64,000 nucleotides of DNA from Podarcis erhardii (Eukaryota). The stretch lies in the NCBI GenBank assembly GCA_964252035.1, contig OZ176202.1. One strand, written 5' to 3'. Position numbers and translations under genes: made by a program. Below are positions 1 through 64,000 of the stretch, piece after piece. Numbering within the stretch: position 1 is the stretch's first letter; every line of letters starts with the position of its first letter. The notes below the pieces were generated by a model. It saw nothing but the letters and a program-made list of their open reading frames with translations, was not told the origin of the DNA and searched no databases.

Positions 1-75
1 TGTTAAAACCGTGTTTATGGAAGACAATCTTACTCGGCTACTAACGATTGCCAAAGAAGAAGAAGAGTTAGGTAG

Positions 76-468
76 TGTCAGGGAACTGCCATCGGAGAGA
101 GAGGTGGTGGATAAGTTCCATGAGAATAGGAGAGAATCTGCAGCAGAAGGAACCAGCAGGGGGAGTGCAGGAGTCACAGCGGAGGGGAGGCTCTGGGATA
201 CTTCCAGTGACGACAGCGAAGAGGTAACAAGACCCCCGTTAGGAACTCCCACCCTGCGCCGGAAACTGTCACGCAGAGAGTCACGAAAGCGCATGTCTGT
301 CAAACAGCTTTTATGTTGGCGTAGGTTCCGTAGACGCCCACTGTCAGATTCTACCAGCGACTAACGGAGTCATGCTTTGGGGAGCTCCGTTAGTGCCTAG
401 GTTGGGATGACCAACCAAACCCCAGAGGGATCAAGCTTTACGCACAAGCAGCTCATTATCCCATCACA
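76..468 (+). repeat. 5' LTR (393 bp)
   Basis: TGTCAGGGAACT...CCCATCACA; identical by eye to 5169-5561. Confidence 0.98.
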
Positions 469-470
469 GC

Positions 471-481
471 AATCTGACAGT
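471..481 (+). promoter_or_regulatory. Self-priming primer binding site (Tf1-type)
   Basis: AATCTGACAGT, 2 nt after the LTR, is the exact reverse complement of ACTGTCAGATT at 340-350. There is no TGG-type tRNA PBS. Confidence 0.85.
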
Positions 482-514
482 CTCTGAAAGCAGCTTGTGC
501 AAGCAGAGGGCATC

Positions 515-1537
515 ATGAGCGAACCAGCTGGAACCGGAGGTGCAGGAGCTGGGGCTGGAGGAGGTCCAAGCCTGGAAGACAGGTACAGGGCGTTGGAGGT
601 CCAGCTCGCGCTGCAAACGGCGAGGCTCGAGGAGAGGAGGGCTCAAGATGCGGATAAAGGGAAACCCACCCCACTTGCCAGAAAGGTGCCTGGATTGGTG
701 CAGAAATTTGGGGGGGATCCCAGGAACTATCAAGCCTTTAGGACAGAGATGCAATATGCTCTTAACCTACTGTTTGATGACTTCCCTGATGAGAACTCTA
801 GAGTGGCGTACGTGATCGGCCATCTAGAGGGAGGGGCGAGGGACTGGGTGCGGCCCCTGATGGCAGCCAATAATGAAATCTTAAAGGACACTATGAAGTT
901 TTTTCGCGCCATGGACTTGATGTTTTCCAGTGAGATTGAGCAAGGGGTGGTGCGGAGGCAGTTAATGGCGTGTAAACAGGGGAGCCGATCTGTACGTGAG
1001 TACTGGACTGAGTTCAGCATGCTGATTCATAGACTGGGGTGGGACCTTGCGAGTGAACCTATTCAAATGCTGTTTGAAGAAGGGCTCTCTCCGGCAGTGA
1101 AAGATGAACTTTCCCGGGCGCCCAGGGCGGAGTCTATGGATCATCTGACTAAATCAGCGCTGTCCATAGGAGCGCGCCAGGAGGCAAGGGCTTTGGAAAA
1201 GCGGGAAGGAAAAGGGGAACGTTGGAAGGATTTCCGCATTCCAGAGATTCCGGAGCAGCCTTTCCCGCCAGCAGAGCCGATGGAAATTGGAACAGCGCGC
1301 GCGCGCGCAGTTTCAAACACCAGTGAAGGGCGGAAGAAGGAGGGGAAGGGCGCCAAGAGATGTTATCTCTGCCAACAGCCAGGTCACTTTGCCAGAGTCT
1401 GTCCGCAAAGGAAGGAATGGCAAGGAATGGCGGGAACTGTTGGGGGGAAGGAGGAAGGAGAAACAAGCAGCGAGCAAGTAAAAGCCAACGCCTGGCTGCC
1501 AGCATCAGGGCACCGCAGTCAGGCAGAGGAGAAGTGA
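515..1537 (+). CDS. gag: Gag (sushi/PEG10-like capsid, CCHC zinc knuckle), 340 aa from first ATG
   Basis: ORF track 497..1537; first ATG at 515. Motifs: KFGGDPRNYQAF and VIGHLEGGARDW (Ty3/sushi-type capsid), EPMEIG, and CYLCQQPGHFARVC (CX2CX4HX4C) at 1361-1402. Confidence 0.93.
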   Translation: MSEPAGTGGAGAGAGGGPSLEDRYRALEVQLALQTARLEERRAQDADKGKPTPLARKVPGLVQKFGGDPRNYQAFRTEMQYALNLLFDDFPDENSRVAYVIGHLEGGARDWVRPLMAANNEILKDTMKFFRAMDLMFSSEIEQGVVRRQLMACKQGSRSVREYWTEFSMLIHRLGWDLASEPIQMLFEEGLSPAVKDELSRAPRAESMDHLTKSALSIGARQEARALEKREGKGERWKDFRIPEIPEQPFPPAEPMEIGTARARAVSNTSEGRKKEGKGAKRCYLCQQPGHFARVCPQRKEWQGMAGTVGGKEEGETSSEQVKANAWLPASGHRSQAEEK

Positions 1538-4500
1538 ATGTGCCCACGCCGGAACCTCCAAGACCAGCGCTTGTGATAGAGGTGTTGCTGGAACTGTCCA
1601 ATGGACACCCACTAAAGATAAAAGCGCTATTGGATTCAGGCAGCTCCTGTAATTTCATGAGTAAGGAGTTTGCAGCTGAACACCAGATACAGACTATCCC
1701 ATTAAGTAAGCCTTTGCAGGTTACCACGATTGATGGGAGGGAACTGTTGGGAGGAGAAGTGAGCCAGCAGACTGTTCCAATGGTAATGAGGGTGGCAAGA
1801 CACACAGAACTGATAGCGTTTAACGTAGCCACTTTGGGAGGAGCTCCCATTATTTTGGGAATGAGCTGGCTAGCACTACACGATCCTCTAGTAGGCTGGC
1901 ATCAGAGAGTGGTTTCCTTTGGATCAGCACATTGCCTAGAACACTGCAAAGAGGGAGAGGTTCAGGCAGGGGCCAGGGCCACTCTAGCAGGGGTGGAAGT
2001 GATGGGCAAGGGCAAGGTGCCACCACAATATGCTGACTTGATTGACGTCTTTAGCGAAAAGGAAGCAGATAGACTGCCCCCGCACAGACCCTTTGACTGT
2101 CAAATTAACTTACTCCCAGGAGCACAATTGCCAGTGGGCAAGCTGTATGCAATGTCAGACAGTGAAATGCAGGAGTTAAGGGAGTTCATTGACAAGAATC
2201 TCAAGCGAGGTTTCATCAGAGAGTCACGAGCGGTGGGGGGCAGCCCAGTGTTCTTTGTGGACAAAAAACACACGGGCAAACCGAGGCTTGTATGTGACTT
2301 CAGAAGCCTAAATGCAGTGTCAGAACCAGTGACTTTCCCTATGCCTAGAATTGATGACATTCTGACACAGGTGAGAAAAGGGAAAATTTTTACCAAGCTG
2401 GACCTTAGGGGGGCATATAACTTGATACGTGTGAGAAAGGGGGATGAGTGGAAGACCACTATGTTCACCCCCTTGGGGGCTTTTGAGTATTTAGTTATGC
2501 CTTTCGGATTACAAGCGGGCTCCGCCTGCTTTCAATCATTCATGAATCACGTCCTGGGGCCACTGCTCTACAAGAACTGCGTAGCGTTCTTAGATGACGT
2601 CCTGGTGTACTCAGCGAATGAGGAGCAGCATGTGCGAGATGTAAGAGAGGTACTGAGCAAGTTGCGAGAAAATCGGCTGTGGGTGAAACTGGAGAAGTGT
2701 CAGTTTCATACCAGGGAGGTGGAATTCCTGGGGTACCGGTTGTCTGACAAGGGGTTGGCCATGGATCCCAGCAAGGTTCAAGCGGTACTGGAATGGAAAA
2801 CACCAAAGACCAAGAAGGACGTGCAAAGGTTCCTGGGCTTCGGAAACTTCTATAGGAAGTTCATCAAGAACTTTGCCCATTTGACAGCGCCTATCACGGA
2901 TTGTCTTAGTAGCAAAAAGAAATTTGTTTGGACGGAAGAAGCGCAGCGGGCGTTCGAACGCTTAAAGCAGGCGTTTGCGTCGGAAGAGCAACTGTTGCAT
3001 GTGGATCTACAACAACCAATGAGAGTGGAGACTGACGCGTCAGACCGAGCGGTGGGGGCCGTTCTTCTCCAGCCGGGAAAAGATACGTCTGAATGGAAAC
3101 CGTGTGCATTCTTCTCGCGGAAGTTGAACAAATCCGAGAGGAACTACACAGTATACGACCGAGAACTGCTCGCCATTCATGAAGCCTTCCGGAAATGGCG
3201 GCACTTGCTGATTGGGGCGCAGCACAAGGTTCAAGTCCGAACTGACCACAAAAATCTGGAATATTGGAGAACAGCCCGAGTGCTGAACCAGAGACAAGTA
3301 CGATGGGCCCAGGAGTTCTCCAAATTCCACTTTGAGATTCGTTACGTGCCCGGATCCGAGAACGTGAGGGCGGACGCTCTTTCCAGGAAACCTGAGTACT
3401 TAGAGGGGGAGGGAGCGCCCGAGGCAAGGCATGTAATCCCTGAAGACCGCTGGGTGTGTGGGGCGGCATTGGTGGGGCAGAGGGAACTGATAGAGGGTAC
3501 TGAGAACGATGAATACGCCCAAGGGAAACTCAGAGAGCTCCGGAGGGCAGAGGAGAACACAGGGGGGTTTGAAGAAAAGAACGGGGCGTTGTATTACAAA
3601 GGGGCACTGTACATACCCGACGGGGAACTGAGGGGCAGAGTACTCAAGCAGTTGCATGACAGCCCCACCGCGGGACATTTTGGACAGCACAAAACCATGT
3701 GGTTGGTTACCAGGGAGTTTTGGTGGCCCAAGGTGAGGGAGGACGTACGGGAATATGTCAGGGGTTGCGTCAGGTGCCAGCGAGCAAAAGGAGAGAGGGT
3801 GGCGCCAGCGGGGCTATTACAACCCTTACCCACGCCCGAAAGGCCATGGGAGGCAGTATCCATAGATTTTATGACGGACCTGCCAAAATCCAAAGGCAAA
3901 ACAGCTGTCATGGTGGTGGTAGATCTATTAACCAAGATGTGTCATTTTATAGCTTGTTCACATGCAGTCACAGCGGAGGAAACCGCCAAGTTGTTTGTAG
4001 AACATATTTTTAGGTTGCATGGCGCCCCCTTGAGGGTTTTGAGCGACAGAGGGAAACAATTTACTTCCAGGTTCTGGAGGAAACTGATGAGCTTATTACA
4101 CGTAGAACTCAATTTCTCAACTGCTCGGCACCCAGAAACCAATGGGCAAGCGGAAAGGGCAAATGGGATTTTACAACAATACCTGAGGTGTTATGTAAAA
4201 GACAGAGAAAATGATTGGGTGGATAAGTTACCTCTAGCAGAATTTGCCTACAACAACGCGGAGAACGTGTCCACAGGGATGAGTCCCTTTCTGGCAAATT
4301 ATGGGTGTCACCCCCGGGCATTCCCAGGAGAGGGAGGGGAGAGGTGGAGCGTGCCGGCGGCGGAATATTTTTTTGAAGAGATGGAAGCGATCCACCGTCA
4401 GCTTCAACTTAACTTAGAGAAAGCCAAGGAAGAATATAAGAAGCAAGCAGACAAAAATAGGAGGGAAGGTGAAACCATAAGGGTGGGGGACCGGGTGTGG

Positions 4501-5457
4501 TTATCCACCCAAGGACTACCGTTCAAAGGAGGGTGTAAGAAATTGAGACCCAAAAGATTGGGACCCTTTGAGGTCATACAGCAGGTCAACCCAGTAGCAT
4601 TCAAACTCAGGCTGCCCAGTCACATGAAGTTACACCCAGTATTTCACAGGTCATTACTGTCGCCGTACCGAGAGGGACGTGAGTGGGGGGAGCATGAGAG
4701 AGAGGCCACCCAAACGCCCGTGATAGAAGAGAGAGAGCGCGACATGAACGTGGCAGGAATCATTGATTCCAGGTGGAAGGGGAATCAGGTGGAATATCTG
4801 GTAGAATGGGAGGGGGAAGTAGAGTCGGAAAACACTTGGGTACCAGCAGAGGTAGTCAATGACGAGGTTTTAATAGAAACATTTCATCAGCGTTTCCCAA
4901 GAAAACCGCAACCCGTGGCACGATTTAGAAGGGAACACTTTGGTACCACCGATGAGGAAGGAGAGTTTGAAGGGTTCCCTGAGTCAGGGGTGGGTGAGGA
5001 AGCCGACTCAGACGAAGAAGAGGAAGACTGGGAGAGAGACGGTACGCCGTGGCTAGAAGTGTTTGAATCCTCGGACGACGAGGAGAGTTCCTTCAGGGGC
5101 TTTCCGTCCTCACCGCCAGTGGGAGAGGAGGCGGGAGGGGGTGAAGGGGGCCCTGGGGGGGAGGTGGATGTCAGGGAACTGCCATCGGAGAGAGAGGTGG
5201 TGGATAAGTTCCATGAGAATAGGAGAGAATCTGCAGCAGAAGGAACCAGCAGGGGGAGTGCAGGAGTCACAGCGGAGGGGAGGCTCTGGGATACTTCCAG
5301 TGACGACAGCGAAGAGGTAACAAGACCCCCGTTAGGAACTCCCACCCTGCGCCGGAAACTGTCACGCAGAGAGTCACGAAAGCGCATGTCTGTCAAACAG
5401 CTTTTATGTTGGCGTAGGTTCCGTAGACGCCCACTGTCAGATTCTACCAGCGACTAA
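1360..5457 (+). CDS. pol: Pol (protease, RT, RNase H, integrase with GPY/F, chromodomain, acidic/basic tail); -1 frame relative to gag, probably entered near 1481
   Basis: Uninterrupted 1365-codon frame. LLDSGS protease (DSG at 1633), FLDD RT motif (2587-2598), ETDAS RNase H, H-X6-H...CX2C integrase zinc finger, IDF/SDRG/PETNGQAE DDE core, LGPF GPY/F motif, chromodomain about 4741-4908. Confidence 0.96.
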   Translation: MLSLPTARSLCQSLSAKEGMARNGGNCWGEGGRRNKQRASKSQRLAASIRAPQSGRGEVNVPTPEPPRPALVIEVLLELSNGHPLKIKALLDSGSSCNFMSKEFAAEHQIQTIPLSKPLQVTTIDGRELLGGEVSQQTVPMVMRVARHTELIAFNVATLGGAPIILGMSWLALHDPLVGWHQRVVSFGSAHCLEHCKEGEVQAGARATLAGVEVMGKGKVPPQYADLIDVFSEKEADRLPPHRPFDCQINLLPGAQLPVGKLYAMSDSEMQELREFIDKNLKRGFIRESRAVGGSPVFFVDKKHTGKPRLVCDFRSLNAVSEPVTFPMPRIDDILTQVRKGKIFTKLDLRGAYNLIRVRKGDEWKTTMFTPLGAFEYLVMPFGLQAGSACFQSFMNHVLGPLLYKNCVAFLDDVLVYSANEEQHVRDVREVLSKLRENRLWVKLEKCQFHTREVEFLGYRLSDKGLAMDPSKVQAVLEWKTPKTKKDVQRFLGFGNFYRKFIKNFAHLTAPITDCLSSKKKFVWTEEAQRAFERLKQAFASEEQLLHVDLQQPMRVETDASDRAVGAVLLQPGKDTSEWKPCAFFSRKLNKSERNYTVYDRELLAIHEAFRKWRHLLIGAQHKVQVRTDHKNLEYWRTARVLNQRQVRWAQEFSKFHFEIRYVPGSENVRADALSRKPEYLEGEGAPEARHVIPEDRWVCGAALVGQRELIEGTENDEYAQGKLRELRRAEENTGGFEEKNGALYYKGALYIPDGELRGRVLKQLHDSPTAGHFGQHKTMWLVTREFWWPKVREDVREYVRGCVRCQRAKGERVAPAGLLQPLPTPERPWEAVSIDFMTDLPKSKGKTAVMVVVDLLTKMCHFIACSHAVTAEETAKLFVEHIFRLHGAPLRVLSDRGKQFTSRFWRKLMSLLHVELNFSTARHPETNGQAERANGILQQYLRCYVKDRENDWVDKLPLAEFAYNNAENVSTGMSPFLANYGCHPRAFPGEGGERWSVPAAEYFFEEMEAIHRQLQLNLEKAKEEYKKQADKNRREGETIRVGDRVWLSTQGLPFKGGCKKLRPKRLGPFEVIQQVNPVAFKLRLPSHMKLHPVFHRSLLSPYREGREWGEHEREATQTPVIEERERDMNVAGIIDSRWKGNQVEYLVEWEGEVESENTWVPAEVVNDEVLIETFHQRFPRKPQPVARFRREHFGTTDEEGEFEGFPESGVGEEADSDEEEEDWERDGTPWLEVFESSDDEESSFRGFPSSPPVGEEAGGGEGGPGGEVDVRELPSEREVVDKFHENRRESAAEGTSRGSAGVTAEGRLWDTSSDDSEEVTRPPLGTPTLRRKLSRRESRKRMSVKQLLCWRRFRRRPLSDSTSD
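1477..1545 (+). promoter_or_regulatory. Putative -1 ribosomal frameshift element with H-type pseudoknot
   Basis: Stem 1: 1490-1499 GCCTGGCTGC with 1515-1524 GCAGTCAGGC (one G-U). Stem 2: 1508-1513 GGGCAC with 1540-1545 GTGCCC. A-rich run GTA AAA ends 6 nt upstream. Located in the gag/pol overlap. Confidence 0.7.
5155..5168 (+). other. Polypurine tract
   Basis: GGGGGGGAGGTGGA directly abutting the 3' LTR; it lies within the pol reading frame. Confidence 0.8.
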
Positions 5458-5561
5458 CGGAGTCATGCTTTGGGGAGCTCCGTTAGTGCCTAGGTTGGGA
5501 TGACCAACCAAACCCCAGAGGGATCAAGCTTTACGCACAAGCAGCTCATTATCCCATCACA
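5169..5561 (+). repeat. 3' LTR (393 bp)
   Basis: Identical by eye to 76-468; its first 289 nt are in the pol frame. Confidence 0.98.
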
Positions 5562-5632
5562 GGTAGGTAGCTGAATTAGGTAGCTGAATCAAAATCGTCC
5601 CCATCCCCTTTGACATGTTGATTGAGAAATTA

Positions 5633-5784
5633 GGAAGAGCTATAACTCAGTGGTAGAACATCTGCTTAGCATGCATGAAGTCTCAGATTCAATCCTCAGC
5701 ATCTCAAAGTTGGGCTGGGAATGTCCCCTGCCTAGAACCCCAGACAGAGTCTGTCTCAGTATAAGGCTGCTTCCTATATGCCTA
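5633..5784 (+). mobile_element. tRNA-derived SINE, Squam3-like (diverged)
   Basis: Box A-like TAACTCAGTGG and box B-like GATTCAATCC in a tRNA-like head; 3' end CTCAGTATAAGGCTGCTTCCTATATGCCTA typical of squamate Squam3. Confidence 0.75.
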
Positions 5785-5823
5785 AAATGGCAGCCTCAAA
5801 TCTGTGACACTTCGGTCACACCC

Positions 5824-5940
5824 GCACCATGCATTTAAGGCACATCTAAAGCACACCTCCCCCCAAAAACCCTGGGAACTGTTCCACCACAGAGCTCTAG
5901 TTCCCAGGAACCTTTGAGGACAGCTTTAAATGCCTGGTGC
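5824..5940. mobile_element. Short palindromic MITE-like repeat (related copies near 6250-6390 and 8930-9100)
   Basis: Inverted ends GCACCATGCATTTAA ... TTTAAATGCCTGGTGC around a CTGGGAACTG/CTAGTTCCCAG core. Confidence 0.55.
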
Positions 5941-7616
5941 AGATGTGGCAATACATTGGTTGCGATGTAGGATGTTTGAATTGTGACTCCAGGCCACACA
6001 TTAGCTACACAATGCTCAATAGAACACAAGAAAAAAGAAGTCCAGTTCTTCTATGGGCTGCTAGGGCTCTGTACCAGAATTGTGTGGCATTTCCCCTAAC
6101 TGTCACTTCCTGCTGTGACTGAAGTGTTGCAAAGGGTTGTCGTCGTTGTTGTTTTTTTTAAACCCACTTCCTGGCACAAAGAAAAAATGAACACGAAAGG
6201 GAAAAGTGTTCATTACTGAGTTCCAGCACCTGTTTTTCTAGAAAAATTGCTCTGCACATACCCCACAAGAACGGGAGCATTATAGTTTACCCCTCACAGA
6301 GCTACATTTCCCAGCACCCTCAATAAACTTCACTTTCAGGGATTCGTGAGATTGGGGGCTTGAAATTTACTTTAAATATATGGTGTGCACACAGCCTGAA
6401 GCTATAGGCAATGAAGTAAGATTAGTGTGCACGTGCAAAGGGATGTAACCAGTTCTCAGATACCTATAATTTCCTCTGATCCTGACTCATTATAACACAT
6501 ACTCTTTGACTGTCATGGCTTTTAGGTTTTTAAATAGAAAAGAAATTTACAGAACAATCCGATAGCCCTACTGAGTTCAGTGGAATTTATTCCCCAATAT
6601 AGCACCACTAGCCCTAGTTACAGATAACAATTCTTTCAAAATATGTAGGGGATCGTTTTTGCTGTCTTTCAAAATTTTGGAACAGGACAGGGGAAATGAA
6701 TTAAAATCTTCATCTCACTCTTCACTTGCAAATCTTTGCTTTCCTGCTCAACTTCTGGTTTTGGCCAAAAGACAGGAGGAAAAGCCTCTGAGGCTGACAG
6801 ATTGTTTATTTTAAATGTTTGTTATTTTAAAAACCAAACCTAGGGTTGAAATAGCTAATTAAAACTCTTCCCTCTAAATGTGACAGCTCCAGATTGTTGG
6901 TTCAAGGGGGGGAAAAAGGTATAAAAGGAACATTCTTGGATGCCAAGATCCAAGTTTGGGGCAAGTACTCTTTGGTGTGGGAACCCCAGCAGAGATTTAA
7001 AATCAGAGAATAGGCAGCAAAGTGTGGAAATATAGACTTAAAAATATGTCCCTCCAAGTGAGTTCCAAAATGTCCCCTTAAAGGGTTTCTTTTCAAGATA
7101 CAGAGAAAAGACCAAATGTTTGGTAAGTCAAAAATGGTTTGTATATATGCATTGTTGTTCTAAATCAGTTTGATTTTTGTTAAAATGAACAGCAGTATAC
7201 AATCATTTTTTCATAAATAGAACACATTTTAAAATGATGCATCCCCTTTCATACTAACCCAACTGCAATGCCTACTTGTATTTCTGCAAGACTGCAGTTC
7301 TGAGGCATCTGATCAAGGCCTGTATTTTAAAATGAGCAAAAAGATATATTTGCAAAAGTTTGTATGTTTCATGCCAGGCAGAAACCAGCTGGCTAAGTAC
7401 TTTGGCAGTTGTTTATCTTCCTGCTCTCCTGAACAAGGGCCCCCCTGATTTATAGCAGTAGCAGGAGACAAGTTTCTCAAAGTTGTAAAAGGGAATGACA
7501 GGCTGGGAGCAAAGGTTACACTGACCCTACATATTACAGAATACAATCAAGCTGCAAAAACACTAATTAAGAGTTGGTAAATAGTAAGATTTATTGTTTA
7601 ACAGAAAATAATACCA

Positions 7617-8391
7617 TGTGCCTCCCATAAGACTCTAGCCATATTTTCCTAAGGTTTAAGGTATACTGAGAGAGTTAAAGGGCAATAATTTTTGGGAAGA
7701 GCTAATGGGAAAAGCAGCTGGCTGGGAAAGGGGGGTGTAAACTGAAGAGGCTTCTTTTGAAGCTGTTTTTTTTTTACTGAGTTCCTTTTTACTTTGCAAA
7801 GGCCTTTTCTTCTAAAAAGCTATCTATGTTATGTATGAGATTTGTTGGCTTAATGTAATTAGGCAAAGGATTTAGAAAGTAAGAAATGTTAGATTCTTAT
7901 TTCATTGATGGTGTGTGAGAATGTGAACCCAAGATCTCTGTTTAGATAGAATTTAATACCACGAGCCATTTGTTTTAGCCATTTGTTTTGGAATGCAGGG
8001 GCAACAGGGGCAAAAGGTGATCTGGTAATTAAGGTGCCTTGTTGAGGCAAATGTAAGATATATGGCTACTTGTCTGCCATTTCTGGATAGAAGGAAATAT
8101 AGCTCTTTGTCTCCCATAAAAGGTAATAGGAAATGGGTGTATCTTTTATGATTGGTTCTAGCAAACAGCCAATAGGAATTTCAACCAGGCTGATTGGACA
8201 GAGGCAGCCAAAGGAGGAGCAAGGGGGCTGGGCTGAGGAAATATAAGTGCTGGCCATCAGGGTTGGAGGGGGCAGAGCTTTGGTAACCATATACCACTGT
8301 GTCTATCATTTATTTGTCTGACAAATAAATTATTATTTTAATTTCTCTATTGCTGCGTTGAATATTTCATTCCAGCTAAGCGTTAACCACA
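7617..8391 (+). mobile_element. Probable solo LTR (ERV/Gypsy-like)
   Basis: TGT...ACA-bounded segment with several CCAAT/ATTGG boxes (about 8150-8200), TATA-like AAATATAAG (about 8240) and a downstream AATAAA (about 8324). No clean TSD found, so the boundaries are uncertain. Confidence 0.45.
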
Positions 8392-9128
8392 AGCAGGGTG
8401 CTACAGTTCAGCAGCAGAAGCAGGAAGTCCCGGGTTCAAATCATTTTGTAAAAATGAAAGGCATTTGCAACCTTCTTCCGTGTTAAGGATGCTGGGGAAA
8501 GGAGGTGTGATGTCATGCTGCTATTTTTGAGATGCTAGTGCCTCAAAGATGTAACATGAAATGTAACATGAAATGAGGAAGGTGTGTGATGTAACATGAA
8601 ATGAGGTGCTGTGTGATTTCACTGGGAACTTCAACTGACTTCTCTGAGGTAATAGGTAGCTCTTTTGTTTTCAGCAAAAACGCCTTTTTTAAAAAAAATC
8701 TTCCTCTACTCCATGCTACCACTACACATTCATTTCACTTTGAGCTTGCAAGCTGATGAAATCTCTTAAACCAAACCAACCACGTTTCTTCTGAGCACCA
8801 TTTTATCAGTTCTTGTCTCTTTTTCAGGCATTTTGTTCAGACAGTGAAACATTGAGAAATGTGCTTTCGTTCATATGATTGCTTACTATTTTAAACCGAG
8901 TGCCCTTTTCTGAGCCTGCATGCACACCAGACATAAGAACCATACATTTAAAGCATATGAGTCCCCGCACCCCAGAATCCTGGAAATTGTAGTTTATTAA
9001 GGGTGCTGGGCATTGTAACCCTGTGAGAAGTAAACTGCGGTTCTCAGGATGCTTTTGGGGAAGTCATGTGCATCCATTGTGCTTTAATGTATGGTGTATA
9101 AGCAGCCTGATAGTAGTAACATTGTTAG

Positions 9129-9257
9129 CAGGGCATTTTTTCCCAGCCAGAACTCAGTTCCAGCACCTCTCAAGTGGGCACCATTGGTTTTTCTAAGAGA
9201 ACGAGGGAGGTATTCATGCTGAGTTCCAGCACCTCTTTTTCTAGAAAAATAGCACTG
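9129..9257. mobile_element. Short non-autonomous DNA transposon (MITE)
   Basis: Ends CAGGGCATTTTTT ... AAAAATAGCACTG. Internal GAGTTCCAGCACCT motif also appears at about 6218-6250. Confidence 0.6.
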
Positions 9258-9753
9258 ATGGTGATATATCACTGAGGCCAACACCTGTTGGGGGCAGTTA
9301 GCAGTCACAGTTAACAGAACTGAGATGAACAAATGTTTGTACACCATCTGATTTAATGGGATATGGTGATAACTGAATTCCACAGACATTGTATGTAAAT
9401 TCCAAAATGTCTGCTTCTTATGATGATTCACGGCGTACTGCCAATGGTAATCCTATTATTGTGTTGCAGGAGGAGGTGAAACTCCTTTGTTGTATTCTTC
9501 TGGGAGCATATACACAACTGCATGTGCTATTGCCTTTACTATACTTGGCTGTGTGTGTGGGAGCCCTTGTGTTGAGCAATTTATCCCCTCCACTGTTCCA
9601 TCCCATTGTAATAAGGACCAAATTTACCTGTTTTAATAAGGACCATCTTGTGAAGGGATTGGGGTTCTCACGTTTTAATGCAGAGATGTTCAGGTTTATG
9701 AACGATTTGGAGAACACACACACCAGTTATTAAGATATAATTATAGATTACTA

Positions 9754-9757
<4 letters not shown>

Positions 9758-9808
<51 letters not shown>
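9758..9808. repeat. (CT)n microsatellite
   Basis: Perfect dinucleotide run of about 25 units. Confidence 0.97.
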
Positions 9809-9812
<4 letters not shown>

Positions 9813-9914
9813 CATGTTTTCCGCCACTGAACTACAGTCCTGTGGAAATACACATGTGGCCATAATCCAGTACAAACTTAGACACAGTTCAACTCACTGA
9901 AATAAATGGACTTA

Positions 9915-10285
9915 AGCTTTTGAATTATGGTGCTGGAGGAGACTCTTAAGAGTCCCATGGACTGCAAGAAGATCAAACCTATCCATTCTTAAGGAAATCA
10001 GCGCTGAGTGCTCACTGGAAGGACAGAACTTGAAGCTGAGGCTCCAATACTTTGGCCATCTCATGAGAAGAGAAGACTCCCTGGAAAAGACCCTGATGTT
10101 GGGAAAAATTGGGAGCACAAGGAGAAGGGGACGACAGAGGATGAGATCGTTGGACAGTGTTCTTGAAGCTGCTAACATGGGTTTGACCATACTACGGGAG
10201 GCAATGGAAGACAGGAGTGCCTGGTGTACTCTGGTCCATGGGGTCACGAAGAGCTGGACACGACTAAATGACTAAACAACAACAA
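9915..10285 (+). mobile_element. BovB (RTE-clade LINE) 3' fragment
   Basis: Encodes LRLQYFGHLMRREDSLEKTLMLGKI; 3' end GGGGTCACGAAGAG...CGACTAAATGACTAAACAACAACAA. Confidence 0.9.
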
Positions 10286-11264
10286 GAACAAAGCATGCCT
10301 TGCCTCAAACTGCAAGAGTGTCAGCTGTCTAAACAAATCACCCACCCACCCACACATCTTTTAATTCTCAACATGTTTCAGACACAAACACAAGCCAGTC
10401 TTAAGCCACTGTCTCTCTTAAGATAGCAAATGGTTCTGTGGTCTGAGCAGTTGCATTGCCTTGAGTTGATTGCAGTCTGGAAATATAAGGCAGCTGGATT
10501 AGTCTTGAATGGGCGAGTAGCTCTAACTGCCTTCCTTTACAAGTGAGTTTTTTTGTTGAAACATGCTGGGAATCAAAAGATACTTCTTTGTCTATGCAGC
10601 TGGTGCTCTTGCAGATTTGAGGCGACCCTTTTAAAATCTCCGCTTGCTGCTTCAGACTTATTTATTTCTGAAATAAATATGGACTGAAATAACACTTTTA
10701 GTGTCTTATGCACACTTAACTGTGCTGGATTTTGGCTAATGTATTTTCAACCAGAATATGGGATTTTTTAATTTTTTGTATTTATGTGCAACTATTTGTG
10801 AAACATGGTTCTCCACACACCCCTCAGGTCACAAGATAATATCCATTGTGCTTATCAGCTAATTTATATATAATTTTAATCAGGGCACATATGTGCTAGC
10901 ACAACCGATATACTTGAGACGGCATTCTACTGCCTGATTTTTGTTTACTCATTTACCGGTATCTGAAAGGTGTTAGCGCTTTTGGAGCCTATCACTTCCT
11001 TCATTTGGAAAACACCTTTCAGGAGGTAGGACATAATAGTCACACCTCCCAACCAGCCAATCAGAATTCTTTCATTTATGCAGCATAGTTGTGAGCACCA
11101 TTGCACATTGTGAATGCATCAATTTTATCAAGACTATGGAAAGGTGTTTGAGGTTTTTTTCTGGCTAAGATAGCATATCTTGCAGGCCTATGAGCTGCTG
11201 AGCTCTAACTAATGGACTCTTAGAACTATGGCAGGTCTGTAGATTTAGCACTACACTATACTAT

Positions 11265-12216
11265 GCTGTGGTCTAAACCACAGAGCCTAGGGCTTGCCGA
11301 TCAGAAGGTTAGCGGTTTGAATCCCCGCGATGGGGTGAGCTCCCGTTGCTCAGTCCCTGCTCCTGCCAACCTAGCAGTTCGAAAGCACATCAAAGTGCAA
11401 GTAGATAAATAGGTACCGCTCTGGTGGGAGGGTAAACAGCATTTCCGTCATAGCTGTCAACTTACAGATTTGAAAATAAGGGACCAGCAGCCAAAATAAG
11501 GGACCTGCAGCCTCACCTGTTCCAGGCACTCCAGTCTTCCTGTCCTCCTGCAGTCTGGTCAAACTCATGCTGGGTAGCTTCAAGAACACTGTCCAACCAA
11601 CTTTGTTACCAGAGGTTCAACTGAATAGAATCTGAATCACATGCACCACAAGGCCTATGCAGCCTCAACTTAAGATGGCTCCCCAGCCTGGCTTTGCACT
11701 GCAAAGTTTGCAGCAGCACGTGCAACAAAATGGCATCCAGCATTCAAAAAACCCCTCAGCTTGCATTAACTAGCCACACACAAGGCATGCAAGCTCCACC
11801 CCCCAGTCGTTCTTAGACTTCTTATTGGGTGAGCAACACAGCCAAGCAACACAGTTGGAGCCTCTCTCCTCCCTGGCCGGCAGGGAGGGAGGGAGAGGAG
11901 CTGCTTCCTTTGAAATTTAAGGGACATCATTTAAGGGACATTTAAGGGACATCCATCAATAAGGGACAGCAGCGGGACATGGCGCTGGAATAAGGGACTG
12001 TCCCTTCAAATAAGGGACACTTGACAGCTATGATTTCCGTGCACTGCTCTGGTTTGCCAGAAGCGACTTAGTCATGCTGGCCACATGACACGGAAGCTGT
12101 CTGCGGACAAACGCCGGCTCCCTCGGCCTGTAAAGCAAAATGAGCGCCGCAACCCCAGAGTTATTTGCGACTGGACCTAATGGTCAGGGGTCCCTTTACC
12201 TTTACCTTTACCTTTA
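11265..12216 (+). mobile_element. Sauria SINE (lacertid type), interrupted by a hAT MITE
   Basis: Matches the copy at 55517-55855 on both sides of the insertion; (TTTACC)n tail. Confidence 0.9.
11449..12032. mobile_element. Non-autonomous hAT element nested in the Sauria SINE
   Basis: TIR CATAGCTGTCAA / TTGACAGCTATG; exact 8-bp TSD ATTTCCGT at 11441-11448 and 12033-12040. Confidence 0.92.
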
Positions 12217-12744
12217 TATTGAAGCCCATGGCCAGAAATGTTTTGGTGAAGAGGCCTAAGGATAAACTATGTGTAGGGTGCACATCATGAGTTAATGTGA
12301 AACAGCAAAAAAACAGCTACAGATACAAGTATAACCCTGATATGTTTATAGTTGCTAACTTATTATTTAAATAGACTTTAAAACAGAGCAGGGAATGTTA
12401 GAATCTGCTCAAGCAATGAGGCTATGTCAGGTTTAGCCATCACAGCCCTTCACAATTCAAATTAGCATGCTATAGGACTTCAACAATGGTGATTGTAACC
12501 AACAAGTGAGACCATGGTTTCCTAATACATCAGTTCCAGGCAAGTATCTTGCCAAAAAAAAAAAAAAAATTGGTTTGGGTAGCTGTAGGCTTCTCAAGAG
12601 AACTCTCCTTATTACTGTGATTGTGACATTGGTTTCCTCACACTGGTACAAGGCCAGGCTCTGTAGTCATTTATAGATCTACCAGCTGAGACAGACCTGC
12701 TTGGATTGCAAGAACCAAGAATCTCAAAACTATTCTGTAACACA

Positions 12745-12915
12745 GGGATGAGGAGCCCATGGCCCTCTAGAAGTTCTGTCTAATTAATTTTTATTAGGAC
12801 CCTCTAGATGTTGTTGGATTATGATTACCAAGATCCCTGAACATTGGCCGTTCTGGCTGACGCCGGTGGGAGCTGGGAGTCCAACAACATCTAGAGAGCT
12901 GCAGGTTCCCCATCT
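12745..12915. mobile_element. Common squamate palindromic MITE-like repeat (GATGTTGTTGGAC...TCCAACAACATC family); related copies near 40590-40745, 45960-46100 and 63570-63700
   Basis: Inverted GATGTTGTTGGA / TCCAACAACATC arms, repeated at several positions in the window. Confidence 0.6.
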
Positions 12916-13134
12916 CTTGGTGAAATATTTGAAGTAAATGTTACACCTGCAAGAAATATGCCATACCCACTATTCCCCACCTGTGAAGCACAATAGGAAT
13001 AGTGAGCCCTCCATGGGGATGTCATATTTCTTGCAGGTGCAACATTTACTTCAGCGCATCTGTGGTGCATCTTTTGCACCTCAACTGGACTTTCTTGTTG
13101 CCTGTTAGTTTTGCTGCTGGTTGGCTGTTACATG

Positions 13135-13245
13135 GGGGGCATAAGAATTCGTTCATTCCCCCCCCCAAAAAAATATAGTCTGGCCCCCCACAAGGTCTGA
13201 GGGACAGTGGACTGGCCCCCTGCTGAAAAAGTTTGCTGACCCCTG
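13135..13245. mobile_element. hAT/Charlie-type MITE terminal fragment
   Basis: Ends AAAAAGTTTGCTGACCCCTG, a typical Charlie-type TIR; the other end is not found. Confidence 0.55.
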
Positions 13246-14417
13246 TTACTAATCTAAGGTCATCCTGTGGCTAAGTGGGCATTTGAACCCAGCTGCCTTT
13301 AGTCCTAGCCTTACTCTTTGATGACTACACTGCACTGTCTCTTCAGAAGCCTTGCCTATCATCAGGCTCAGCAGTGCATCCTTGCCACAATCAACACAAA
13401 ACAAAACTCGGCCGATACAATGGCTTCCTTTTAATTATCACTAGAAAGCAGTGTTTCCTTACACACCCAGAAACTGACTGAGCTGTACAGAGATGTAATC
13501 AGTGGAGCATGAGGCCATAAACCGGCTATCAGGAGCAAGGCATGCAGGCTCTTCTGATCCCAGTTTAGGTTGCTTTTGCTTGTTCAGAGCAGTCATCCCA
13601 GTATATGATCGCAAAGAGGCAAAAAAACTGCAGCATTTCCTTGATTAAGGTTGCACCAACCTCGCAGGCTAGTTGGTTAGTCAAGATCAGAATGGGTTAG
13701 TGACATGACATAAAAACATGTGGTTCCCTTTAACGCAGCTCTCTGATCATTTGTCTTTACCTTTACCTCCACTGGAGAGAGGTGTAAAGCAAAGCTTTCT
13801 TTCTACCTGGGGAAAAAAGCCATTAAAAGGTGGTATCCCATCTCTCTACAATAAAACCAAGCAGCTTATGCAACTGTTAGCTGCTAACACTACAGGTCTC
13901 CAATGACTTTATCATCTCAAATGATGGTGAATGAGTATTGAAGGAACACACTCCACCTATTTATTTTTTAAAATGCTTAAACTATGTTTATGACCAACAA
14001 AAACCACAATTGTCCTATTTTTAGGAACAACATGGATCCTAGCTTATTTTCAAGGCTTCTTGAATGTATCACACTTGGGTTTCTGAAGCTTAAAGTGGCT
14101 CCTTTTAAAGTTAAGTTGAAAGTGTATCTCCTGATGTCTTAGGAAAAAGTAGCGTCTTGGGAATGACTTTAAAATAAAGATAATGTGCCTTCTATTTTAT
14201 AGAGTGGCGTTAACTAATATCTACTCTGAGCAGATCCACTGTATTAATCATGTTAATTTCAGCAGGCCTACTCTCTCGAGTAAAACCCAGTTGAGTACCA
14301 CACAGTATGTTTTCCCACTACAACTTTTTTGAATTCAGTCTAGTATGTCATTTCCTTTTGGCAATGTCCATTAAGTGTCAGGAAGAAAAACTTCTTTTTT
14401 AAAAATAACAATCACTT

Positions 14418-14423
14418 TTTATT
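14418..14423 (-). terminator. Candidate KCNK5 polyadenylation signal (AATAAA)
   Basis: TTTATT on the plus strand at the end of an AU-rich tract; the first clear minus-strand AATAAA I found downstream of the stop codon. Confidence 0.4.
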
Positions 14424-15181
14424 GAAAAAGAGTTAAAATAAATTACATTTTACAAAGTCTAATATGTACATACAGTGATTCCAGTGACACAAATCAGCAA
14501 ACAAAAGTACAGACTGAAACAGGAATTGTGTCTATTCATGTGATGGAGTGAGAGATGAGATCATTAGGTCTGTGCACACTTCCTGAAGCATATGAAAATG
14601 GAGACCCTCATTTTAAAATTCACTGCAGCATAGAAAGCATGAAAATTAAAGGCTCTAGGCAACTTTTAAAATCAGCAGGGATACATAATACTTTTTCCAG
14701 AGAAGATACTAGTACATTTTCACTTGTACCATATCAATAAAATAAGGGGAGTATCAGATCATGCTCAGGGCAGAAAACTTTAGTTTATATGTTTTGAAAC
14801 ACCCATTGCCAGCAATGGAGTCAACTATGTATTCAGATTATGAAGAACCAATAAAAATGTTGCTTAAAAGTTTCATACCACTGTATTAAATTCATAACAG
14901 TTGTGTAAGCAAGTGTTTCAGAGCTTCATTTAGTGACTCCCTTTAAAAGAAAAGCTAGAGTGATATACTCATTTACACTATCTATGGGTCAGTTTTGCAG
15001 TGGATATGCATATCAATCAAACATCAATCTGGCGGGTGGGTTGTAAAGCTTTTCCTGTATTTTTTCAGAGCAAATTTTCACCCAGTTGCCACCCTACTAT
15101 AAGACAGTTGAATACCCAATCTCAGTCCCAGGAATGACCCCAATGTTTGGCTAATTCTGGTCATGAGAATATCCTCTACAC

Positions 15182-15623
15182 CAGAGGTTTTCAACCTTTT
15201 GTGCCCCACAAAAGGTCCTTGACCAACTGCATTCTTTCTGTGGCACCCCTGTGGGACTCAGGAGTCCAGTAGTGTCACCCCTTGTGTGTAGAGCTGGCAG
15301 CCTCTCACCCTTTTTTGGACACCCTCCCTTGTGGGGTGTTGCCTCAGCCTCCTCTCTTTCCCCCTCTCCTTGGGAGTCATCCGGGCAGCTACTGCTGCAG
15401 TCCCTGGTGTCTGAGCTGCCCGCCCCAAAGAGAGGTGCTTCCCAGAGGCACCATTCGCTCGCAGATCTTATAGCCAGAGCTGCTGCAATAAACAGCTGTG
15501 TAAGTCTCTGGGATGCAGAGATGTGAAAGGGCATCAGAGGAAGGGAGGGAAAGAGGAACAGAGGCTAGTGTTGCCCACGGCACCCCTGACCACCATTCAA
15601 GGCACACTGGTTGAAAACCACTG
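15182..15623. mobile_element. hAT-Charlie-type MITE
   Basis: TIR CAG(A/T)GGTTTTCAACC / GGTTGAAAACCACTG; decayed 8-bp TSD CTCTACAC / CTATAGAC resembling the Charlie NTCTAGAN target. Confidence 0.8.
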
Positions 15624-17003
15624 CTATAGACTGTTAAGCAAAAAGAAGGAGAGTTGGTGGGTTGTTTGGTCCAATTTATGGAACTGTATTTCCTCTCAAT
15701 AACACTATGAAGCTTAGCAGCTATTGCCAGCGTTCTGGGTTGTTCTGAGCCCAGTGACAACAGTAGCGGTGGGACGAAAGGTAAAGCAGCAGTACCAAGG
15801 TTTCATGATCCACAGCTTGGTAGAGATAAGTGGGAAGGAGACTCCTCCCTTTCCCTACTGAAACACATGCATAAGATTGATGCTCTGGTGCTTTTGAAGG
15901 TTAGCAGCTTTCCTTTTTTTTTAAAAAAAAAAAATCCCTTCCATAAACACCTATAACATGAACATAAAGTGGAGATTCCCCACTCTCAGGCCGGAGGAGG
16001 AGAAGAAGTTTCCAAACCTAACACTTTCGCTTGTTTTCATATTATGGAAATCCTTCTCAATACTTGGCTGAGAATTCAAGCTAGGCAAAGGCACTTCAAA
16101 GGGACTTAGACTGAAAAGACTGAAGCTCCACTAAACATGGAAGACAGTACTTCAGACCAGGAGAGTGCTAAGGCAAACAAGTCCTCTGGTAGGTCTAAGG
16201 TGACTCCATTGTTTAATGAATGCTAGGTAAAGAAAGAAACCAACAACTAACTGGTAGAATCATAGAACAGTGAAGGGAAAATGAATAGCTTTCAGCAACT
16301 AAAAACCATGATCCAGTAAGTTATGCATATAGCCTTTTGGGCTGGCCACTTTATGACCAAAAAACCCCCTCCGCAAGGCACATGGTGGATTTGTTGAGAG
16401 GTAAGATTCTACCAGATGATCCAGCTGTTTCTCACATGTCCACTTTGATTTTAACCAGGCACTAGGCAGAACACTGAAGTCTTTGTATCTATCAAATTTG
16501 TCTTCACTTAAAACAAGGATAAGGTTTCCTTGAAAGTGGGTAAAGTTCCTAAAATGCAGAATATTTCCTAGGAAGGTGTTAATCACATCTAAAGAGCAGT
16601 ACCTAACCTATGTTTTCATCAGGACACACAAGCTCACCTGTAGATGTACAGGTGAGCCTTAAGATGGAGACCTCAGCTTCAAGTTCCTATTATTTTGTTT
16701 CTGTCTGCCTATGCACTAAACAACACAACAGTCACACCAAGAAGACATAATGTTTCAAGGGAATTATACGTTGTTTCTTGGCTGTTCCTATACTGATCTC
16801 GACACTAAAAGAAGTGTGCACCGTTCTGTACCTCTTTTAGTACAGAGAGAAACCTTTAAGTCATTCATTCATGGAAGACACAACAGATTGCAATGTCAAC
16901 ATTATGAAGTTATTTTCATAAAAATGATTTGCACTTCTGTAACAAAAATGGGACACAGTTCAGTACTTAGTGTATTAACTGCTATTAATATGAGGAACAC
17001 TAC

Positions 17004-17089
17004 AAATTCCTTCCAGTAGCACCTTAAAGACCAACTAAGTCAGTTCTTGGTATGAGCTTTCGTGTGCATGCACACTTCTTCAGATACAC
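17004..17089. mobile_element. Penelope-like terminal repeat fragment (near-identical copy at 42759-42844; related at about 50605-50668 and 55021-55100)
   Basis: Shared TCCTTCCAGTAGCACCTTA(A/G)AGACCAACTAAGT...GAGCTTTC...TGCATGCACACTTCTTCAGATACAC. Resembles reptile Penelope terminal repeats from memory. Confidence 0.6.
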
Positions 17090-19244
17090 TGAAACAGAAG
17101 TTTCCAGACCCTTCTATATAGTGAGAAGGTGGGGAGGGTTTTGTTTTGACTATGGCAGACCAACACGGCTACCTATCTGTATGAGGAACACTGTCACTGA
17201 TAAAAACAGCAGGACGACATTTTTTGAGTTGTGAAACTGTTTGATGCCAAATGTTGTTTTACAGAGGTAAAAATAAGTCATGCCTGCAAAGGATCAGTCT
17301 AACTATTAAAAAGTAGCCACAAAGCCTCTAAGAGAAACATCACTAGCCTCCTGGCCTTATTTCAGCTATACATTACATAATGCATAAGATAACACTGGCA
17401 AATCCAATTGAACAATTTCCTGTCTAGAAAAGTGTGAGAAAATAGAAGTTTTGGGTTCCTTCTTAATTTCTTTTCTCCTCCTGCAACCTTCTTTGTATAT
17501 ACAGTACACATTTCCAAACAGAAATGAACAGACCATCTTTTGCAGGTAATGCCTTTGAGCTGTCCTTCTGCAGACATTTTCTAAGAAAGGGAATACTACA
17601 CACCTCTTCCCCACTCTTCAGAAGCCAAACAGTAGTCAAAAAGAGAAGTTTTGAGTATATCTAATCATTCAAGATCAGCACTGCAAAAATTCCACTTGGC
17701 CCTTCTTACCATGTCAGATTCAAAAATCCTCCCTCCAAGATTTTCATCATCCACTAATTCTTCCATTTCAGATCAAAACAGGAGGAAGTACAATTAAAAT
17801 CTACACTGGAGTGACTCACAACCTGATTCTCAAACATCTCTAGGACTGTGATCTAGAACACTTAGGCTAGAACACTTGCTTAGATTGTTCACCAATGTAA
17901 CTCTGCTCCAAAGATATATGTAATTTAAAAAGGAATACCAACCACTGAGTTAATTATTTCTCTGCCATGTAAAGCCAGTTATCAGATAAAGCCCTTTGCC
18001 ATGATATCCAGCTTCGGCTGCTTTTATAAGTCTTCTCATACTCTCCCCAAATTACAGTTAACATTTTCATTTTACTTAGAAAGCAGTTGAAATACAGCAG
18101 AAATATATGAAAAACCAACAACATTGTGTGCCCATAACAAATATACATCTACTCTAAAGTATCAAATGGAGTGGATAAAAATGGAATGTTTTAGAATCAG
18201 AGAGACAATGAATATAACAAAGCAGCTCTTCGGCTGTTCAGACAAACATCAAGGTATTCAGGCTGTGTTTTGCATTTTTTATATATCTAAAAACCAGTCA
18301 GTCAAAAGGGCAGTGTCACCAAACTTCACTTAGGAGACACGAGCACATGAAATTCAAGTATTTTCTGTAGACTATGGACAATGGAAGGGCACTTCTGATG
18401 CAAAACTGTTTGCCACTGTGCTTTTCTTCATTTTAAATCTGTCATCTGCAATCTCCTCGCACCAATCTGTTACTAAATTTTAAATATTAGTCATATGTAC
18501 TTTTCATTATAACCAGGTTTAACTGCAGATAGTTTCTTGTACAATAGAAGATATAATGTCTCCATAAAATTGGTTCTGTGTCTAAGTTAGTGCTTTTGTT
18601 CATGGACCTTCAGCTCACGACTCAGCAGAACTGGCATAACTTGAGCAGTTATTGTTCAAGTTCCCTAGTCAGGACTGCCAATGTATCTCAACTCTGACCT
18701 TTAGATACTCAGCCCTTCTGGTTCAAAGCATCCCTTTGAAGGAGAATGGAAAGAGAGCTTCATTGTGCGATTTTGAGCTTGCATGAAACAATCATCATTT
18801 TCCACTCTGAGCCTAGATGTGATCTGAATTCAGTTTTTCAGAAATCAAGAGTTAGTGCAGTAACCAGCCACGTCATACATACAATCAATCCAAACCAGTC
18901 TGATTTCAATATCAGAACGTCATTCTTCATCAAATACTGAATAGGCCCAATAACTCTAGGCTTTTCTTCCTAACTTCAAGCACGACCAACTCCCCAAAGG
19001 GAAAAGGAACCCTCAAGTTTTAGAATTGTCACTTCACAGTGAGTAATCAAACTGAGTAACAAACAACTAGAGATAACATCCAGCTGTTGAACGCTTTCAG
19101 TATGCTAATGCAAGGAGGTGGTGGCAGTAGAAAATGCCAAACATGGTACACCTTCCTCTTTTTCCTCCTCATGCATGTTCATCTGTTCAAATCTGTGTTA
19201 AATGATCTTCAGGAAGCCAGTAACAAAAAAGAAAAAGCTGTTGT

Positions 19245-20062
19245 TCACGTTGCAGCTTTTGCAGTATTCACTATGTTGTATTCATTCATTAGCTGCTCAT
19301 AAGGCACAGATATCTCTAAATCATTATTAGTAAACGTAGATTCATCAGAGGATGAAAATGTCACCAGTTTTTTGGGAGACTCTGGTTCCTCTGCAAGATT
19401 GTCATCCATAGACGACTTTGAAGTTTCTTCATCATCTGAAATATCCTCTTCATCCTCATCTTCATTTACAAAAGTTATATTGGCATTTTCAAAGATCAGG
19501 GGTCGATAGTCCCTGGAGTCCCATGCTTCTCCTTCTTCCTCACTGATCCGATCCAGTTGATTTACAAACCCACTGCCCTCAATTGGGCTATCCCCAATAC
19601 GCCTATCAGTTAGATGCCTCATAACATGAAAGTTTTGGAGTCCCAGAGAAACCTCATCATAGTCAAATAACTTGCTCCTTGTGTACATCACTTTGGCATC
19701 TTGGCTAGAATGTTGCAAGGCTGGCTTCACTGGCTCTCCATTTAGGATTTTGTCATTGCTTGTTTTCAGACCCTTCTTTCCAATCTGCTTGATGAGATCA
19801 TTGTAAGTCTCTTGCTTCTTGGAAAGGAAGCTAAAAATGTTCACATCTTTTGGGTTAGACATCTGAAGAGCTTTTTTTGTAGGAGGGTGGGTCTCAAAGG
19901 ACTCCTTCCTTTTTTTCCTTCGTTTCTTGATTGCTTTGTGGACCTCAACAAACATGCTGACCTTCCAGTTAACAAAGAGAGAAAGCCATGCTAAGCCTAG
20001 GTAGATCCACAGCTCCACAAAGTATCTGTAGAGTGAATGGTAGGTCATATTTGGATTCACAC
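19245..20062 (-). CDS. KCNK5: KCNK5 exon 5 (TM4 and cytoplasmic C-terminus; stop TGA at 19247-19245)
   Basis: GVNPNMTYHSLYRYFVELWIYLGLAWLSLFVNWKVSMF...KESFE...; AG acceptor at 20064-20063. R224 and K245 fall at the same numbering as the known TASK-2 pH sensors. Confidence 0.96.
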
Positions 20063-21599
20063 CTGAAAGGGGAAAAAACAGAAAAAAAATTATAGGATCA
20101 TGCATACATACATACATACATACATGCCTTAACATTAGATTGACATTTTCATGTTTCACAAGAAACACAGGCAAGTTGTGCTTCCAACCCACTAAAAAGG
20201 AGATTTTTTTAAATGTGAACAACTAATTGTAGGGTCTAATTTGTAGTACCTCTCATAACTTAAAATAGTCATATGGTACTTTGGGATCAGGGTCAGCCTT
20301 TGTGCCTGAGATCAAGTACCAAACCCCAACAGTCTGTTCTGCAAACATCGAGTGTCCAAGATTAAAAAGTCTTGTCACATATTTAAATTCCAATAACTGC
20401 ACATATATGCTGACAGATGTTTCCATAGCTGGAGCCTTCTTTGTACAGGATCTTGTCTATCAATGAGTACCTAGGCAATCTCCTCATCACGTAACACATT
20501 GGCTGCCCAGTTTCTAGCCCTAATATGCGTTTCTTTCAGACCTACTGGTTGGTTATCTGGAGCAACCTGTCATTCAGAAAGCTTCTTGACAGAGTCTCTA
20601 AATTATTATTCTTAATAAAAGTATCTATAAGATGGCTTTTGGGATTTGGCATGCATTTGTGACTGCTCATTTGTACCTGCCCCTTATGTCTAACTACTTG
20701 CCCTCAAGCTACTGAGTGGGCACATTGGGAAGAAAGAGGGGATGGATGGACTTTTATGCCCAGCGTGACTGAAGTGGGTCTGCTGGCTGTTTCCTTATTT
20801 TCCAAATTAAACAACTGAAGGAAATGGTGAGTCCCTGCATCTCACTAGCTTAGTGGAAGGGGGGTGGTAGCATTACCAAAGAGTTAGTGCTGTGGTTAGT
20901 ATTTTACTCTCCCCAATCAGGGTGAAATTATTCCTCACACCAGTATTATTATTATTTTTTGTTCAGTTCACAAAGCAGGTGGTTTGCAAAATGTCAGTCA
21001 AGTCCCAAAACACAACCAATAAAATGTTTACAAGAGCAATCCATTGAAGCAAACATTGCAACAGAACCAAATATGGCACCATAACCATACACAGCAGCAG
21101 TGCTTCAAGTAATACTGAGCCTCACACAGTAACATAATGCCAAACACATGGCTGAGCCTATACTTCTTTAAATGGGGTGGGATCCCAGTAATGTAAGAGC
21201 TGCCAGTGCCTCAAGGGGGAAAAGATCCCGCATTCATGACAAAGGCGGCCCTCAGTGTGTCACCACACAATGAGATATGCTTGCTTGTGGGATAAAATGA
21301 AAGAAAGACTGCAACCGCTGTTCTCAGCTTAATAATTTGCCCTTCCAATGTAATCTGATTGTTTATGTCAGTTGTGCATGCACCAACAACCACCCACATG
21401 ACAGCCCACGAGATTTTTCTTCTTTGCAGAACTGACAATTCCAATGCCAATAAAAAGTGGAGATGAGTCACTTATATAGGAAATCACTCTTGCAACTCCG
21501 CACATTGACTTTGTGATTGGCGGTTGTGTTAAGAAGTGCTGCAAACTTGCAAAGTATTAATGTTAATTAGCTGCCAGGGTGTCATGAATTGTTACTGAC

Positions 21600-21768
21600 C
21601 AGCAACGTAGTCTCCAAATCCTATGGTGGTAATAGTGATGAATGAGAAGTAGAGTCCTTCAATATAATCCCAGCCTTCAGTCACCATAAAGACAAAGGGA
21701 GGAAGAACCAGGTGGATCAGGACTCCCCAAAGGATGAAAATAGCAGTGCATGTAATTTGTGCTTTTCT
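21600..21768 (-). CDS. KCNK5: KCNK5 exon 4 (TM3, second pore loop TIGFGD)
   Basis: 169 nt, AG/GT bounded; RKAQITCTAIFILWGVLIHLVLPPFVFMVTEGWDYIEGLYFSFITITTIGFGDYVAG. Confidence 0.97.
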
Positions 21769-23198
21769 CTGCAATAAATGAAAGGGGGGGGGGGAAGGAG
21801 AGATAAAGATAAATTATTTTGTTCTCTTCTTGTGCATTTTGCATTAACGAAACAAACAAAACCACAATAACTGTCTATCCTGTGGCAAGAATGTAGCAAC
21901 TGCAGCCAAACTGAAGGAAGTAAATATAGGAAGTAAATGAGTAAAATCAGGTTCATTTGAATTTTTGGTTATTTCCGGACATGTTTTCTTCTTCTTCTGT
22001 TTTCTTGCTGGTAAAACAAGTAGCATCTTGGCATAAAACCATCACACCATGGATTTTCCCATAGCATTTTCGCTTTGTGAAGCATTTGTGTGGAACCTGC
22101 CCCACAGTTTAAGAGTTAAATGAGAGAAGCCTCTTAGTAACTATCATTCTCTCTCAAGTTTCTCACTTGTAGATTTTTTGAGATGGAGGTTCTTTTACAT
22201 GAATACCTCAGCAGAGCAAATAAAAAAAGACATGGCAAATACACAATGCAAAACCTGTGTTGTAATAAAACTATATGACACAATGTGATGAAGTTTAAAC
22301 CATTAGCAAGTTCTTTCTAGCCAGTGAAGATTCACCCAGCACCCAAGAAAGAGGGAAACAAACAAACCAAAAGAAACCCCATCTAGCAGAAAGATGGGAT
22401 TGCTCAATCCTACAAGAACATAATGTATTTTTTTCAACTAAGATAAGCCTGAGCCCCTCAAAACAGGGAATTTAGAGGGAAACAGAAGAGTACAGAAATA
22501 CTGTGAGACATGATGATGGTACAAAGGGCAAGGAAATATTATTTTAACAGATCTGGACAGGGTTCCAACCTTTTACATTCTGAAGCATATGCCACCCATT
22601 CGGATTCTTTGCTAAGCAACAGCAGGAAGCCAATGACAGTTCTGGTTCTGCACTCTTTTTTATTGGCCCTTATTTAGAACTTACGTGAAGAATCTGGGCA
22701 ATGCATTCTAGCTGCATATTTGAGCAATGTATTCTAGCTGCAATGTATGGACAGTCTTCGGACTATAGAAAGTAGGGAACAGAGGAAAGAGGGGAAGTTG
22801 GGGCAGAATGGAAGGCTGGGAATAGCTACCAAGGGGGGAAATTCACATTCCCAATCATCTAAAATTGTTTCTGATATGCTGATATGTGAATTATGGCTAA
22901 TTTCCCTATACATAGCCTTTTTATTTTTTGTGTAGCTCATGCATAGGAATTTATACTAAAATTTCAAGCTGCTTAGTTGCCTTGGTTTTAATTCTGTCCA
23001 GTACTAATTTATACTGCAAGCAGTTATGGCGTGCATCAATACTGTTATCAGTAAGGAAAGGTGATCCATTGCATCCGAGTTACTTCTAAATAAAGGAAAT
23101 GTTTTCTGCATCATCTGTCTCACAGATTGATTTTAAAGGTCTTCAGAGTTCCATGCATCCTGTGCCAGCAGTAAGATAATCAGAAATTCATTTCGTAC

Positions 23199-23365
23199 CA
23201 GGCTTACTCCTCTCTTTGTCAGGAACTGGCCCAGTCTCTTGGCACGTCCTCCAAAAAACTTCCCCAAAGCACTGATCCATGTTAAGCAGAGAGGAACACC
23301 AAAGAGTCCATAAAATATACAGAAAAGTCGTCCAGCTACAGTCTTTGGAGCAACATTTCCATATC
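23199..23365 (-). CDS. KCNK5: KCNK5 exon 3 (GYG filter, TM2)
   Basis: 167 nt, AG/GT bounded; GYGNVAPKTVAGRLFCIFYGLFGVPLCLTWISALGKFFGGRAKRLGQFLTKRGVSL. Confidence 0.97.
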
Positions 23366-24619
23366 CTGAAAAAGAACATTGTATTAAAAGTTACCTATGC
23401 CATTTTCAAGCACCAAACAATAATAATTTCTTCTCTGTGAAAGTTTTTGAGCTTGCTCACACATGACAGTTTTGGGTCTGACGTCCTGCAAGATTTTTAC
23501 TTGCCTCTACTGTCTAACATATGATCATTTAGTAAGTCACAAGTCGGTATTATCATAGCCTGCATATACATATCGGACACACATGGGCACTCACTGCAAA
23601 CAGTAATAGGATATGAACTGGGCTAAAGATTCTGTGATTACACATTGCATCCGCAGAAGCTGGCCTCAGAATTCTGAGTCCTAAGATTCTTTGCTTTCCG
23701 GTTTAAAACAAATAAAGTTTTCAGCCCTTAATAAAGACGTTTGAAAATGAGTGGATAGACAGTGAAATTTCAGAAGCCAGTCAGTAACCATGCAGCGGAA
23801 TACTGAACAAGACATTGTATTTGCCAGGCTGTCATCTCATGACTGATCTGCAATGCTGGTGGAGGAACCACCTCACTTAGCTGCTGCTCTGTGCAAACAC
23901 CTCTGTTCTGTGCTGTTCTACATGGTTATGAAGATGGGATCAGAAGATATTTTGTTTAAGGATTCAGACAGGTTACATATGCCATGAAAACTGGCACAAA
24001 AACTGGCACCCAAGCTTTATTAAATACTATATGGCATATACCAAATTGCTCAGCCACCTGCCACTGAAAGAGAGAAAGACAAAAACAATTCTCTTATGCT
24101 TTCAGTCCTCGTGGCTGAAAATACACTAAACAAGGACCTAGGGAGAGCAGAGCCCATGTGTTGTAAGTCAATAAGAATATTCAAGTTTAAACCAGTTTCT
24201 GCTTTCTTGAACTGTTTATACAAAGTTTTTCTGGGCAGGGGGAGGAGGAAAGAATGTCAAGTTTCCTTCAAATTATTTTAAATAATGGTAACAAGTAGAA
24301 CATAGTGCTTTATTTGGTTATGCAGTAAGGTTTCTACCTCCCCTTGCCCACCTACTCTGGTCAGTATGTTTTCTAACACTAAGCATGTTCTTTCTCAAGA
24401 CAAACAAACAGACTCTGATGTTTTCCTACATCTTACAAGATTTTTTTTAACAACATGAAAAATTTTGCAAAACAAAAAACAGCATAAATAAACCCTTTAA
24501 CACTGTTTTCTCTCATTCTCTCTCTAGCTTGGGAATGAGGCACAAATAATACATAAAGCTTTTTATTGGTTTGATTGTGGCAACTCATTTTAGTCGCTTT
24601 GAATCACTTTTGTGACCCA

Positions 24620-25262
24620 AAATTGTGGTACCCAGAACTCGACACAATACTTTAGGTGTGATCTAACCATGGCAGAATAGAGCAGGACTATGACTGTGAT
24701 TGTGGCACTTATACTTCCACGGACGCAGCCTAGAATAGCAATAGCTTCTTCTTTTTGCTGCAGCATCACACTGTTGACTCATGTTAAGCTTGTGGTCTAC
24801 TAAGAACCCTTGTTCCTTTTCACATGTACTGCTGGCAATCCACGTGTCCCCCATCTTATATTTGTGCAGCTGGTTATTCCTGCCTAAGGGAAGAACCTGA
24901 CATTTGTCCCTACTGAAATTCATTTTGTTAGTTCAGGCCCAGTTCTCCAATTGGTTAAGGTCCTCTTGAATGCCTATTCTGTCTTCTGCACCATTGGTTA
25001 CCCTTCCCAGTTTGCTGTCATCTGCAAATATGATGAGCATCCCTTCAATTCCTTCATCCAAGTCATTTATAAAGATATTGAACACCAATGGGGTCAGAAC
25101 AGAACCTTCAGTCACCCAAATTGTCTATTTTTTCCAGGATAATGTAGAGCACTATTAGAGAGCACTATTAGGGTTTGGTCAGTCAACCAGCTACAAATCC
25201 ACCTAACAGTTACCTCACTCAACCCACATTTTGCCACCTTCTTTGCAACAATGTCATGGGGG
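24620..25262 (-). mobile_element. CR1 LINE RT fragment (degraded) in KCNK5 intron 2
   Basis: Broken frames GSVLTPLVFNIFINDLDEGIEGMLIIFADD and [28 protein letters not shown]. Confidence 0.85.
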
Positions 25263-25335
25263 ATTTATGCATTCTTTATTCACCAGAGCTTTAAGAAGGA
25301 GAATATTCAGAAAGCAAGAGCAAGCCAATACTCAC

Positions 25336-25447
25336 CAATGGTTGTAATCACAGTAGCAGCAAAGATGACAGCATTAGGCCAGTTCCAGTAGTTGAAGGTG
25401 TCATTGGCATCAATAGAAACCCCTTGTCCAGCAGCTTCTGATACCAC
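25336..25447 (-). CDS. KCNK5: KCNK5 exon 2 (cap, first pore helix)
   Basis: 112 nt, AG/GTGAGT bounded; VVSEAAGQGVSIDANDTFNYWNWPNAVIFAATVITTIG; N-glycosylation sequon NDT at N77. Confidence 0.97.
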
Positions 25448-28400
25448 CTATAGAAAAAATGACAGCGGTCACTCAAAATGCACCCAGAGAGTTAAACAAG
25501 ACAAGCCATTCTTCCATTACAAAAATATTTTTTCCTTTACGAAAATAAAATGCAGTCTTCAAAATATATTTTACCCCATTCACACATGTTCAATTTTATC
25601 AATTTATCAGTGATAATTTTAAGATTGGCAAGAAAATCTAGTACCTCCCAGCTTATAATATTTTTCAAAACTCTATAGTATTTAATAGCTGTAGATTTTG
25701 GAAGTCATTGGAATTAAAAGAGTAACTATTCAAAGCTGTAGAGCTATCTTTTGTATTAGATTCTGCAGTCATAAAAACACTTGGGATAGTCTATAGTCCA
25801 GTTTTCAAATGCAGTAAGCGCTAAACTGAATTTGAGAATGATTTCTTGGTGTTGCTTTAAAGAACACGCAATGTTGTTTTGGGTCTTATCAAGGCCAGAG
25901 CGTAAGCATGGTGAATGGAGTCTTTTGGCAAAGCTGTTCAAATGAAAACAGTACAAGCACAGTGGAGTGCTTGTACACTTGCTGTGCTCAGGCAAGCCTC
26001 CATGAAACCAGGCTTTTCAGTTTATTTTTCTTTGCCTCATTTCCTAAATGAATTTCATGCTATCAGGGCTAACTGAGAAAGGGAACTGAGTGCAAAGAAA
26101 CTTTCAGACTTGCTGTCCCAATTTGAACACTAAATATTTATTTTGGGCATTTTGTGGCAAGCGAGCCCATTCCTGCGACTTAAGCATTTCAGTGTTTTAA
26201 ACATTTCTCCAAGTACAGCAGTTTTTAACAAGGGTGACCTCAACTTTTTGTAGGCATTACTTTGGAACACACTGCACTTCCAAACTTTTTTATTGGTCCA
26301 TTGTAGATTGCATATATTGATCCCAGCAAGAGATATGCATTGATTGGAGCCAACGAACCAATAATTTTGTTTTTCTTAACTGATTCCACAATCAGTTAAG
26401 GCCGCACTCAGAAAACTAGTGGAACGCAACCACAGGGAGCATGGTCTAATGAGGCAAGCCATTTGTGGCATGACTTTGGCGATTTTCACTATGTGGTCTC
26501 TAAAATGCCAGAACAAAATTGGTTTGCATGGGTATGATTTAAGTTATCAGAAAAACATGCAGCACTGCTGCACAGCACGGGCTCCACACAACTAAGTGGA
26601 CTGTTTGAACTGCCCAGAGCCCTTTTAGGAAGAGGTGTAGCAATTCCATTATCTCTCCCCGTCACTCCTCTCTTAAGGCCAAGTGATATTTCATTACCTC
26701 AGACTCCCACAGCAAAATCAAAGAATCTGAATGCCACTATGCATTATGCTGTTGGGCCATCCTGGATGTCATGATAAACCAGGATTTATTGTTACATAAT
26801 AAACCGTGGTCTTATCCACTACCCCTCTCCTCTGACAGGGTTGCAAAGGGGAGATCGGAAGCTTTCACTTCCATTTTTTGATTGACCTCAGTTTAGTGTA
26901 ACACCCAAACCGTAAATTGTGGCTAACCTTAACTATGGTTTGTTTAAAAAAATACAAGGCAGCTTCTTAACCATGGCTTAAATTTGGCTTGTTGCACGGA
27001 AAACCAGAGTTAAGATTAAGCATGGTTTGTTGGGCTGGGCAAAACAAGCAGCTGTGCTTATTAATCATAATAAAAAGCAGAAGTGAAATATTCATATGAC
27101 TGTGCCAGAGGGAGAGAGGGGAGGGGACAAGCATAAGGTTCAATGTGGCTCAATTCTGTCATGTAAAACAATGGTTTATGACAATGTCTGAAACAGCCCA
27201 ATATGCTAAGTCTTATGCAGATAACTTCATTAACCACAATCTCTGTTCAATTATGCATTTCAATCTATACCCTTGTCTGCAATTCAAAGAGTCAGTGAAG
27301 CAACACATGATAGTTTCTTCTTCCTCTCACATACAGATGACTACACTGAAAAGTTTCAATCTTACAACAGGCCACCCGAAACTTCTGGGCTCACAGAATT
27401 TTGGATATGTTGCTGTTAAACTGAGGCACCTTCTCCTCCCCTCAAAATTAATTAGATTTATGACAGCATTAACAGGTGATGGTTAATACAACTTCTTCCA
27501 AATTGGCTTTCTCCTATTCCTCATATATGAAATAGCAGACACAATCTTCAAGTGCTTGTGTTTCAGGGTAAAGAGGCGGGAGGCATAAATCAGCAGATGG
27601 AGAGGAAGAGCATATCAATGCAGTTCATATCCTGAGAAGCTACAGGGCCAACTCTTCTCACTGCTGTGTCAACATTTCACAAGTTCGCTCTCACAGCTGT
27701 TCTTCTGCCAAAGCTGCACCTCCCTCTTGTCCCCATTGGCATGCTTTTACCTAGGATGAGCCTTGCTTGACATGGCTTTCATTCTTTTCCTCATGTCTTT
27801 TGGCTATAATAAATCTCAACATGGAACTGAAGCAATATGGAGTCCATTTCAAAATACACAATCGAGCCATAAAAATTCAGGACACTTCTGGAACACAGAG
27901 CAGGCATTGTCCTGTTTGTTTGTCTTTTTGAGAGGGCTTAGTTATTATCAGGGTATCTAGAGTTTTATCCTAAAGGCATGCAATTTTTATTTAGAAATGG
28001 AAACTTGCAAGTCTTGTTTCTGTTAGTCATGTTTTTGCATACATTGCATACATGCATGTGTGTAGGATTTTTCCTAAATAATTGGAAACCTGCTTTTATT
28101 TCATAATTTCTTCCGATTCTCTTCAGCATAATTCAGTACATGGGCCTTATTTTGTGCCAACTCCTATTGTTGTTGCAGTGGTGGTTGCCATTCATTGATC
28201 TCAAGAGTGTGCCTCCAGGGACGAAGACAAACCACTGTGTTAGCAGCACTGACATGAACTCCCCAAGAGCAATAGGTTTGGTATCAGCTTGGCTGCAGGA
28301 GTTGCTGGAATGAGGTGTACGAGGTGCCATCCAACTGTCTTAGGGACTCCTTTCTGGATTGGTGTAGGCTCCTTGGCATTTTCTTCTTGGAACATGAAGC

Positions 28401-31400
28401 AAAACTGCTATGCTTGCCAGCATATAGCTAGAAGCCATACACACAACTCATGTTTAAAGGCACATGGTAACCTACCCACAAAGCTTAGTCACATGGCTCC
28501 TGCAATTCGAGTTCCTCAAACTTTAAAATTGCTGTTATCCACCCTAAGCCTTTAAGGAAACAGGGGTTAAGTTTTAAACAAATAAATTATAGTTCTAAGA
28601 GCACAGAACCAACAGGGATCTCTTCCAAAATTACAATCTCACCTCAGCTATGTTAATTGTTGCTTACAATGCCTTAGGATACATGTACAACCTTGAAGCA
28701 GACACAACTTACACAACTGAGATTAAAAATAAAGGAATCACGAGGCCGGAAAGAAGTGAATATTGTTGCATGGTATAAAAAGAAAGTAACAACTCTGAGC
28801 TGAAGACATTCCACAACACACTGAAGTAAATAATATTTGGGTGATTCAAACAATTTAACTAGCAAGCGTCGGGTTTCAGATTTTCTTAAATTTGGCTGTG
28901 AAAGGTTGCTTTAAAAGTTTCAGAATAAAGAGCCTAAAGGGCAGAGCTGAAAGCAGAGCTGAAGCACCAACATGTGCATAATAGAAGCACTGCCCAGTTT
29001 TTCAGCTGCTCCTGAGGCTTCAAAGAGATGCTTCCAGATTCCTCAGCTTCTCTTCTATCATAAAGGCTAGAAGCACGCCTGAAAAATTTCAACACTGCAA
29101 AGGAATCACCTGATTCCCTGACAAAATGGCAGCTCCCAAGTCCAGCTAAAGCCTTATAAAACAGCTTGGTGTTTTTTTACAACTGCACAATACTGTATTA
29201 TCAGAAGGTATGCTAGCACAGTCACAATTCTTATCTGTTCAGATAAAGCAGAAGATTATGGTCATATAAAACTTGTTTTGCTGCAATAGGTTTCATCAGA
29301 TGATGCTTATACTTATACACCTTGGCACAAGGCTGTTTACAAGTCAACACAAGCAGGAATAGCAACACAGGCAGTGACAAAATTAAGCTCTAGTAAAGAG
29401 CTAGACTGAACACCTTGCAATATAAAGGCTATACAGTTTTCAGATAGGGATGTGTTGAAATGTTAGCCTAGAAATATTTTCAGGGCAAATGAGCCTTTGA
29501 GGGGTTCAAAATATTGCCCCAAACCTGCTTATTTTTATGGGTGGAGGTTCCCTAGCATTGTTCACAGCTATTTTTTCTCCTGGACTGCAAATAATTCAGT
29601 ACCATTTCTCTGCTCTGATATCCACTTTAGTGGTCCTAGCCAATTAGACAGACAGTCAGTGAGATGATGCCAAAAGTAGCTGAGTTAGAGAAATGGCAAT
29701 GATTTCTGGTCCTGTGGTCAATGCTAACTAACCAGGAACACACTGCCTCTCTAGTGCCACAAAAGGTTTGTTCTGCAGTTGCAAGAAATCTATCCTTTAA
29801 TATGAAAGGACCCAACACTTGGAATTCCCTGCCCATTAATATTAGGCAGGAACTTTTACTGCATTTTTTGGCATCTGCTAAAAATAAATTTGTTTCAGCA
29901 AGCCTACCCAGGAATGCAATTTTTGCATGTGATTTCAGTAAGTATAGTTGTTGATAAAAAAGAAAATAACACCAGTAATTTTTAGTAAAATGTCACTTGT
30001 TTCTAATGTTTGCTTTTTTATATGTATCTTTTTATATATCATTATCCATGTTATATGTATTTGTCCTATGTGACCCTGTTGTACTATTATTTTCCTTATT
30101 TGATGAAACACTCAAATTTTAGAAACGAGAATATGCATTTAATGCCTGCTTCCAAGCCCCTTATGTAATTTCTTTCAAGATAGTGGAATGTCTGTGGATC
30201 TGTTATCTAATCAGAGGAACACACAAAATACCAACGATTTAGCCAATCACAACAAAACAGCCCAGGAGCATGGGGTTTGAATTTATAATCGGATGAAACT
30301 TCATATCACTGTTCCTCTTTCAGCAGTTTTTTATTTTAACAGAAGCCAGCAGCAACAGAGCAAAATAGTAGGAGACAATAAGCCCTCCAGCCACTCTCCC
30401 TGCAGTCCTGCCTTTGATTTCATCACTAGCCCTTTGGAGAGAAGGATGACAGATCAAGGCAACAAACAAGAAAGGGGACCCAGAGGTTGGATAAAACATA
30501 ATCACATGGGTCTACATAAAAATAGCAACACAAACCAGCAGTCTGGAGACAGAAACTTCTTCACACACAAGAAAGGGGATTTTCCTCTTCTTTCTATTTT
30601 CCCCAGATAAGTTTGTAACCAGAAATTTTATAAACACAGCATTTTGACGCTAGAGAAAGGGTGGAAAGAGGCTGAAGCAAAGAACTTTGGTGCGGAGCGA
30701 AAAGAAGCTGCAAAAAAGGGGCAAATGACCAGATCACATGCAACTTGGGAGATAAGCTTCACCACTTTTCTTAACCGTCACTTAAGGTGTCAACTCCTTT
30801 CCAAGCACTGAATAGGAGGCCAGATGCGTATGTGCAAATGTGTGCGTAACAAATACATTCCTAGGAATTAGGACTTCCTCAGAGTGTATCCAAATCATGA
30901 GCACTCAGGCCTTTGGTTACTGCCCATCCCAATTTCCCATCTCAGACATAAATGGTAATGTTATGAATGTTCACTTGGCCTCTGCCTCCCCAGCTGCTTG
31001 AAACCTACTGGCACATGACCAGGGTCAGGAGCAAACAGCCAAACAAGCAACTCTTATAAGCAGCCTCAGGCACTTGACACAGCAGTCTCTCAGGGACTCT
31101 AGGAAATTGACTTAGGATGGCTGTTAAATCACTCTCTGCTTCCCTCTTACTTCCCACCTAGTAACATTATTTGAGATTCTGTTTGATACTTGACTTTTCT
31201 GGGAATGCTCAGTGACCTTCGGGGGTGAGAGAAAAACAAACAGGTGAATTGCATTGTCTCAAGCTGGCAGGCAACACCCTAGAGGTTTGCAACCTGTGGG
31301 GAATTTTACACTTTCACTTAACTGACCTTAATAGAAAAGCAAAATTCGAAGGGCTTAGGGGTGAAAGAGTCCAGGATATGAGTCAGCATCAACATTCATG

Positions 31401-32678
31401 TGCACTTGTACTGAAGGAAGAGTGGGCCATTAATCATATATATATATATATATATATATGCAAAAGCCAGAGATACTCTGAGATGATAAGTAGCTGCATA
31501 TACCAATTCCCATATCAGCAGGGATTACTTTAACAGGCTCATTAGTAGGGGTGGGGAACTTGTGGCCCACCCAGATGAAGCTGGGCTACAGATCCCAGGG
31601 CTGGCCCACCCATGAGGTGGACTGAGGCAGCTGGCTTAGGAGGCAGAATCCAAGGGGTGTCACTGCTGGAGAAGTGAGGAGAAGTGGCTTCTGGCGAGAA
31701 CTTGTGAGGGTTTTCAAGAAATCTCAAGAGATCTTGCTGGAACCCACCACCATGTGATCCCCGGTAAGTTAGGCTACAGCTACTTTCCCATTTTGCCTCA
31801 GGCGGCAAAGATGCAATGTTTTGAGAAGCATTTCCTGTCTATCTGCTTCAGCCACAAGTGGCTGTTTGCTAAACTCAATTTCCCCCAAATCTTGTTGTTC
31901 TCTTCATCATGGCCCATGTCATGGTCCCCTGCAAAGTTTGTACCATCTTCTTGGCAGAGAAACATATGCATTAGGTGTGGAAGTCTACTTCACATTTACT
32001 AAACTGAACCCCTCACACCCTATAAATCAGTCTTCTGGCATCATCTCTTGAAATGAGAACAATGGGAAGTCTTATATGGTATGAAGACTAGTTACTTTGT
32101 TTGGAGATCTAACTGGATCACCAACTTTTAACTGTCAACATCCAATCTTATCACCCATCTCCCTGCAAAGCATTATCATACACTTTACTTGTAATGTTGC
32201 CAAAATGACAGGGACATAAACATCTGAATACGTGGGTCTCCTTACGCATGAGAAACCTATAAGGAGCAAAATGCTATTTCTAATTTAATCATTGCCCCAG
32301 CCTAGCTGATATATTAGGAAGATAGTGTATAACTTACTTCCTTTCAGAAGATTCATAGCAAGAGCATGAGACTCTTGAGATTAGAACCCCACACCCTCTT
32401 CTGCTTCATTGGCAGAGTGATGCAGTATAAAATTAATTGAGCATAAATTTAGCTAACTCCATCTGAAGACAATTTAAAAGAGCTTTGGCTTATTTCTTAT
32501 AGGGAAACTTTACTGTGAATTAGCCCAAAGGCATAATGGGAGCCAGGTAAATAGAGCAGGAAACTGGGAAAAGTTCACATAATGTCCTGGCAGATCATAT
32601 CTATATTCATAAAATGCTGACTTCCAAACAGTAGTTACGTACAGCATGACCCTTAGAAATGGAAGATACAAACGTAAT

Positions 32679-34062
32679 GGTGGTTGCTGAACAACTCCAG
32701 GCACGCCTGGAGGATGCAGACCATTTGGATCCCTTCCAATCGGGATTCAGGCCTCATCATGGGACTGAAACTGCCTTGGTCGCGCTGGTTGATGATCTCC
32801 GGCGAGCTAGGGACAAAGGTGAGAGTTGTTTCCTAGTTCTGCTGGATCTCTCAGCGGCCTTTGATACAATCGACCATAACATCCTTCTGGACCGTCTAGA
32901 GGGGCTGGGAGCTGGGGGCACTGTTATACAGTGGTTTCGCTCCTTCCTCCTGGGCCGTGTTCAGAAAGTGGTGGTGGGGGATGAGTGTTCAGACCCCTGG
33001 GCCCTCACTTGTGGGGTGCCTCAGGGTTCCGTCCTCTCCCCCATGCTTTTTAACATCTATATGAAGCCGCTGGGAGAGATCATCAGGGGGTTTGGACTGG
33101 GTGTCCATCAATATGCAGATGATACCCAGCTCTACCTCTCTTTCAAATCAGAACCAGTGAAGGCGGTGAAGGTCCTGTGTGAGTGCCTGGAGGCGGTTGG
33201 AGGATGGATGGCGGCTAATGGATTGAGGTTGAATCCTGACAAGACAGAAGTACTGTTTTTGGGGGACAGGGGGCGGGCTGGTGTGGAGGACTCCCTGGTC
33301 CTGAATGGGGTAACTGTGCCCCTGAAGGACCAGGTGCGCAGCCTGGGAGTCATTTTGGACTCACAGCTGTCCATGGAGGCGCAGGTCAATTCTGTATCCA
33401 GGGCAGCTGTCTACCAACTCCACCTGGTACGCAGGCTGAGACCCTACCTGCCCGCGGATTGTCTCGCCAGAGTGGTGCATGCTCTAGTTATCTCCCGCTT
33501 GGACTACTGCAATGCGCTCTACGTGGGGCTACCTTTGAAGGTGACTCGGAAACTACAACTAATCCAGAATGCGGCAGCTAGACTGGTGACTGGGGGCAGC
33601 CGCCGAGACCACATAACACCGGTCTTGAAAGACCTACATTGGCTCCCAGTACGTTTCCGAGCACAATTCAAAGTGCTGGTGTTGACCTTTAAAGCCCTAA
33701 ACGGCCTCGGCCCAGTATACCTGAAGGAGCGTCTCCACCCCCATCGTTCTGCCCGGACGCTGAGGTCCAGCGCCGAGGGCCTTCTGGCGGTTCCCTCATT
33801 ACGAGAAGCAAAGCTACAGGGAACCAGGCAGAGGGCCTTCTCGGTAGTGGCACCCGCCTTGTGGAACGCCCTCCCATCAGATGTCAAAGCGATAAATAAC
33901 TACCTGACATTCAGAAGACATCTTAAGGCAGCCCTGTTCAGGGAAGTTTTTAATCTGTGATATTTTAGTGTATTTCTGGTTTTTATGGAAGCCGCCCAGA
34001 GTGGCTGGGGAAACCCAGCCAGATGGGCGGGGTACAAATAATAAATTATTATTATTATTATT
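32679..34062 (+). mobile_element. 5'-truncated young L2-clade LINE in KCNK5 intron 1, antisense to the gene
   Basis: Open RT frame to stop 33960 (QSGFR, LDLSAAFD, GVPQGSVL, YADD); 3' UTR with (ATT)n tail; possible TSD AACGTAAT (32671-78) / AATGTAAT (34063-70). Confidence 0.93.
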
Positions 34063-35842
34063 AATGTAATGTATGCTGTTGGATCAGGTCAAAGTCTCAT
34101 CTAGTCCCCCATTCTGTTCTCACAGTGACCAACCAGGTGCCTATGCAAGCAGGACCCTCCCCAGCTGTGACTTGGTCATCATGGCTAGCAGCCACTGATG
34201 GACAGTCAAATTTCACTTGGAAAACACTATGTATTCCTTACACTGTGTGTGGCCCTCTCTAGCACCTAGGTATTCATTGCAAACACTGAAAAATAGCTGT
34301 GAAAATTGTTCACCTCCCTTCAGAGGAGTGGATTCAGATTTTACTGCTGCAAGTGGCACTACTCCCCGACATCTAGTTTCTGAAATGCATGAAAAAACAG
34401 GGCCATCGCATGAAGTGGACCTGCATTAGGAGGTGCATGTTGACTCCCCCCCTATACACTATTGCAGTTTCTGGAAGACTAAGCTATCTATGAGATATAT
34501 AAGAATTGCTGCCAGTTTTGCTGCTCCACCCAAGCAAGAGAGAAGCAAGGGGGGAGAAAAGCGGGGAGTGTTCAAAGTACAGACGTTAATACTATTTGCA
34601 CTCTTTGATAGCTGTTTAAATTTGCTAAGGCCTTATTCAGGTTTTCATCTGTTATTGCCTATTGTGAAGAACTGATTGTTGCTAGCAGATACCGTTTAAT
34701 CATTTCAGCAGTTGTTTTGACTTGCAGTTATCTTTCAAAGGAATGGAATCAAAGTTCAAAGTGCTGTTGCAATTTCTCCACTGAAACGTGAACTTTTCTC
34801 AGCTGTGCAGGTGCAGCTGGAGAACTTTATGCACCGCATAAAGTGGATTACCTGGTGAGTCAGGCTATAATCAAATTAAAAATTTGGCTATGCTCCCCCT
34901 CTTATCAGCTGGCCTATGTGCTGCACAGGTTTTTTAAAGAACCAAAGTGAGTAACACCACTGCAGAGAAAAGTGAAGTTAAAACATCCAACACAAAATTT
35001 AAGGTTGCAATCCTAACGATGCTTATTTGCGAACACATTTGGTTGGAATCTGTAGGACCTACGTTGGAATAAATATAGCTAGATTTGGGCTACCTGTTAA
35101 ACCTATCAACTGATTAATGAGCAAGTGGATAATAAAATCTGCATCTCAACAACACAAATATATGTAACAACTCCTGCTGGATCAGAGTGTATGTAGTCCA
35201 ACATCCTTGATTCAACTTTGGGCGGTCTGGTTCTTCTGGGAAGTCTACAGCTGGCTATGAAGACAAAAGCCCTCCCCTGCTGTTCCTCCCCAATAATGGC
35301 TTTTTAATGCAAAAAGCACCGAGAAACCAAATCATACTTTGAGAGAACAGCTTTCCTCTTTCAGATCCTTTTTGTAGCATTTATATAACAGTACTACTGA
35401 GTGTTCACATATTTTGGGGCTTCAAGGCACGATGTCTCATTTATTGCTGTTCGTCTGTTATTTACTGTGCCAGCAGCCTAGACTTGCATCTGAACAAACC
35501 TCTGTTTCTTACCTAACAAAGCGCCCAGAGCTTGTGGCAAAGTCTGAAATCTAAAGCATGCAAGTAAATGCTGCCGGGTTTCTTGTTTATTTCTTATGTA
35601 ACAGAACTACACACACTGGGCATAGTTTTACTTCTGATTGCTGCAGGAGAGGGAGGGAGGAGATGTCGTCCAAGATTTTGTTATTTTATTATCTACCAGC
35701 TGATTTGCCAGAGATTTAGGAATACTCCATTTTTAAAAAAGGAAATGGGAGAGGGAGGGGAGTCATGTTTCATAGTAGCTATACTCTGCTTCATCACCAG
35801 CCTTTGTGATTATATCTGTCTATCTATATCTCTATATCTATA

Positions 35843-36084
35843 CAGTGGTACCTTGGATTACATATGCTTCAGGTTACATACACTTCAGGTTACAGACTCC
35901 TCTAACCCGTAAATAGTACCTCGGGTTAAGAACTTTGCTTCAGGATGAGAACAGAAATTGTGCTCCGGCGGCGCGGCAGCAGCAGGAGGCCCCATTAGCT
36001 AAAGTGGTGCTTCAGGTTCAGAACAGTTTCAGGTTAAGAACGGATCTCCGGAATGAATGAAGTTCTTAACCCGAGGTACCACTG
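35843..36084. mobile_element. Tc1/mariner (pogo/Tigger-like) MITE
   Basis: TIR CAGTGGTACC / GGTACCACTG flanked by TA duplications. A related right-end fragment lies at about 42900-43108. Confidence 0.85.
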
Positions 36085-39000
36085 TATGTCCTAACAACAG
36101 CTCTGTTACAAGCACTATTTATTAACCAATGGGTGAACAACAACTTCAGTGCAATAAAAATTTAAAAATGTAAAAACCAAAACATATGTACCTCAGTGAG
36201 ACTCACCAGAAGCCCACAAAACCAGAGCAGTTTCCATTGCACTGAATGCTGGAATCACTCAGGCTCCAGGGAAAGGAATAAAGCACGACCTGAGATACGA
36301 GGCATAACTAAACTAAAATGAACAAGGCAAATGTTTCTGTTCCACTTGGAATGGTTTTATGTGTTTTAGAATTGTAATTGTTTCTATTATTGTATACCAT
36401 GGTGAAGGAGTGGGTAAAAAATCTAATAAACAAACTAACAAACAAACCAGGTTTTAGAATATGCATGTAAAGTGAAGATGGTAACAATTAAGCTTAAAGG
36501 ATACCTGGATCTTAGAGGATCTGCAGCAATTGGTTTTCCTTTGAACAAGTCTGAACTTTGCACTGTTAAGCTGGGGGCAGAATCAGAGCAATTAATGTTG
36601 GCACTCAACATAAATAGCTGTTTAAAACAAGCTAAAACCACGCTGCTTCAGTGCCAATGTTACAGGCAGCTTTAGAAGCAAAGGATATCTTTACATACAT
36701 TTACTATATATTAAATACTTCTTTTTGATTCCTCGTTGGGGCATTATATAGTTCCCTAATCTGTTTCTTCATAGGTTACTGATAAAATGCTACCAGAAAA
36801 CATAAAAAAGATTGCATTGTGGTGGCAAGCCAGCAGTATCTGACAACATGTTGTTGCACACCATTCCAGTCTCTGAGTGGTGTGAGATTCCAGGGGTCCA
36901 GTTGCTTACCCAGGGTTCTTGTTTCCTTTGGAACTGAGGCACAGCAAAGACTGTGGTCTCTTTATGATAAAATCACACATATACAACCTGAGCCTATGAT
37001 GATGGAAGGGTGTAAAGCATTACACTCCAAGAGGGTCCTGTTTCTCTCATTGCTGCAGCCTTGGATCCAGAAAGAAATGATGTCTCTCTGACCCTCTGCT
37101 CAGCTTGCTGCATTTAACAGCCTGACACTTCTCTCTCTCTAGCCCATATCCCAACCAACTGCAATCCAAATACAACTCTGCTTTTTTCCTGCTAACTATC
37201 TCTCAGTGGAAGTGGGGGCTCACACCCATCTGCTGTCCAGCACAGCGTATCTGCTTTGTTTGGTTGCCCATTACCTTTCTTTTGTTCTCCATTATGGCTC
37301 TTCTCCCAGGTGATTTCCTGAGCACTGAAAAACTGGTTTGACCTGAGTTTTGACACTGCTAAATTCAACACCTGGCAACCCATGTTAAGACTCTAAGCAT
37401 TGATTAAACTCCAAGAACCACTAGACCCAGGAATTTAGGGGAGGATCTGGCATCCACAAACTCATTACTATATGAACCTATGTTCATGAAGACATTGCGA
37501 TAGGGAAAGGTTACGCATGCTGTCCTCACATGCATTAACAAAAAAGATAAAAGAAAACTTAAATCATGGCATGTAAATTGGCAACTATAAATTGGGTCCT
37601 CTGTTTGTCCATTGTCCTGCAGCTTACAGTGCAAATGAACACCATACTGCCAACAAAAGGTTACCAGGCATCACAGACTGCTGGATCACACCCAGAGCAA
37701 ATCACTGTCATCCTTGAACTTTTGACCTACTTGCATGATGTCAGAGCAAATAAGCAGAAGCTAGGATGAAAGCACAATTATTCCATCCTTACATGTTGGT
37801 TTAACACTGAACTTACTTTCTATTTCTTTTCCCCCAACTGCAGAAGCCATTTCTAGTTAATAAGTTACAAGCATCCTTGACTAGAAGAGCTATGACTGAT
37901 TACCAGTCCTCTTAACAGATACTAATTCTGCAAGTTGACATAGCTACACAATGGACATGTTTTACTTCTGAGACAACTGGAGTGGGGGGTGGGGAATGGC
38001 CTTCCAAATTTGGATGATTTCCCCCCATTTAAAACAGCCAAGAATTATCTCCCTGTCATGAAGTCTAGAGAGTACTTCAGAACAGAAAACATAAATCAGT
38101 GTCAACAGTGGTTAAAGACAAACAAGCAGCAGTTGAGAAAAAGCCTGCTGTCAGAAAGCCGAACAACTTGGTGTGGGCAGATTTCTTCAGTACATAATTC
38201 TATTTAAAGTGTTAAAGCATATTATAAAATCTGCACAAAATCAAAATATTTAAATGAACTACCATTAAAATGTGGCTATCCCAGTGTCGTATTTGTCAGA
38301 GTACAACTTAAAACCCTAATTCATGTGGCCTGATTTGCATGGACCATGGTTTAGAATTATGTGCAAACCAAGCCCAGTGCCATAACTATAGCTTATTAAC
38401 TATGGTTCATTAATGGAGATAAGCCATGGATATTTGTTGGCTTACTGAACTTAACTATGATTTAACATTATGTGCAAACATGGGGACTTCCTTAACTATG
38501 CTTTAAGTGTGATTTGACAATCGACATTGCCCACCAAGCAGAGACACTATGCAAGAGCAGCTGTAAAGCAAAATTGCTCTCAGTGCTAAGCCATTGTCAC
38601 TGCCAACTCTGCCTGGTAACAATATCAGTTTCCCTACCAATGTGGTTTTTGTTTCACAGCTGCAACATGCATAGCAGAGGAAAACTTAAAAGGGACCTTT
38701 TTGAATTATTTTCTTAGTCCATGTTTGCACTGTTGAAAGATTGCAACTAAATGCAGCTTTATTACATGCCTCTTTAACCTGTAGGGAAGGGTTTCAAGTC
38801 ATGTTTATGTGCCAGATACCTGCTGTTCATGGTTTCAAAAACAATTCACACAGCTAGCAGCAGACACAATCATGTCACACTTTCACTCCCTGAACTGACC
38901 TAGGTGAACTAGGATGCCAGTGTGTGCATTAAGCAAGGGTGTGCTTTGTGGTCTTTAACTCTCCCTAAATTTTCTATAAAGTGCAGCTGGGGAAATAAAG

Positions 39001-41778
39001 CCAATAAACATTGCAGCAGCAAAGTGGAGCAAGTAAAAGGGTTAAGAAACTGTGTACTGCTAAGAACTCCAGGTATTTCTTTGATAGGGGAAGGTGGGGA
39101 ATTAGCTGTTGACAACAGCAAATGAAGCACTCAAGTGAAAATTTCCACACCTCCTCTCTAGCAGCTGGCCAATGGGAAGGGGTACTGTGATCCAGTGAGC
39201 AGGAGCAGGGTACTTCAATGGCTTTCAGGAGAGCAAGGAGAGGAAAGTGGGGGGATGAAACAAGTCAATGAAAAACAAAACAGACCTAGGATTGTTTGGT
39301 TGGTTGGATGGTTTGTGGCTTAAGCGTGGCTTGTTTCACCAAATTCTGAGTTAATAAAACCATAGTTTGACTTAGTGTGATATATGTGGCCTCTGTATGA
39401 GGATGAGAAGTACAAATGATGCCTGTGCTCCTAGATACAAAATTTTATTTATAATTAATCCCCAAAAGCTCAAACACAAGAAAAACATAGACACTGCTTC
39501 AAGACAAGAAGCTTGGAATTCAATTGCCTAAAAGAGAATTCACAGCCTTAAAAACCATAGAAGTATTTAAAAAAAAATGGACACCAGTATTGATAACTTC
39601 TGTTGAAATAGTGTGATCTTAAATCAAAGTGAGATACAGAAGAATGGTGCATCTTGTTTTCCCTGCAGAGCTTTGCAAACATCTACTAGCTCAATCATCA
39701 GCAGATAGATATTTGTTCTTCTGAAAAATGATAGCTTGGTTTTTCAAGACAGATGGCAAATGAAGTTTTGCAGAATTCTCTAATGTTTATAGGCGGTGCA
39801 TGGAAAATTACAGAAGAGTAATTGACCAAACACAGCATGTCTGCCTGAGGACAGGACTCCTCCCAAGACACAAGCACACACTTTCATTGCTTCAGTGTTC
39901 CCCTTGGCATGGAGAACAAGGATTGAATATTTTAGAGAAAATGGAAAAATATCCTGGGAAATCAGAACCACTGTTGTGGCAAGACAACCTTCTCTTTTGT
40001 GGGGTGTTATTTTAAAAGAAGAATCTTTCCCCTTGTGTCAGCCCTTTTCTACTATATGTATTTCAAAACACTGCGATGACCCCAAACTGGAGAATTCAAA
40101 GTACAAAAATGATTTGGCTTTAAAACAGTTAGCAAGATGGCTCACTTTATAGAGCTAAGCCCGCCCCCCCCCCTCCAGGCCACACTCTTAGTATTTTATC
40201 AACAAATAAAATTCAAGTGGTGTAAGTATTTAACAGAAATGAAAAAACACTCTAAACAGTCACCATCAAGGGCCTATTGGTTGAAAGGCAAAGTATACTA
40301 CTATAAAATGTAAATATAAATAAAAAGGCACACAGTCAATACTCATGCAAGCTAACATATTTCAAAGTTAGTTAACCTGATGTGCCAAACAAACCCACAC
40401 ACAGGCTGCTGCAGGAGGTTTCTGTTCCTGAAAGCTCTGGAATCTTATTGAATTCTTAAGAACAACAACAATGGACCGCAATTTCGATCGTTGTTCCTCC
40501 TAAAAAATTACCTTAAAGCTACCATCCTGTGCACGCTTACTTGGGCAAGCCTTATGGACCCCAGCAGTATTTACTTCCCAGTTTAGACTACAAGTATCTA
40601 AAGCAAAGCTGGCTAGCCTGTGACCCTCTAGATGTTGCTGGACAACAACTCCCATCATCCCTGATCATTGGCAATGTTGGCTGAGGCTGGTGGGAGATGA
40701 AATGAAACAACATATGGAAAACCATAGGATGCCCACCCACTAAACTAGACCTCACACCGAAACTAGACACACTCCCACTCAAAGAGAGGAGGTATCTGAC
40801 TCACATGCTCCGCTGTTGACTCCACTTGTAGGTACAATACACTGACTCTACAAAATCTTTATTTTCAGCTGGAAACAGCAAGTTCATCATTTCATAGTGA
40901 GTTTCCATCTAGTTGTCCTACATGTAAACCAAATGAAATCCAAGAGAACATCCATCCCATATAATTAAAAAAGGAGAAGCAGCTAAACAAACTATCCAAG
41001 CTAAACAAACTATTGCCAAACCAGTAACTGGTTACTGTGTCATGAAACAGCAATTTAGATAACTATTTTAGAGGAGTCATTAAATAATTGTAGTTAAAGA
41101 GACATGTTCAGTCAACACAGATGGTTTAAGAAACGGCATGGATAACTGGGGAGGAAACTCTTCCCCACCCCAATGTACTGTAATCTGCTTTTGATTCTGC
41201 ACAACAAGCACACTGTCTTACAGTGCAAAGAATCTGGAGTTGTAACACCAGTTGCGTTGCATGGGTGATACAGTTTTAGTTCACATGTGAACCTGTACAT
41301 GGAAATTATACCTCATTTTCAGTCTGTGTTTCTTTTTGGATTGCATCCTATTATCTGCTTCCACTGGTTCCTCATTTTTAATCCTTAACTGCAAGGCTTT
41401 TCAGTTCTCAAGAGTGGGATATTAAACTTTATAAACAAACAATAAACTTTATAAACAAACAATAAAACTCAGTAGCATCATCCCAGTTCTTTCCCAACAC
41501 TGCTCCAGAGGATTTTGTGGTTGCGGGTGGTAGCAAGAAGCACACCCAATTCTGCACAGCTGGTCTTCAAACTTGCTGGATCACGTATGTGTTTGTTTCA
41601 TACATGGATCTGTGTACCCAAGTAGAAAAAGTGAGGTTCTGTTTTAAGGCTGCTGAAGGAGGTAGAGAGAGATGCCTCCTTGCATACCTTCACTTTAATG
41701 GCACAAGAGCCTGAAAATGCCAGCATATTCCATATGTAAGTTCCATATTCAGGAACTTACATTTTTCAAAAGCTTAAC

Positions 41779-42390
41779 TTCTTCTTCTTCTTCTTATTAT
41801 TATTATTATTACTAATAATAAATTTTATTTATATCCCACCCTCCCCAGCCGAAGCCGGGCTCAGGGCGACTAACAACAATAAAACAGTACAAATGTACAG
41901 CACAAACAACACTCTAAAATCATTCATTATAAAATTAATTAAATTCAAGCCACTGGCCACCATTGGGCCAGAGCTCCGCGAAGATTGCCAAGGGAGAGAG
42001 TCAGGCTGTGCCCTGGCCAAAGGCCTGGTGGAACAGCTCTGTCTTGTCAAGTCCCGCAGGGCCCTAGTCTCTTGTGACAGAGTGTTCCACCAGGTCGGAG
42101 CCACAGCCAAAAAAGCCCTGGCTCTAGTTGAGGCCAACCTAACTTCTCTGTGGCCTGGGACCTTCAAGATGTTTTTATTTGAAGACCGTAAGTTTCTCTG
42201 TGGGGCATACCAGGAGAGGCGGTCTCGTAGGTACGAGGGTCCTAGGCCGTATAGGGCTTTAAAGGTTAAAACCAGCACCTTAAACCTGATCCTGTACTCC
42301 ACCGGGAGCCAGTGCAGCTGGTATAGCACCTGATGAATGTGATCTCGCAACGAAGACCCCGTAAGGAGTCTCGCTGCGGCATTCTGTTAT
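41779..42390 (-). mobile_element. L2-clade LINE 3' fragment
   Basis: RDHIHQVLYQLHWLPVEYRIRFKVLVLTFKAL; simple-repeat tail at 41779-41830. Confidence 0.88.
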
Positions 42391-44028
42391 TTGTCAGGAG
42401 GTTTTACTCTGTTCTGTCTGGAAAGAGGATATACTATTTCAAGGATGTAGTTTGAGTTCTAACTGCCATTTTCTTAATTTCTTTGAATTTCAATATTTGG
42501 GGGGGGGATTTGCAAAGAATGCTATTTAAGGTCTGGCTCTGTGTAAAATAAACCTACTTCCTGTGCTGTCATGGGTTCTAGTAACAAAATAACCACGGAA
42601 GGCAAGAAAAAGGAAAGGGGGGTTTCCGTCTGTGGTTCTTCAGAAAAGGTAACATGTAACCAGCTACAAGTCTCGATATGATTGCTACAGAAACTTTTTG
42701 AAATGCTGTTATCGTTCTTTCAAAGACACAAACAGGCTAGTCAAATGTCATAATATGTAAATTCCTTCCAGTAGCACCTTAGAGACCAACTAAGTTTGTT
42801 GTTGGTATGAGCTTTCATATGCATGCACACTTCTTCAGATACACATGAAAAGCTCATGAAAGCACAATACTACAATACTGTCTTATTTATTTTATAGTAC
42901 AGTACTGCTTTCATTTTATGGATCAATGTTCTCTTTGGATAGTAAAATTCGTCTTAAACTGCTGTTTTAGGGGTTGTTTTTAAAAGTCTGGAACAGATTA
43001 ATCTGTTTTGCATTACTTTCTATGGGAAAGCGCACCTTGGTTTTGGAACGCTTTGGTTTTGGAATGGACTTCCGGAATGGATTAAGCTTGAGAACCAAGG
43101 TACCACTGTACAGAAAGCCCTAGAAAGTGTTTCAGTGTACTATTAGAACCAAGCCTTACAGTGACAAGTGAGCTTTGCAATTTCTTTACATTAATATAAA
43201 CACAAAGACTGCATATGCACAAGGACTGTGCCACTGTGATACTGTACCTTAATGCAATCACATCCTCTAGTTAGTAGCATACCACTAACCCCATGGTGGA
43301 GTGCAGTATTGAACAGTCTTGCTTTTAGCACCGGGTTGTGCCTGCAGGATGTACTTCTGAACTCAGAACTTCAGGTTTCACACAAATTGTTGCTGCTTTG
43401 TGGTTGGGCTTCATATGACAGGCCTAGCTGCATGTGCTGATAAGCCATTCAAAGAACTAACACGATCTGCTCTTACTAAGATCCACATTAGATGCAGGCA
43501 GCTAAGAAAGGCAAACGTGCCCTTGAAAAATATGGCCGGGAGGACGCATTTTGCTGGAAGCAACAAATTTCTACTAATTGCTCTCTTTTCTCCCTGTCCT
43601 CAGTTTCTGTAGCTTTTACATCTGCTTAGTACAAAAATAAATAAATATTACCCCTCCCCACCTCAACAGTGCAGGAAACGGCTGTCTCTAACTTCTTTCT
43701 TTTAGCCAATTTTGCATTTTCAGAAACCACTGAAAATGTAACACCCTTCTTTTGAAACAAGTGCAGCTGCAAGCGCTGTTGCATCATAAAGCCTGAAACT
43801 GGATCGACTCAATGATGTGTGGGCCAGAAAAAGGAGAGCAGCTGTTGGGACTTCTGTCCAAGTAAGCAGCTGTCCATACTGGAGGAGGTCTGGATATGCA
43901 TTCTTAAAATGTCTGTAAAATGGAAGCTTGGCTACTCCCTAAACATTTCATGTTACTACTACTATTACATGATTGACCTTAGCTGTACATCTCAATTGGA
44001 GGAAATATGTAACTCTGCTGCATATATT

Positions 44029-44210
44029 CAGAGGTGGATTTAGGGGAGCACGAACAGTTTGCCCACACTGGGGGTAGAGCCGAGAGGGCGCCGCAACAGT
44101 GACTTATAGAACGTATGTTGAGAGGCGGGGGTGGGGTGGGGTGGGGTGCGCATCAAATGTTGGCGTTGCACAGGATGCCACTGAAATTTGAAAGCCCAAG
44201 TCTGCCACTG
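44029..44210. mobile_element. Short hAT-like MITE
   Basis: Imperfect TIR CAGAGGTGGATTT / AAGTCTGCCACTG; TSD not clear. Confidence 0.5.
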
Positions 44211-44299
44211 ATACATTTTTTTTGGGGGGGTGGGATTAAGTAAAATTGTAACTATGTGTCAAAGTCTCTCTGGAAGTTTTGACAAAATAGCTAAGTCCA

Positions 44300-44720
44300 G
44301 GAGTTCATGAGCTTGCTAGTTCTGGATGAGGCTGCATTCCCTCTGAAGGAATGGCTACATAGCTTTCAGGTCCTCTTGCATCAATCTTTGTCCTCTTTGG
44401 CAAGGAGCACCTACCATCAGCTTAGGCTGGTATACCAAGTGTGTCCTTTCCTGAACAGGGCTAGCTTGGCCACCATGATCCATGCATTGGTATCCTCACA
44501 ACTGCACAGTGCTCTCTTGGGGGCTTCCCTTCAGACTGGTCTGGAAGCTGCTGCTGCTGCTGCAGGATACTGCAGTGAAGTTGTTAAATGCAGTACTTGG
44601 ATATGCACATATTACATTATATTGAGGAAACTGCTCTGGCTGCCTGTTCGGTACTGGACTATCTTCAGTGTGTTGTTACTAATACCTAACTAATACCAAG
44701 GCATTATTACTGAACAACCT
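44300..44720 (+). mobile_element. Old degraded L2 fragment
   Basis: Remnant motifs HQLRLVYQVCPFL, LATMIHALVSS and LRKLLWLPVRY. Confidence 0.7.
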
Positions 44721-47700
44721 GGGACCAGATTAAAGCAGATTTCAGGTGAATGAATTAAGTAAATAATGGATTGCATAGTGCAAATGGCAGAAATAGTGGT
44801 TCTCTCAGGCGTTGTCCTAGAGCTGAAGATATCTCAGTAGTTATTTCCAAGTTTCAGGAGGAGTTAATGTTGCTTCAATTCCACCAAGAGTGTACAAGAT
44901 ACTTACACATTTACTTGGATATAGATGTTGTGCTTCTTCTTCTTCCTTTTCTTCCTTATGTCTTTTTTAAAGTACCCAGAAGCAAATCAAGGGTGGGGTA
45001 AGAGACCGCTCTGGCGAAGATAGCATCCTGTTCTTTGTAAGAAGCCACAAACTTGTTGTTCACATTTAGGTTTATCTAGGCTTTCTGCAGCTGCTTCTTC
45101 CCACCCCCACCCCTTATTCAACTGGGACAATCAATGGTATGTATCTTGAAAGGTCATGATAGCCATTGTCCTTATTTCACTGTCTGAAATATAACTGGCT
45201 CAGCTCTTGGCCAATCTGCTTTAGTGTATGTCAGACAGAAGTTGGAATGAGGGTATCGAAATAGTAGGAATGTAAAATGTAATATGGCTAGCCCTACAGA
45301 CCTCTACATATGTAGGCTTTCCACTGAATATATCTACACATCATGCGTGAAAGGGGGCTTATACTAATCATGGGGTTGAGAGACAGAGCTTATCCAGACA
45401 ATGAAGTCATGCTACTACTCCATCCTTTTAGAGATAAGTCCTGTAACTCTTAATTCAAAGACAAGTTTTCATTATATAATCAATAATACAAAAGATGCCA
45501 GGAGTCATCTTGCTGACCTCCACTCTTTTTTAAAAAAGCTGGATGACTTGTGCTCCCATGTATGATAGGGGAAGCAGTCGCACTCCAAGGAATAGCAAAT
45601 TAGTTTCACAGCAAATTCTGTATTCATCTGTACTTCAGCCCTTACACCCCTCCTTGTAGGCAGGATCTTGGATGTTCCAGTCCTAAATGGCATATGCATT
45701 TAGGAAATAAGATGCCCATGGCCTTTGCTGAGCTACATAGAATACTGCAAACTGCCCTGTGATCCTTGGATGAATGGCAGTATATGCATTTTAATAATTA
45801 TAATAATTTTGATAGCACTCCAAATTGCAATGGCTCACTTGCTGAGGGAAAAAAATCTCATTTGCTCAACAACAATATAAATGCTTATTGAGATGTGGAG
45901 AAAAGAAAGCCATTCTACAGCTTCTTGCTATAAATGAAGGTGGAAACATTCCTTCCTCAAAGCAAGTATGGCAGGAGCTGGGACACTTTGGCCCTCCAAA
46001 TGTTGTTGGATTACAACTTCCATCATTCTTGACCATTGGCCATGCAAACTGGGACTGATGGGAGCTGTAGTCTAACAATATCTTGAAGGCCACAGGTTAA
46101 ATACTGTTATTGGGAGTGTGGTGTGCCTGCTCCTCTCTTCTTCCTCCATCAGCAACAATGCAGATGTTAACATCTGTTTAATTGACATAGCAATATAACA
46201 TGTAATCAAGTTCTTGTTGAAAAATAAATTGGTACGTGACAAACGCTATAGAGAGAGAGGCGGAGGGGAGGGGGATGAAAGAGAAAGACAAGAGGTGCAC
46301 AATTTCTAATTTGCGCAAGACACAGAACCAAGGAAATGATGCAACAACCTACTCATGTTTCTGTGACTCAGTGGTTGTTCATAACATGAGTAGGGTGATG
46401 TGCTTTAGTTGCACTTCAAGGATCTGTGTCTGGAAATATGGAACCCAAAATTTTCCAGCAATGTCAAACGTCTACACAGGAAGGCATTGGGGTGCATCCT
46501 CAACTTCCTGTAACTGTTTTTACTCCAGGGAAGAAAGAACTTTGCTTCCATTTTTTTGGAAATAGGGTCTTGTCCTATTTAGTTATTAATACTAGTTTGG
46601 CAGTTATGCCAGGAAGGAAGAAAACCTGCTCTCAGCCAATTCCACTTTCCCAAGTTCTTAATAATTATCCAGGAAATAAAAATTCACAAGTGTCTCAGCT
46701 GTTCACTCACCAAAGTGTGTAAACAGTTCCTGGCTACTTATTTTTTGATGTTTGGAAGTATAACTCCTATTGGACACATGCTATGATGCTTGGCTAAACA
46801 ATTTTACACAATAGGGACAATAGGGTAGCAGGGACCTCTCCAATGCATCCTTGAACAACAAAGTAAAAAAAATGGCAAGCAAACAAAATTAAATGCAGGA
46901 TCTGTATCTGAGTTCCAAGCTGATGAGCTCCATCAAGATTTAACACACCCAATTAAGCCATTTTGCATTTATAACGATTTTTTACAATCATAATTTTTAT
47001 GGCAGCCTCTCACTTCAGTTTCACAAGTCAAAGTCATGTCAATACATGAGGAATCAGAGGCTGAGAGTTTTCAACTGTTTCAGAGGGAATATCTACAAAG
47101 GCTGCAGAGTATATTGCCAAAATACACAGGTCTTCTCTCAAATCTTCAGGATTAAATCTACCTCCTCAGGCATATGAACCACTATAATCAGCTGGAATAT
47201 GTGCGAGTAGAGGAACGAGGGGAGTTGCAAGCAAAAGGACATGAAATGCAAAGAGGTAGATTTTGTGATTGAAGTACTGATGTGAAATGTAACAAATTAT
47301 TTTGTTAAATTTCTGCTGCATGTATTTAGTGCTGAGCATATATTGCTTGATTGTAATAAAACCTCTAAGCAGTTAAGGGGGAGGGTAGCTAAGCTTTGAA
47401 ATAGCAGTTCACACATCACCAGTTAGTATAGACTTGTCCTTCCCTGTAACAACATATGAGCTTTTAAAAAAATTCTCAGCAAAGTTACTTCAGAGCAACC
47501 CTCAGTGAACCCAATGGGAACAGAAGGTTCAGATACTATAGTACAATGCAATGAATTTATGTGCGCTACCATATACATGATTTGAATCACCCATTCTTAC
47601 AACTTCCCACCAATCCTCTGCATCCAGCCAGTCCCTGATACAGGGGTAAATATCAGACGTAATAGAAGCTATGGCTTCCCACTATGTGAATGTGTATCCA

Positions 47701-50700
47701 GTTTGCACCTTTACCCCCTCTTCTCCCTTTCTGGGTGTGCCTCTGAGCTGGAGAAAAACTTTTGCTTGCTTTTTTTTTAAACAAACCACAGTTCCTCATT
47801 ATGTCTGAATTCATGGAACTGTGGATTGTTTGTTTAGTGAAAATAAGCCAGAATTAAATCATGATTGCAGATCCTTGTTTGTTCTAACAAATGTAAAACT
47901 TTAGTCAGGACATAACAGAGAACTGTGGTTAGTATAAAACTGATCTCCTGATGGGTGAAAAGGGGAAGTAAGCACAATGTTCACTGTGGTTTATTCATAA
48001 GTGAAGACCATTAAGACTGAATTAGGCCTATGTGTGTTCTAAATCATAATCCCAGAGCTGGTTCAAGCTTCTGCCTAAGGCAAAGGAAGAGATGGCACTC
48101 CCTATTCCATGTACAGAAGCTGGCTGGACTGGCATTTGAATTTTGCTTCAGTGTTGGTGATGGATTTACACCTGAGAGGCTAGCTTAGTGTGCAGGGCTC
48201 TGCCCTCCAACACCATGCTGCCAGTTTCAGAGTTGGCTGCTTCACTGTGCTCAGTGATAGAGCCAGTGCTGCACATTCACGGGTCAGCAGTAATCCACAC
48301 TTCTCACTACTTCCATCCTGGCCCATGGAGTAGCACTTTGTGCAGCATAGCAGCATGATGGATGCTGCAATGTCAGCAGAAGAGGTAGAGTCAGGTCATA
48401 AGAGAAGTGACAAATATCCCCCTAAACTGGGTATTTTATCTCAGTTGCATCCTCAGCAATGAAGAACACACATACATAGCCAGACCCTATTCATGTTTAC
48501 TTAGATGTCAGCTTACTCCCAACTAAATGCATGTAAGATTGCAGCCTATGAACATTTAGTAACTTTGCACAATTTCAAATTAAACCATGAAGAGCCCTAA
48601 CTAAAAACAGGATACAAGAAATAGAAACCTGACATGAGACTTTACTGTAATAGAGTGGAGAGAAACAGATAACAGTACATACAGGACAGAGTACGGTTGG
48701 GGAAAACCAAAGGCAAGTGGAAATTAATGAAGGGATTCAAGCATGGGCACAACATGAGCAAAAGGGGAAGGAGATAGATGTACCAGCAGCATTTCTGAAT
48801 TCTGCTGAAGAAGAACTTTGAAAAAGAAAGAGGAAGTTCTAGCCCCTTGAACAGGAAGCCTCCGAAACTTTTACTTATAGGAACATGTAGCAATGATTGT
48901 GCAAGATCAAGAAGCATATTCTGTGTGCAACATCATATACATGGAAGGCTAATGATCATAGCTTTACTGTGTTATAAAATTTGGTGACAGTGACCCCTCA
49001 GGCAAAATGCTGAGAGATTATTTAGCTCAACAACTACACAAAACCCATTTGTAATGTTGTGCAACACACACGACTAACAGTGTAACCAAACCTGAAATCT
49101 GAAACAGTGAAAAGGGAGGTAAATGCAACAGGTTTTCTTGAATTTCCATCCCTTGCTGAAGAGGTACTTTTCAGTTTGTTGTTGTTTTTTTAAATAAACT
49201 TGATTGATTTTCCTCTAAAGCCAAGCAACTAGTCCCTCTGAAAACTTTGAAGAAACCACCAGCTGCATGCATCATTCTTCCATGTGCACACAAATAACTT
49301 TGACTGAGCTGTGCAGTAGTTGAGTTTTTATAATGTGAAGTCTGTCAAGCATCCCCCCCATGTCGTGGGTGTGGGGCAAGAAAATACAAGTCCACAAAGA
49401 ACAAGCAAACACCAAGTTTATGATCCACTGCCTTAGATGACAGTCACATCGGTCACCAAGGGGCCAACAGAGATATAAAGTTACAGAAACCTGAAAATCA
49501 GTAGTGACAGCACAAAAGAATTTAAACCAAAAGGTTACTTAGCTCACCCTCACACTAAAAGAGAGGTTTTCTGCGATAACCATCAGCCATGACTACCCCA
49601 GTTCACATTACGGAATGTTATCCCAGTGCATCCAGTGGTCAGAATATTTTCATTTTGACGTCAATAAAAGCAATGCTATATGATAACAATGAGTAAATTA
49701 ATTGTAAGCCCATCCTTCCTTTTTTCAAATTGGAAAATTGGATCCATTCCATGTATCCCCCCAAACAAGTGAAAACAGATAGACAGACCATGGAATACTC
49801 TAGTCATGCAGCCCGGGCTGTATAAATTGATTGACCCTTATTGCATAACCCTCTCTAGTTATATTAACTTCAAAGTGATGAAGCACAGGAGGAATAAGAT
49901 ATATACCAATGACCCTTTCAGTGGAAGCCCTGCACACAGGCTTTTCACCTCCCCACAATTGGCTTGGGTTTGTGTGTGTCAGAAGAACCTTCAGAACAGT
50001 GCAGGGGGGTGGAATCATTCCATCTGGCAAACCTTCTGCTTGTGTAGATGGAACGTTTGTAATAGTGCACGTTTAATTCCACCCACAAACACTAAGAGCA
50101 TAAAGAAGAGCCCTGGTGAATTTCCTACCAATCAGCATCATCAGATAACCCTGGGTATTAGGAGGAAGGCTAGAAATACTTCTCTGTCTTCACACCATTA
50201 TATACCTCTATCATTTGCCCCCTTCTGTACCATTTCGTCAGATGTTGCAACCTTTCCACATAGGACAAATGTCTCCAGGCCCTTGAGCATTTCCGTTGCC
50301 CTTTTCAACTTCAGCAGCAGATGAAAGTGCTATGAATACGCCAGAAGAACAAGCTTTTCTAAAAATACACACACACACCACAGAATGCCTGTACCTTCCT
50401 GTATTTCATGACATTTTGGCCTCCCTCTTTTATAATTTTCCAGCTATAGCTGTATATGTAATACATGCATATATGCCAGTTATTATAACATCATCAATGC
50501 ACATGGTGCTTTACAGGGTACAAAAAGGGTCAGGTCCCTGCCCTGAGGAGTTTACAGTTACAGGAGCTTGCAAAACTGACAATGTTTCATGCATAGGACA
50601 GACAAAAGCTGGTCTTCAAAAGCTTATGCTGCAATAAAGAGTAGCCTTCAAAGGTGCTGCAAGACTCTGTTCCAGAATCAGTAACATGTCCACTGCTATA

Positions 50701-51949
50701 TACTACTAGAAGTTCAGTGAGGATTCAACCTAAATGATATTTTATGCAGCTGCAACAAGAATCCTGCAGTTCTTTATTTTACTGTCTAGCCTCACACTCT
50801 GTGCAAGCCAGAGCTTAACAAAAGTGCCAGGCAAACTTTCCACATAATGGAGCTTATGAAGCATATAAGAAGAGGCAGGCAAACAAAGAAAAGGATCAAG
50901 GGCAGGAACTATTCAGCATCATCCTTTGTTTCCGGATCTCATGTGGCTCAATCAATGGGGCTCCTGCAAGTTGAGCTCTTTGAGGACTGGAATCTTTCTA
51001 TTCACATTCAGATCTACCAGAGTATCCATACTGAGCTGATAATGAGAAAACATTCTAGAGAAGCTAGAAGTTGCAGGAAGGAATATTTCCCAGTGAATTA
51101 ATTTAAACAGATGTTCACCTTTGAACTTTCAAGAGGAGAAAATTCATGCACCTGCACACAGCTCAGTTATCCAGATGCAAAGCATGAAACAGGTGTTTTG
51201 CTTATTACTGTACAAGCCTTGCCATTCAAATATTGAAAGAAAACTTAAAACTGCACAATGTTTCAAGGACACATCACAAAGTTTTCCCCTCTCTCCCTGT
51301 TTGCACTCCCTTTCTTTTTATAATCTCTTCCACGCTTTTCAACTGCTCACAGGCTTAAAAGTTGTACTGATAACATCTGCACAACATTTGAAAAAGAGGA
51401 AACGAGAAACTAAGCACCTGCTGCTGACATAAAACAGTACAAAACTGTGCTGGGCCTGCCCCTTAGTAAAGTCACAATAACAGCCACCGGCAACGTATGA
51501 CTGAGGAGGAGTTTACAGAGGGGAAAGAGTGTGACAAACCAATTGAGTCTGAGCACTCTGGGGAAAGTCCAGTTCTTAAACGCTGCTTAAAAGATAAACG
51601 CCTTTGTATGTCGAGAGGGTACAATGAGAGGGCTCCGAAAGGGTGGGGAGAATGAAATAAAACGACTGCTGTTACAAGTGAGCTTCGCGTTGAATGCCAC
51701 ATTTAATGTGTGTCCCCCCCCCCTTCAAAGAACGATTTGTTCTGCAAACACATACTCCCAACCTCGGATCGCTCCTGGTGCTCATCTACTGTACTTTGAA
51801 TTTTGTTCATGCATTGTTAGGCTTGTGCAATTTAGGGAGGGAGGAGGTGCAGGGTTTGAAACGCACCGACAGAGCTAAACAATAACCCATGCTTTCATTC
51901 AAAGGGTTGGCTCCTTCCCCCAGGAGGACCACAATGATGCCCCCGTATA

Positions 51950-53207
51950 AGGGGGGGGGGACTCTCTCTCTCTCTGTGTGTGTGTATGGGTGGGTGGTAT
52001 TTCCCCTTTTTATTTCGTGTGCGGGAGGTGTGCGCTCATGTCCTCAGGTGCCATTTGCTTAGGCTTATACCTGTAATACAGTACTCTTTGAAGTCCTCCG
52101 CTTTGGAAGCCTCCAACGTGGACAAGCCGCCACACTCCAGCCCAGCCCAGCGACTTCTCCATCGGATTTCTTTCTGAAGAGCAGCGTTTTTTTCCCCGCT
52201 CCCAAACTCACCTGCAGGATCTTGTCCAGCCCTTCCTGGCCCAGGCAGGGGAAATCCTTGAGGAGTTGCGTTTTCTTGTCCTTGTAGCTCTGCGTCGCTT
52301 GCTTCCAGTAAGGCTGCTCCAAGACTTCGAAAATCGCTGCTCCGATGGACAGGTAGAAGATGATCGCGGACGTGAGCAGGGGACCCCTGTCGACCATGGC
52401 GGCGCCCAGTGGGGGACGCTCAGCGACAGCGAAAAGGAGAGGCGGCCGCCGGGATGTGCCTGGCGAGGGAAGCGGAGAGCAGACCTGAGCTCCCTCTGGA
52501 GAGAATGCGAGGGACTCTCGCGCGCTGCCTTGCCTTAGCCCGCCCGCCTGCCTCTGCTCCCCACCCCTTCCTCCTCCCCGAAGCCCCTCTTTTATTTGCC
52601 TCTCACTTCAGGCTGCTCTCCTCCCACCGTCTCCTCCTCCTCCTCGTCGCTTCCCCCCACCGAACCATCCGTTCTTCCGACGATCCTCCTTTCTCTGCCC
52701 GCGTCTCTTTCGCTGTTTGAATTTGGTGCCCTTCTGCTCCCCCACCTCCTCTCCACCAGCGGCGCATGCGGAGCCGTTACCGGTTGGCCGGTGGCGGCGG
52801 CGGCTCCGTTCTCCCGCCTCAGAGACGGAGGCAGCGGGGAAGCCTCATTCAGCCCGCCTGTGTCCCATGTGGCGCGCGGACTCCGTGTCCCGGCGCGTTC
52901 GGTGGCAGTGGCAGCAGCAGCAGCAGCGGAGGGAGGGCGCCGTGGTCGCCACGCCGCGTGCGGCAACAGCCGTCTCTTTCTCAGCTTCTCCCAGCCCGCG
53001 CTCGGCAGCCCGCTCTCTCAGCACGGAGTGGCCCCGGCCCGCCCTGAGAAAAGCTATTTAGGAGCCGAGCGCCCGCCCTGCGCGGTGCCAGCTCGTGGAA
53101 TGGTCAGAGCTAGCTGCTGCCACCGCCTGGGCGGGGCGAGCTGCGCTCCTCGGCAGTTAAGCGAGGTGCTTGCTTGCTCTTACGTTGACCTGGGTGGGAG
53201 CCTACGT

Positions 53208-53210
<3 letters not shown>
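51950..53210 (-). promoter_or_regulatory. KCNK5 CpG island, promoter and 5' UTR
   Basis: High GC and CpG density against an AT-rich background. GC box GGGCGGGGC (about 53129), TGACGT CRE-like site (about 53203), TAAATA (about 53056-61), NRF1-like GCGCATGCG (52762-52770). The TSS is not determined. Confidence 0.8.
52212..52397 (-). CDS. KCNK5: KCNK5 exon 1 (start, TM1, cap helix with C51)
   Basis: Perfect Kozak GCCGCCATGG; MVDRGPLLTSAIIFYLSIGAAIFEVLEQPYWKQ...FPCLGQEGLDKILQ; 186 nt followed by a GTGAGT donor. The five exons sum to 1452 nt (483 aa plus stop). Confidence 0.98.

Positions 53211-53260
<50 letters not shown>
53211..53260. repeat. (GT)n microsatellite at the edge of the promoter
   Basis: About 25 perfect GT units. 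Confidence 0.97.
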
Positions 53261-53261
<1 letters not shown>

Positions 53262-54076
53262 TGTCTGTCGTCTGTCTGTCTCTTTCACTCTCATATTCCC
53301 GCCCTCCGAGGGCTGAAGGAAGGCTCAGCACTGGTTTAAAAAAAAAAGAAAAAAGTGGATTTAAAAGTTCAAAAGAGTAGGCACGTTCGTTATCTCAGAT
53401 AAAATGATCACTCTGGAGCTGAAGCTCATCTGTATGCTTGGAAAAGGAATAATGATGATGAAGAAAATAAAATAAAATAAATTTGTGTAACATCCTTTAT
53501 TCACAGATAAAAATACAAGATTAAAACACAAAAAGTAGTGGGCAGGCCTGGTTCCCTTGGCAGCAGTGCATTTTGGTGGGGGCCTCCATGCTGCACCCCA
53601 GTCCTTGCCCCACCACCAAATGACAGAGGGCTATCTATCTCCCTCCCTTTCTTTCCCCCTTTCCTCTCAAGGAGCTCAGGGCAGTGTACATGGTTCTCCC
53701 TTCCTCACTTTATCCTCCCCACAACCCTGTGAGGTACGGTAGGTGAGGCTGGGAGGCCGTGGCCAGTTTAAGGTCACCCAGTGAGCTAATGCTGGTCACC
53801 CAGATCAGAGTCCATTGCTAACCACTGCACTATGCTGGCTGCCAAATAAGAATGGTGGGTGGGATTGCCTTCCTCTAAGCATGAGTGGATTGACTTTGCC
53901 CTGGTTCAGCTTCCCAAAGAGAGAGTCCAATCACCTATGGCTGCTCGCTCATCCTCTGTCTCTAGAGGGTGGGTGACAGGCATGTTGCATCAGTGCAACT
54001 GATACCCAAAGATTCTGCTTCCCCAGCATCTCTTACAAATTCAATGGTGGCTGGTGCTCATTATTGAGACTGGTGC

Positions 54077-54198
54077 CATGGGTGTAGTCAGGATTTATGT
54101 TAAGGGGGGCAGAATCTCAGTTAGTTAAGTATTTTTATTGATTTACCCATTTCAGGGGGGCAACTGCCCCCCTGCCCCCTCCCTTGGCTACGCTCATG
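54077..54198. mobile_element. Short hAT-type MITE
   Basis: TIR CATGGGTGTAGTCA / TGGCTACGCTCATG; 8-bp TSD ACTGGTGC / ACTGGTGG. Confidence 0.8.
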
Positions 54199-55516
54199 AC
54201 TGGTGGGATAGAAGCCAGGGGTGCCAGCAGGAGGTTGAGCTAGAACCAATGACAGGCAGAAACAACTGGTCCCCAGTTTTGTCCCCAACCTCCTCCTTGG
54301 TGACTTCTAAAATTTCAACACTGGGATGAAGGAGGGGGAAGCTGTCAGTCAGTGTCACCCCCCTAGACTGGGTGGCAGTACAGTTGTGGCAGAAAACTCT
54401 CAGGTCCACACACAGCTTCCCAAGTGTCCCTAGAAAGATTGGCAGCCCAAGCGTGCTTTGGCAGTTGAGTCAGTGCTGAAGCAACAGAAGGCTACAATCC
54501 TATTCACACTTAACATGTTAGCAAGTCCCATAAATTTAGTTATTTGTACCCTTTGGGGGAGCTTTGAGGTTGGCTTATTTTAGCCTCAGGACTCTGTGAT
54601 GGCATATTTTCCAAGGCTACCCAGTGAGCTTCATAGATGGCACAGATTTGAACCCAGATGGTCTTGTTCCAAATTCAGCACTTCTGCGTAAATACAAATT
54701 AGAACAGCATGTAAGTATATCTTTAGCATGTCTGGATGGTAACCTGAATGTGTTAAGAGATAATGGGTAGAAAATGAGCCTTCAAATCACAGTATCTATA
54801 GTCCAACACAGTTTTGTTTCTTGGTCTAAAATCTCTCACACAAATTATTTTTGTCCCCCTCCCACAGGTCATAATAAAAATAACAAGCATATCTAGAGTA
54901 ATATTTTCTCACTTAACATTTGGAGGTAAGCATATTTTCTCAAAGAACAAAACATGCTTGCTTTTTCTACCTCCGTTTTTCAGAGGGTGATCATATTAGT
55001 TTGTAGCAGCAAAACTAACTGAGTCTTGTGGCACTTTTAAGGGCTAACCAGTTTTATTATGGCAAAAGCTTCCATGGACTAGAGACCACTTCATCCGATG
55101 TATCATGAAATGCATCTCTTTAACCTCAATGACTACAGTTCAGGTTTGGTGGGTAGTCCGCCCCCCCTCCCCCAGGCATGGGCTCAGTCCTGTCAATGAT
55201 TTCCCCACACTTACTTTGTAAATGTTTTACTAGGTACACCCTGGGTGGAAAGTAAAAGATTAGCATTCTCATCCCAATATGTGAGGTCTCACACATTTAA
55301 GGATAAAAGAAAGTTATAAAGAGTTGCAGGCATTACTGCTTCTCACCATCACAGACAGCTTCATGTTTACCTTTGGAAGTCAGCTGTGTCCTGCTGGTCC
55401 TCATTGTGGAGATACAGCTGTTAAAGTCACAAGAACAATATTTCCCCATTGTCATCCCTAAAGCAAGACCTAGGCTCCCATCCTATACCAATTTACCTGG
55501 GAGTATGCCCCATTAA

Positions 55517-55855
55517 GGGACACAGGTGGCACTGTGGGTTAAACCACAGAGCCTAGGACTTGCCGATCAGAAGGTCGGTGGTTTGAATCCCCGCGACGGG
55601 GTAAGCTCCCGTTGCTTGGTCTCTGCTCCTGCGAACCTAGCAGTTCGAAAGCACGTCAAAGTGCAAGTAGATAAATAGGTACTGCTCTGGCGGGAAGGTA
55701 AACAGCGTTTCCGTGTGCTGCTCTGGTTCACCAGAAGCGGCTTAGTCATGCTGGCTGTACGCCGGCTCCCTCGGCCAGTAAAGCGAGATGAGCACCGCAC
55801 CCCCAGAGTCGGCCACGACTGGACCTAATGGTCAGGGGTCCCTTTACCTTTACCT
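55517..55855 (+). mobile_element. Sauria SINE (lacertid type)
   Basis: tRNA-like head, (TTTACC)n tail, exact 13-bp TSD TATGCCCCATTAA at 55504-55516 and 55856-55868. Confidence 0.93.
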
Positions 55856-57230
55856 TATGCCCCATTAAACACAGACTTACTTCTGAAATACACATTTATA
55901 GTATGTGGCTAAGCTGTTTTGCAAAGTTTTTACTTTTTGCATTTGCCATTTGAGGAGGTGATTGTTTAACACCCACCACACTTTATTGTGTAGTAGTATT
56001 TGCTGAAAACAACTTCTTTGGAGCACAGTACCTGATCCCAGACAAAATCACCACAGGAAGGATGCATTTTGGTTGCTAGGGGGGGAAGATGGAATTACAG
56101 AGATTCCATGGACTACTAGAATATAAGACAGAAGCAGGGCAAGTGCACTAAAATGGAGGGGGGAAAGTCTTTAGGACCCCAGGGATTCCTGTCCCCCAGT
56201 GTCCAAACAAATCAATTATCAATCAGCCATTTAACTTCACTCACTGGAAAAACACTGACAGGCATGACCAGCCAGGATGACTCATTTCATAGGCATTGCT
56301 TAGAAGGGTATCTGCACATTTTGATTCATAACTTTCTTTCCCCTGCTTGTGGGCAACAGTGAAGAGTTTCATGGCTGCATGGACCCAATGGAACTGGGAC
56401 TACTGCTGTAGAAAATACTGATCTGGATGAACTAATGATCTGACTTGGTATAAAACAGTTCTCTTCTTCTTTTTCTAATGGGACTTATTCCCATGTGCAT
56501 GAGATAGAAGCCTCAGTCAGAAACTGACAAGTAGCATGGGAAAATATTTTCATTTTCTTTGAACTATTCTTTTGTCTGTATGTTTGTCTGCATTCATTGT
56601 AAGGGACCGCCTCATAAATACTGGCATTGCATGTAGAACATTGTGCATACTTAATAGTGTGCAAGTGAGAAACTCTTGGTGGTGGTTTTCTGTGACACAT
56701 TTAGAAACCAGCCTTTATCCACAGTTTACATAAGAACTAAAGTACAAAGCAGACAGCGCAGAAGGATCTTGCAAAATGATATCACCAGGAAATAAATTGA
56801 CTGATGAAATCAGTACTGATAACCATAAAGTAATGCAACAACTACTGAAAAACAATTCTAGCTAGAGTGTTAGGCTTACATTAGCGGTTAGCCAGTCAGG
56901 AATAAAGTGGATGTAAGTGAGATTGTTCACTCACTACAGAAGCAAGAGGGACCTAACATGCCTGGAATATGCTTTCCTGCACAGATCCTTATCTGGATGA
57001 GACGTTTGCTTTTTATTTTAGTGCAACCAATGTGCCAGTTTATGGAGTAACAGACAAAAAGGCAGGTCCTTTTCCCAAGGAGTTTCTGGTTTCACACAGG
57101 TGAGCAAGAAGGTGGCAAAGGTAAACAGGAAAACAATATGTATTCAGATGAGTTATTCACACATTAGATTCAGTAGGGCATCACAATGAAAATTGTGCTG
57201 AAGACTTGGAAAAGGCTCTGCAGAAGGATT

Positions 57231-57231
<1 letters not shown>

Positions 57232-57271
<40 letters not shown>

Positions 57272-57940
57272 TTATTTATACCCCGCCCATCTGGCTGGGC
57301 TTCCAACAAAATATTAAATTGCAGTAATACCTCAAACATTAAAAGCTTCCCTAAACAGGGCTGCCTTCATATGTCTTCTAAAAGTCTGGTAGTTGTTCTC
57401 TTTGACATGTGGTGGGAGGGTGTTCCACAGGGCAGGAGTCACTACCAAGAAGGCCCTCTACCTGGTTCCCTGTAACTTGGCTTCTCGCAGTGAGGGAACC
57501 GCCAGAAGGCCCTTGGAGCTGGACCTCAGTGTCTGGGTAGAACGATGGAGGTGGTGATGCTCCTTCAGCCATTTAGGGCTTTAAAGGTGAGCACCAACAC
57601 TTTGAATTGTGCTCGGAAACGTACTGAGAGCCAATGTAGGTCTTTCAAGACTGGTGTTATGTGGTCTCGGCAGCCGCCCCCAGTCACCAGTCTAGCTGCT
57701 GCATTCTGGATTAGTTGTAGTTTCTGGGACACTTTCAAAGGTAGCCCCACAAAGAGCACATTGCAGTAGTCCAAGCGAGAGACAACTAAAGCATGCACCA
57801 CTCTGGCGAGACAGTCCGTGGGCAGATAGGTTCTCAGCCTGAGTACCAGATGGAGCTGGTAAACAGCTGCTCTGGACACAGAATTGACCTGTGCCTCCAT
57901 GGACAGCTGCGAGTCTAAAATGACTCCCAGGTTGCGCACC
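57232..57940 (-). mobile_element. L2-clade LINE 3' fragment, same family as 32679-34062
   Basis: VRNLGVILDSQLSMEAQVNSVSRAAVYQLHLV... nearly identical to the intronic copy; (AAT)n tail at 57232-57271. Confidence 0.92.
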
Positions 57941-57944
57941 TAAG

Positions 57945-58420
57945 GTAAGCGAGAAGCAGTTTCACATAGGGGTGTTAGGAAGTGTTCCAGGCATAAGCAG
58001 GGAAGGGAAAGAAGAAAGACTTGAGTCAAGTGAAAAGAAGAACTTGAATTGGTGGAGGGGTGGAGCTGGAGACATTCCTGGAAACAAACACATTCTGCCA
58101 TAGACAGCTGTCCTATATCTCTTCCTGCCACCAAGACGTAGCAAAACAAAACATTTGATGTACATTTTGATGATCAGAATTCCTCTCCACTTGCATGCAG
58201 CAACCAATGTAGTGGACAATTGCCTAGTAAAAAAAGAAAGAAAAGAATGTCAGTAAGAATGTTGTCCTAACAAAGCAAATATTTTTGATTGCCTTTATTG
58301 AAATGTTGAAGACCAAAACCACCAGCTGATATATTTCTTTTCTTCTTGAACAACTGTTAACCTCTGTTTTCCCTTTGTCGGTATGTTTTGTTAATTGAGA
58401 TTAAAAATCAATAAAAAATA
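57945..58420 (+). mobile_element. Possible degraded L1-like 3' fragment
   Basis: Purine-rich remnant followed by a T-rich UTR and AATAAA with an A-rich end; assignment is weak. Confidence 0.3.
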
Positions 58421-58544
58421 TTTATTTTGAAATTATATTGATTTTTTAAATTAAAATTAAAAAATGATGTTTTAGCAGTGTACACTACCTTGATATTTTA
58501 TCAAGGCATAGAAAAATTTCTATAAATAAATAAAATAATAAGTG

Positions 58545-58693
58545 GTGGATATGATCCAAAGTGTTCTCAAAGCTACCAGCATGAGTTTGACCAAACTGCA
58601 GGAGGCAGTGGAAGACAGAAGTGCCTGGCGTGCTCTGGTCCATGGGGTCACGAAGAGTTGGACACAACTAAACGACTAAACAACAACAACAAC
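58545..58693 (+). mobile_element. BovB 3' end
   Basis: Same 3' terminal sequence as 10150-10285, with a (CAA)n tail. Confidence 0.88.
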
Positions 58694-58916
58694 AAAATGA
58701 TCCAAAACTACAGTTAATTTTATTTATCCTTGGTGGAATTATGATAAGGTAAGATATATTGGAAGGAAGCTGTTTTTGTGATTAGTGCAGTGATTGGGTA
58801 TGACTTTTCATTTAATCAATCGCTAGGGTATTGGAAATACTTTCTGTGTCAGGAGCATTATGATTTGTGGTAGAATTTTTAACTGCAGTTAAAATCTTAA
58901 TAGTTCCTAAATTGCA

Positions 58917-59640
58917 TGATTCAAATACAAGATGGGTGACACCTGGCTTGAGAGCAGTACATGTGAAAAGGATCTAGGAGTCTTGGTTGACCACAAACTT
59001 GACATGAGCCAACAGTGTGACGCGGCAGCTAAAAAAGCCAATGCAATTCTGGGCTGCATCAATAGGAGTATTGCATCTAGATCAAGGGAAGTAATAGTGC
59101 CACTGTATTCTGCTCTGGTCAGACCTCACCTGGAGTACTGTGTCCAGTTCTGGGCACCACAGTTCAAGAAGGACACTGACAAACTGGAACGTGTCCAGAG
59201 GAGGGCAACCAAAATGGTCAAAGGCCTGGAAACGATGCCTTATGAAGAACGGCTAAGGGAGCTGGGCATGTTTAGCCTGGAGAAGAGGAGGTTAAGGGGT
59301 GATATGATAGCCATGTTCAAATATATAAAATAATGTCACATAGAGGAGGGAGAAAGGTTGTTTTCTGCTGCTCCAGAGAAGCGGACACGGAGCAATGGTT
59401 CCAAACTACAAGAAAGAAGATTCCACCTAAACATTAGGAAGAACCTCCTGACAGTAAGAGCTGTTCGACAGTGGAATTTGCTGCCAAGGAGTGTGGTGGA
59501 GTCTCCTTCTTTGGAGGTCTTTAAGCAGAGGCTTGACAACCATATGTCAGGAGTGCTCTGATGGTGTTTCCTGCTTGGCAGGGGGTTGGACTCGATGGCC
59601 CTTGTGGTCTCTTCCAACTCTATGATTCTATGATTCTATG
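58917..59640 (+). mobile_element. CR1 LINE 3' fragment
   Basis: [32 protein letters not shown]...[17 protein letters not shown]; characteristic (ATTCTATG)n tail. Confidence 0.94.
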
Positions 59641-60343
59641 AAACCCACCAACTTAGAGAATGGGTTTCAAAGACTTGTGACTTTGCCTTAATGGCTACAT
59701 TGCCTAAATATGTCCACCCATGTGATTGTAAATGTTGATGTGAGCCAAACTAAATTGACAGAATATTGAACAGAGAAACCACAACGTTTCTTGTATTTTT
59801 GTGGAGTTTGGGGCTTTATTTTGTGTAGATTATCTTAGTGTATTTGAACTTCCAGTATTTCACAATTATTAACACATTTCATCACAAGATATAAAACTTT
59901 CATTACGCACTGAGGAAAAGGTATTAGGGTGCGCCCACTTACTTCATTGTGAGTATTCCGAAATAGCTGGGTTGTGGATTGCATAAAACTTCCATATCCT
60001 TAACACTTGACATTGGCTTTCCCATGACCTTTATGACTCAGCCCACATTGGAATTGGTTGTTCCTACCCATCCGGAAGTTTCGAGGATGGAAGAAATAAA
60101 CTGTTATAGGTGTGCTCTTCCTGAAGATGGGCATTAACCGAGACTGTTGGCATTTGAACAAAATCTGCACTACAAAACATGAAGACCCTTTCTTCTGTGC
60201 TAAAACATTACTAGCCATAGCACAACCTTTGAATTTTAGGGTGTTTTTTTTAAGCTTATAACCCAGGATAGCAGCAGCTCTTGAAAAACAACAACTATAA
60301 TTTTAGTGGGCAAAAAATATTTTTAGTTTTTTAAAATATGCCT

Positions 60344-60970
60344 TGTAATTGGTTTTACAGAAGACAAGACGGAATGAAGTGGCTGGATGGGTAGGAAGCA
60401 CCAGCTGGGAAACCCCCAAGGGAACCCCCTAGTAAGAAGGGTCAGAGCCAGGGGATTGGTGGCAGGACAACAATGCGTAGTTAGAGGAAGAAGAGGAAGC
60501 AGACTGGGAGGAGGAAGTGTTGAAAGCTGAAGAGGCAACAGGGTTAGTGAGTAGGAAGAGCCTGGGGCAGAGAGCAGTTCAGGCTCAGAAGTAGAAGAGG
60601 AGGCTGGAGAGGAGACAGACCAAGAGGCAGAGATGAGGCAGGCTGCTGAAGAATCCAGGGGGTCTCCCCCTCCTGCTGTGACCAGCTCCCCTCCTTGCTG
60701 GTCTCCCAGAACACACAGAGATATGAAGAGGGTAGAGTAATAAGATACAAGGTGACAGAGCCTTGGACTACTGGGGAAAGAACTGGGGGAGGAGCCTTAT
60801 AAAGTGGCAGCTGCCTTCAGACCTCGCAACTGCCTCAGTGGGGCAAAACCTACTGGGAAGAGTAGCTGTGATCACTAGGCCTGCACTGTTTTGGTTTCTT
60901 TGAATAAAGAGTTAACTTCACTAATGGCATGTTTTTATTGCTGACCTACTCCTGACTCTGGTTCCTGACA
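60344..60970 (+). mobile_element. Probable solo LTR (Gypsy-like)
   Basis: Purine-rich U3-like body, TTATAAA at about 60797, AATAAA at 60903-60908, ends CCTGACA. The 5' boundary and TSD are uncertain. Confidence 0.55.
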
Positions 60971-62460
60971 TGAAATTTCCAAAGAAAATGTGATTGTTGA
61001 CATAATCATGAAATTACTCTTGCTCTTGTCAACAAACCCTTTCAGTTTGGAAATTTCACTTCACTCATCTTGTCTTGGGCACAGCGAATTACAAGGCATA
61101 TTTCCCCTAGCTGCTACAGTTTATGCTATAAGGAAGAATTTGTCTTAGCCATGGGTGCTCTTAGAGCTGTGCTTTTCTTTAAGTGCTTTTCCATAAATGG
61201 CACCTCTGTTTCTGTCTTCTGATTTTAAAATGCCTCGCTTTACCTCATAAATGTTTCCCTCTTTTCTCTCTCTTTTTAAAATCCTCCTTTTCCACTCCCT
61301 GACTTTTTCTCACCCGCTCTATTTAAACAGTGCCTTTATTGTTCACTCCCAACACCTGTCACATGGGCCCCACAGTTTTTCCTGTTAGTTGAGTTAATGA
61401 AAAAGTCGGGTTCTTTAATATCATAGCTAAAAGTAAACCTAATTTTTTAAAAATACAATGAGGTAGAAACAGATAATATGGTTGTGAGCAATTCCACAAT
61501 TATCAATCATTCTTACTATTTGCATAGGTCATCAGCTTCAGGCTTTCAAGTCCAGAAAGGAAATGACTTTCAGCTGAGGTGTGTGTCTAAGACAAATTTG
61601 CTGTACAGATGTTTCCTAGATCAAGCACAATTAACAAATAGATGTCAGAAAAAAATGGTTCTAGATCAAGCATAGCAAGGTGTGCAGCAGAAGCAATGGC
61701 TTGAGACTTAACCAATCATGGTGTGAATTTAAATGGGTGTTTTGGAGTTTGAAATACTTTGGAGCCATATCGCATTCAGCCTGACAAAGGCCACTGATGC
61801 TGATGGCAAGAAAATTGGCCCAGGATTTCCAGTAAGTGTTCATGGCAGAAGACAAATTTAAATCAAGTTCTTTGGGTGAATGGCCAGCCTGTATTTTATT
61901 TCACTTCAACTGGTGGTGCCTCAGGGCTGTCAACAACTTGGTTGCAGCCAAATTTAAGAAGGATCATGCCAGCAGTACCATTTTTTAAAAAAATTGAAGT
62001 TCAAAAGGAAAAAATGGTCCAAATGAAAAAACTTAACAAGGATATATTGTTTGTATTGAAGGAGCTAGTCCTTCAGGAATGAACCCACCACCATTTCCAG
62101 TAATGATTATTTAGAAGCTATGTGCTCTGTTGCTTATTCATCTTTGGCTTGTGAGCACACATTAGCTGTGTTTTATCTAGCTACTGTCATAAATCACTTG
62201 TGTAAAGGGGAGTGTGTTGCCCAATGAAATGGTGTTTAGGCAGACTTTCCTTTGGCTTCAGGAAAGTCTTTTGGTCTTAAGATCACATTATGCCACATTC
62301 ATTCTTCATGGCAGATTGGCTACACTGGTTTTGGGAAAGCAGACGAGCTTTTGGTTTTGCTGCAAATGCAGATTGAAACATGCCTCAAAATAACAGAAGT
62401 TCTGTCTACAGAAGGCATCCTCTTGCTATGGAAGAACTTTAGAAAACTGCCAGGACCTAG

Positions 62461-63092
62461 ATGCATCACAGCCAGACACTGGAGAGACCTGTCAGGAGTA
62501 AGCATGGACCAATGGTACCAAATAGTATGGGAAACAGCCCTACTAGAAAAATTAACCAATAAACTGAAACTGACATGGGGACAAATAGAAGAAGACACCT
62601 TCACCCTGGTATGGCTCCCCTTTATCACATACACAGCCCAACAAAACAATGACAAAAATCCACCAACAGCATACAAATCAATATGGCTAACCTGACCCAA
62701 AACCCACCCCACTCACACATGAAAACAAAGACCACCACAGCCAACCACAAATGAATAACCACACCATAGGCCAACCCCAACCTCTCTCACCACCAAAGGA
62801 ACACAAGTGAAAAACAAAGAGCCTGCACAAGCAACACTGACACCAAACCCTACATATAGTAAGTAAAATAGAAACATCGCCACCTGACCCCACCCCACCC
62901 ATCTTTCCCTGCGCCACCTCTTTCCCTCTTTTCTTCCTAATGTCTCAATGAATGAAACTGATTTGTAAAAATGTTACCGGGGGGGGGGGGGATATGAGAG
63001 AGAGACATTGCACACACTTTTGTAAATCAAGAAAATCTTTAATAAAAACAAACAAACAAACAAACAAACAAACAAACAAAAGAAAAAAGAAA
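62461..63092 (+). mobile_element. 5'-truncated L1-clade LINE (ORF2 C-terminus plus 3' UTR)
   Basis: ITARHWRDLSGVSMDQWYQIVWETALLEKLT...WLPFITY resembles squamate L1 ORF2 ends; AATAAA followed by an A-rich/(AAAC)n tail. Confidence 0.7.
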
Positions 63093-64000
63093 ACTTGCAG
63101 CACAGTATAGAATACTCTGTGATGTCCTGAGATTTATCTGCCTCTATTTCCCAGCACATAGATTGCTTCAGCAGTAAAGACTGTTTTAGCTCATGTAGAG
63201 ACTTGTCTTTCTTGGGGAGAGAGACACAGTTCCAGGGAAAGTTGCTGAACAGTTCCCTACTCCTTGAGCCTTATTGAACATACAGTAGAGGCTGCCTAAA
63301 ATAAAAATTCTTGAGTTTGCCAAATCACACCTTATTAAACCAAAAATTAACTGGTGTTATCTCCCTGCCCCCAGCTCATTTGCTGTGACAATTTTAGGCG
63401 CAGCCAGTAAGTTTCAGATGCTTAGGCTTTAGATAGGCATGTAAATACCCTAACTACACATCTAGGGACATTCGGTTTGCAAATCCCAAGTGTCTCCCAG
63501 GGGTCTTCACATCATTTTACTTGTCTTCTTCTAATTCTCAATAACAGGGAAAGGGTTAATTCTCTAGTTCAGGAGTGGCCAGCCTATTATTCTTCAGATG
63601 TTGCTGAACTACACTATCATTTCTGATTATTGGCCAGGCTGGCTGGGGCTGATGGGAGTTAGAGTACATCAACATTTGGAGGGTGACTAGTCACATTTTA
63701 GCCACTAAAATTGGATGCTGACTACATCCAATGAATATTTCACTTCTAATTTCCTACGTTTCTTTTGCCAAAGAGAAACAATAGAAATAAATCATAAAGA
63801 AAATTTATTTAGTAGGATTTTTTCTATAGACAGTTAGTGAATACTTAGAAGATGGTATCGCTGCGAGACCATCTGAGAACTCTTACGATTTTAGGCATGC
63901 AGACTTTAGTAAATTTGATAGGCAGCTAATATCAGTTGGGGCTGCAAAGGGTTTAATTATGAAGCTATTGGTTCTGTGATTTTACTGTAACTGGATTAAA

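Follow-up and report, generated by a model that had tools for sequence, protein, structure and literature searches.

Retroviral U3 regions can be both promoter-bearing and coding, and the ORFs that they hold, such as HIV nef and MMTV sag, are separate genes. Lentiviral integrase binds LEDGF through its folded core dimer and not through a linear FxGF motif. Among retrotransposons, pol extends into the 3′ LTR in plant CRM group A, whose LTR-encoded CR motif is a putative targeting motif (PMC3059260), and in the Beta Beetle and Bingo elements (Bingo1-4/7; PMC3605345). Members of the Tf1/Sushi group are self-priming, with a primer binding site (PBS) complementary to the 5′ end of the RNA (PMC6317226). 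In host proteins, the TND-interacting motif (TIM) comprises a helix, an acidic linker of 8–16 residues and an optional FxGF; such helices and linkers are read by many TNDs, and all known ligands of LEDGF and HRP2 carry FxGF, according to the consulted part of PMC9987994.

The window analyzed here, a stretch of 64,000 nt from Podarcis erhardii (contig OZ176202.1), contains near its start a complete LTR retrotransposon (76–5561; Table 1) with TG...CA LTR ends, two 393-bp LTRs with 0 mismatches and a 5-bp target-site duplication (TSD). The pol frame is open over 1376 codons and overlaps gag, and the Pfam order PR-RT-RH-IN with a C-terminal chromodomain places the element among the Ty3/Gypsy chromoviruses. 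It resembles the Tf1/Sushi group (vertebrate V-clade) in its gag, its -1 pol of PR-RT-RH-IN-chromodomain, the 5-bp TSD, self-priming with no tRNA PBS in the element, and an LTR starting with TGTCAG (PMC6317226). On these features, we class it as a self-priming chromovirus of the Tf1/Sushi type. It is also young: the 40 DNA matches that were scored were all near-identical, which makes its family very young, and its closest named protein relatives are Podarcis muralis proteins.

Table 1. Features of the element in the window.
Feature	Position	Strand	Remarks
5′ target-site duplication GGTAG	71..75	+	
5′ LTR, 393 bp, same sequence as 3′ LTR	76..468	+	
Predicted R start / RNA 5′ end and self-primer, PBS-complementary	340..350	+	start site inferred
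Self-priming PBS, 11 nt, 2 nt past LTR	471..481	+	
gag frame, stop to stop: Retrotrans_gag, Ty3_capsid, zinc knuckle	488..1537	+	
pol frame, -1 to gag: PR-RT-RH-IN(H2C2, rve, SH3)-chromodomain-187-aa tail	1327..5457	+	
Chromodomain, first and third cage aromatics lost	4741..4908	+	PF00385 E 7e-10; folded in model
TIM-like motif 1: F-ending helix, 8-residue acidic linker, FEGF	4918..4977	+	dN/dS 0.05
TIM-like motif 2: WLEVF, 9-residue acidic/Ser linker, FRGF	5050..5103	+	dN/dS 0.06
G-rich tract, PPT (about 5155–5168) at its end, translated in frame	5134..5168	+	dS 0.09
3′ LTR	5169..5561	+	
Predicted U3 of 264 nt, coding over its full length; acidic length-variable linker in 5′ half	5169..5432	+	
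U3-encoded basic segment with VKQLLCW helix (5392–5412)	5350..5430	+	bipartite-NLS pattern 5377–5427; dN/dS 0.12
Predicted R start: self-primer also codes last residues; stop TAA 5455–5457	5433..5457	+	
3′ target-site duplication GGTAG	5562..5566	+	

Several features lie beside this organization. At the gag/pol junction (1478–1545), a hairpin and a possible pseudoknot follow GTAAAAG; families C and G have the canonical slippery site GGGAAAC there, whereas the overlap in the window, which belongs to an active family, has no XXXYYYZ heptamer, and its -1 shift site is non-canonical. An antisense frame of 188 codons (4887–5453) mirrors the pol frame. The flank at 2–75 has no stop in the reading frame that encodes the U3 peptide, and an ATG at 17 starts a 116-codon frame into the 5′ LTR, probably by chance.

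The preliminary description of this locus reported that the pol stop lies at LTR nt 289, that 95 codons are wholly LTR-internal and that the PPT is translated; all of this was confirmed in the sequence, the G-rich tract reading as GGGEGGPGGEVD. It also had pol running through the PPT and the entire U3. The whole of U3 is indeed read, and the stop is better placed in R than in U3. The PBS is complementary to LTR nt 265–275, and wherever the PBS differs in full-length copies from other families, the LTR site differs with it, the pairs of B, C/E, D, F, and G being distinct but matching. Because of this covarying pairing, R can be placed at LTR nt 265; U3 would therefore cover all 264 nt upstream as coding sequence, the stop would fall about 23 nt into R, and the last seven pol codons would overlap the self-primer. 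One of the covarying changes falls on a synonymous position of the pol frame, and the PBS pairs with the R-start self-primer in a fold of 340–510. The 3′ U3 is the template for both LTRs, and the same nucleotides must therefore work as a promoter at the 5′ LTR and encode protein at the 3′ LTR.

Three further observations concern the LTR itself. TTTTAT at LTR nt 234 was considered as a TATA box and rejected, as it is absent from family D. The U5 stretch TTACGCACAAG (437–460), kept in families A, B, C, and E, is complementary to the leader at 489–503 right after the PBS; this pairing likely belongs to the self-priming structure, although the sole computed fold paired TTACGCACAAG differently. The LTRs of families A, B, C, and E were without AATAAA or five common variants (5458–5561 in the window), and in families D, F, and G AATAAA lies 69–72 nt from the LTR end.

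The read-through is not confined to the window. Families B, C, D, E, F, and G were collected from the same genome, with the tails of relatives and more distant matches as queries, and read-through was present at 93%, about 75%, 53% and 32–40% tail identity as well as in two further deep branches. The lizard rows grouped into a single clade (SH-aLRT 100) that splits into three deep branches, each with read-through; the trees, each with one mis-cut row (P0003; P0277) and four rows omitted, were used for this clade and its three branches. In the RT-IN tree, whose rows included no named Sushi-ichi or Amn reference element, the lizard rows stood apart from fish Sushi-like proteins and the outgroups. 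In integrase, the depth of the clade amounts to about one substitution per site, and members of the clade have 76–218 LTR-coded residues and keep the position of the stop, as TAA or TGA. Two Podarcis proteins (P0001 and P0003) carry in-frame insertions in U3 and terminate at the same residues, and P0002 is 19 residues shorter. In family C, whose loci were selected on the pre-LTR protein, 24 of 30 keep the frame open across U3 as far as the same end, beyond which stops follow closely on one another. A set in which 149 of 150 had no stop and the family B loci were selected by similarity of the tail protein; this sample is biased and is not counted as evidence. In family F, whose LTRs measure 784 and 754 bp, the LTR-coded part amounts to 218 and 208 codons, and the stop again falls about 21 nt into R. 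The least damaged copies of family D (32–40% tail identity) read through and many older ones have private stops or frameshifts; in family G, U3 is broken in 9 of 17 copies, as is often so in old copies of both families.

Some observations concern the location of the copies. Older copies of families B–E are concentrated, with segmental duplicates, on the 30-Mb contig C19, which may be a W-like, low-recombination chromosome. Twelve near-identical broken fragments of family D, spaced about 20 kb apart (C13:42.56–42.81 Mb), represent a tandem segmental array. Many of the family F copies among the best 150 of 3070 candidates are found near the ends of contigs (C2, C6, C7, C8, C13, and C20), at distances of up to about 1 Mb and in several cases of up to 20 kb; in this sample (best 150 of 3070), a preference of family F, with its atypical motif, for subtelomeres is possible.

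According to our analysis, the U3 coding sequence is under protein-level selection, in keeping with the protein-coding role that the preliminary description had proposed for it. U3 lengths, taken from the PBS match and hence independent of the frame, were 237, 264, 267, 273, 279, 285, 306, 606, and 636 nt, multiples of three in 9/9 intact groups; two copies with private frameshifts (275 and 634 nt) stand outside these groups. The shared U3 indels of family C measure 9 and 6 nt and the private ones shift the frame, whereas six of the seven shared gaps after the stop are not triplets (one 4-nt U3 gap tallied as shared consists of private G-run insertions in two frameshifted copies). Contigs from three other organisms had U3 insertions of 3 nt, plus one of 11 nt in a single contig, and post-stop indels of 1 nt.

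The substitution pattern points the same way. Between the window and 14 family B copies, dN/dS was 0.23 in U3 (bootstrap of one pair, 0.10–0.42) and 0.06 in the integrase core; within U3 it was 0.12 in the basic half and 0.34 in the 5′ half. The corresponding dS values were 0.92 in U3, 0.51 in the core and 0.09 in the PPT and LTR end. Since dS in U3 is not below that of the core, DNA constraint does not explain the low U3 dN/dS; at the G-rich tract and PPT, where dS is just 0.09, constraint at the DNA level is indicated. In the same comparison, U3 pN/pS was 0.35 in the pol frame against 1.0 and 2.2 in the other two frames, and differences by codon position were 18.5, 12.3, and 37.8. An independent pair, F1 and F2, gave a U3 dN/dS of 0.40 (0.25–0.63). 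In the basic half of family C, nonsynonymous to synonymous counts were 13/4 for private and 2/9 for shared changes (p = 0.006; p = 0.04 in family B); the same test found no difference in the pre-LTR tail (p = 1 and 0.56) or in the 5′ half of U3 (p = 0.45 and 0.49).

These data bear on whether a stop was simply lost by chance in a purine-rich region and the result spread by a recent burst. Purine-rich sequence is poor in stops, the frame stays open in 1.4–1.8% of shuffles, and the youth of the family would fit a burst. Dinucleotide shuffles left the frame open in 72/5000 cases for 5104–5454 and in 5/5000 for 4912–5454; openness of the former stretch is thus unlikely, yet on its own not decisive. 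What speaks against chance is conservation throughout a clade of such depth, inherited indels restricted to triplets, dN/dS well below 1 and the kept stop position. The preliminary description had named in advance what a chance loss should leave behind: stops or frameshifts after the chromodomain in sister families and no codon-position bias in U3. The sister families have no stop there and the bias is present, and the case for chance loss therefore fails. Chance loss is refuted unless the conservation signals are DNA-level, which leaves it hardly any credence; the read-through has very probably been kept by selection.

Within U3, an acidic linker of variable length is followed by a kept basic run and a hydrophobic-x-x-L/W-x-C-W helix. 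This C-W motif reads VKQLLCW in the window and LQKWLCW, LRRWVCW, LPRWACW, TSLLNW, or LRHFEGGW in others; 13–18 residues follow it in most peptides, and the distant protein P0148 likewise ends with GLLCWKRR and six residues. AlphaFold places the sole helix of the tail at the C-W motif (pLDDT about 57), the remainder being disordered. LWDTSSDDSEEV, singled out in the preliminary description, is present in the window but is not conserved in sister families, which have LWDASSESSGEV, LRESSSENSGEV, or LQDPSPESSGES instead, and was rejected as a motif. A bipartite nuclear localization signal (NLS) consists of two basic residues, a spacer of 10–12 residues and a stretch with three basic residues in five. 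This pattern fits 16 of 20 LTR peptides, the window included (a 21st row was mis-cut), and a role of the basic U3 end as NLS or nucleic-acid binder is plausible, although basic runs match the pattern easily. A phmmer search of the basic U3 end against PDB gave no match.

The U3 part might then be a mere charged, flexible tail of NLS and linker, kept open since the NLS sits at its end, with the C-W motif mainly core-promoter DNA and the FxGF helices packing on the element's own chromodomain or integrase. Such a tail would suit the 5′ half of U3, which is weakly constrained (dN/dS 0.34–0.48) and ranges from about 35 to 170 residues. In families A–E, the C-W codons (TGYTGG) keep a constant distance of 26 nt upstream of the predicted start site, and because of this fixed spacing part of the C-W conservation could be promoter DNA. 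The first FxGF motif also begins right after the chromodomain. The hydrophobic residues before C-W are, however, kept through different codons, and family F has N-W; in the structural model the tail does not pack against the chromodomain, although the underlying alignment was shallow; and the second motif, 45 residues from the first, is equally well conserved. We consider this explanation quite improbable.

The best-conserved motifs of the tail lie between the chromodomain and the PPT, just upstream of 5104 (4918–5103). In the window they read RFRREHF-GTTDEEGE-FEGF and WLEVF-ESSDDEESS-FRGF. Eight F/G positions of the two motifs are invariant in 11/11 aligned tails, in contrast to the variable x of FxGF and the divergent spacer (window vs. 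B, dN/dS 0.05 and 0.06 in the motifs against 0.20 in the spacer). When the tail was shuffled 20000 times, two FxGF arose in 9 cases. A single motif is present in family G, and also in family F, where its linker is Ser/Thr-rich and non-acidic.

Compared with the described TIMs, the linkers measure 8 and 9 residues in the window and 7–10 in 37 motifs (the search pattern demanded 7–11), both motifs end in FxGF, and the tail is predicted to be disordered, with no secondary structure and low pLDDT from residue 61 on. The aromatic/aliphatic i, i+4/5 helix pattern is kept, whereas the free model has no helix there (pLDDT under 50), and a stricter TIM pattern matched one of the two motifs in the window tail. 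The TIMs of MLL1/KMT2A, JPO2, IWS1, MED1, and CDC7-ASK show the same build, namely a helix with F/V/L/I, an acidic Ser/Thr linker of 8–16 residues and FxGF (PMC9987994). A profile of 35 motifs, gathered with a pattern demanding the F and G residues, was compared with 177635 PDB sequences; its top match was the KMT2A/MLL1 chain of 3U88, an entry that also contains LEDGF, with an alignment covering RRFRAVF...FLGF and an E value of 0.13, which is not significant. Spectrin and a Numb peptide scored similarly to MLL1, the JPO2, IWS1, and PogZ fusion chains in PDB were not matched at E up to 10, and phmmer of the motif stretch against PDB gave one chance match only. CDCA7-family genes of the same genome carry KLADIF-NTPSDDED-FLGF, KLREIF-REDTESENEA-FEGF, and EIAKIF-YEDSDDES-FCGF, of the same build as the tail motifs; the two-motif gene is presumably JPO2, in which two motifs likewise stand in tandem. 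In the lizard element, such a pair of putative TIMs is encoded by a retrotransposon integrase. IBD exons of LEDGF and HRP2 were found in the genome. Complex prediction for the two-motif stretch with the Podarcis LEDGF IBD scored 0.01, with alignments unused and a tool not proven on peptides, and counts neither for nor against binding.

The conserved arm could also bind another host partner, such as TFIIS, ELOA, IWS1, MED26, PNUTS, or a non-TND reader of acidic-aromatic motifs, and serve import, particle assembly or transcription instead of H3K36 targeting. Many TNDs read TIM helices and acidic linkers, the FxGF being optional (PMC9987994), the Numb peptide is among the profile matches, the linker of family F is non-acidic, and no gene-body signal was seen in the flanks of the copies. 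Yet FxGF, invariant in the tails, is tied specifically to LEDGF and HRP2 (PMC9987994), and the nearest look-alikes are MLL1 and the JPO2-like motifs of the host. A different partner seems unlikely, if a more serious contender than a mere charged tail. That the FxGF motifs bind a TND at all has slightly better than even odds.

The comparison with known systems qualifies what is new. The preliminary description had treated the layout as rare; CRM group A and Bingo enter the 3′ LTR (PMC3059260, PMC3605345), and fish relatives apparently do so too. CRM group A has the CR motif in place of a chromodomain and is primed by tRNA-Met, whereas the lizard element has a chromodomain upstream of the PPT and a self-priming PBS. 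The lizard frame spans all of U3 and enters R, and its motifs are unrelated to those of CRM-A and Bingo as far as seen, the CR motif having been compared by description and not by alignment. Likewise, the analogy drawn earlier with retroviral U3 genes holds for the joint use of U3 as promoter and coding sequence; the lizard U3 codes the end of Pol instead, so that the tail continues integrase and is not a separate gene.

Fish Sushi-like relatives have a Y/W/Y cage, a PRGRGRP segment, which we take to be AT-hook-like, and a short end, in contrast to the degenerate cage, FxGF and long LTR-coded part of the lizard clade. Among 48 Sushi-like tails (from 148 new profile-search matches), 13 have a G-run and V followed by 13–53 residues ending in an SPE(F/Y)-like sequence; six of nine Sushi-like proteins looked up carry fish names. 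This suggests that fish Sushi-like pol runs 13–53 residues past a PPT-like stretch and that read-through over a short stretch predates the lizard clade. The SPE(F/Y) end, seen in P0175, P0180, P0191, P0192, P0228, P0259, P0277, and others, is probably LTR-coded and possibly represents an unremarked targeting or phospho-motif.

In full-text searches of openly accessible articles, we came across no vertebrate chromovirus described as coding over its whole U3, nor, within the same bounds, any mention of FxGF/TIM motifs in a retrotransposon integrase; the consulted part of a Ty3 RNA paper does not state where POL3 ends (PMC11381356). Thus, the entry of pol into the 3′ LTR is known in chromoviruses, and coding of the whole U3 in a vertebrate lineage, together with the FxGF motifs, appears to be new.

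The reading that we prefer, at a probability of roughly 50%, is that the tail is a selected, disordered integrase arm that docks on host LEDGF/HRP2, with a basic end for import or contact. The tail would be translated and would remain on integrase or a Pol product in the pre-integration complex, escaping cleavage by the protease. The two helix-acidic-FxGF motifs are predicted to dock on the TND/IBD of LEDGF or HRP2, and phosphorylation of the linkers by CK2 would probably raise binding. Docking would tether the pre-integration complex and bias integration toward H3K36-methylated chromatin, and the U3-encoded basic end would likely provide nuclear import and contact with DNA or nucleosomes. The motifs would thereby take over from a chromodomain no longer able to read methyl-lysine. 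The cage sites of that domain are M, W, and E in the window vs. Y, W, and Y in fish relatives; it lacks the three aromatics of type I and matches what PMC3059260 defines as type II. The element would use the same host reader as lentiviral integrase-LEDGF tethering (PMC9987994) to direct integration to active chromatin; in the PogZ-LEDGF structure (PDB 6EMP), PogZ is a domesticated host gene.

That binding guides integration is a tentative proposal. Equally tentative is the wider scenario in which the lizard clade exchanged methyl-lysine reading by the chromodomain for U3-borne TIM mimics that tether it to LEDGF/HRP2 chromatin, together with a second U3-coded docking helix; this would be an independent invention of the HIV tethering route with the binding mode of host ligands. 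The flanks of the copies had a GC content equal to background, a CpG observed/expected ratio of 0.35–0.38 vs. 0.28 and a repeat cover of 0.22–0.31 vs. 0.15, against a background of 20 chosen round-number, mid-chromosome stretches, cut up, which cannot separate gene bodies from young repeats; the slight CpG excess does not specifically indicate gene bodies. The copy in the window is located beyond a KCNK5-like gene, about 14 kb from its last coding exon. This potassium channel gene, presumably KCNK5/TASK-2 judging from its sequence, occupies about 20000–52400 on the minus strand, with five exons found by motif and a CpG island at 52–54 kb. The target sites are non-random, position 8 after the LTR being A/T in 30/30 copies and position 7 in 26/30.

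To our knowledge, the target choice of vertebrate LTR retrotransposons is almost unstudied, and hundreds of near-identical young insertions are already positioned in this assembly. If the motifs bind LEDGF/HRP2, they would represent a second route of a mobile element to the lentiviral reader, through true motif mimicry. Even without LEDGF/HRP2, one sequence here is promoter, integrase end, self-primer, and protein, with selection measurable on each, and the LTR sequence of the lizard clade should not be treated as non-coding.

What the first reader, a model, noticed from the sequence alone, without database searches (positions are those of the whole stretch)
4939..5103. Integrase tail carries two acidic FxGF motifs mimicking host LEDGF/p75-IBD (TND) interaction motifs: candidate new integration-targeting module
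Seen in sequence: after the chromodomain, Pol encodes HFGTTDEEGEFEGF (4936-4977) and VFESSDDEESSFRGF (5059-5103), separated by another acidic block (ADSDEEEEDW). Established knowledge: host partners of the LEDGF/p75 integrase-binding domain (JPO2/CDCA7L, MLL1, POGZ, IWS1, MED1) dock through an acidic FxGF motif, often preceded by CK2-type S/T-D-D-E sites whose phosphorylation raises affinity. JPO2 has two such motifs in tandem. The same motif class (TIM) binds TFIIS-N-terminal domains of several elongation factors. Inference: this chromovirus may tether its integration complex to LEDGF/HRP2 or other TND proteins on transcribed chromatin by short-motif mimicry. That would converge on the HIV-1 host factor but through a linear motif rather than the catalytic-core dimer. 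I do not know of this being described for a vertebrate Gypsy element.
Basis: partly seen in the sequence, partly recalled or inferred. Interest (0 to 1): 0.88.

Follow-up and report, generated by a model that had tools for sequence, protein, structure and literature searches.

The report
Lizard retrotransposon integrase tail mimics LEDGF-binding motifs
A young, intact lizard Gypsy-type retrotransposon has two conserved short motifs after its integrase that closely resemble the peptides host proteins use to dock onto the chromatin reader LEDGF, so it may aim its insertions the way HIV does but by a different contact; binding itself is untested.

Summary
Pol of an intact chromovirus (identical 393-nt LTRs, 5-bp target duplication) encodes ...HF-GTTDEEGE-FEGF (4924-4977) and WLEVF-ESSDDEESS-FRGF (5050-5103) after its chromodomain.

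Each motif is bipartite: a hydrophobic anchor ending in Phe, then an 8-9-residue linker (Ser/Thr plus acidic), then FxGF. This is the published architecture of LEDGF/HRP2-type TND-interacting motifs.

- **Conservation:** the motif recurs in at least seven diverged lizard element lineages (Podarcis and Anolis). The anchor Phe and the Gly-Phe are invariant in 18 of 18 instances.
- **Selection:** common variants in the tail are mostly synonymous (8 of 11).
- **PDB search:** a profile of the motif found only two sequences in the whole PDB, both LEDGF-IBD ligands (JPO2 M1 and MLL1). Their E-values (0.5 and 1.1) are weak.
- **Chromodomain link:** every motif-bearing chromodomain has a broken aromatic cage (13 of 13). 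All 98 with an intact cage lack the motif. One Anolis family has the motif and no chromodomain.

Binding to LEDGF and any insertion bias remain untested, because I had no referenced IBD sequence for complex prediction. First readers flagged the same idea on other copies in this genome. I found no paper describing it.

The parts
76..468 (+). 5' LTR (TG...CA), 393 nt
   Evidence: Identical to 5169-5561 with 0 mismatches. The flanking 5-bp GGTAG at 71-75 is repeated at 5562-5566.
471..481 (+). Primer-binding-type site, the exact reverse complement of LTR 340-350 (Tf1/sushi-style self-priming signature)
   Evidence: 3 matches in the window against 0.03 expected.
515..1537 (+). gag (capsid-like region plus CCHC zinc knuckle)
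   Evidence: Retrotrans_gag, Ty3_capsid, zf-CCHC.
1360..5457 (+). pol ORF, 1365 aa: protease, RT, RNase H, integrase (H2C2, rve, SH3_Tf2-1), chromodomain and tail. It lies in the -1 frame relative to gag.
4750..4893 (+). Integrase C-terminal chromodomain with a degenerate aromatic cage (M/W/E at the three cage positions)
   Evidence: Pfam Chromo at aa 1131-1178; cage alignment; folded at pLDDT about 90.
4924..4977 (+). TIM-like motif 1: anchor FRREHF, linker GTTDEEGE (8 residues, two CK2-type Thr), then FEGF
   Evidence: AlphaFold2 predicts a helix over aa 1186-1194, the anchor. Common variants at 4944 and 4962 are synonymous.
4978..5049 (+). Variable acidic spacer between the motifs (includes ADSDEEEEDW)
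   Evidence: Poorly conserved and indel-rich among relatives. The W>G change at 5029 is found in all contigs covering that site in the four runs.
5050..5103 (+). TIM-like motif 2: anchor WLEVF, linker ESSDDEESS (9 residues, CK2-type Ser), then FRGF
   Evidence: W, the anchor F and S-F-x-G-F are invariant in 20 family tails, and only x varies (R/W/Q). Variants at 5053, 5094 and 5100 are synonymous; 5064 is F>L in one organism.
5155..5168 (+). Polypurine tract, read through by the pol frame
   Evidence: Purine run directly upstream of the 3' LTR start. The encoded GGEGGPGGEVDVRE is near-invariant in relatives.
5169..5457 (+). Last 95 codons and the stop codon of pol, encoded by U3 of the 3' LTR. 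The basic end ...KQLLCWRRFRRRPLSD is conserved.
   Evidence: Helix predicted at aa 1345-1353.
5169..5561 (+). 3' LTR

Best explanation
The disordered tail after the integrase chromodomain carries two functional short linear motifs of the TND-interacting-motif (TIM) class, specifically the FxGF-containing subtype that host proteins (JPO2/CDCA7L, MLL1, IWS1, POGZ, MED1, fly JIL-1) use to dock onto the integrase-binding domain of the H3K36me-reading proteins LEDGF/p75 and HRP2. In each motif a hydrophobic anchor would occupy the first pocket of the domain, the acidic and phosphorylatable 8-9-residue linker would lie on its basic patch, and FxGF would fill the second pocket. Two motifs in tandem would add avidity. 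The proposed result is that the integration complex is tethered to transcribed chromatin, taking over from a chromodomain that has lost its methyl-lysine cage. What is shown: the motifs exist, have the full TIM architecture, are conserved under protein-level selection across diverged lizard element families, and co-occur strictly with cage loss. What is inferred: the partner (LEDGF/HRP2), phospho-regulation, and the effect on insertion sites.
For: (1) Architecture. In 18 instances from at least 7 lineages, the anchor F, the G and the last F are invariant, the first F is kept in 15 of 18, and the linker is always 8-9 residues. The review PMC9987994 defines TIMs as a helix with F/V/L/I anchors, an acidic linker of 8-16 residues rich in D/E/G/S/T, and an optional FxGF that is essential in all known LEDGF/HRP2 partners.
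(2) PDB profile search. The motif profile was run against 177,635 distinct PDB sequences and returned two hits at E<=10. One is the JPO2 M1 segment of a LEDGF-IBD fusion (DIFNAPSDDEEFVGFR), aligned without gaps so that anchor F and FxGF are in register. The other is the MLL1 IBD-binding peptide.
(3) Selection. Across about 70 genomic copies in three families only the x of FxGF varies. Eight of 11 common tail variants in four organisms are synonymous against 22% expected (p=5e-4), including F1245 ttc>ttt and G1247 ggc>ggt. Against a 60%-identical relative, tail pN is 0.245 and pS 0.79, like the chromodomain.
(4) Disorder. The tail has pLDDT below 50, with a helix predicted on the anchor of motif 1.
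(5) Module swap. Intact cage without motif 98, broken cage with motif 13, intact cage with motif 0. An Anolis family has no chromodomain but carries RLRDIF-AEPSDEDS-FEGF.
(6) Deep conservation of the host interaction. FxGF recognition by the LEDGF-type domain holds from flies (JIL-1 and JASPer) to humans, so a lizard orthologue should read it.
Against: No binding test was possible. The PDB hits have E-values of 0.52 and 1.1, so they are not significant on their own, and single-sequence searches found nothing. Motif 1 has L or M in place of the first Phe in most close relatives. The family B linker (TPTLSAST) is not acidic. The helix is not predicted for motif 2. The cage-versus-motif association rests on few independent lineages, because families A and B are sister clades. 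The motif was found only in lacertid and anole elements plus two unnamed samples. Whether the tail stays on mature integrase is unknown. I obtained no insertion-site data.
Confidence: 0.5

Rival explanations
1. The motifs are functional docking peptides, but for a different partner. Candidates are another TFIIS-N-terminal-domain protein (IWS1, TFIIS, Elongin A, MED26, PPP1R10) or an unrelated reader of acidic-aromatic peptides, such as histone H2A-H2B or a histone chaperone.
For: Conservation and selection show function but not partner identity. TIMs as a class bind several TNDs. Acidic-aromatic peptides are promiscuous (general knowledge).
Against: The review states that FxGF is essential in all known LEDGF/HRP2 partners and absent from many other TIMs. 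The invariant Gly-Phe and the fixed 8-9-residue spacing match JPO2 M1 in register.
Confidence: 0.24
2. The motifs do bind LEDGF/HRP2 or another TND, but they serve a step other than target-site choice, for example nuclear retention or stability of Pol/integrase, or recruitment of elongation factors to the element.
For: Host TIM proteins act in transcription elongation. The motif sits on a polyprotein whose processing is unknown.
Against: The motif lies at the integrase C-terminus, where chromoviruses and other retroelements carry their targeting modules. It also replaces a cage-competent chromodomain.
Confidence: 0.1
3. The acidic tail acts within the protein, or has no specific partner. It could be an autoinhibitory DNA or histone mimic that masks the basic surfaces of integrase, or its conservation could reflect overlapping cis-acting RNA/DNA signals near the PPT.
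For: The tail is highly acidic, lies next to basic segments, and is just upstream of the PPT and U3.
Against: Variation at motif codons is synonymous, which points to protein-level rather than nucleotide-level constraint. Charge mimicry would not fix F, G and F while letting acidic residues drift. AlphaFold2 shows no confident docking of the tail on the chromodomain.
Confidence: 0.12
4. The resemblance is a chance product of a low-complexity acidic region.
For: The tail is 23% Glu and 16% Gly, and short motifs arise easily.
Against: Shuffle probabilities of 0.0035 and 0.0002. Recurrence in seven or more diverged lineages with invariant F/G/F and fixed spacing. An excess of synonymous variants.
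Confidence: 0.03

Closest known systems
IBD-binding motifs (FxGF-type TIMs) of JPO2/CDCA7L (M1, M2) and MLL1/KMT2A
   Same: A hydrophobic anchor ending in Phe, an 8-residue Ser/Asp/Glu linker, then FxGF. JPO2 M1 (DIF-NAPSDDEE-FVGF) aligns without gaps to the element profile. These two are the only PDB hits. The motifs occur in tandem, as in JPO2.
   Different: Encoded by a retrotransposon integrase tail rather than a host transcription regulator. No significant overall sequence similarity, so nothing indicates gene capture. Binding is not demonstrated.
HIV-1/lentiviral integrase and LEDGF/p75
   Same: The proposed host factor and the proposed outcome: tethering the integration complex to H3K36me-marked transcribed chromatin.
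   Different: Lentiviruses contact the IBD through the folded catalytic-core dimer interface. Here the contact would be a disordered linear motif copying the host's own ligands.
Gammaretroviral (MLV) integrase C-terminal tail and the BET ET domain; HTLV-1 integrase LxxIxE motif and PP2A-B56
   Same: A short peptide in or after the integrase C-terminus recruits a host chromatin or nuclear factor (general knowledge; the HTLV-1 example is listed).
   Different: Different motif, different host domain and different chromatin destination.
Canonical chromovirus targeting by the integrase chromodomain (e.g. MAGGY, Tf1/sushi group)
   Same: Same element class and domain order, with the targeting module at the integrase C-terminus.
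   Different: The aromatic cage is degenerate here (M/W/E) and in every motif-bearing lineage, while 98 motif-less relatives keep it. The tail motifs appear to take over.
Drosophila JIL-1 kinase and JASPer (fly LEDGF homologue)
   Same: A conserved DFxGFDE peptide in a disordered tail docks on the LEDGF domain, which shows the recognition is ancient in animals.
   Different: It is a host kinase, and no upstream anchor or linker comparison was made here.
Ty5 integrase targeting domain and Sir4; Ty1 integrase and AC40
   Same: Short integrase C-terminal peptides in LTR retrotransposons decide the target site by binding a host chromatin or transcription protein (one search lists PMC7459421).
   Different: Yeast elements with unrelated motifs and partners.

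Membership tests
FxGF-type TND-interacting motif (LEDGF/HRP2 IBD-binding motif) | Lies in an intrinsically disordered region | tested here: met
   AlphaFold2 on alignment A3: chromodomain pLDDT about 90, tail mostly below 50.
FxGF-type TND-interacting motif (LEDGF/HRP2 IBD-binding motif) | Short helix with conserved F/V/L/I anchor residues upstream of the linker | tested here: met
   The anchor Phe is invariant in 18 of 18 instances, with hydrophobic residues 1 and 3-4 positions before it. A helix is predicted for motif 1 (aa 1186-1194) but not for motif 2.
FxGF-type TND-interacting motif (LEDGF/HRP2 IBD-binding motif) | Flexible acidic linker of 8-16 residues enriched in D/E/G/S/T | tested here: met
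   The linker is 8 or 9 residues in 18 of 18 instances. It has 3-7 acidic residues in 15 of 18. Family B has a Ser/Thr-only linker with acidic flanks. Definition from PMC9987994.
FxGF-type TND-interacting motif (LEDGF/HRP2 IBD-binding motif) | FxGF core | tested here: met
   G and the last F are invariant and the first F is kept in 15 of 18 (L/M in motif 1 of close relatives). Only x varies among about 70 copies.
FxGF-type TND-interacting motif (LEDGF/HRP2 IBD-binding motif) | CK2-type S/T-x-x-D/E sites in the linker, whose phosphorylation raises affinity | tested here: inconclusive
   Consensus sites are present in 14 of 18 instances, including both window motifs. Phosphorylation itself cannot be tested here.
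FxGF-type TND-interacting motif (LEDGF/HRP2 IBD-binding motif) | Detectable sequence likeness to solved IBD ligands | tested here: inconclusive
   The only two PDB hits of the profile are JPO2 M1 and MLL1 peptides, but at E=0.52 and 1.1. Single sequences give nothing.
FxGF-type TND-interacting motif (LEDGF/HRP2 IBD-binding motif) | Direct, Phe-dependent binding to the LEDGF/HRP2 IBD | not testable with these tools
   No lizard or other IBD sequence was available by reference for complex prediction.
Chromovirus (Ty3/Gypsy with integrase chromodomain) | LTRs, gag, pol in the order PR-RT-RH-IN, and a chromodomain at the integrase C-terminus | tested here: met
   The element falls in a well-supported squamate clade of chromoviruses.
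Chromovirus (Ty3/Gypsy with integrase chromodomain) | Three-residue aromatic cage of a methyl-lysine-binding chromodomain | tested here: not met
   The window has M/W/E at the cage positions. 98 motif-less relatives have all three aromatics.
Tf1/sushi self-priming group | A sequence just after the 5' LTR that is complementary to a sequence inside the LTR transcript | tested here: met
   471-481 is the exact reverse complement of 340-350. Priming itself was not tested.

The most novel reading that the evidence does not exclude
A clade of squamate chromoviruses gave up methyl-lysine reading by the integrase chromodomain. It replaced that function with two phospho-tunable copies of the host's own LEDGF/HRP2 docking peptide, moving integration from heterochromatin to H3K36me-marked gene bodies. 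This would be a natural, linear-motif counterpart of the lentiviral LEDGF strategy, and the first LTR retrotransposon shown to use it.
Probability: 0.38. Interest if true: 0.88.

Novelty: new variant of a known kind. Interest (0 to 1): 0.78.

Why it matters
Integration-site choice decides how harmful a retroelement is to its host and how it persists. LEDGF is the classic lentiviral targeting factor, and no LTR retrotransposon is known to use it. A transposon-encoded copy of the host's LEDGF ligand would have four consequences:
- It would show convergent capture of the same chromatin reader through a completely different interface.
- It would provide a natural example of a targeting-module swap, from chromodomain to linear motif, within one element clade.
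- It would extend the TIM/TND interaction network to mobile elements.
- It would supply short natural peptides that could be tested as LEDGF/HRP2 ligands.

The strict pairing of the motif with loss of the chromodomain cage makes the idea directly testable with existing lizard genomes and chromatin maps.

Tried and rejected
- **Complex prediction with LEDGF/HRP2 IBD or other TNDs:** not run. No such sequence exists in the window or in any search result, the tool's reference list covers only bacteria, archaea and phages, and I did not type a long sequence from memory.
- **Single-sequence PDB searches** with the Anolis tail and with window motif 2: no meaningful hits. This also gives no sign that the motif was captured from a host gene.
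- **ESM Atlas feature search** with the tail: no usable hit.
- **Homologue search on the Anolis tail:** only Anolis itself. The window tail search gave only three Podarcis muralis proteins. Wider taxonomic spread could not be established.
- **dN/dS against the Logan relative:** dS is saturated, so only pN versus pS is reported.
- **Insertion context of this copy:** not resolvable. Neighbouring ORFs are another reverse transcriptase or have no Pfam hit, and one copy would prove nothing anyway.
- **RNA evidence:** no run holding the element is on record as RNA, so expression was not assessed.
- **Key primary papers** (Tesina 2015, Sharma 2018, Cermakova 2021): not held. The motif definition comes from the review PMC9987994.
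- **Chance and nucleotide-level constraint:** both considered and rejected.
Full report
**What is there**

The finding lies inside an intact Ty3/Gypsy chromovirus.
- The LTRs at 76-468 and 5169-5561 are 393 nt long and identical (0 mismatches). They are flanked by a 5-bp duplication, GGTAG. The insertion is therefore very recent.
- gag (515-1537) and pol (1360-5457, 1365 aa, -1 frame) are open.
- Pfam finds protease, RT, RNase H, integrase H2C2, rve, the Tf2-type SH3 domain and a chromodomain at aa 1131-1178.
- The pol frame continues through the polypurine tract (about 5155-5168) into U3 of the 3' LTR, which encodes the last 95 residues of Pol.
- The closest proteins are Podarcis muralis Pol sequences, up to 93% identical over the trimmed Pol alignment. 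Members of related clusters also come from P. lilfordi. The window is thus from a lacertid lizard or a close relative (inference).

**The observation**

Both peptides are at the stated coordinates. They exceed chance:
- In shuffles of the 92-aa tail, P(two or more FxGF) is 0.0035, and 0.0002 when an acidic context is required.
- F-x(8-10)-FxGF occurs 26 times in 201,261 non-tail residues of related Pol proteins. That predicts about 0.01 per tail, against two seen here.

Each FxGF is the end of a longer bipartite unit: a hydrophobic segment ending in Phe, then exactly 8-9 residues rich in Ser/Thr and Asp/Glu, then FxGF.
- Motif 1 is FRREHF-GTTDEEGE-FEGF (4924-4977).
- Motif 2 is WLEVF-ESSDDEESS-FRGF (5050-5103).

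This matches the architecture described in the review PMC9987994 for TND-interacting motifs. That review lists an obligate short helix with F/V/L/I anchors, an acidic linker of 8-16 residues enriched in D/E/G/S/T that is often phosphorylated, and an FxGF that is optional in general. All known LEDGF/HRP2 partners have the FxGF, and it is essential for their binding.

**Conservation**

An exhaustive HMMER search of 1.84 billion representatives with the chromodomain plus tail, and a full-length Pol search, recovered the same unit in diverged lineages:
- the window's own family (P0001-3);
- a Logan contig (P0004, two motifs);
- three P. muralis fragments whose chromodomain-plus-tail matches are only 46-59% identical to the window's (P0006, P0009, P0051);
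- an ENA contig (P0078);
- a sister Podarcis family with 54-57% Pol identity (P0156-159: DFFDDWLF-TPTLSAST-F[HQR]GF);
- an Anolis carolinensis family that has no chromodomain at all (P0207/P0226: RLRDIF-AEPSDEDS-FEGF).

In an alignment of 18 instances the only invariant columns are the anchor Phe, the Gly and the final Phe. The first Phe of FxGF is kept in 15 of 18 and is L or M in motif 1 of the close relatives. The linker is 8 or 9 residues in all 18, and 14 carry S/T-x-x-D/E sites.

Among about 70 genomic copies of the three large families, only the x of FxGF varies. The spacer between the motifs varies and carries indels. In the 15-sequence tail alignment, the only invariant or near-invariant positions beyond the chromodomain fall in motif 1.

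**Selection is on the protein**

Contigs from four coded organisms were laid on 4700-5600. They show a highly repeated family.
- Of the 11 best-supported common variants between 4894 and 5168, eight are synonymous, against 22% expected (binomial p=5e-4).
- Within the two motifs, five are synonymous, including Phe1245 ttc>ttt and Gly1247 ggc>ggt. One is a conservative F1235L seen in one organism.
- Against the 60%-identical Logan relative, the tail has pN 0.245 and pS 0.79, the same as the chromodomain. The motif windows (pN 0.19) are more constrained than the rest of the tail (0.30). dS is saturated.

This rules out chance and a purely nucleotide-level constraint from the nearby PPT.

**Independent pointer to LEDGF**

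A profile built from the 18 instances was searched against all 177,635 distinct PDB sequences and returned two hits at E<=10.
- 6emo_A is a LEDGF/p75 IBD-JPO2 M1 fusion. The match is to the JPO2 part, DIFNAPSDDEEFVGFR, aligned without gaps so that the anchor Phe, the 8-residue linker and FxGF are in register.
- 2msr_A is the MLL1 peptide EDEQFLGFGSDEE.

The E-values (0.52 and 1.1) are not significant by themselves, and single sequences find nothing. What matters is which hits came back: the only two are LEDGF ligands. There is no evidence that the motif was captured from a host gene, so convergence is the simpler reading.

**Structure**

AlphaFold2 on the tail alignment gives a confident chromodomain and a disordered tail with pLDDT below 50. 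It predicts one short helix exactly on the anchor of motif 1 (aa 1186-1194) and another in the U3-encoded basic end (aa 1345-1353). This is what a linear-motif region should look like. No confident docking of the tail on the chromodomain was seen.

**A new correlate**

I aligned the chromodomains of 115 relatives and scored the three aromatic-cage positions.

| Cage | Motif | Count |
|---|---|---|
| Intact | Absent | 98 |
| Degenerate | Present | 13 |
| Degenerate | Absent | 4 |
| Intact | Present | 0 |

- The window has M/W/E at the cage positions.
- The Anolis motif-bearing family has lost the chromodomain entirely.
- Motif-less relatives carry other chromatin-type peptides after an intact cage. 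Fish and some amphibian elements have AT-hook-like PRGRGRPRR. A Podarcis and an Anolis family have HMGN-like RRSARL/RRSARI.
- On a FastTree of 116 Pol proteins, all motif-bearing families fall in one well-supported squamate clade. Families A and B are sisters and the Anolis family sits elsewhere in the clade.

The number of independent events is therefore small, about two to four, and the association should not be read as 13 independent trials.

**Mechanism proposed**

The tail motifs mimic host TIMs and dock onto the IBD (a TND) of LEDGF/p75 and/or HRP2. These proteins sit on H3K36me2/3 chromatin through their PWWP domains. Docking would tether the integration complex to transcribed gene bodies. 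Two tandem motifs and the CK2-type sites would tune avidity. The same recognition operates between fly JIL-1 and JASPer, so a lizard orthologue is expected to read FxGF.
- Shown: motif architecture, conservation, protein-level selection, disorder, and co-occurrence with cage loss.
- Inferred: the partner, phospho-regulation, retention of the tail on mature integrase, and the effect on insertion sites.

I put this at about 0.5. Most of the remaining weight goes to a different partner for a clearly functional motif.

**Novelty**

Full-text searches found no description of an IBD-binding or TIM motif in an LTR-retrotransposon integrase. The key primary papers were not held. Other first readers of this scan flagged the same idea on other copies in this genome. 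Those notes are unchecked and are not independent evidence.

**Limits**

- No binding prediction could be run, because no IBD or TND sequence was available by reference.
- I obtained no insertion-site statistics and no RNA data.
Copies were only compared.

Noticed in passing
window 5104-5457: The pol frame reads through the PPT and 289 nt of U3. The LTR-encoded end (...RRKLSRRESRKRMSVKQLLCWRRFRRRPLSD) is conserved in the family, in the Logan relative and partly in the ENA relative, and a helix is predicted at aa 1345-1353. It may be a nuclear-localisation or nucleosome-contact segment. The U3 part shows 7 synonymous and 10 nonsynonymous common variants, so it is less constrained than the pre-PPT tail.
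   Followed up: partly
window 340-350, 471-481 and 5433-5443: The 11 nt starting 2 nt after the 5' LTR are the exact reverse complement of an internal LTR sequence (3 matches against 0.03 expected). This is the signature of Tf1/sushi-type self-priming rather than tRNA priming.
   Followed up: partly
P0092, P0160-P0164, P0228, P0248, P0259-P0269 (fish); some amphibian relatives: Fish chromovirus integrase tails, and those of some amphibian relatives, begin with an AT-hook-like PRGRGRPRR run directly after a chromodomain with an intact cage. Many of the fish tails end in SPSPEF/Y.
   Followed up: no
P0167 (Podarcis) and P0168/P0169 (Anolis) C-termini: These motif-less squamate chromoviruses end in RRSARL/RRSARI, which resembles the nucleosome-binding core of HMGN proteins. 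Together with the AT-hook and FxGF tails, this suggests that integrase tails are a swap-shop of host chromatin-docking peptides.
   Followed up: no
P0156-P0159 tails (Podarcis family B): Downstream of the FxGF unit these tails carry conserved Trp-rich blocks (SYWWDDRPEEQWRRKW) and a second acidic block (ETDMDVFGDDPGF). Neither has an assigned role.
   Followed up: no
P0335 (Anolis carolinensis XP_062838049.1): A RefSeq model named 'opioid growth factor receptor-like protein 1 isoform X4' clusters at 90% or more identity with the Anolis Gypsy Pol family. It is probably a gene model that absorbed element sequence.
   Followed up: no
window 32659-33960: A separate 433-aa ORF with a reverse-transcriptase domain (RVT_1, E=3e-32), that is, another retroelement in the window.
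   Followed up: no
window 4700-5600 in runs X1, X4, X5, X9: Thousands of contig fragments from four differently coded organisms match this stretch at 85-100% identity. The family is therefore abundant and shared among several related species.
   Followed up: partly
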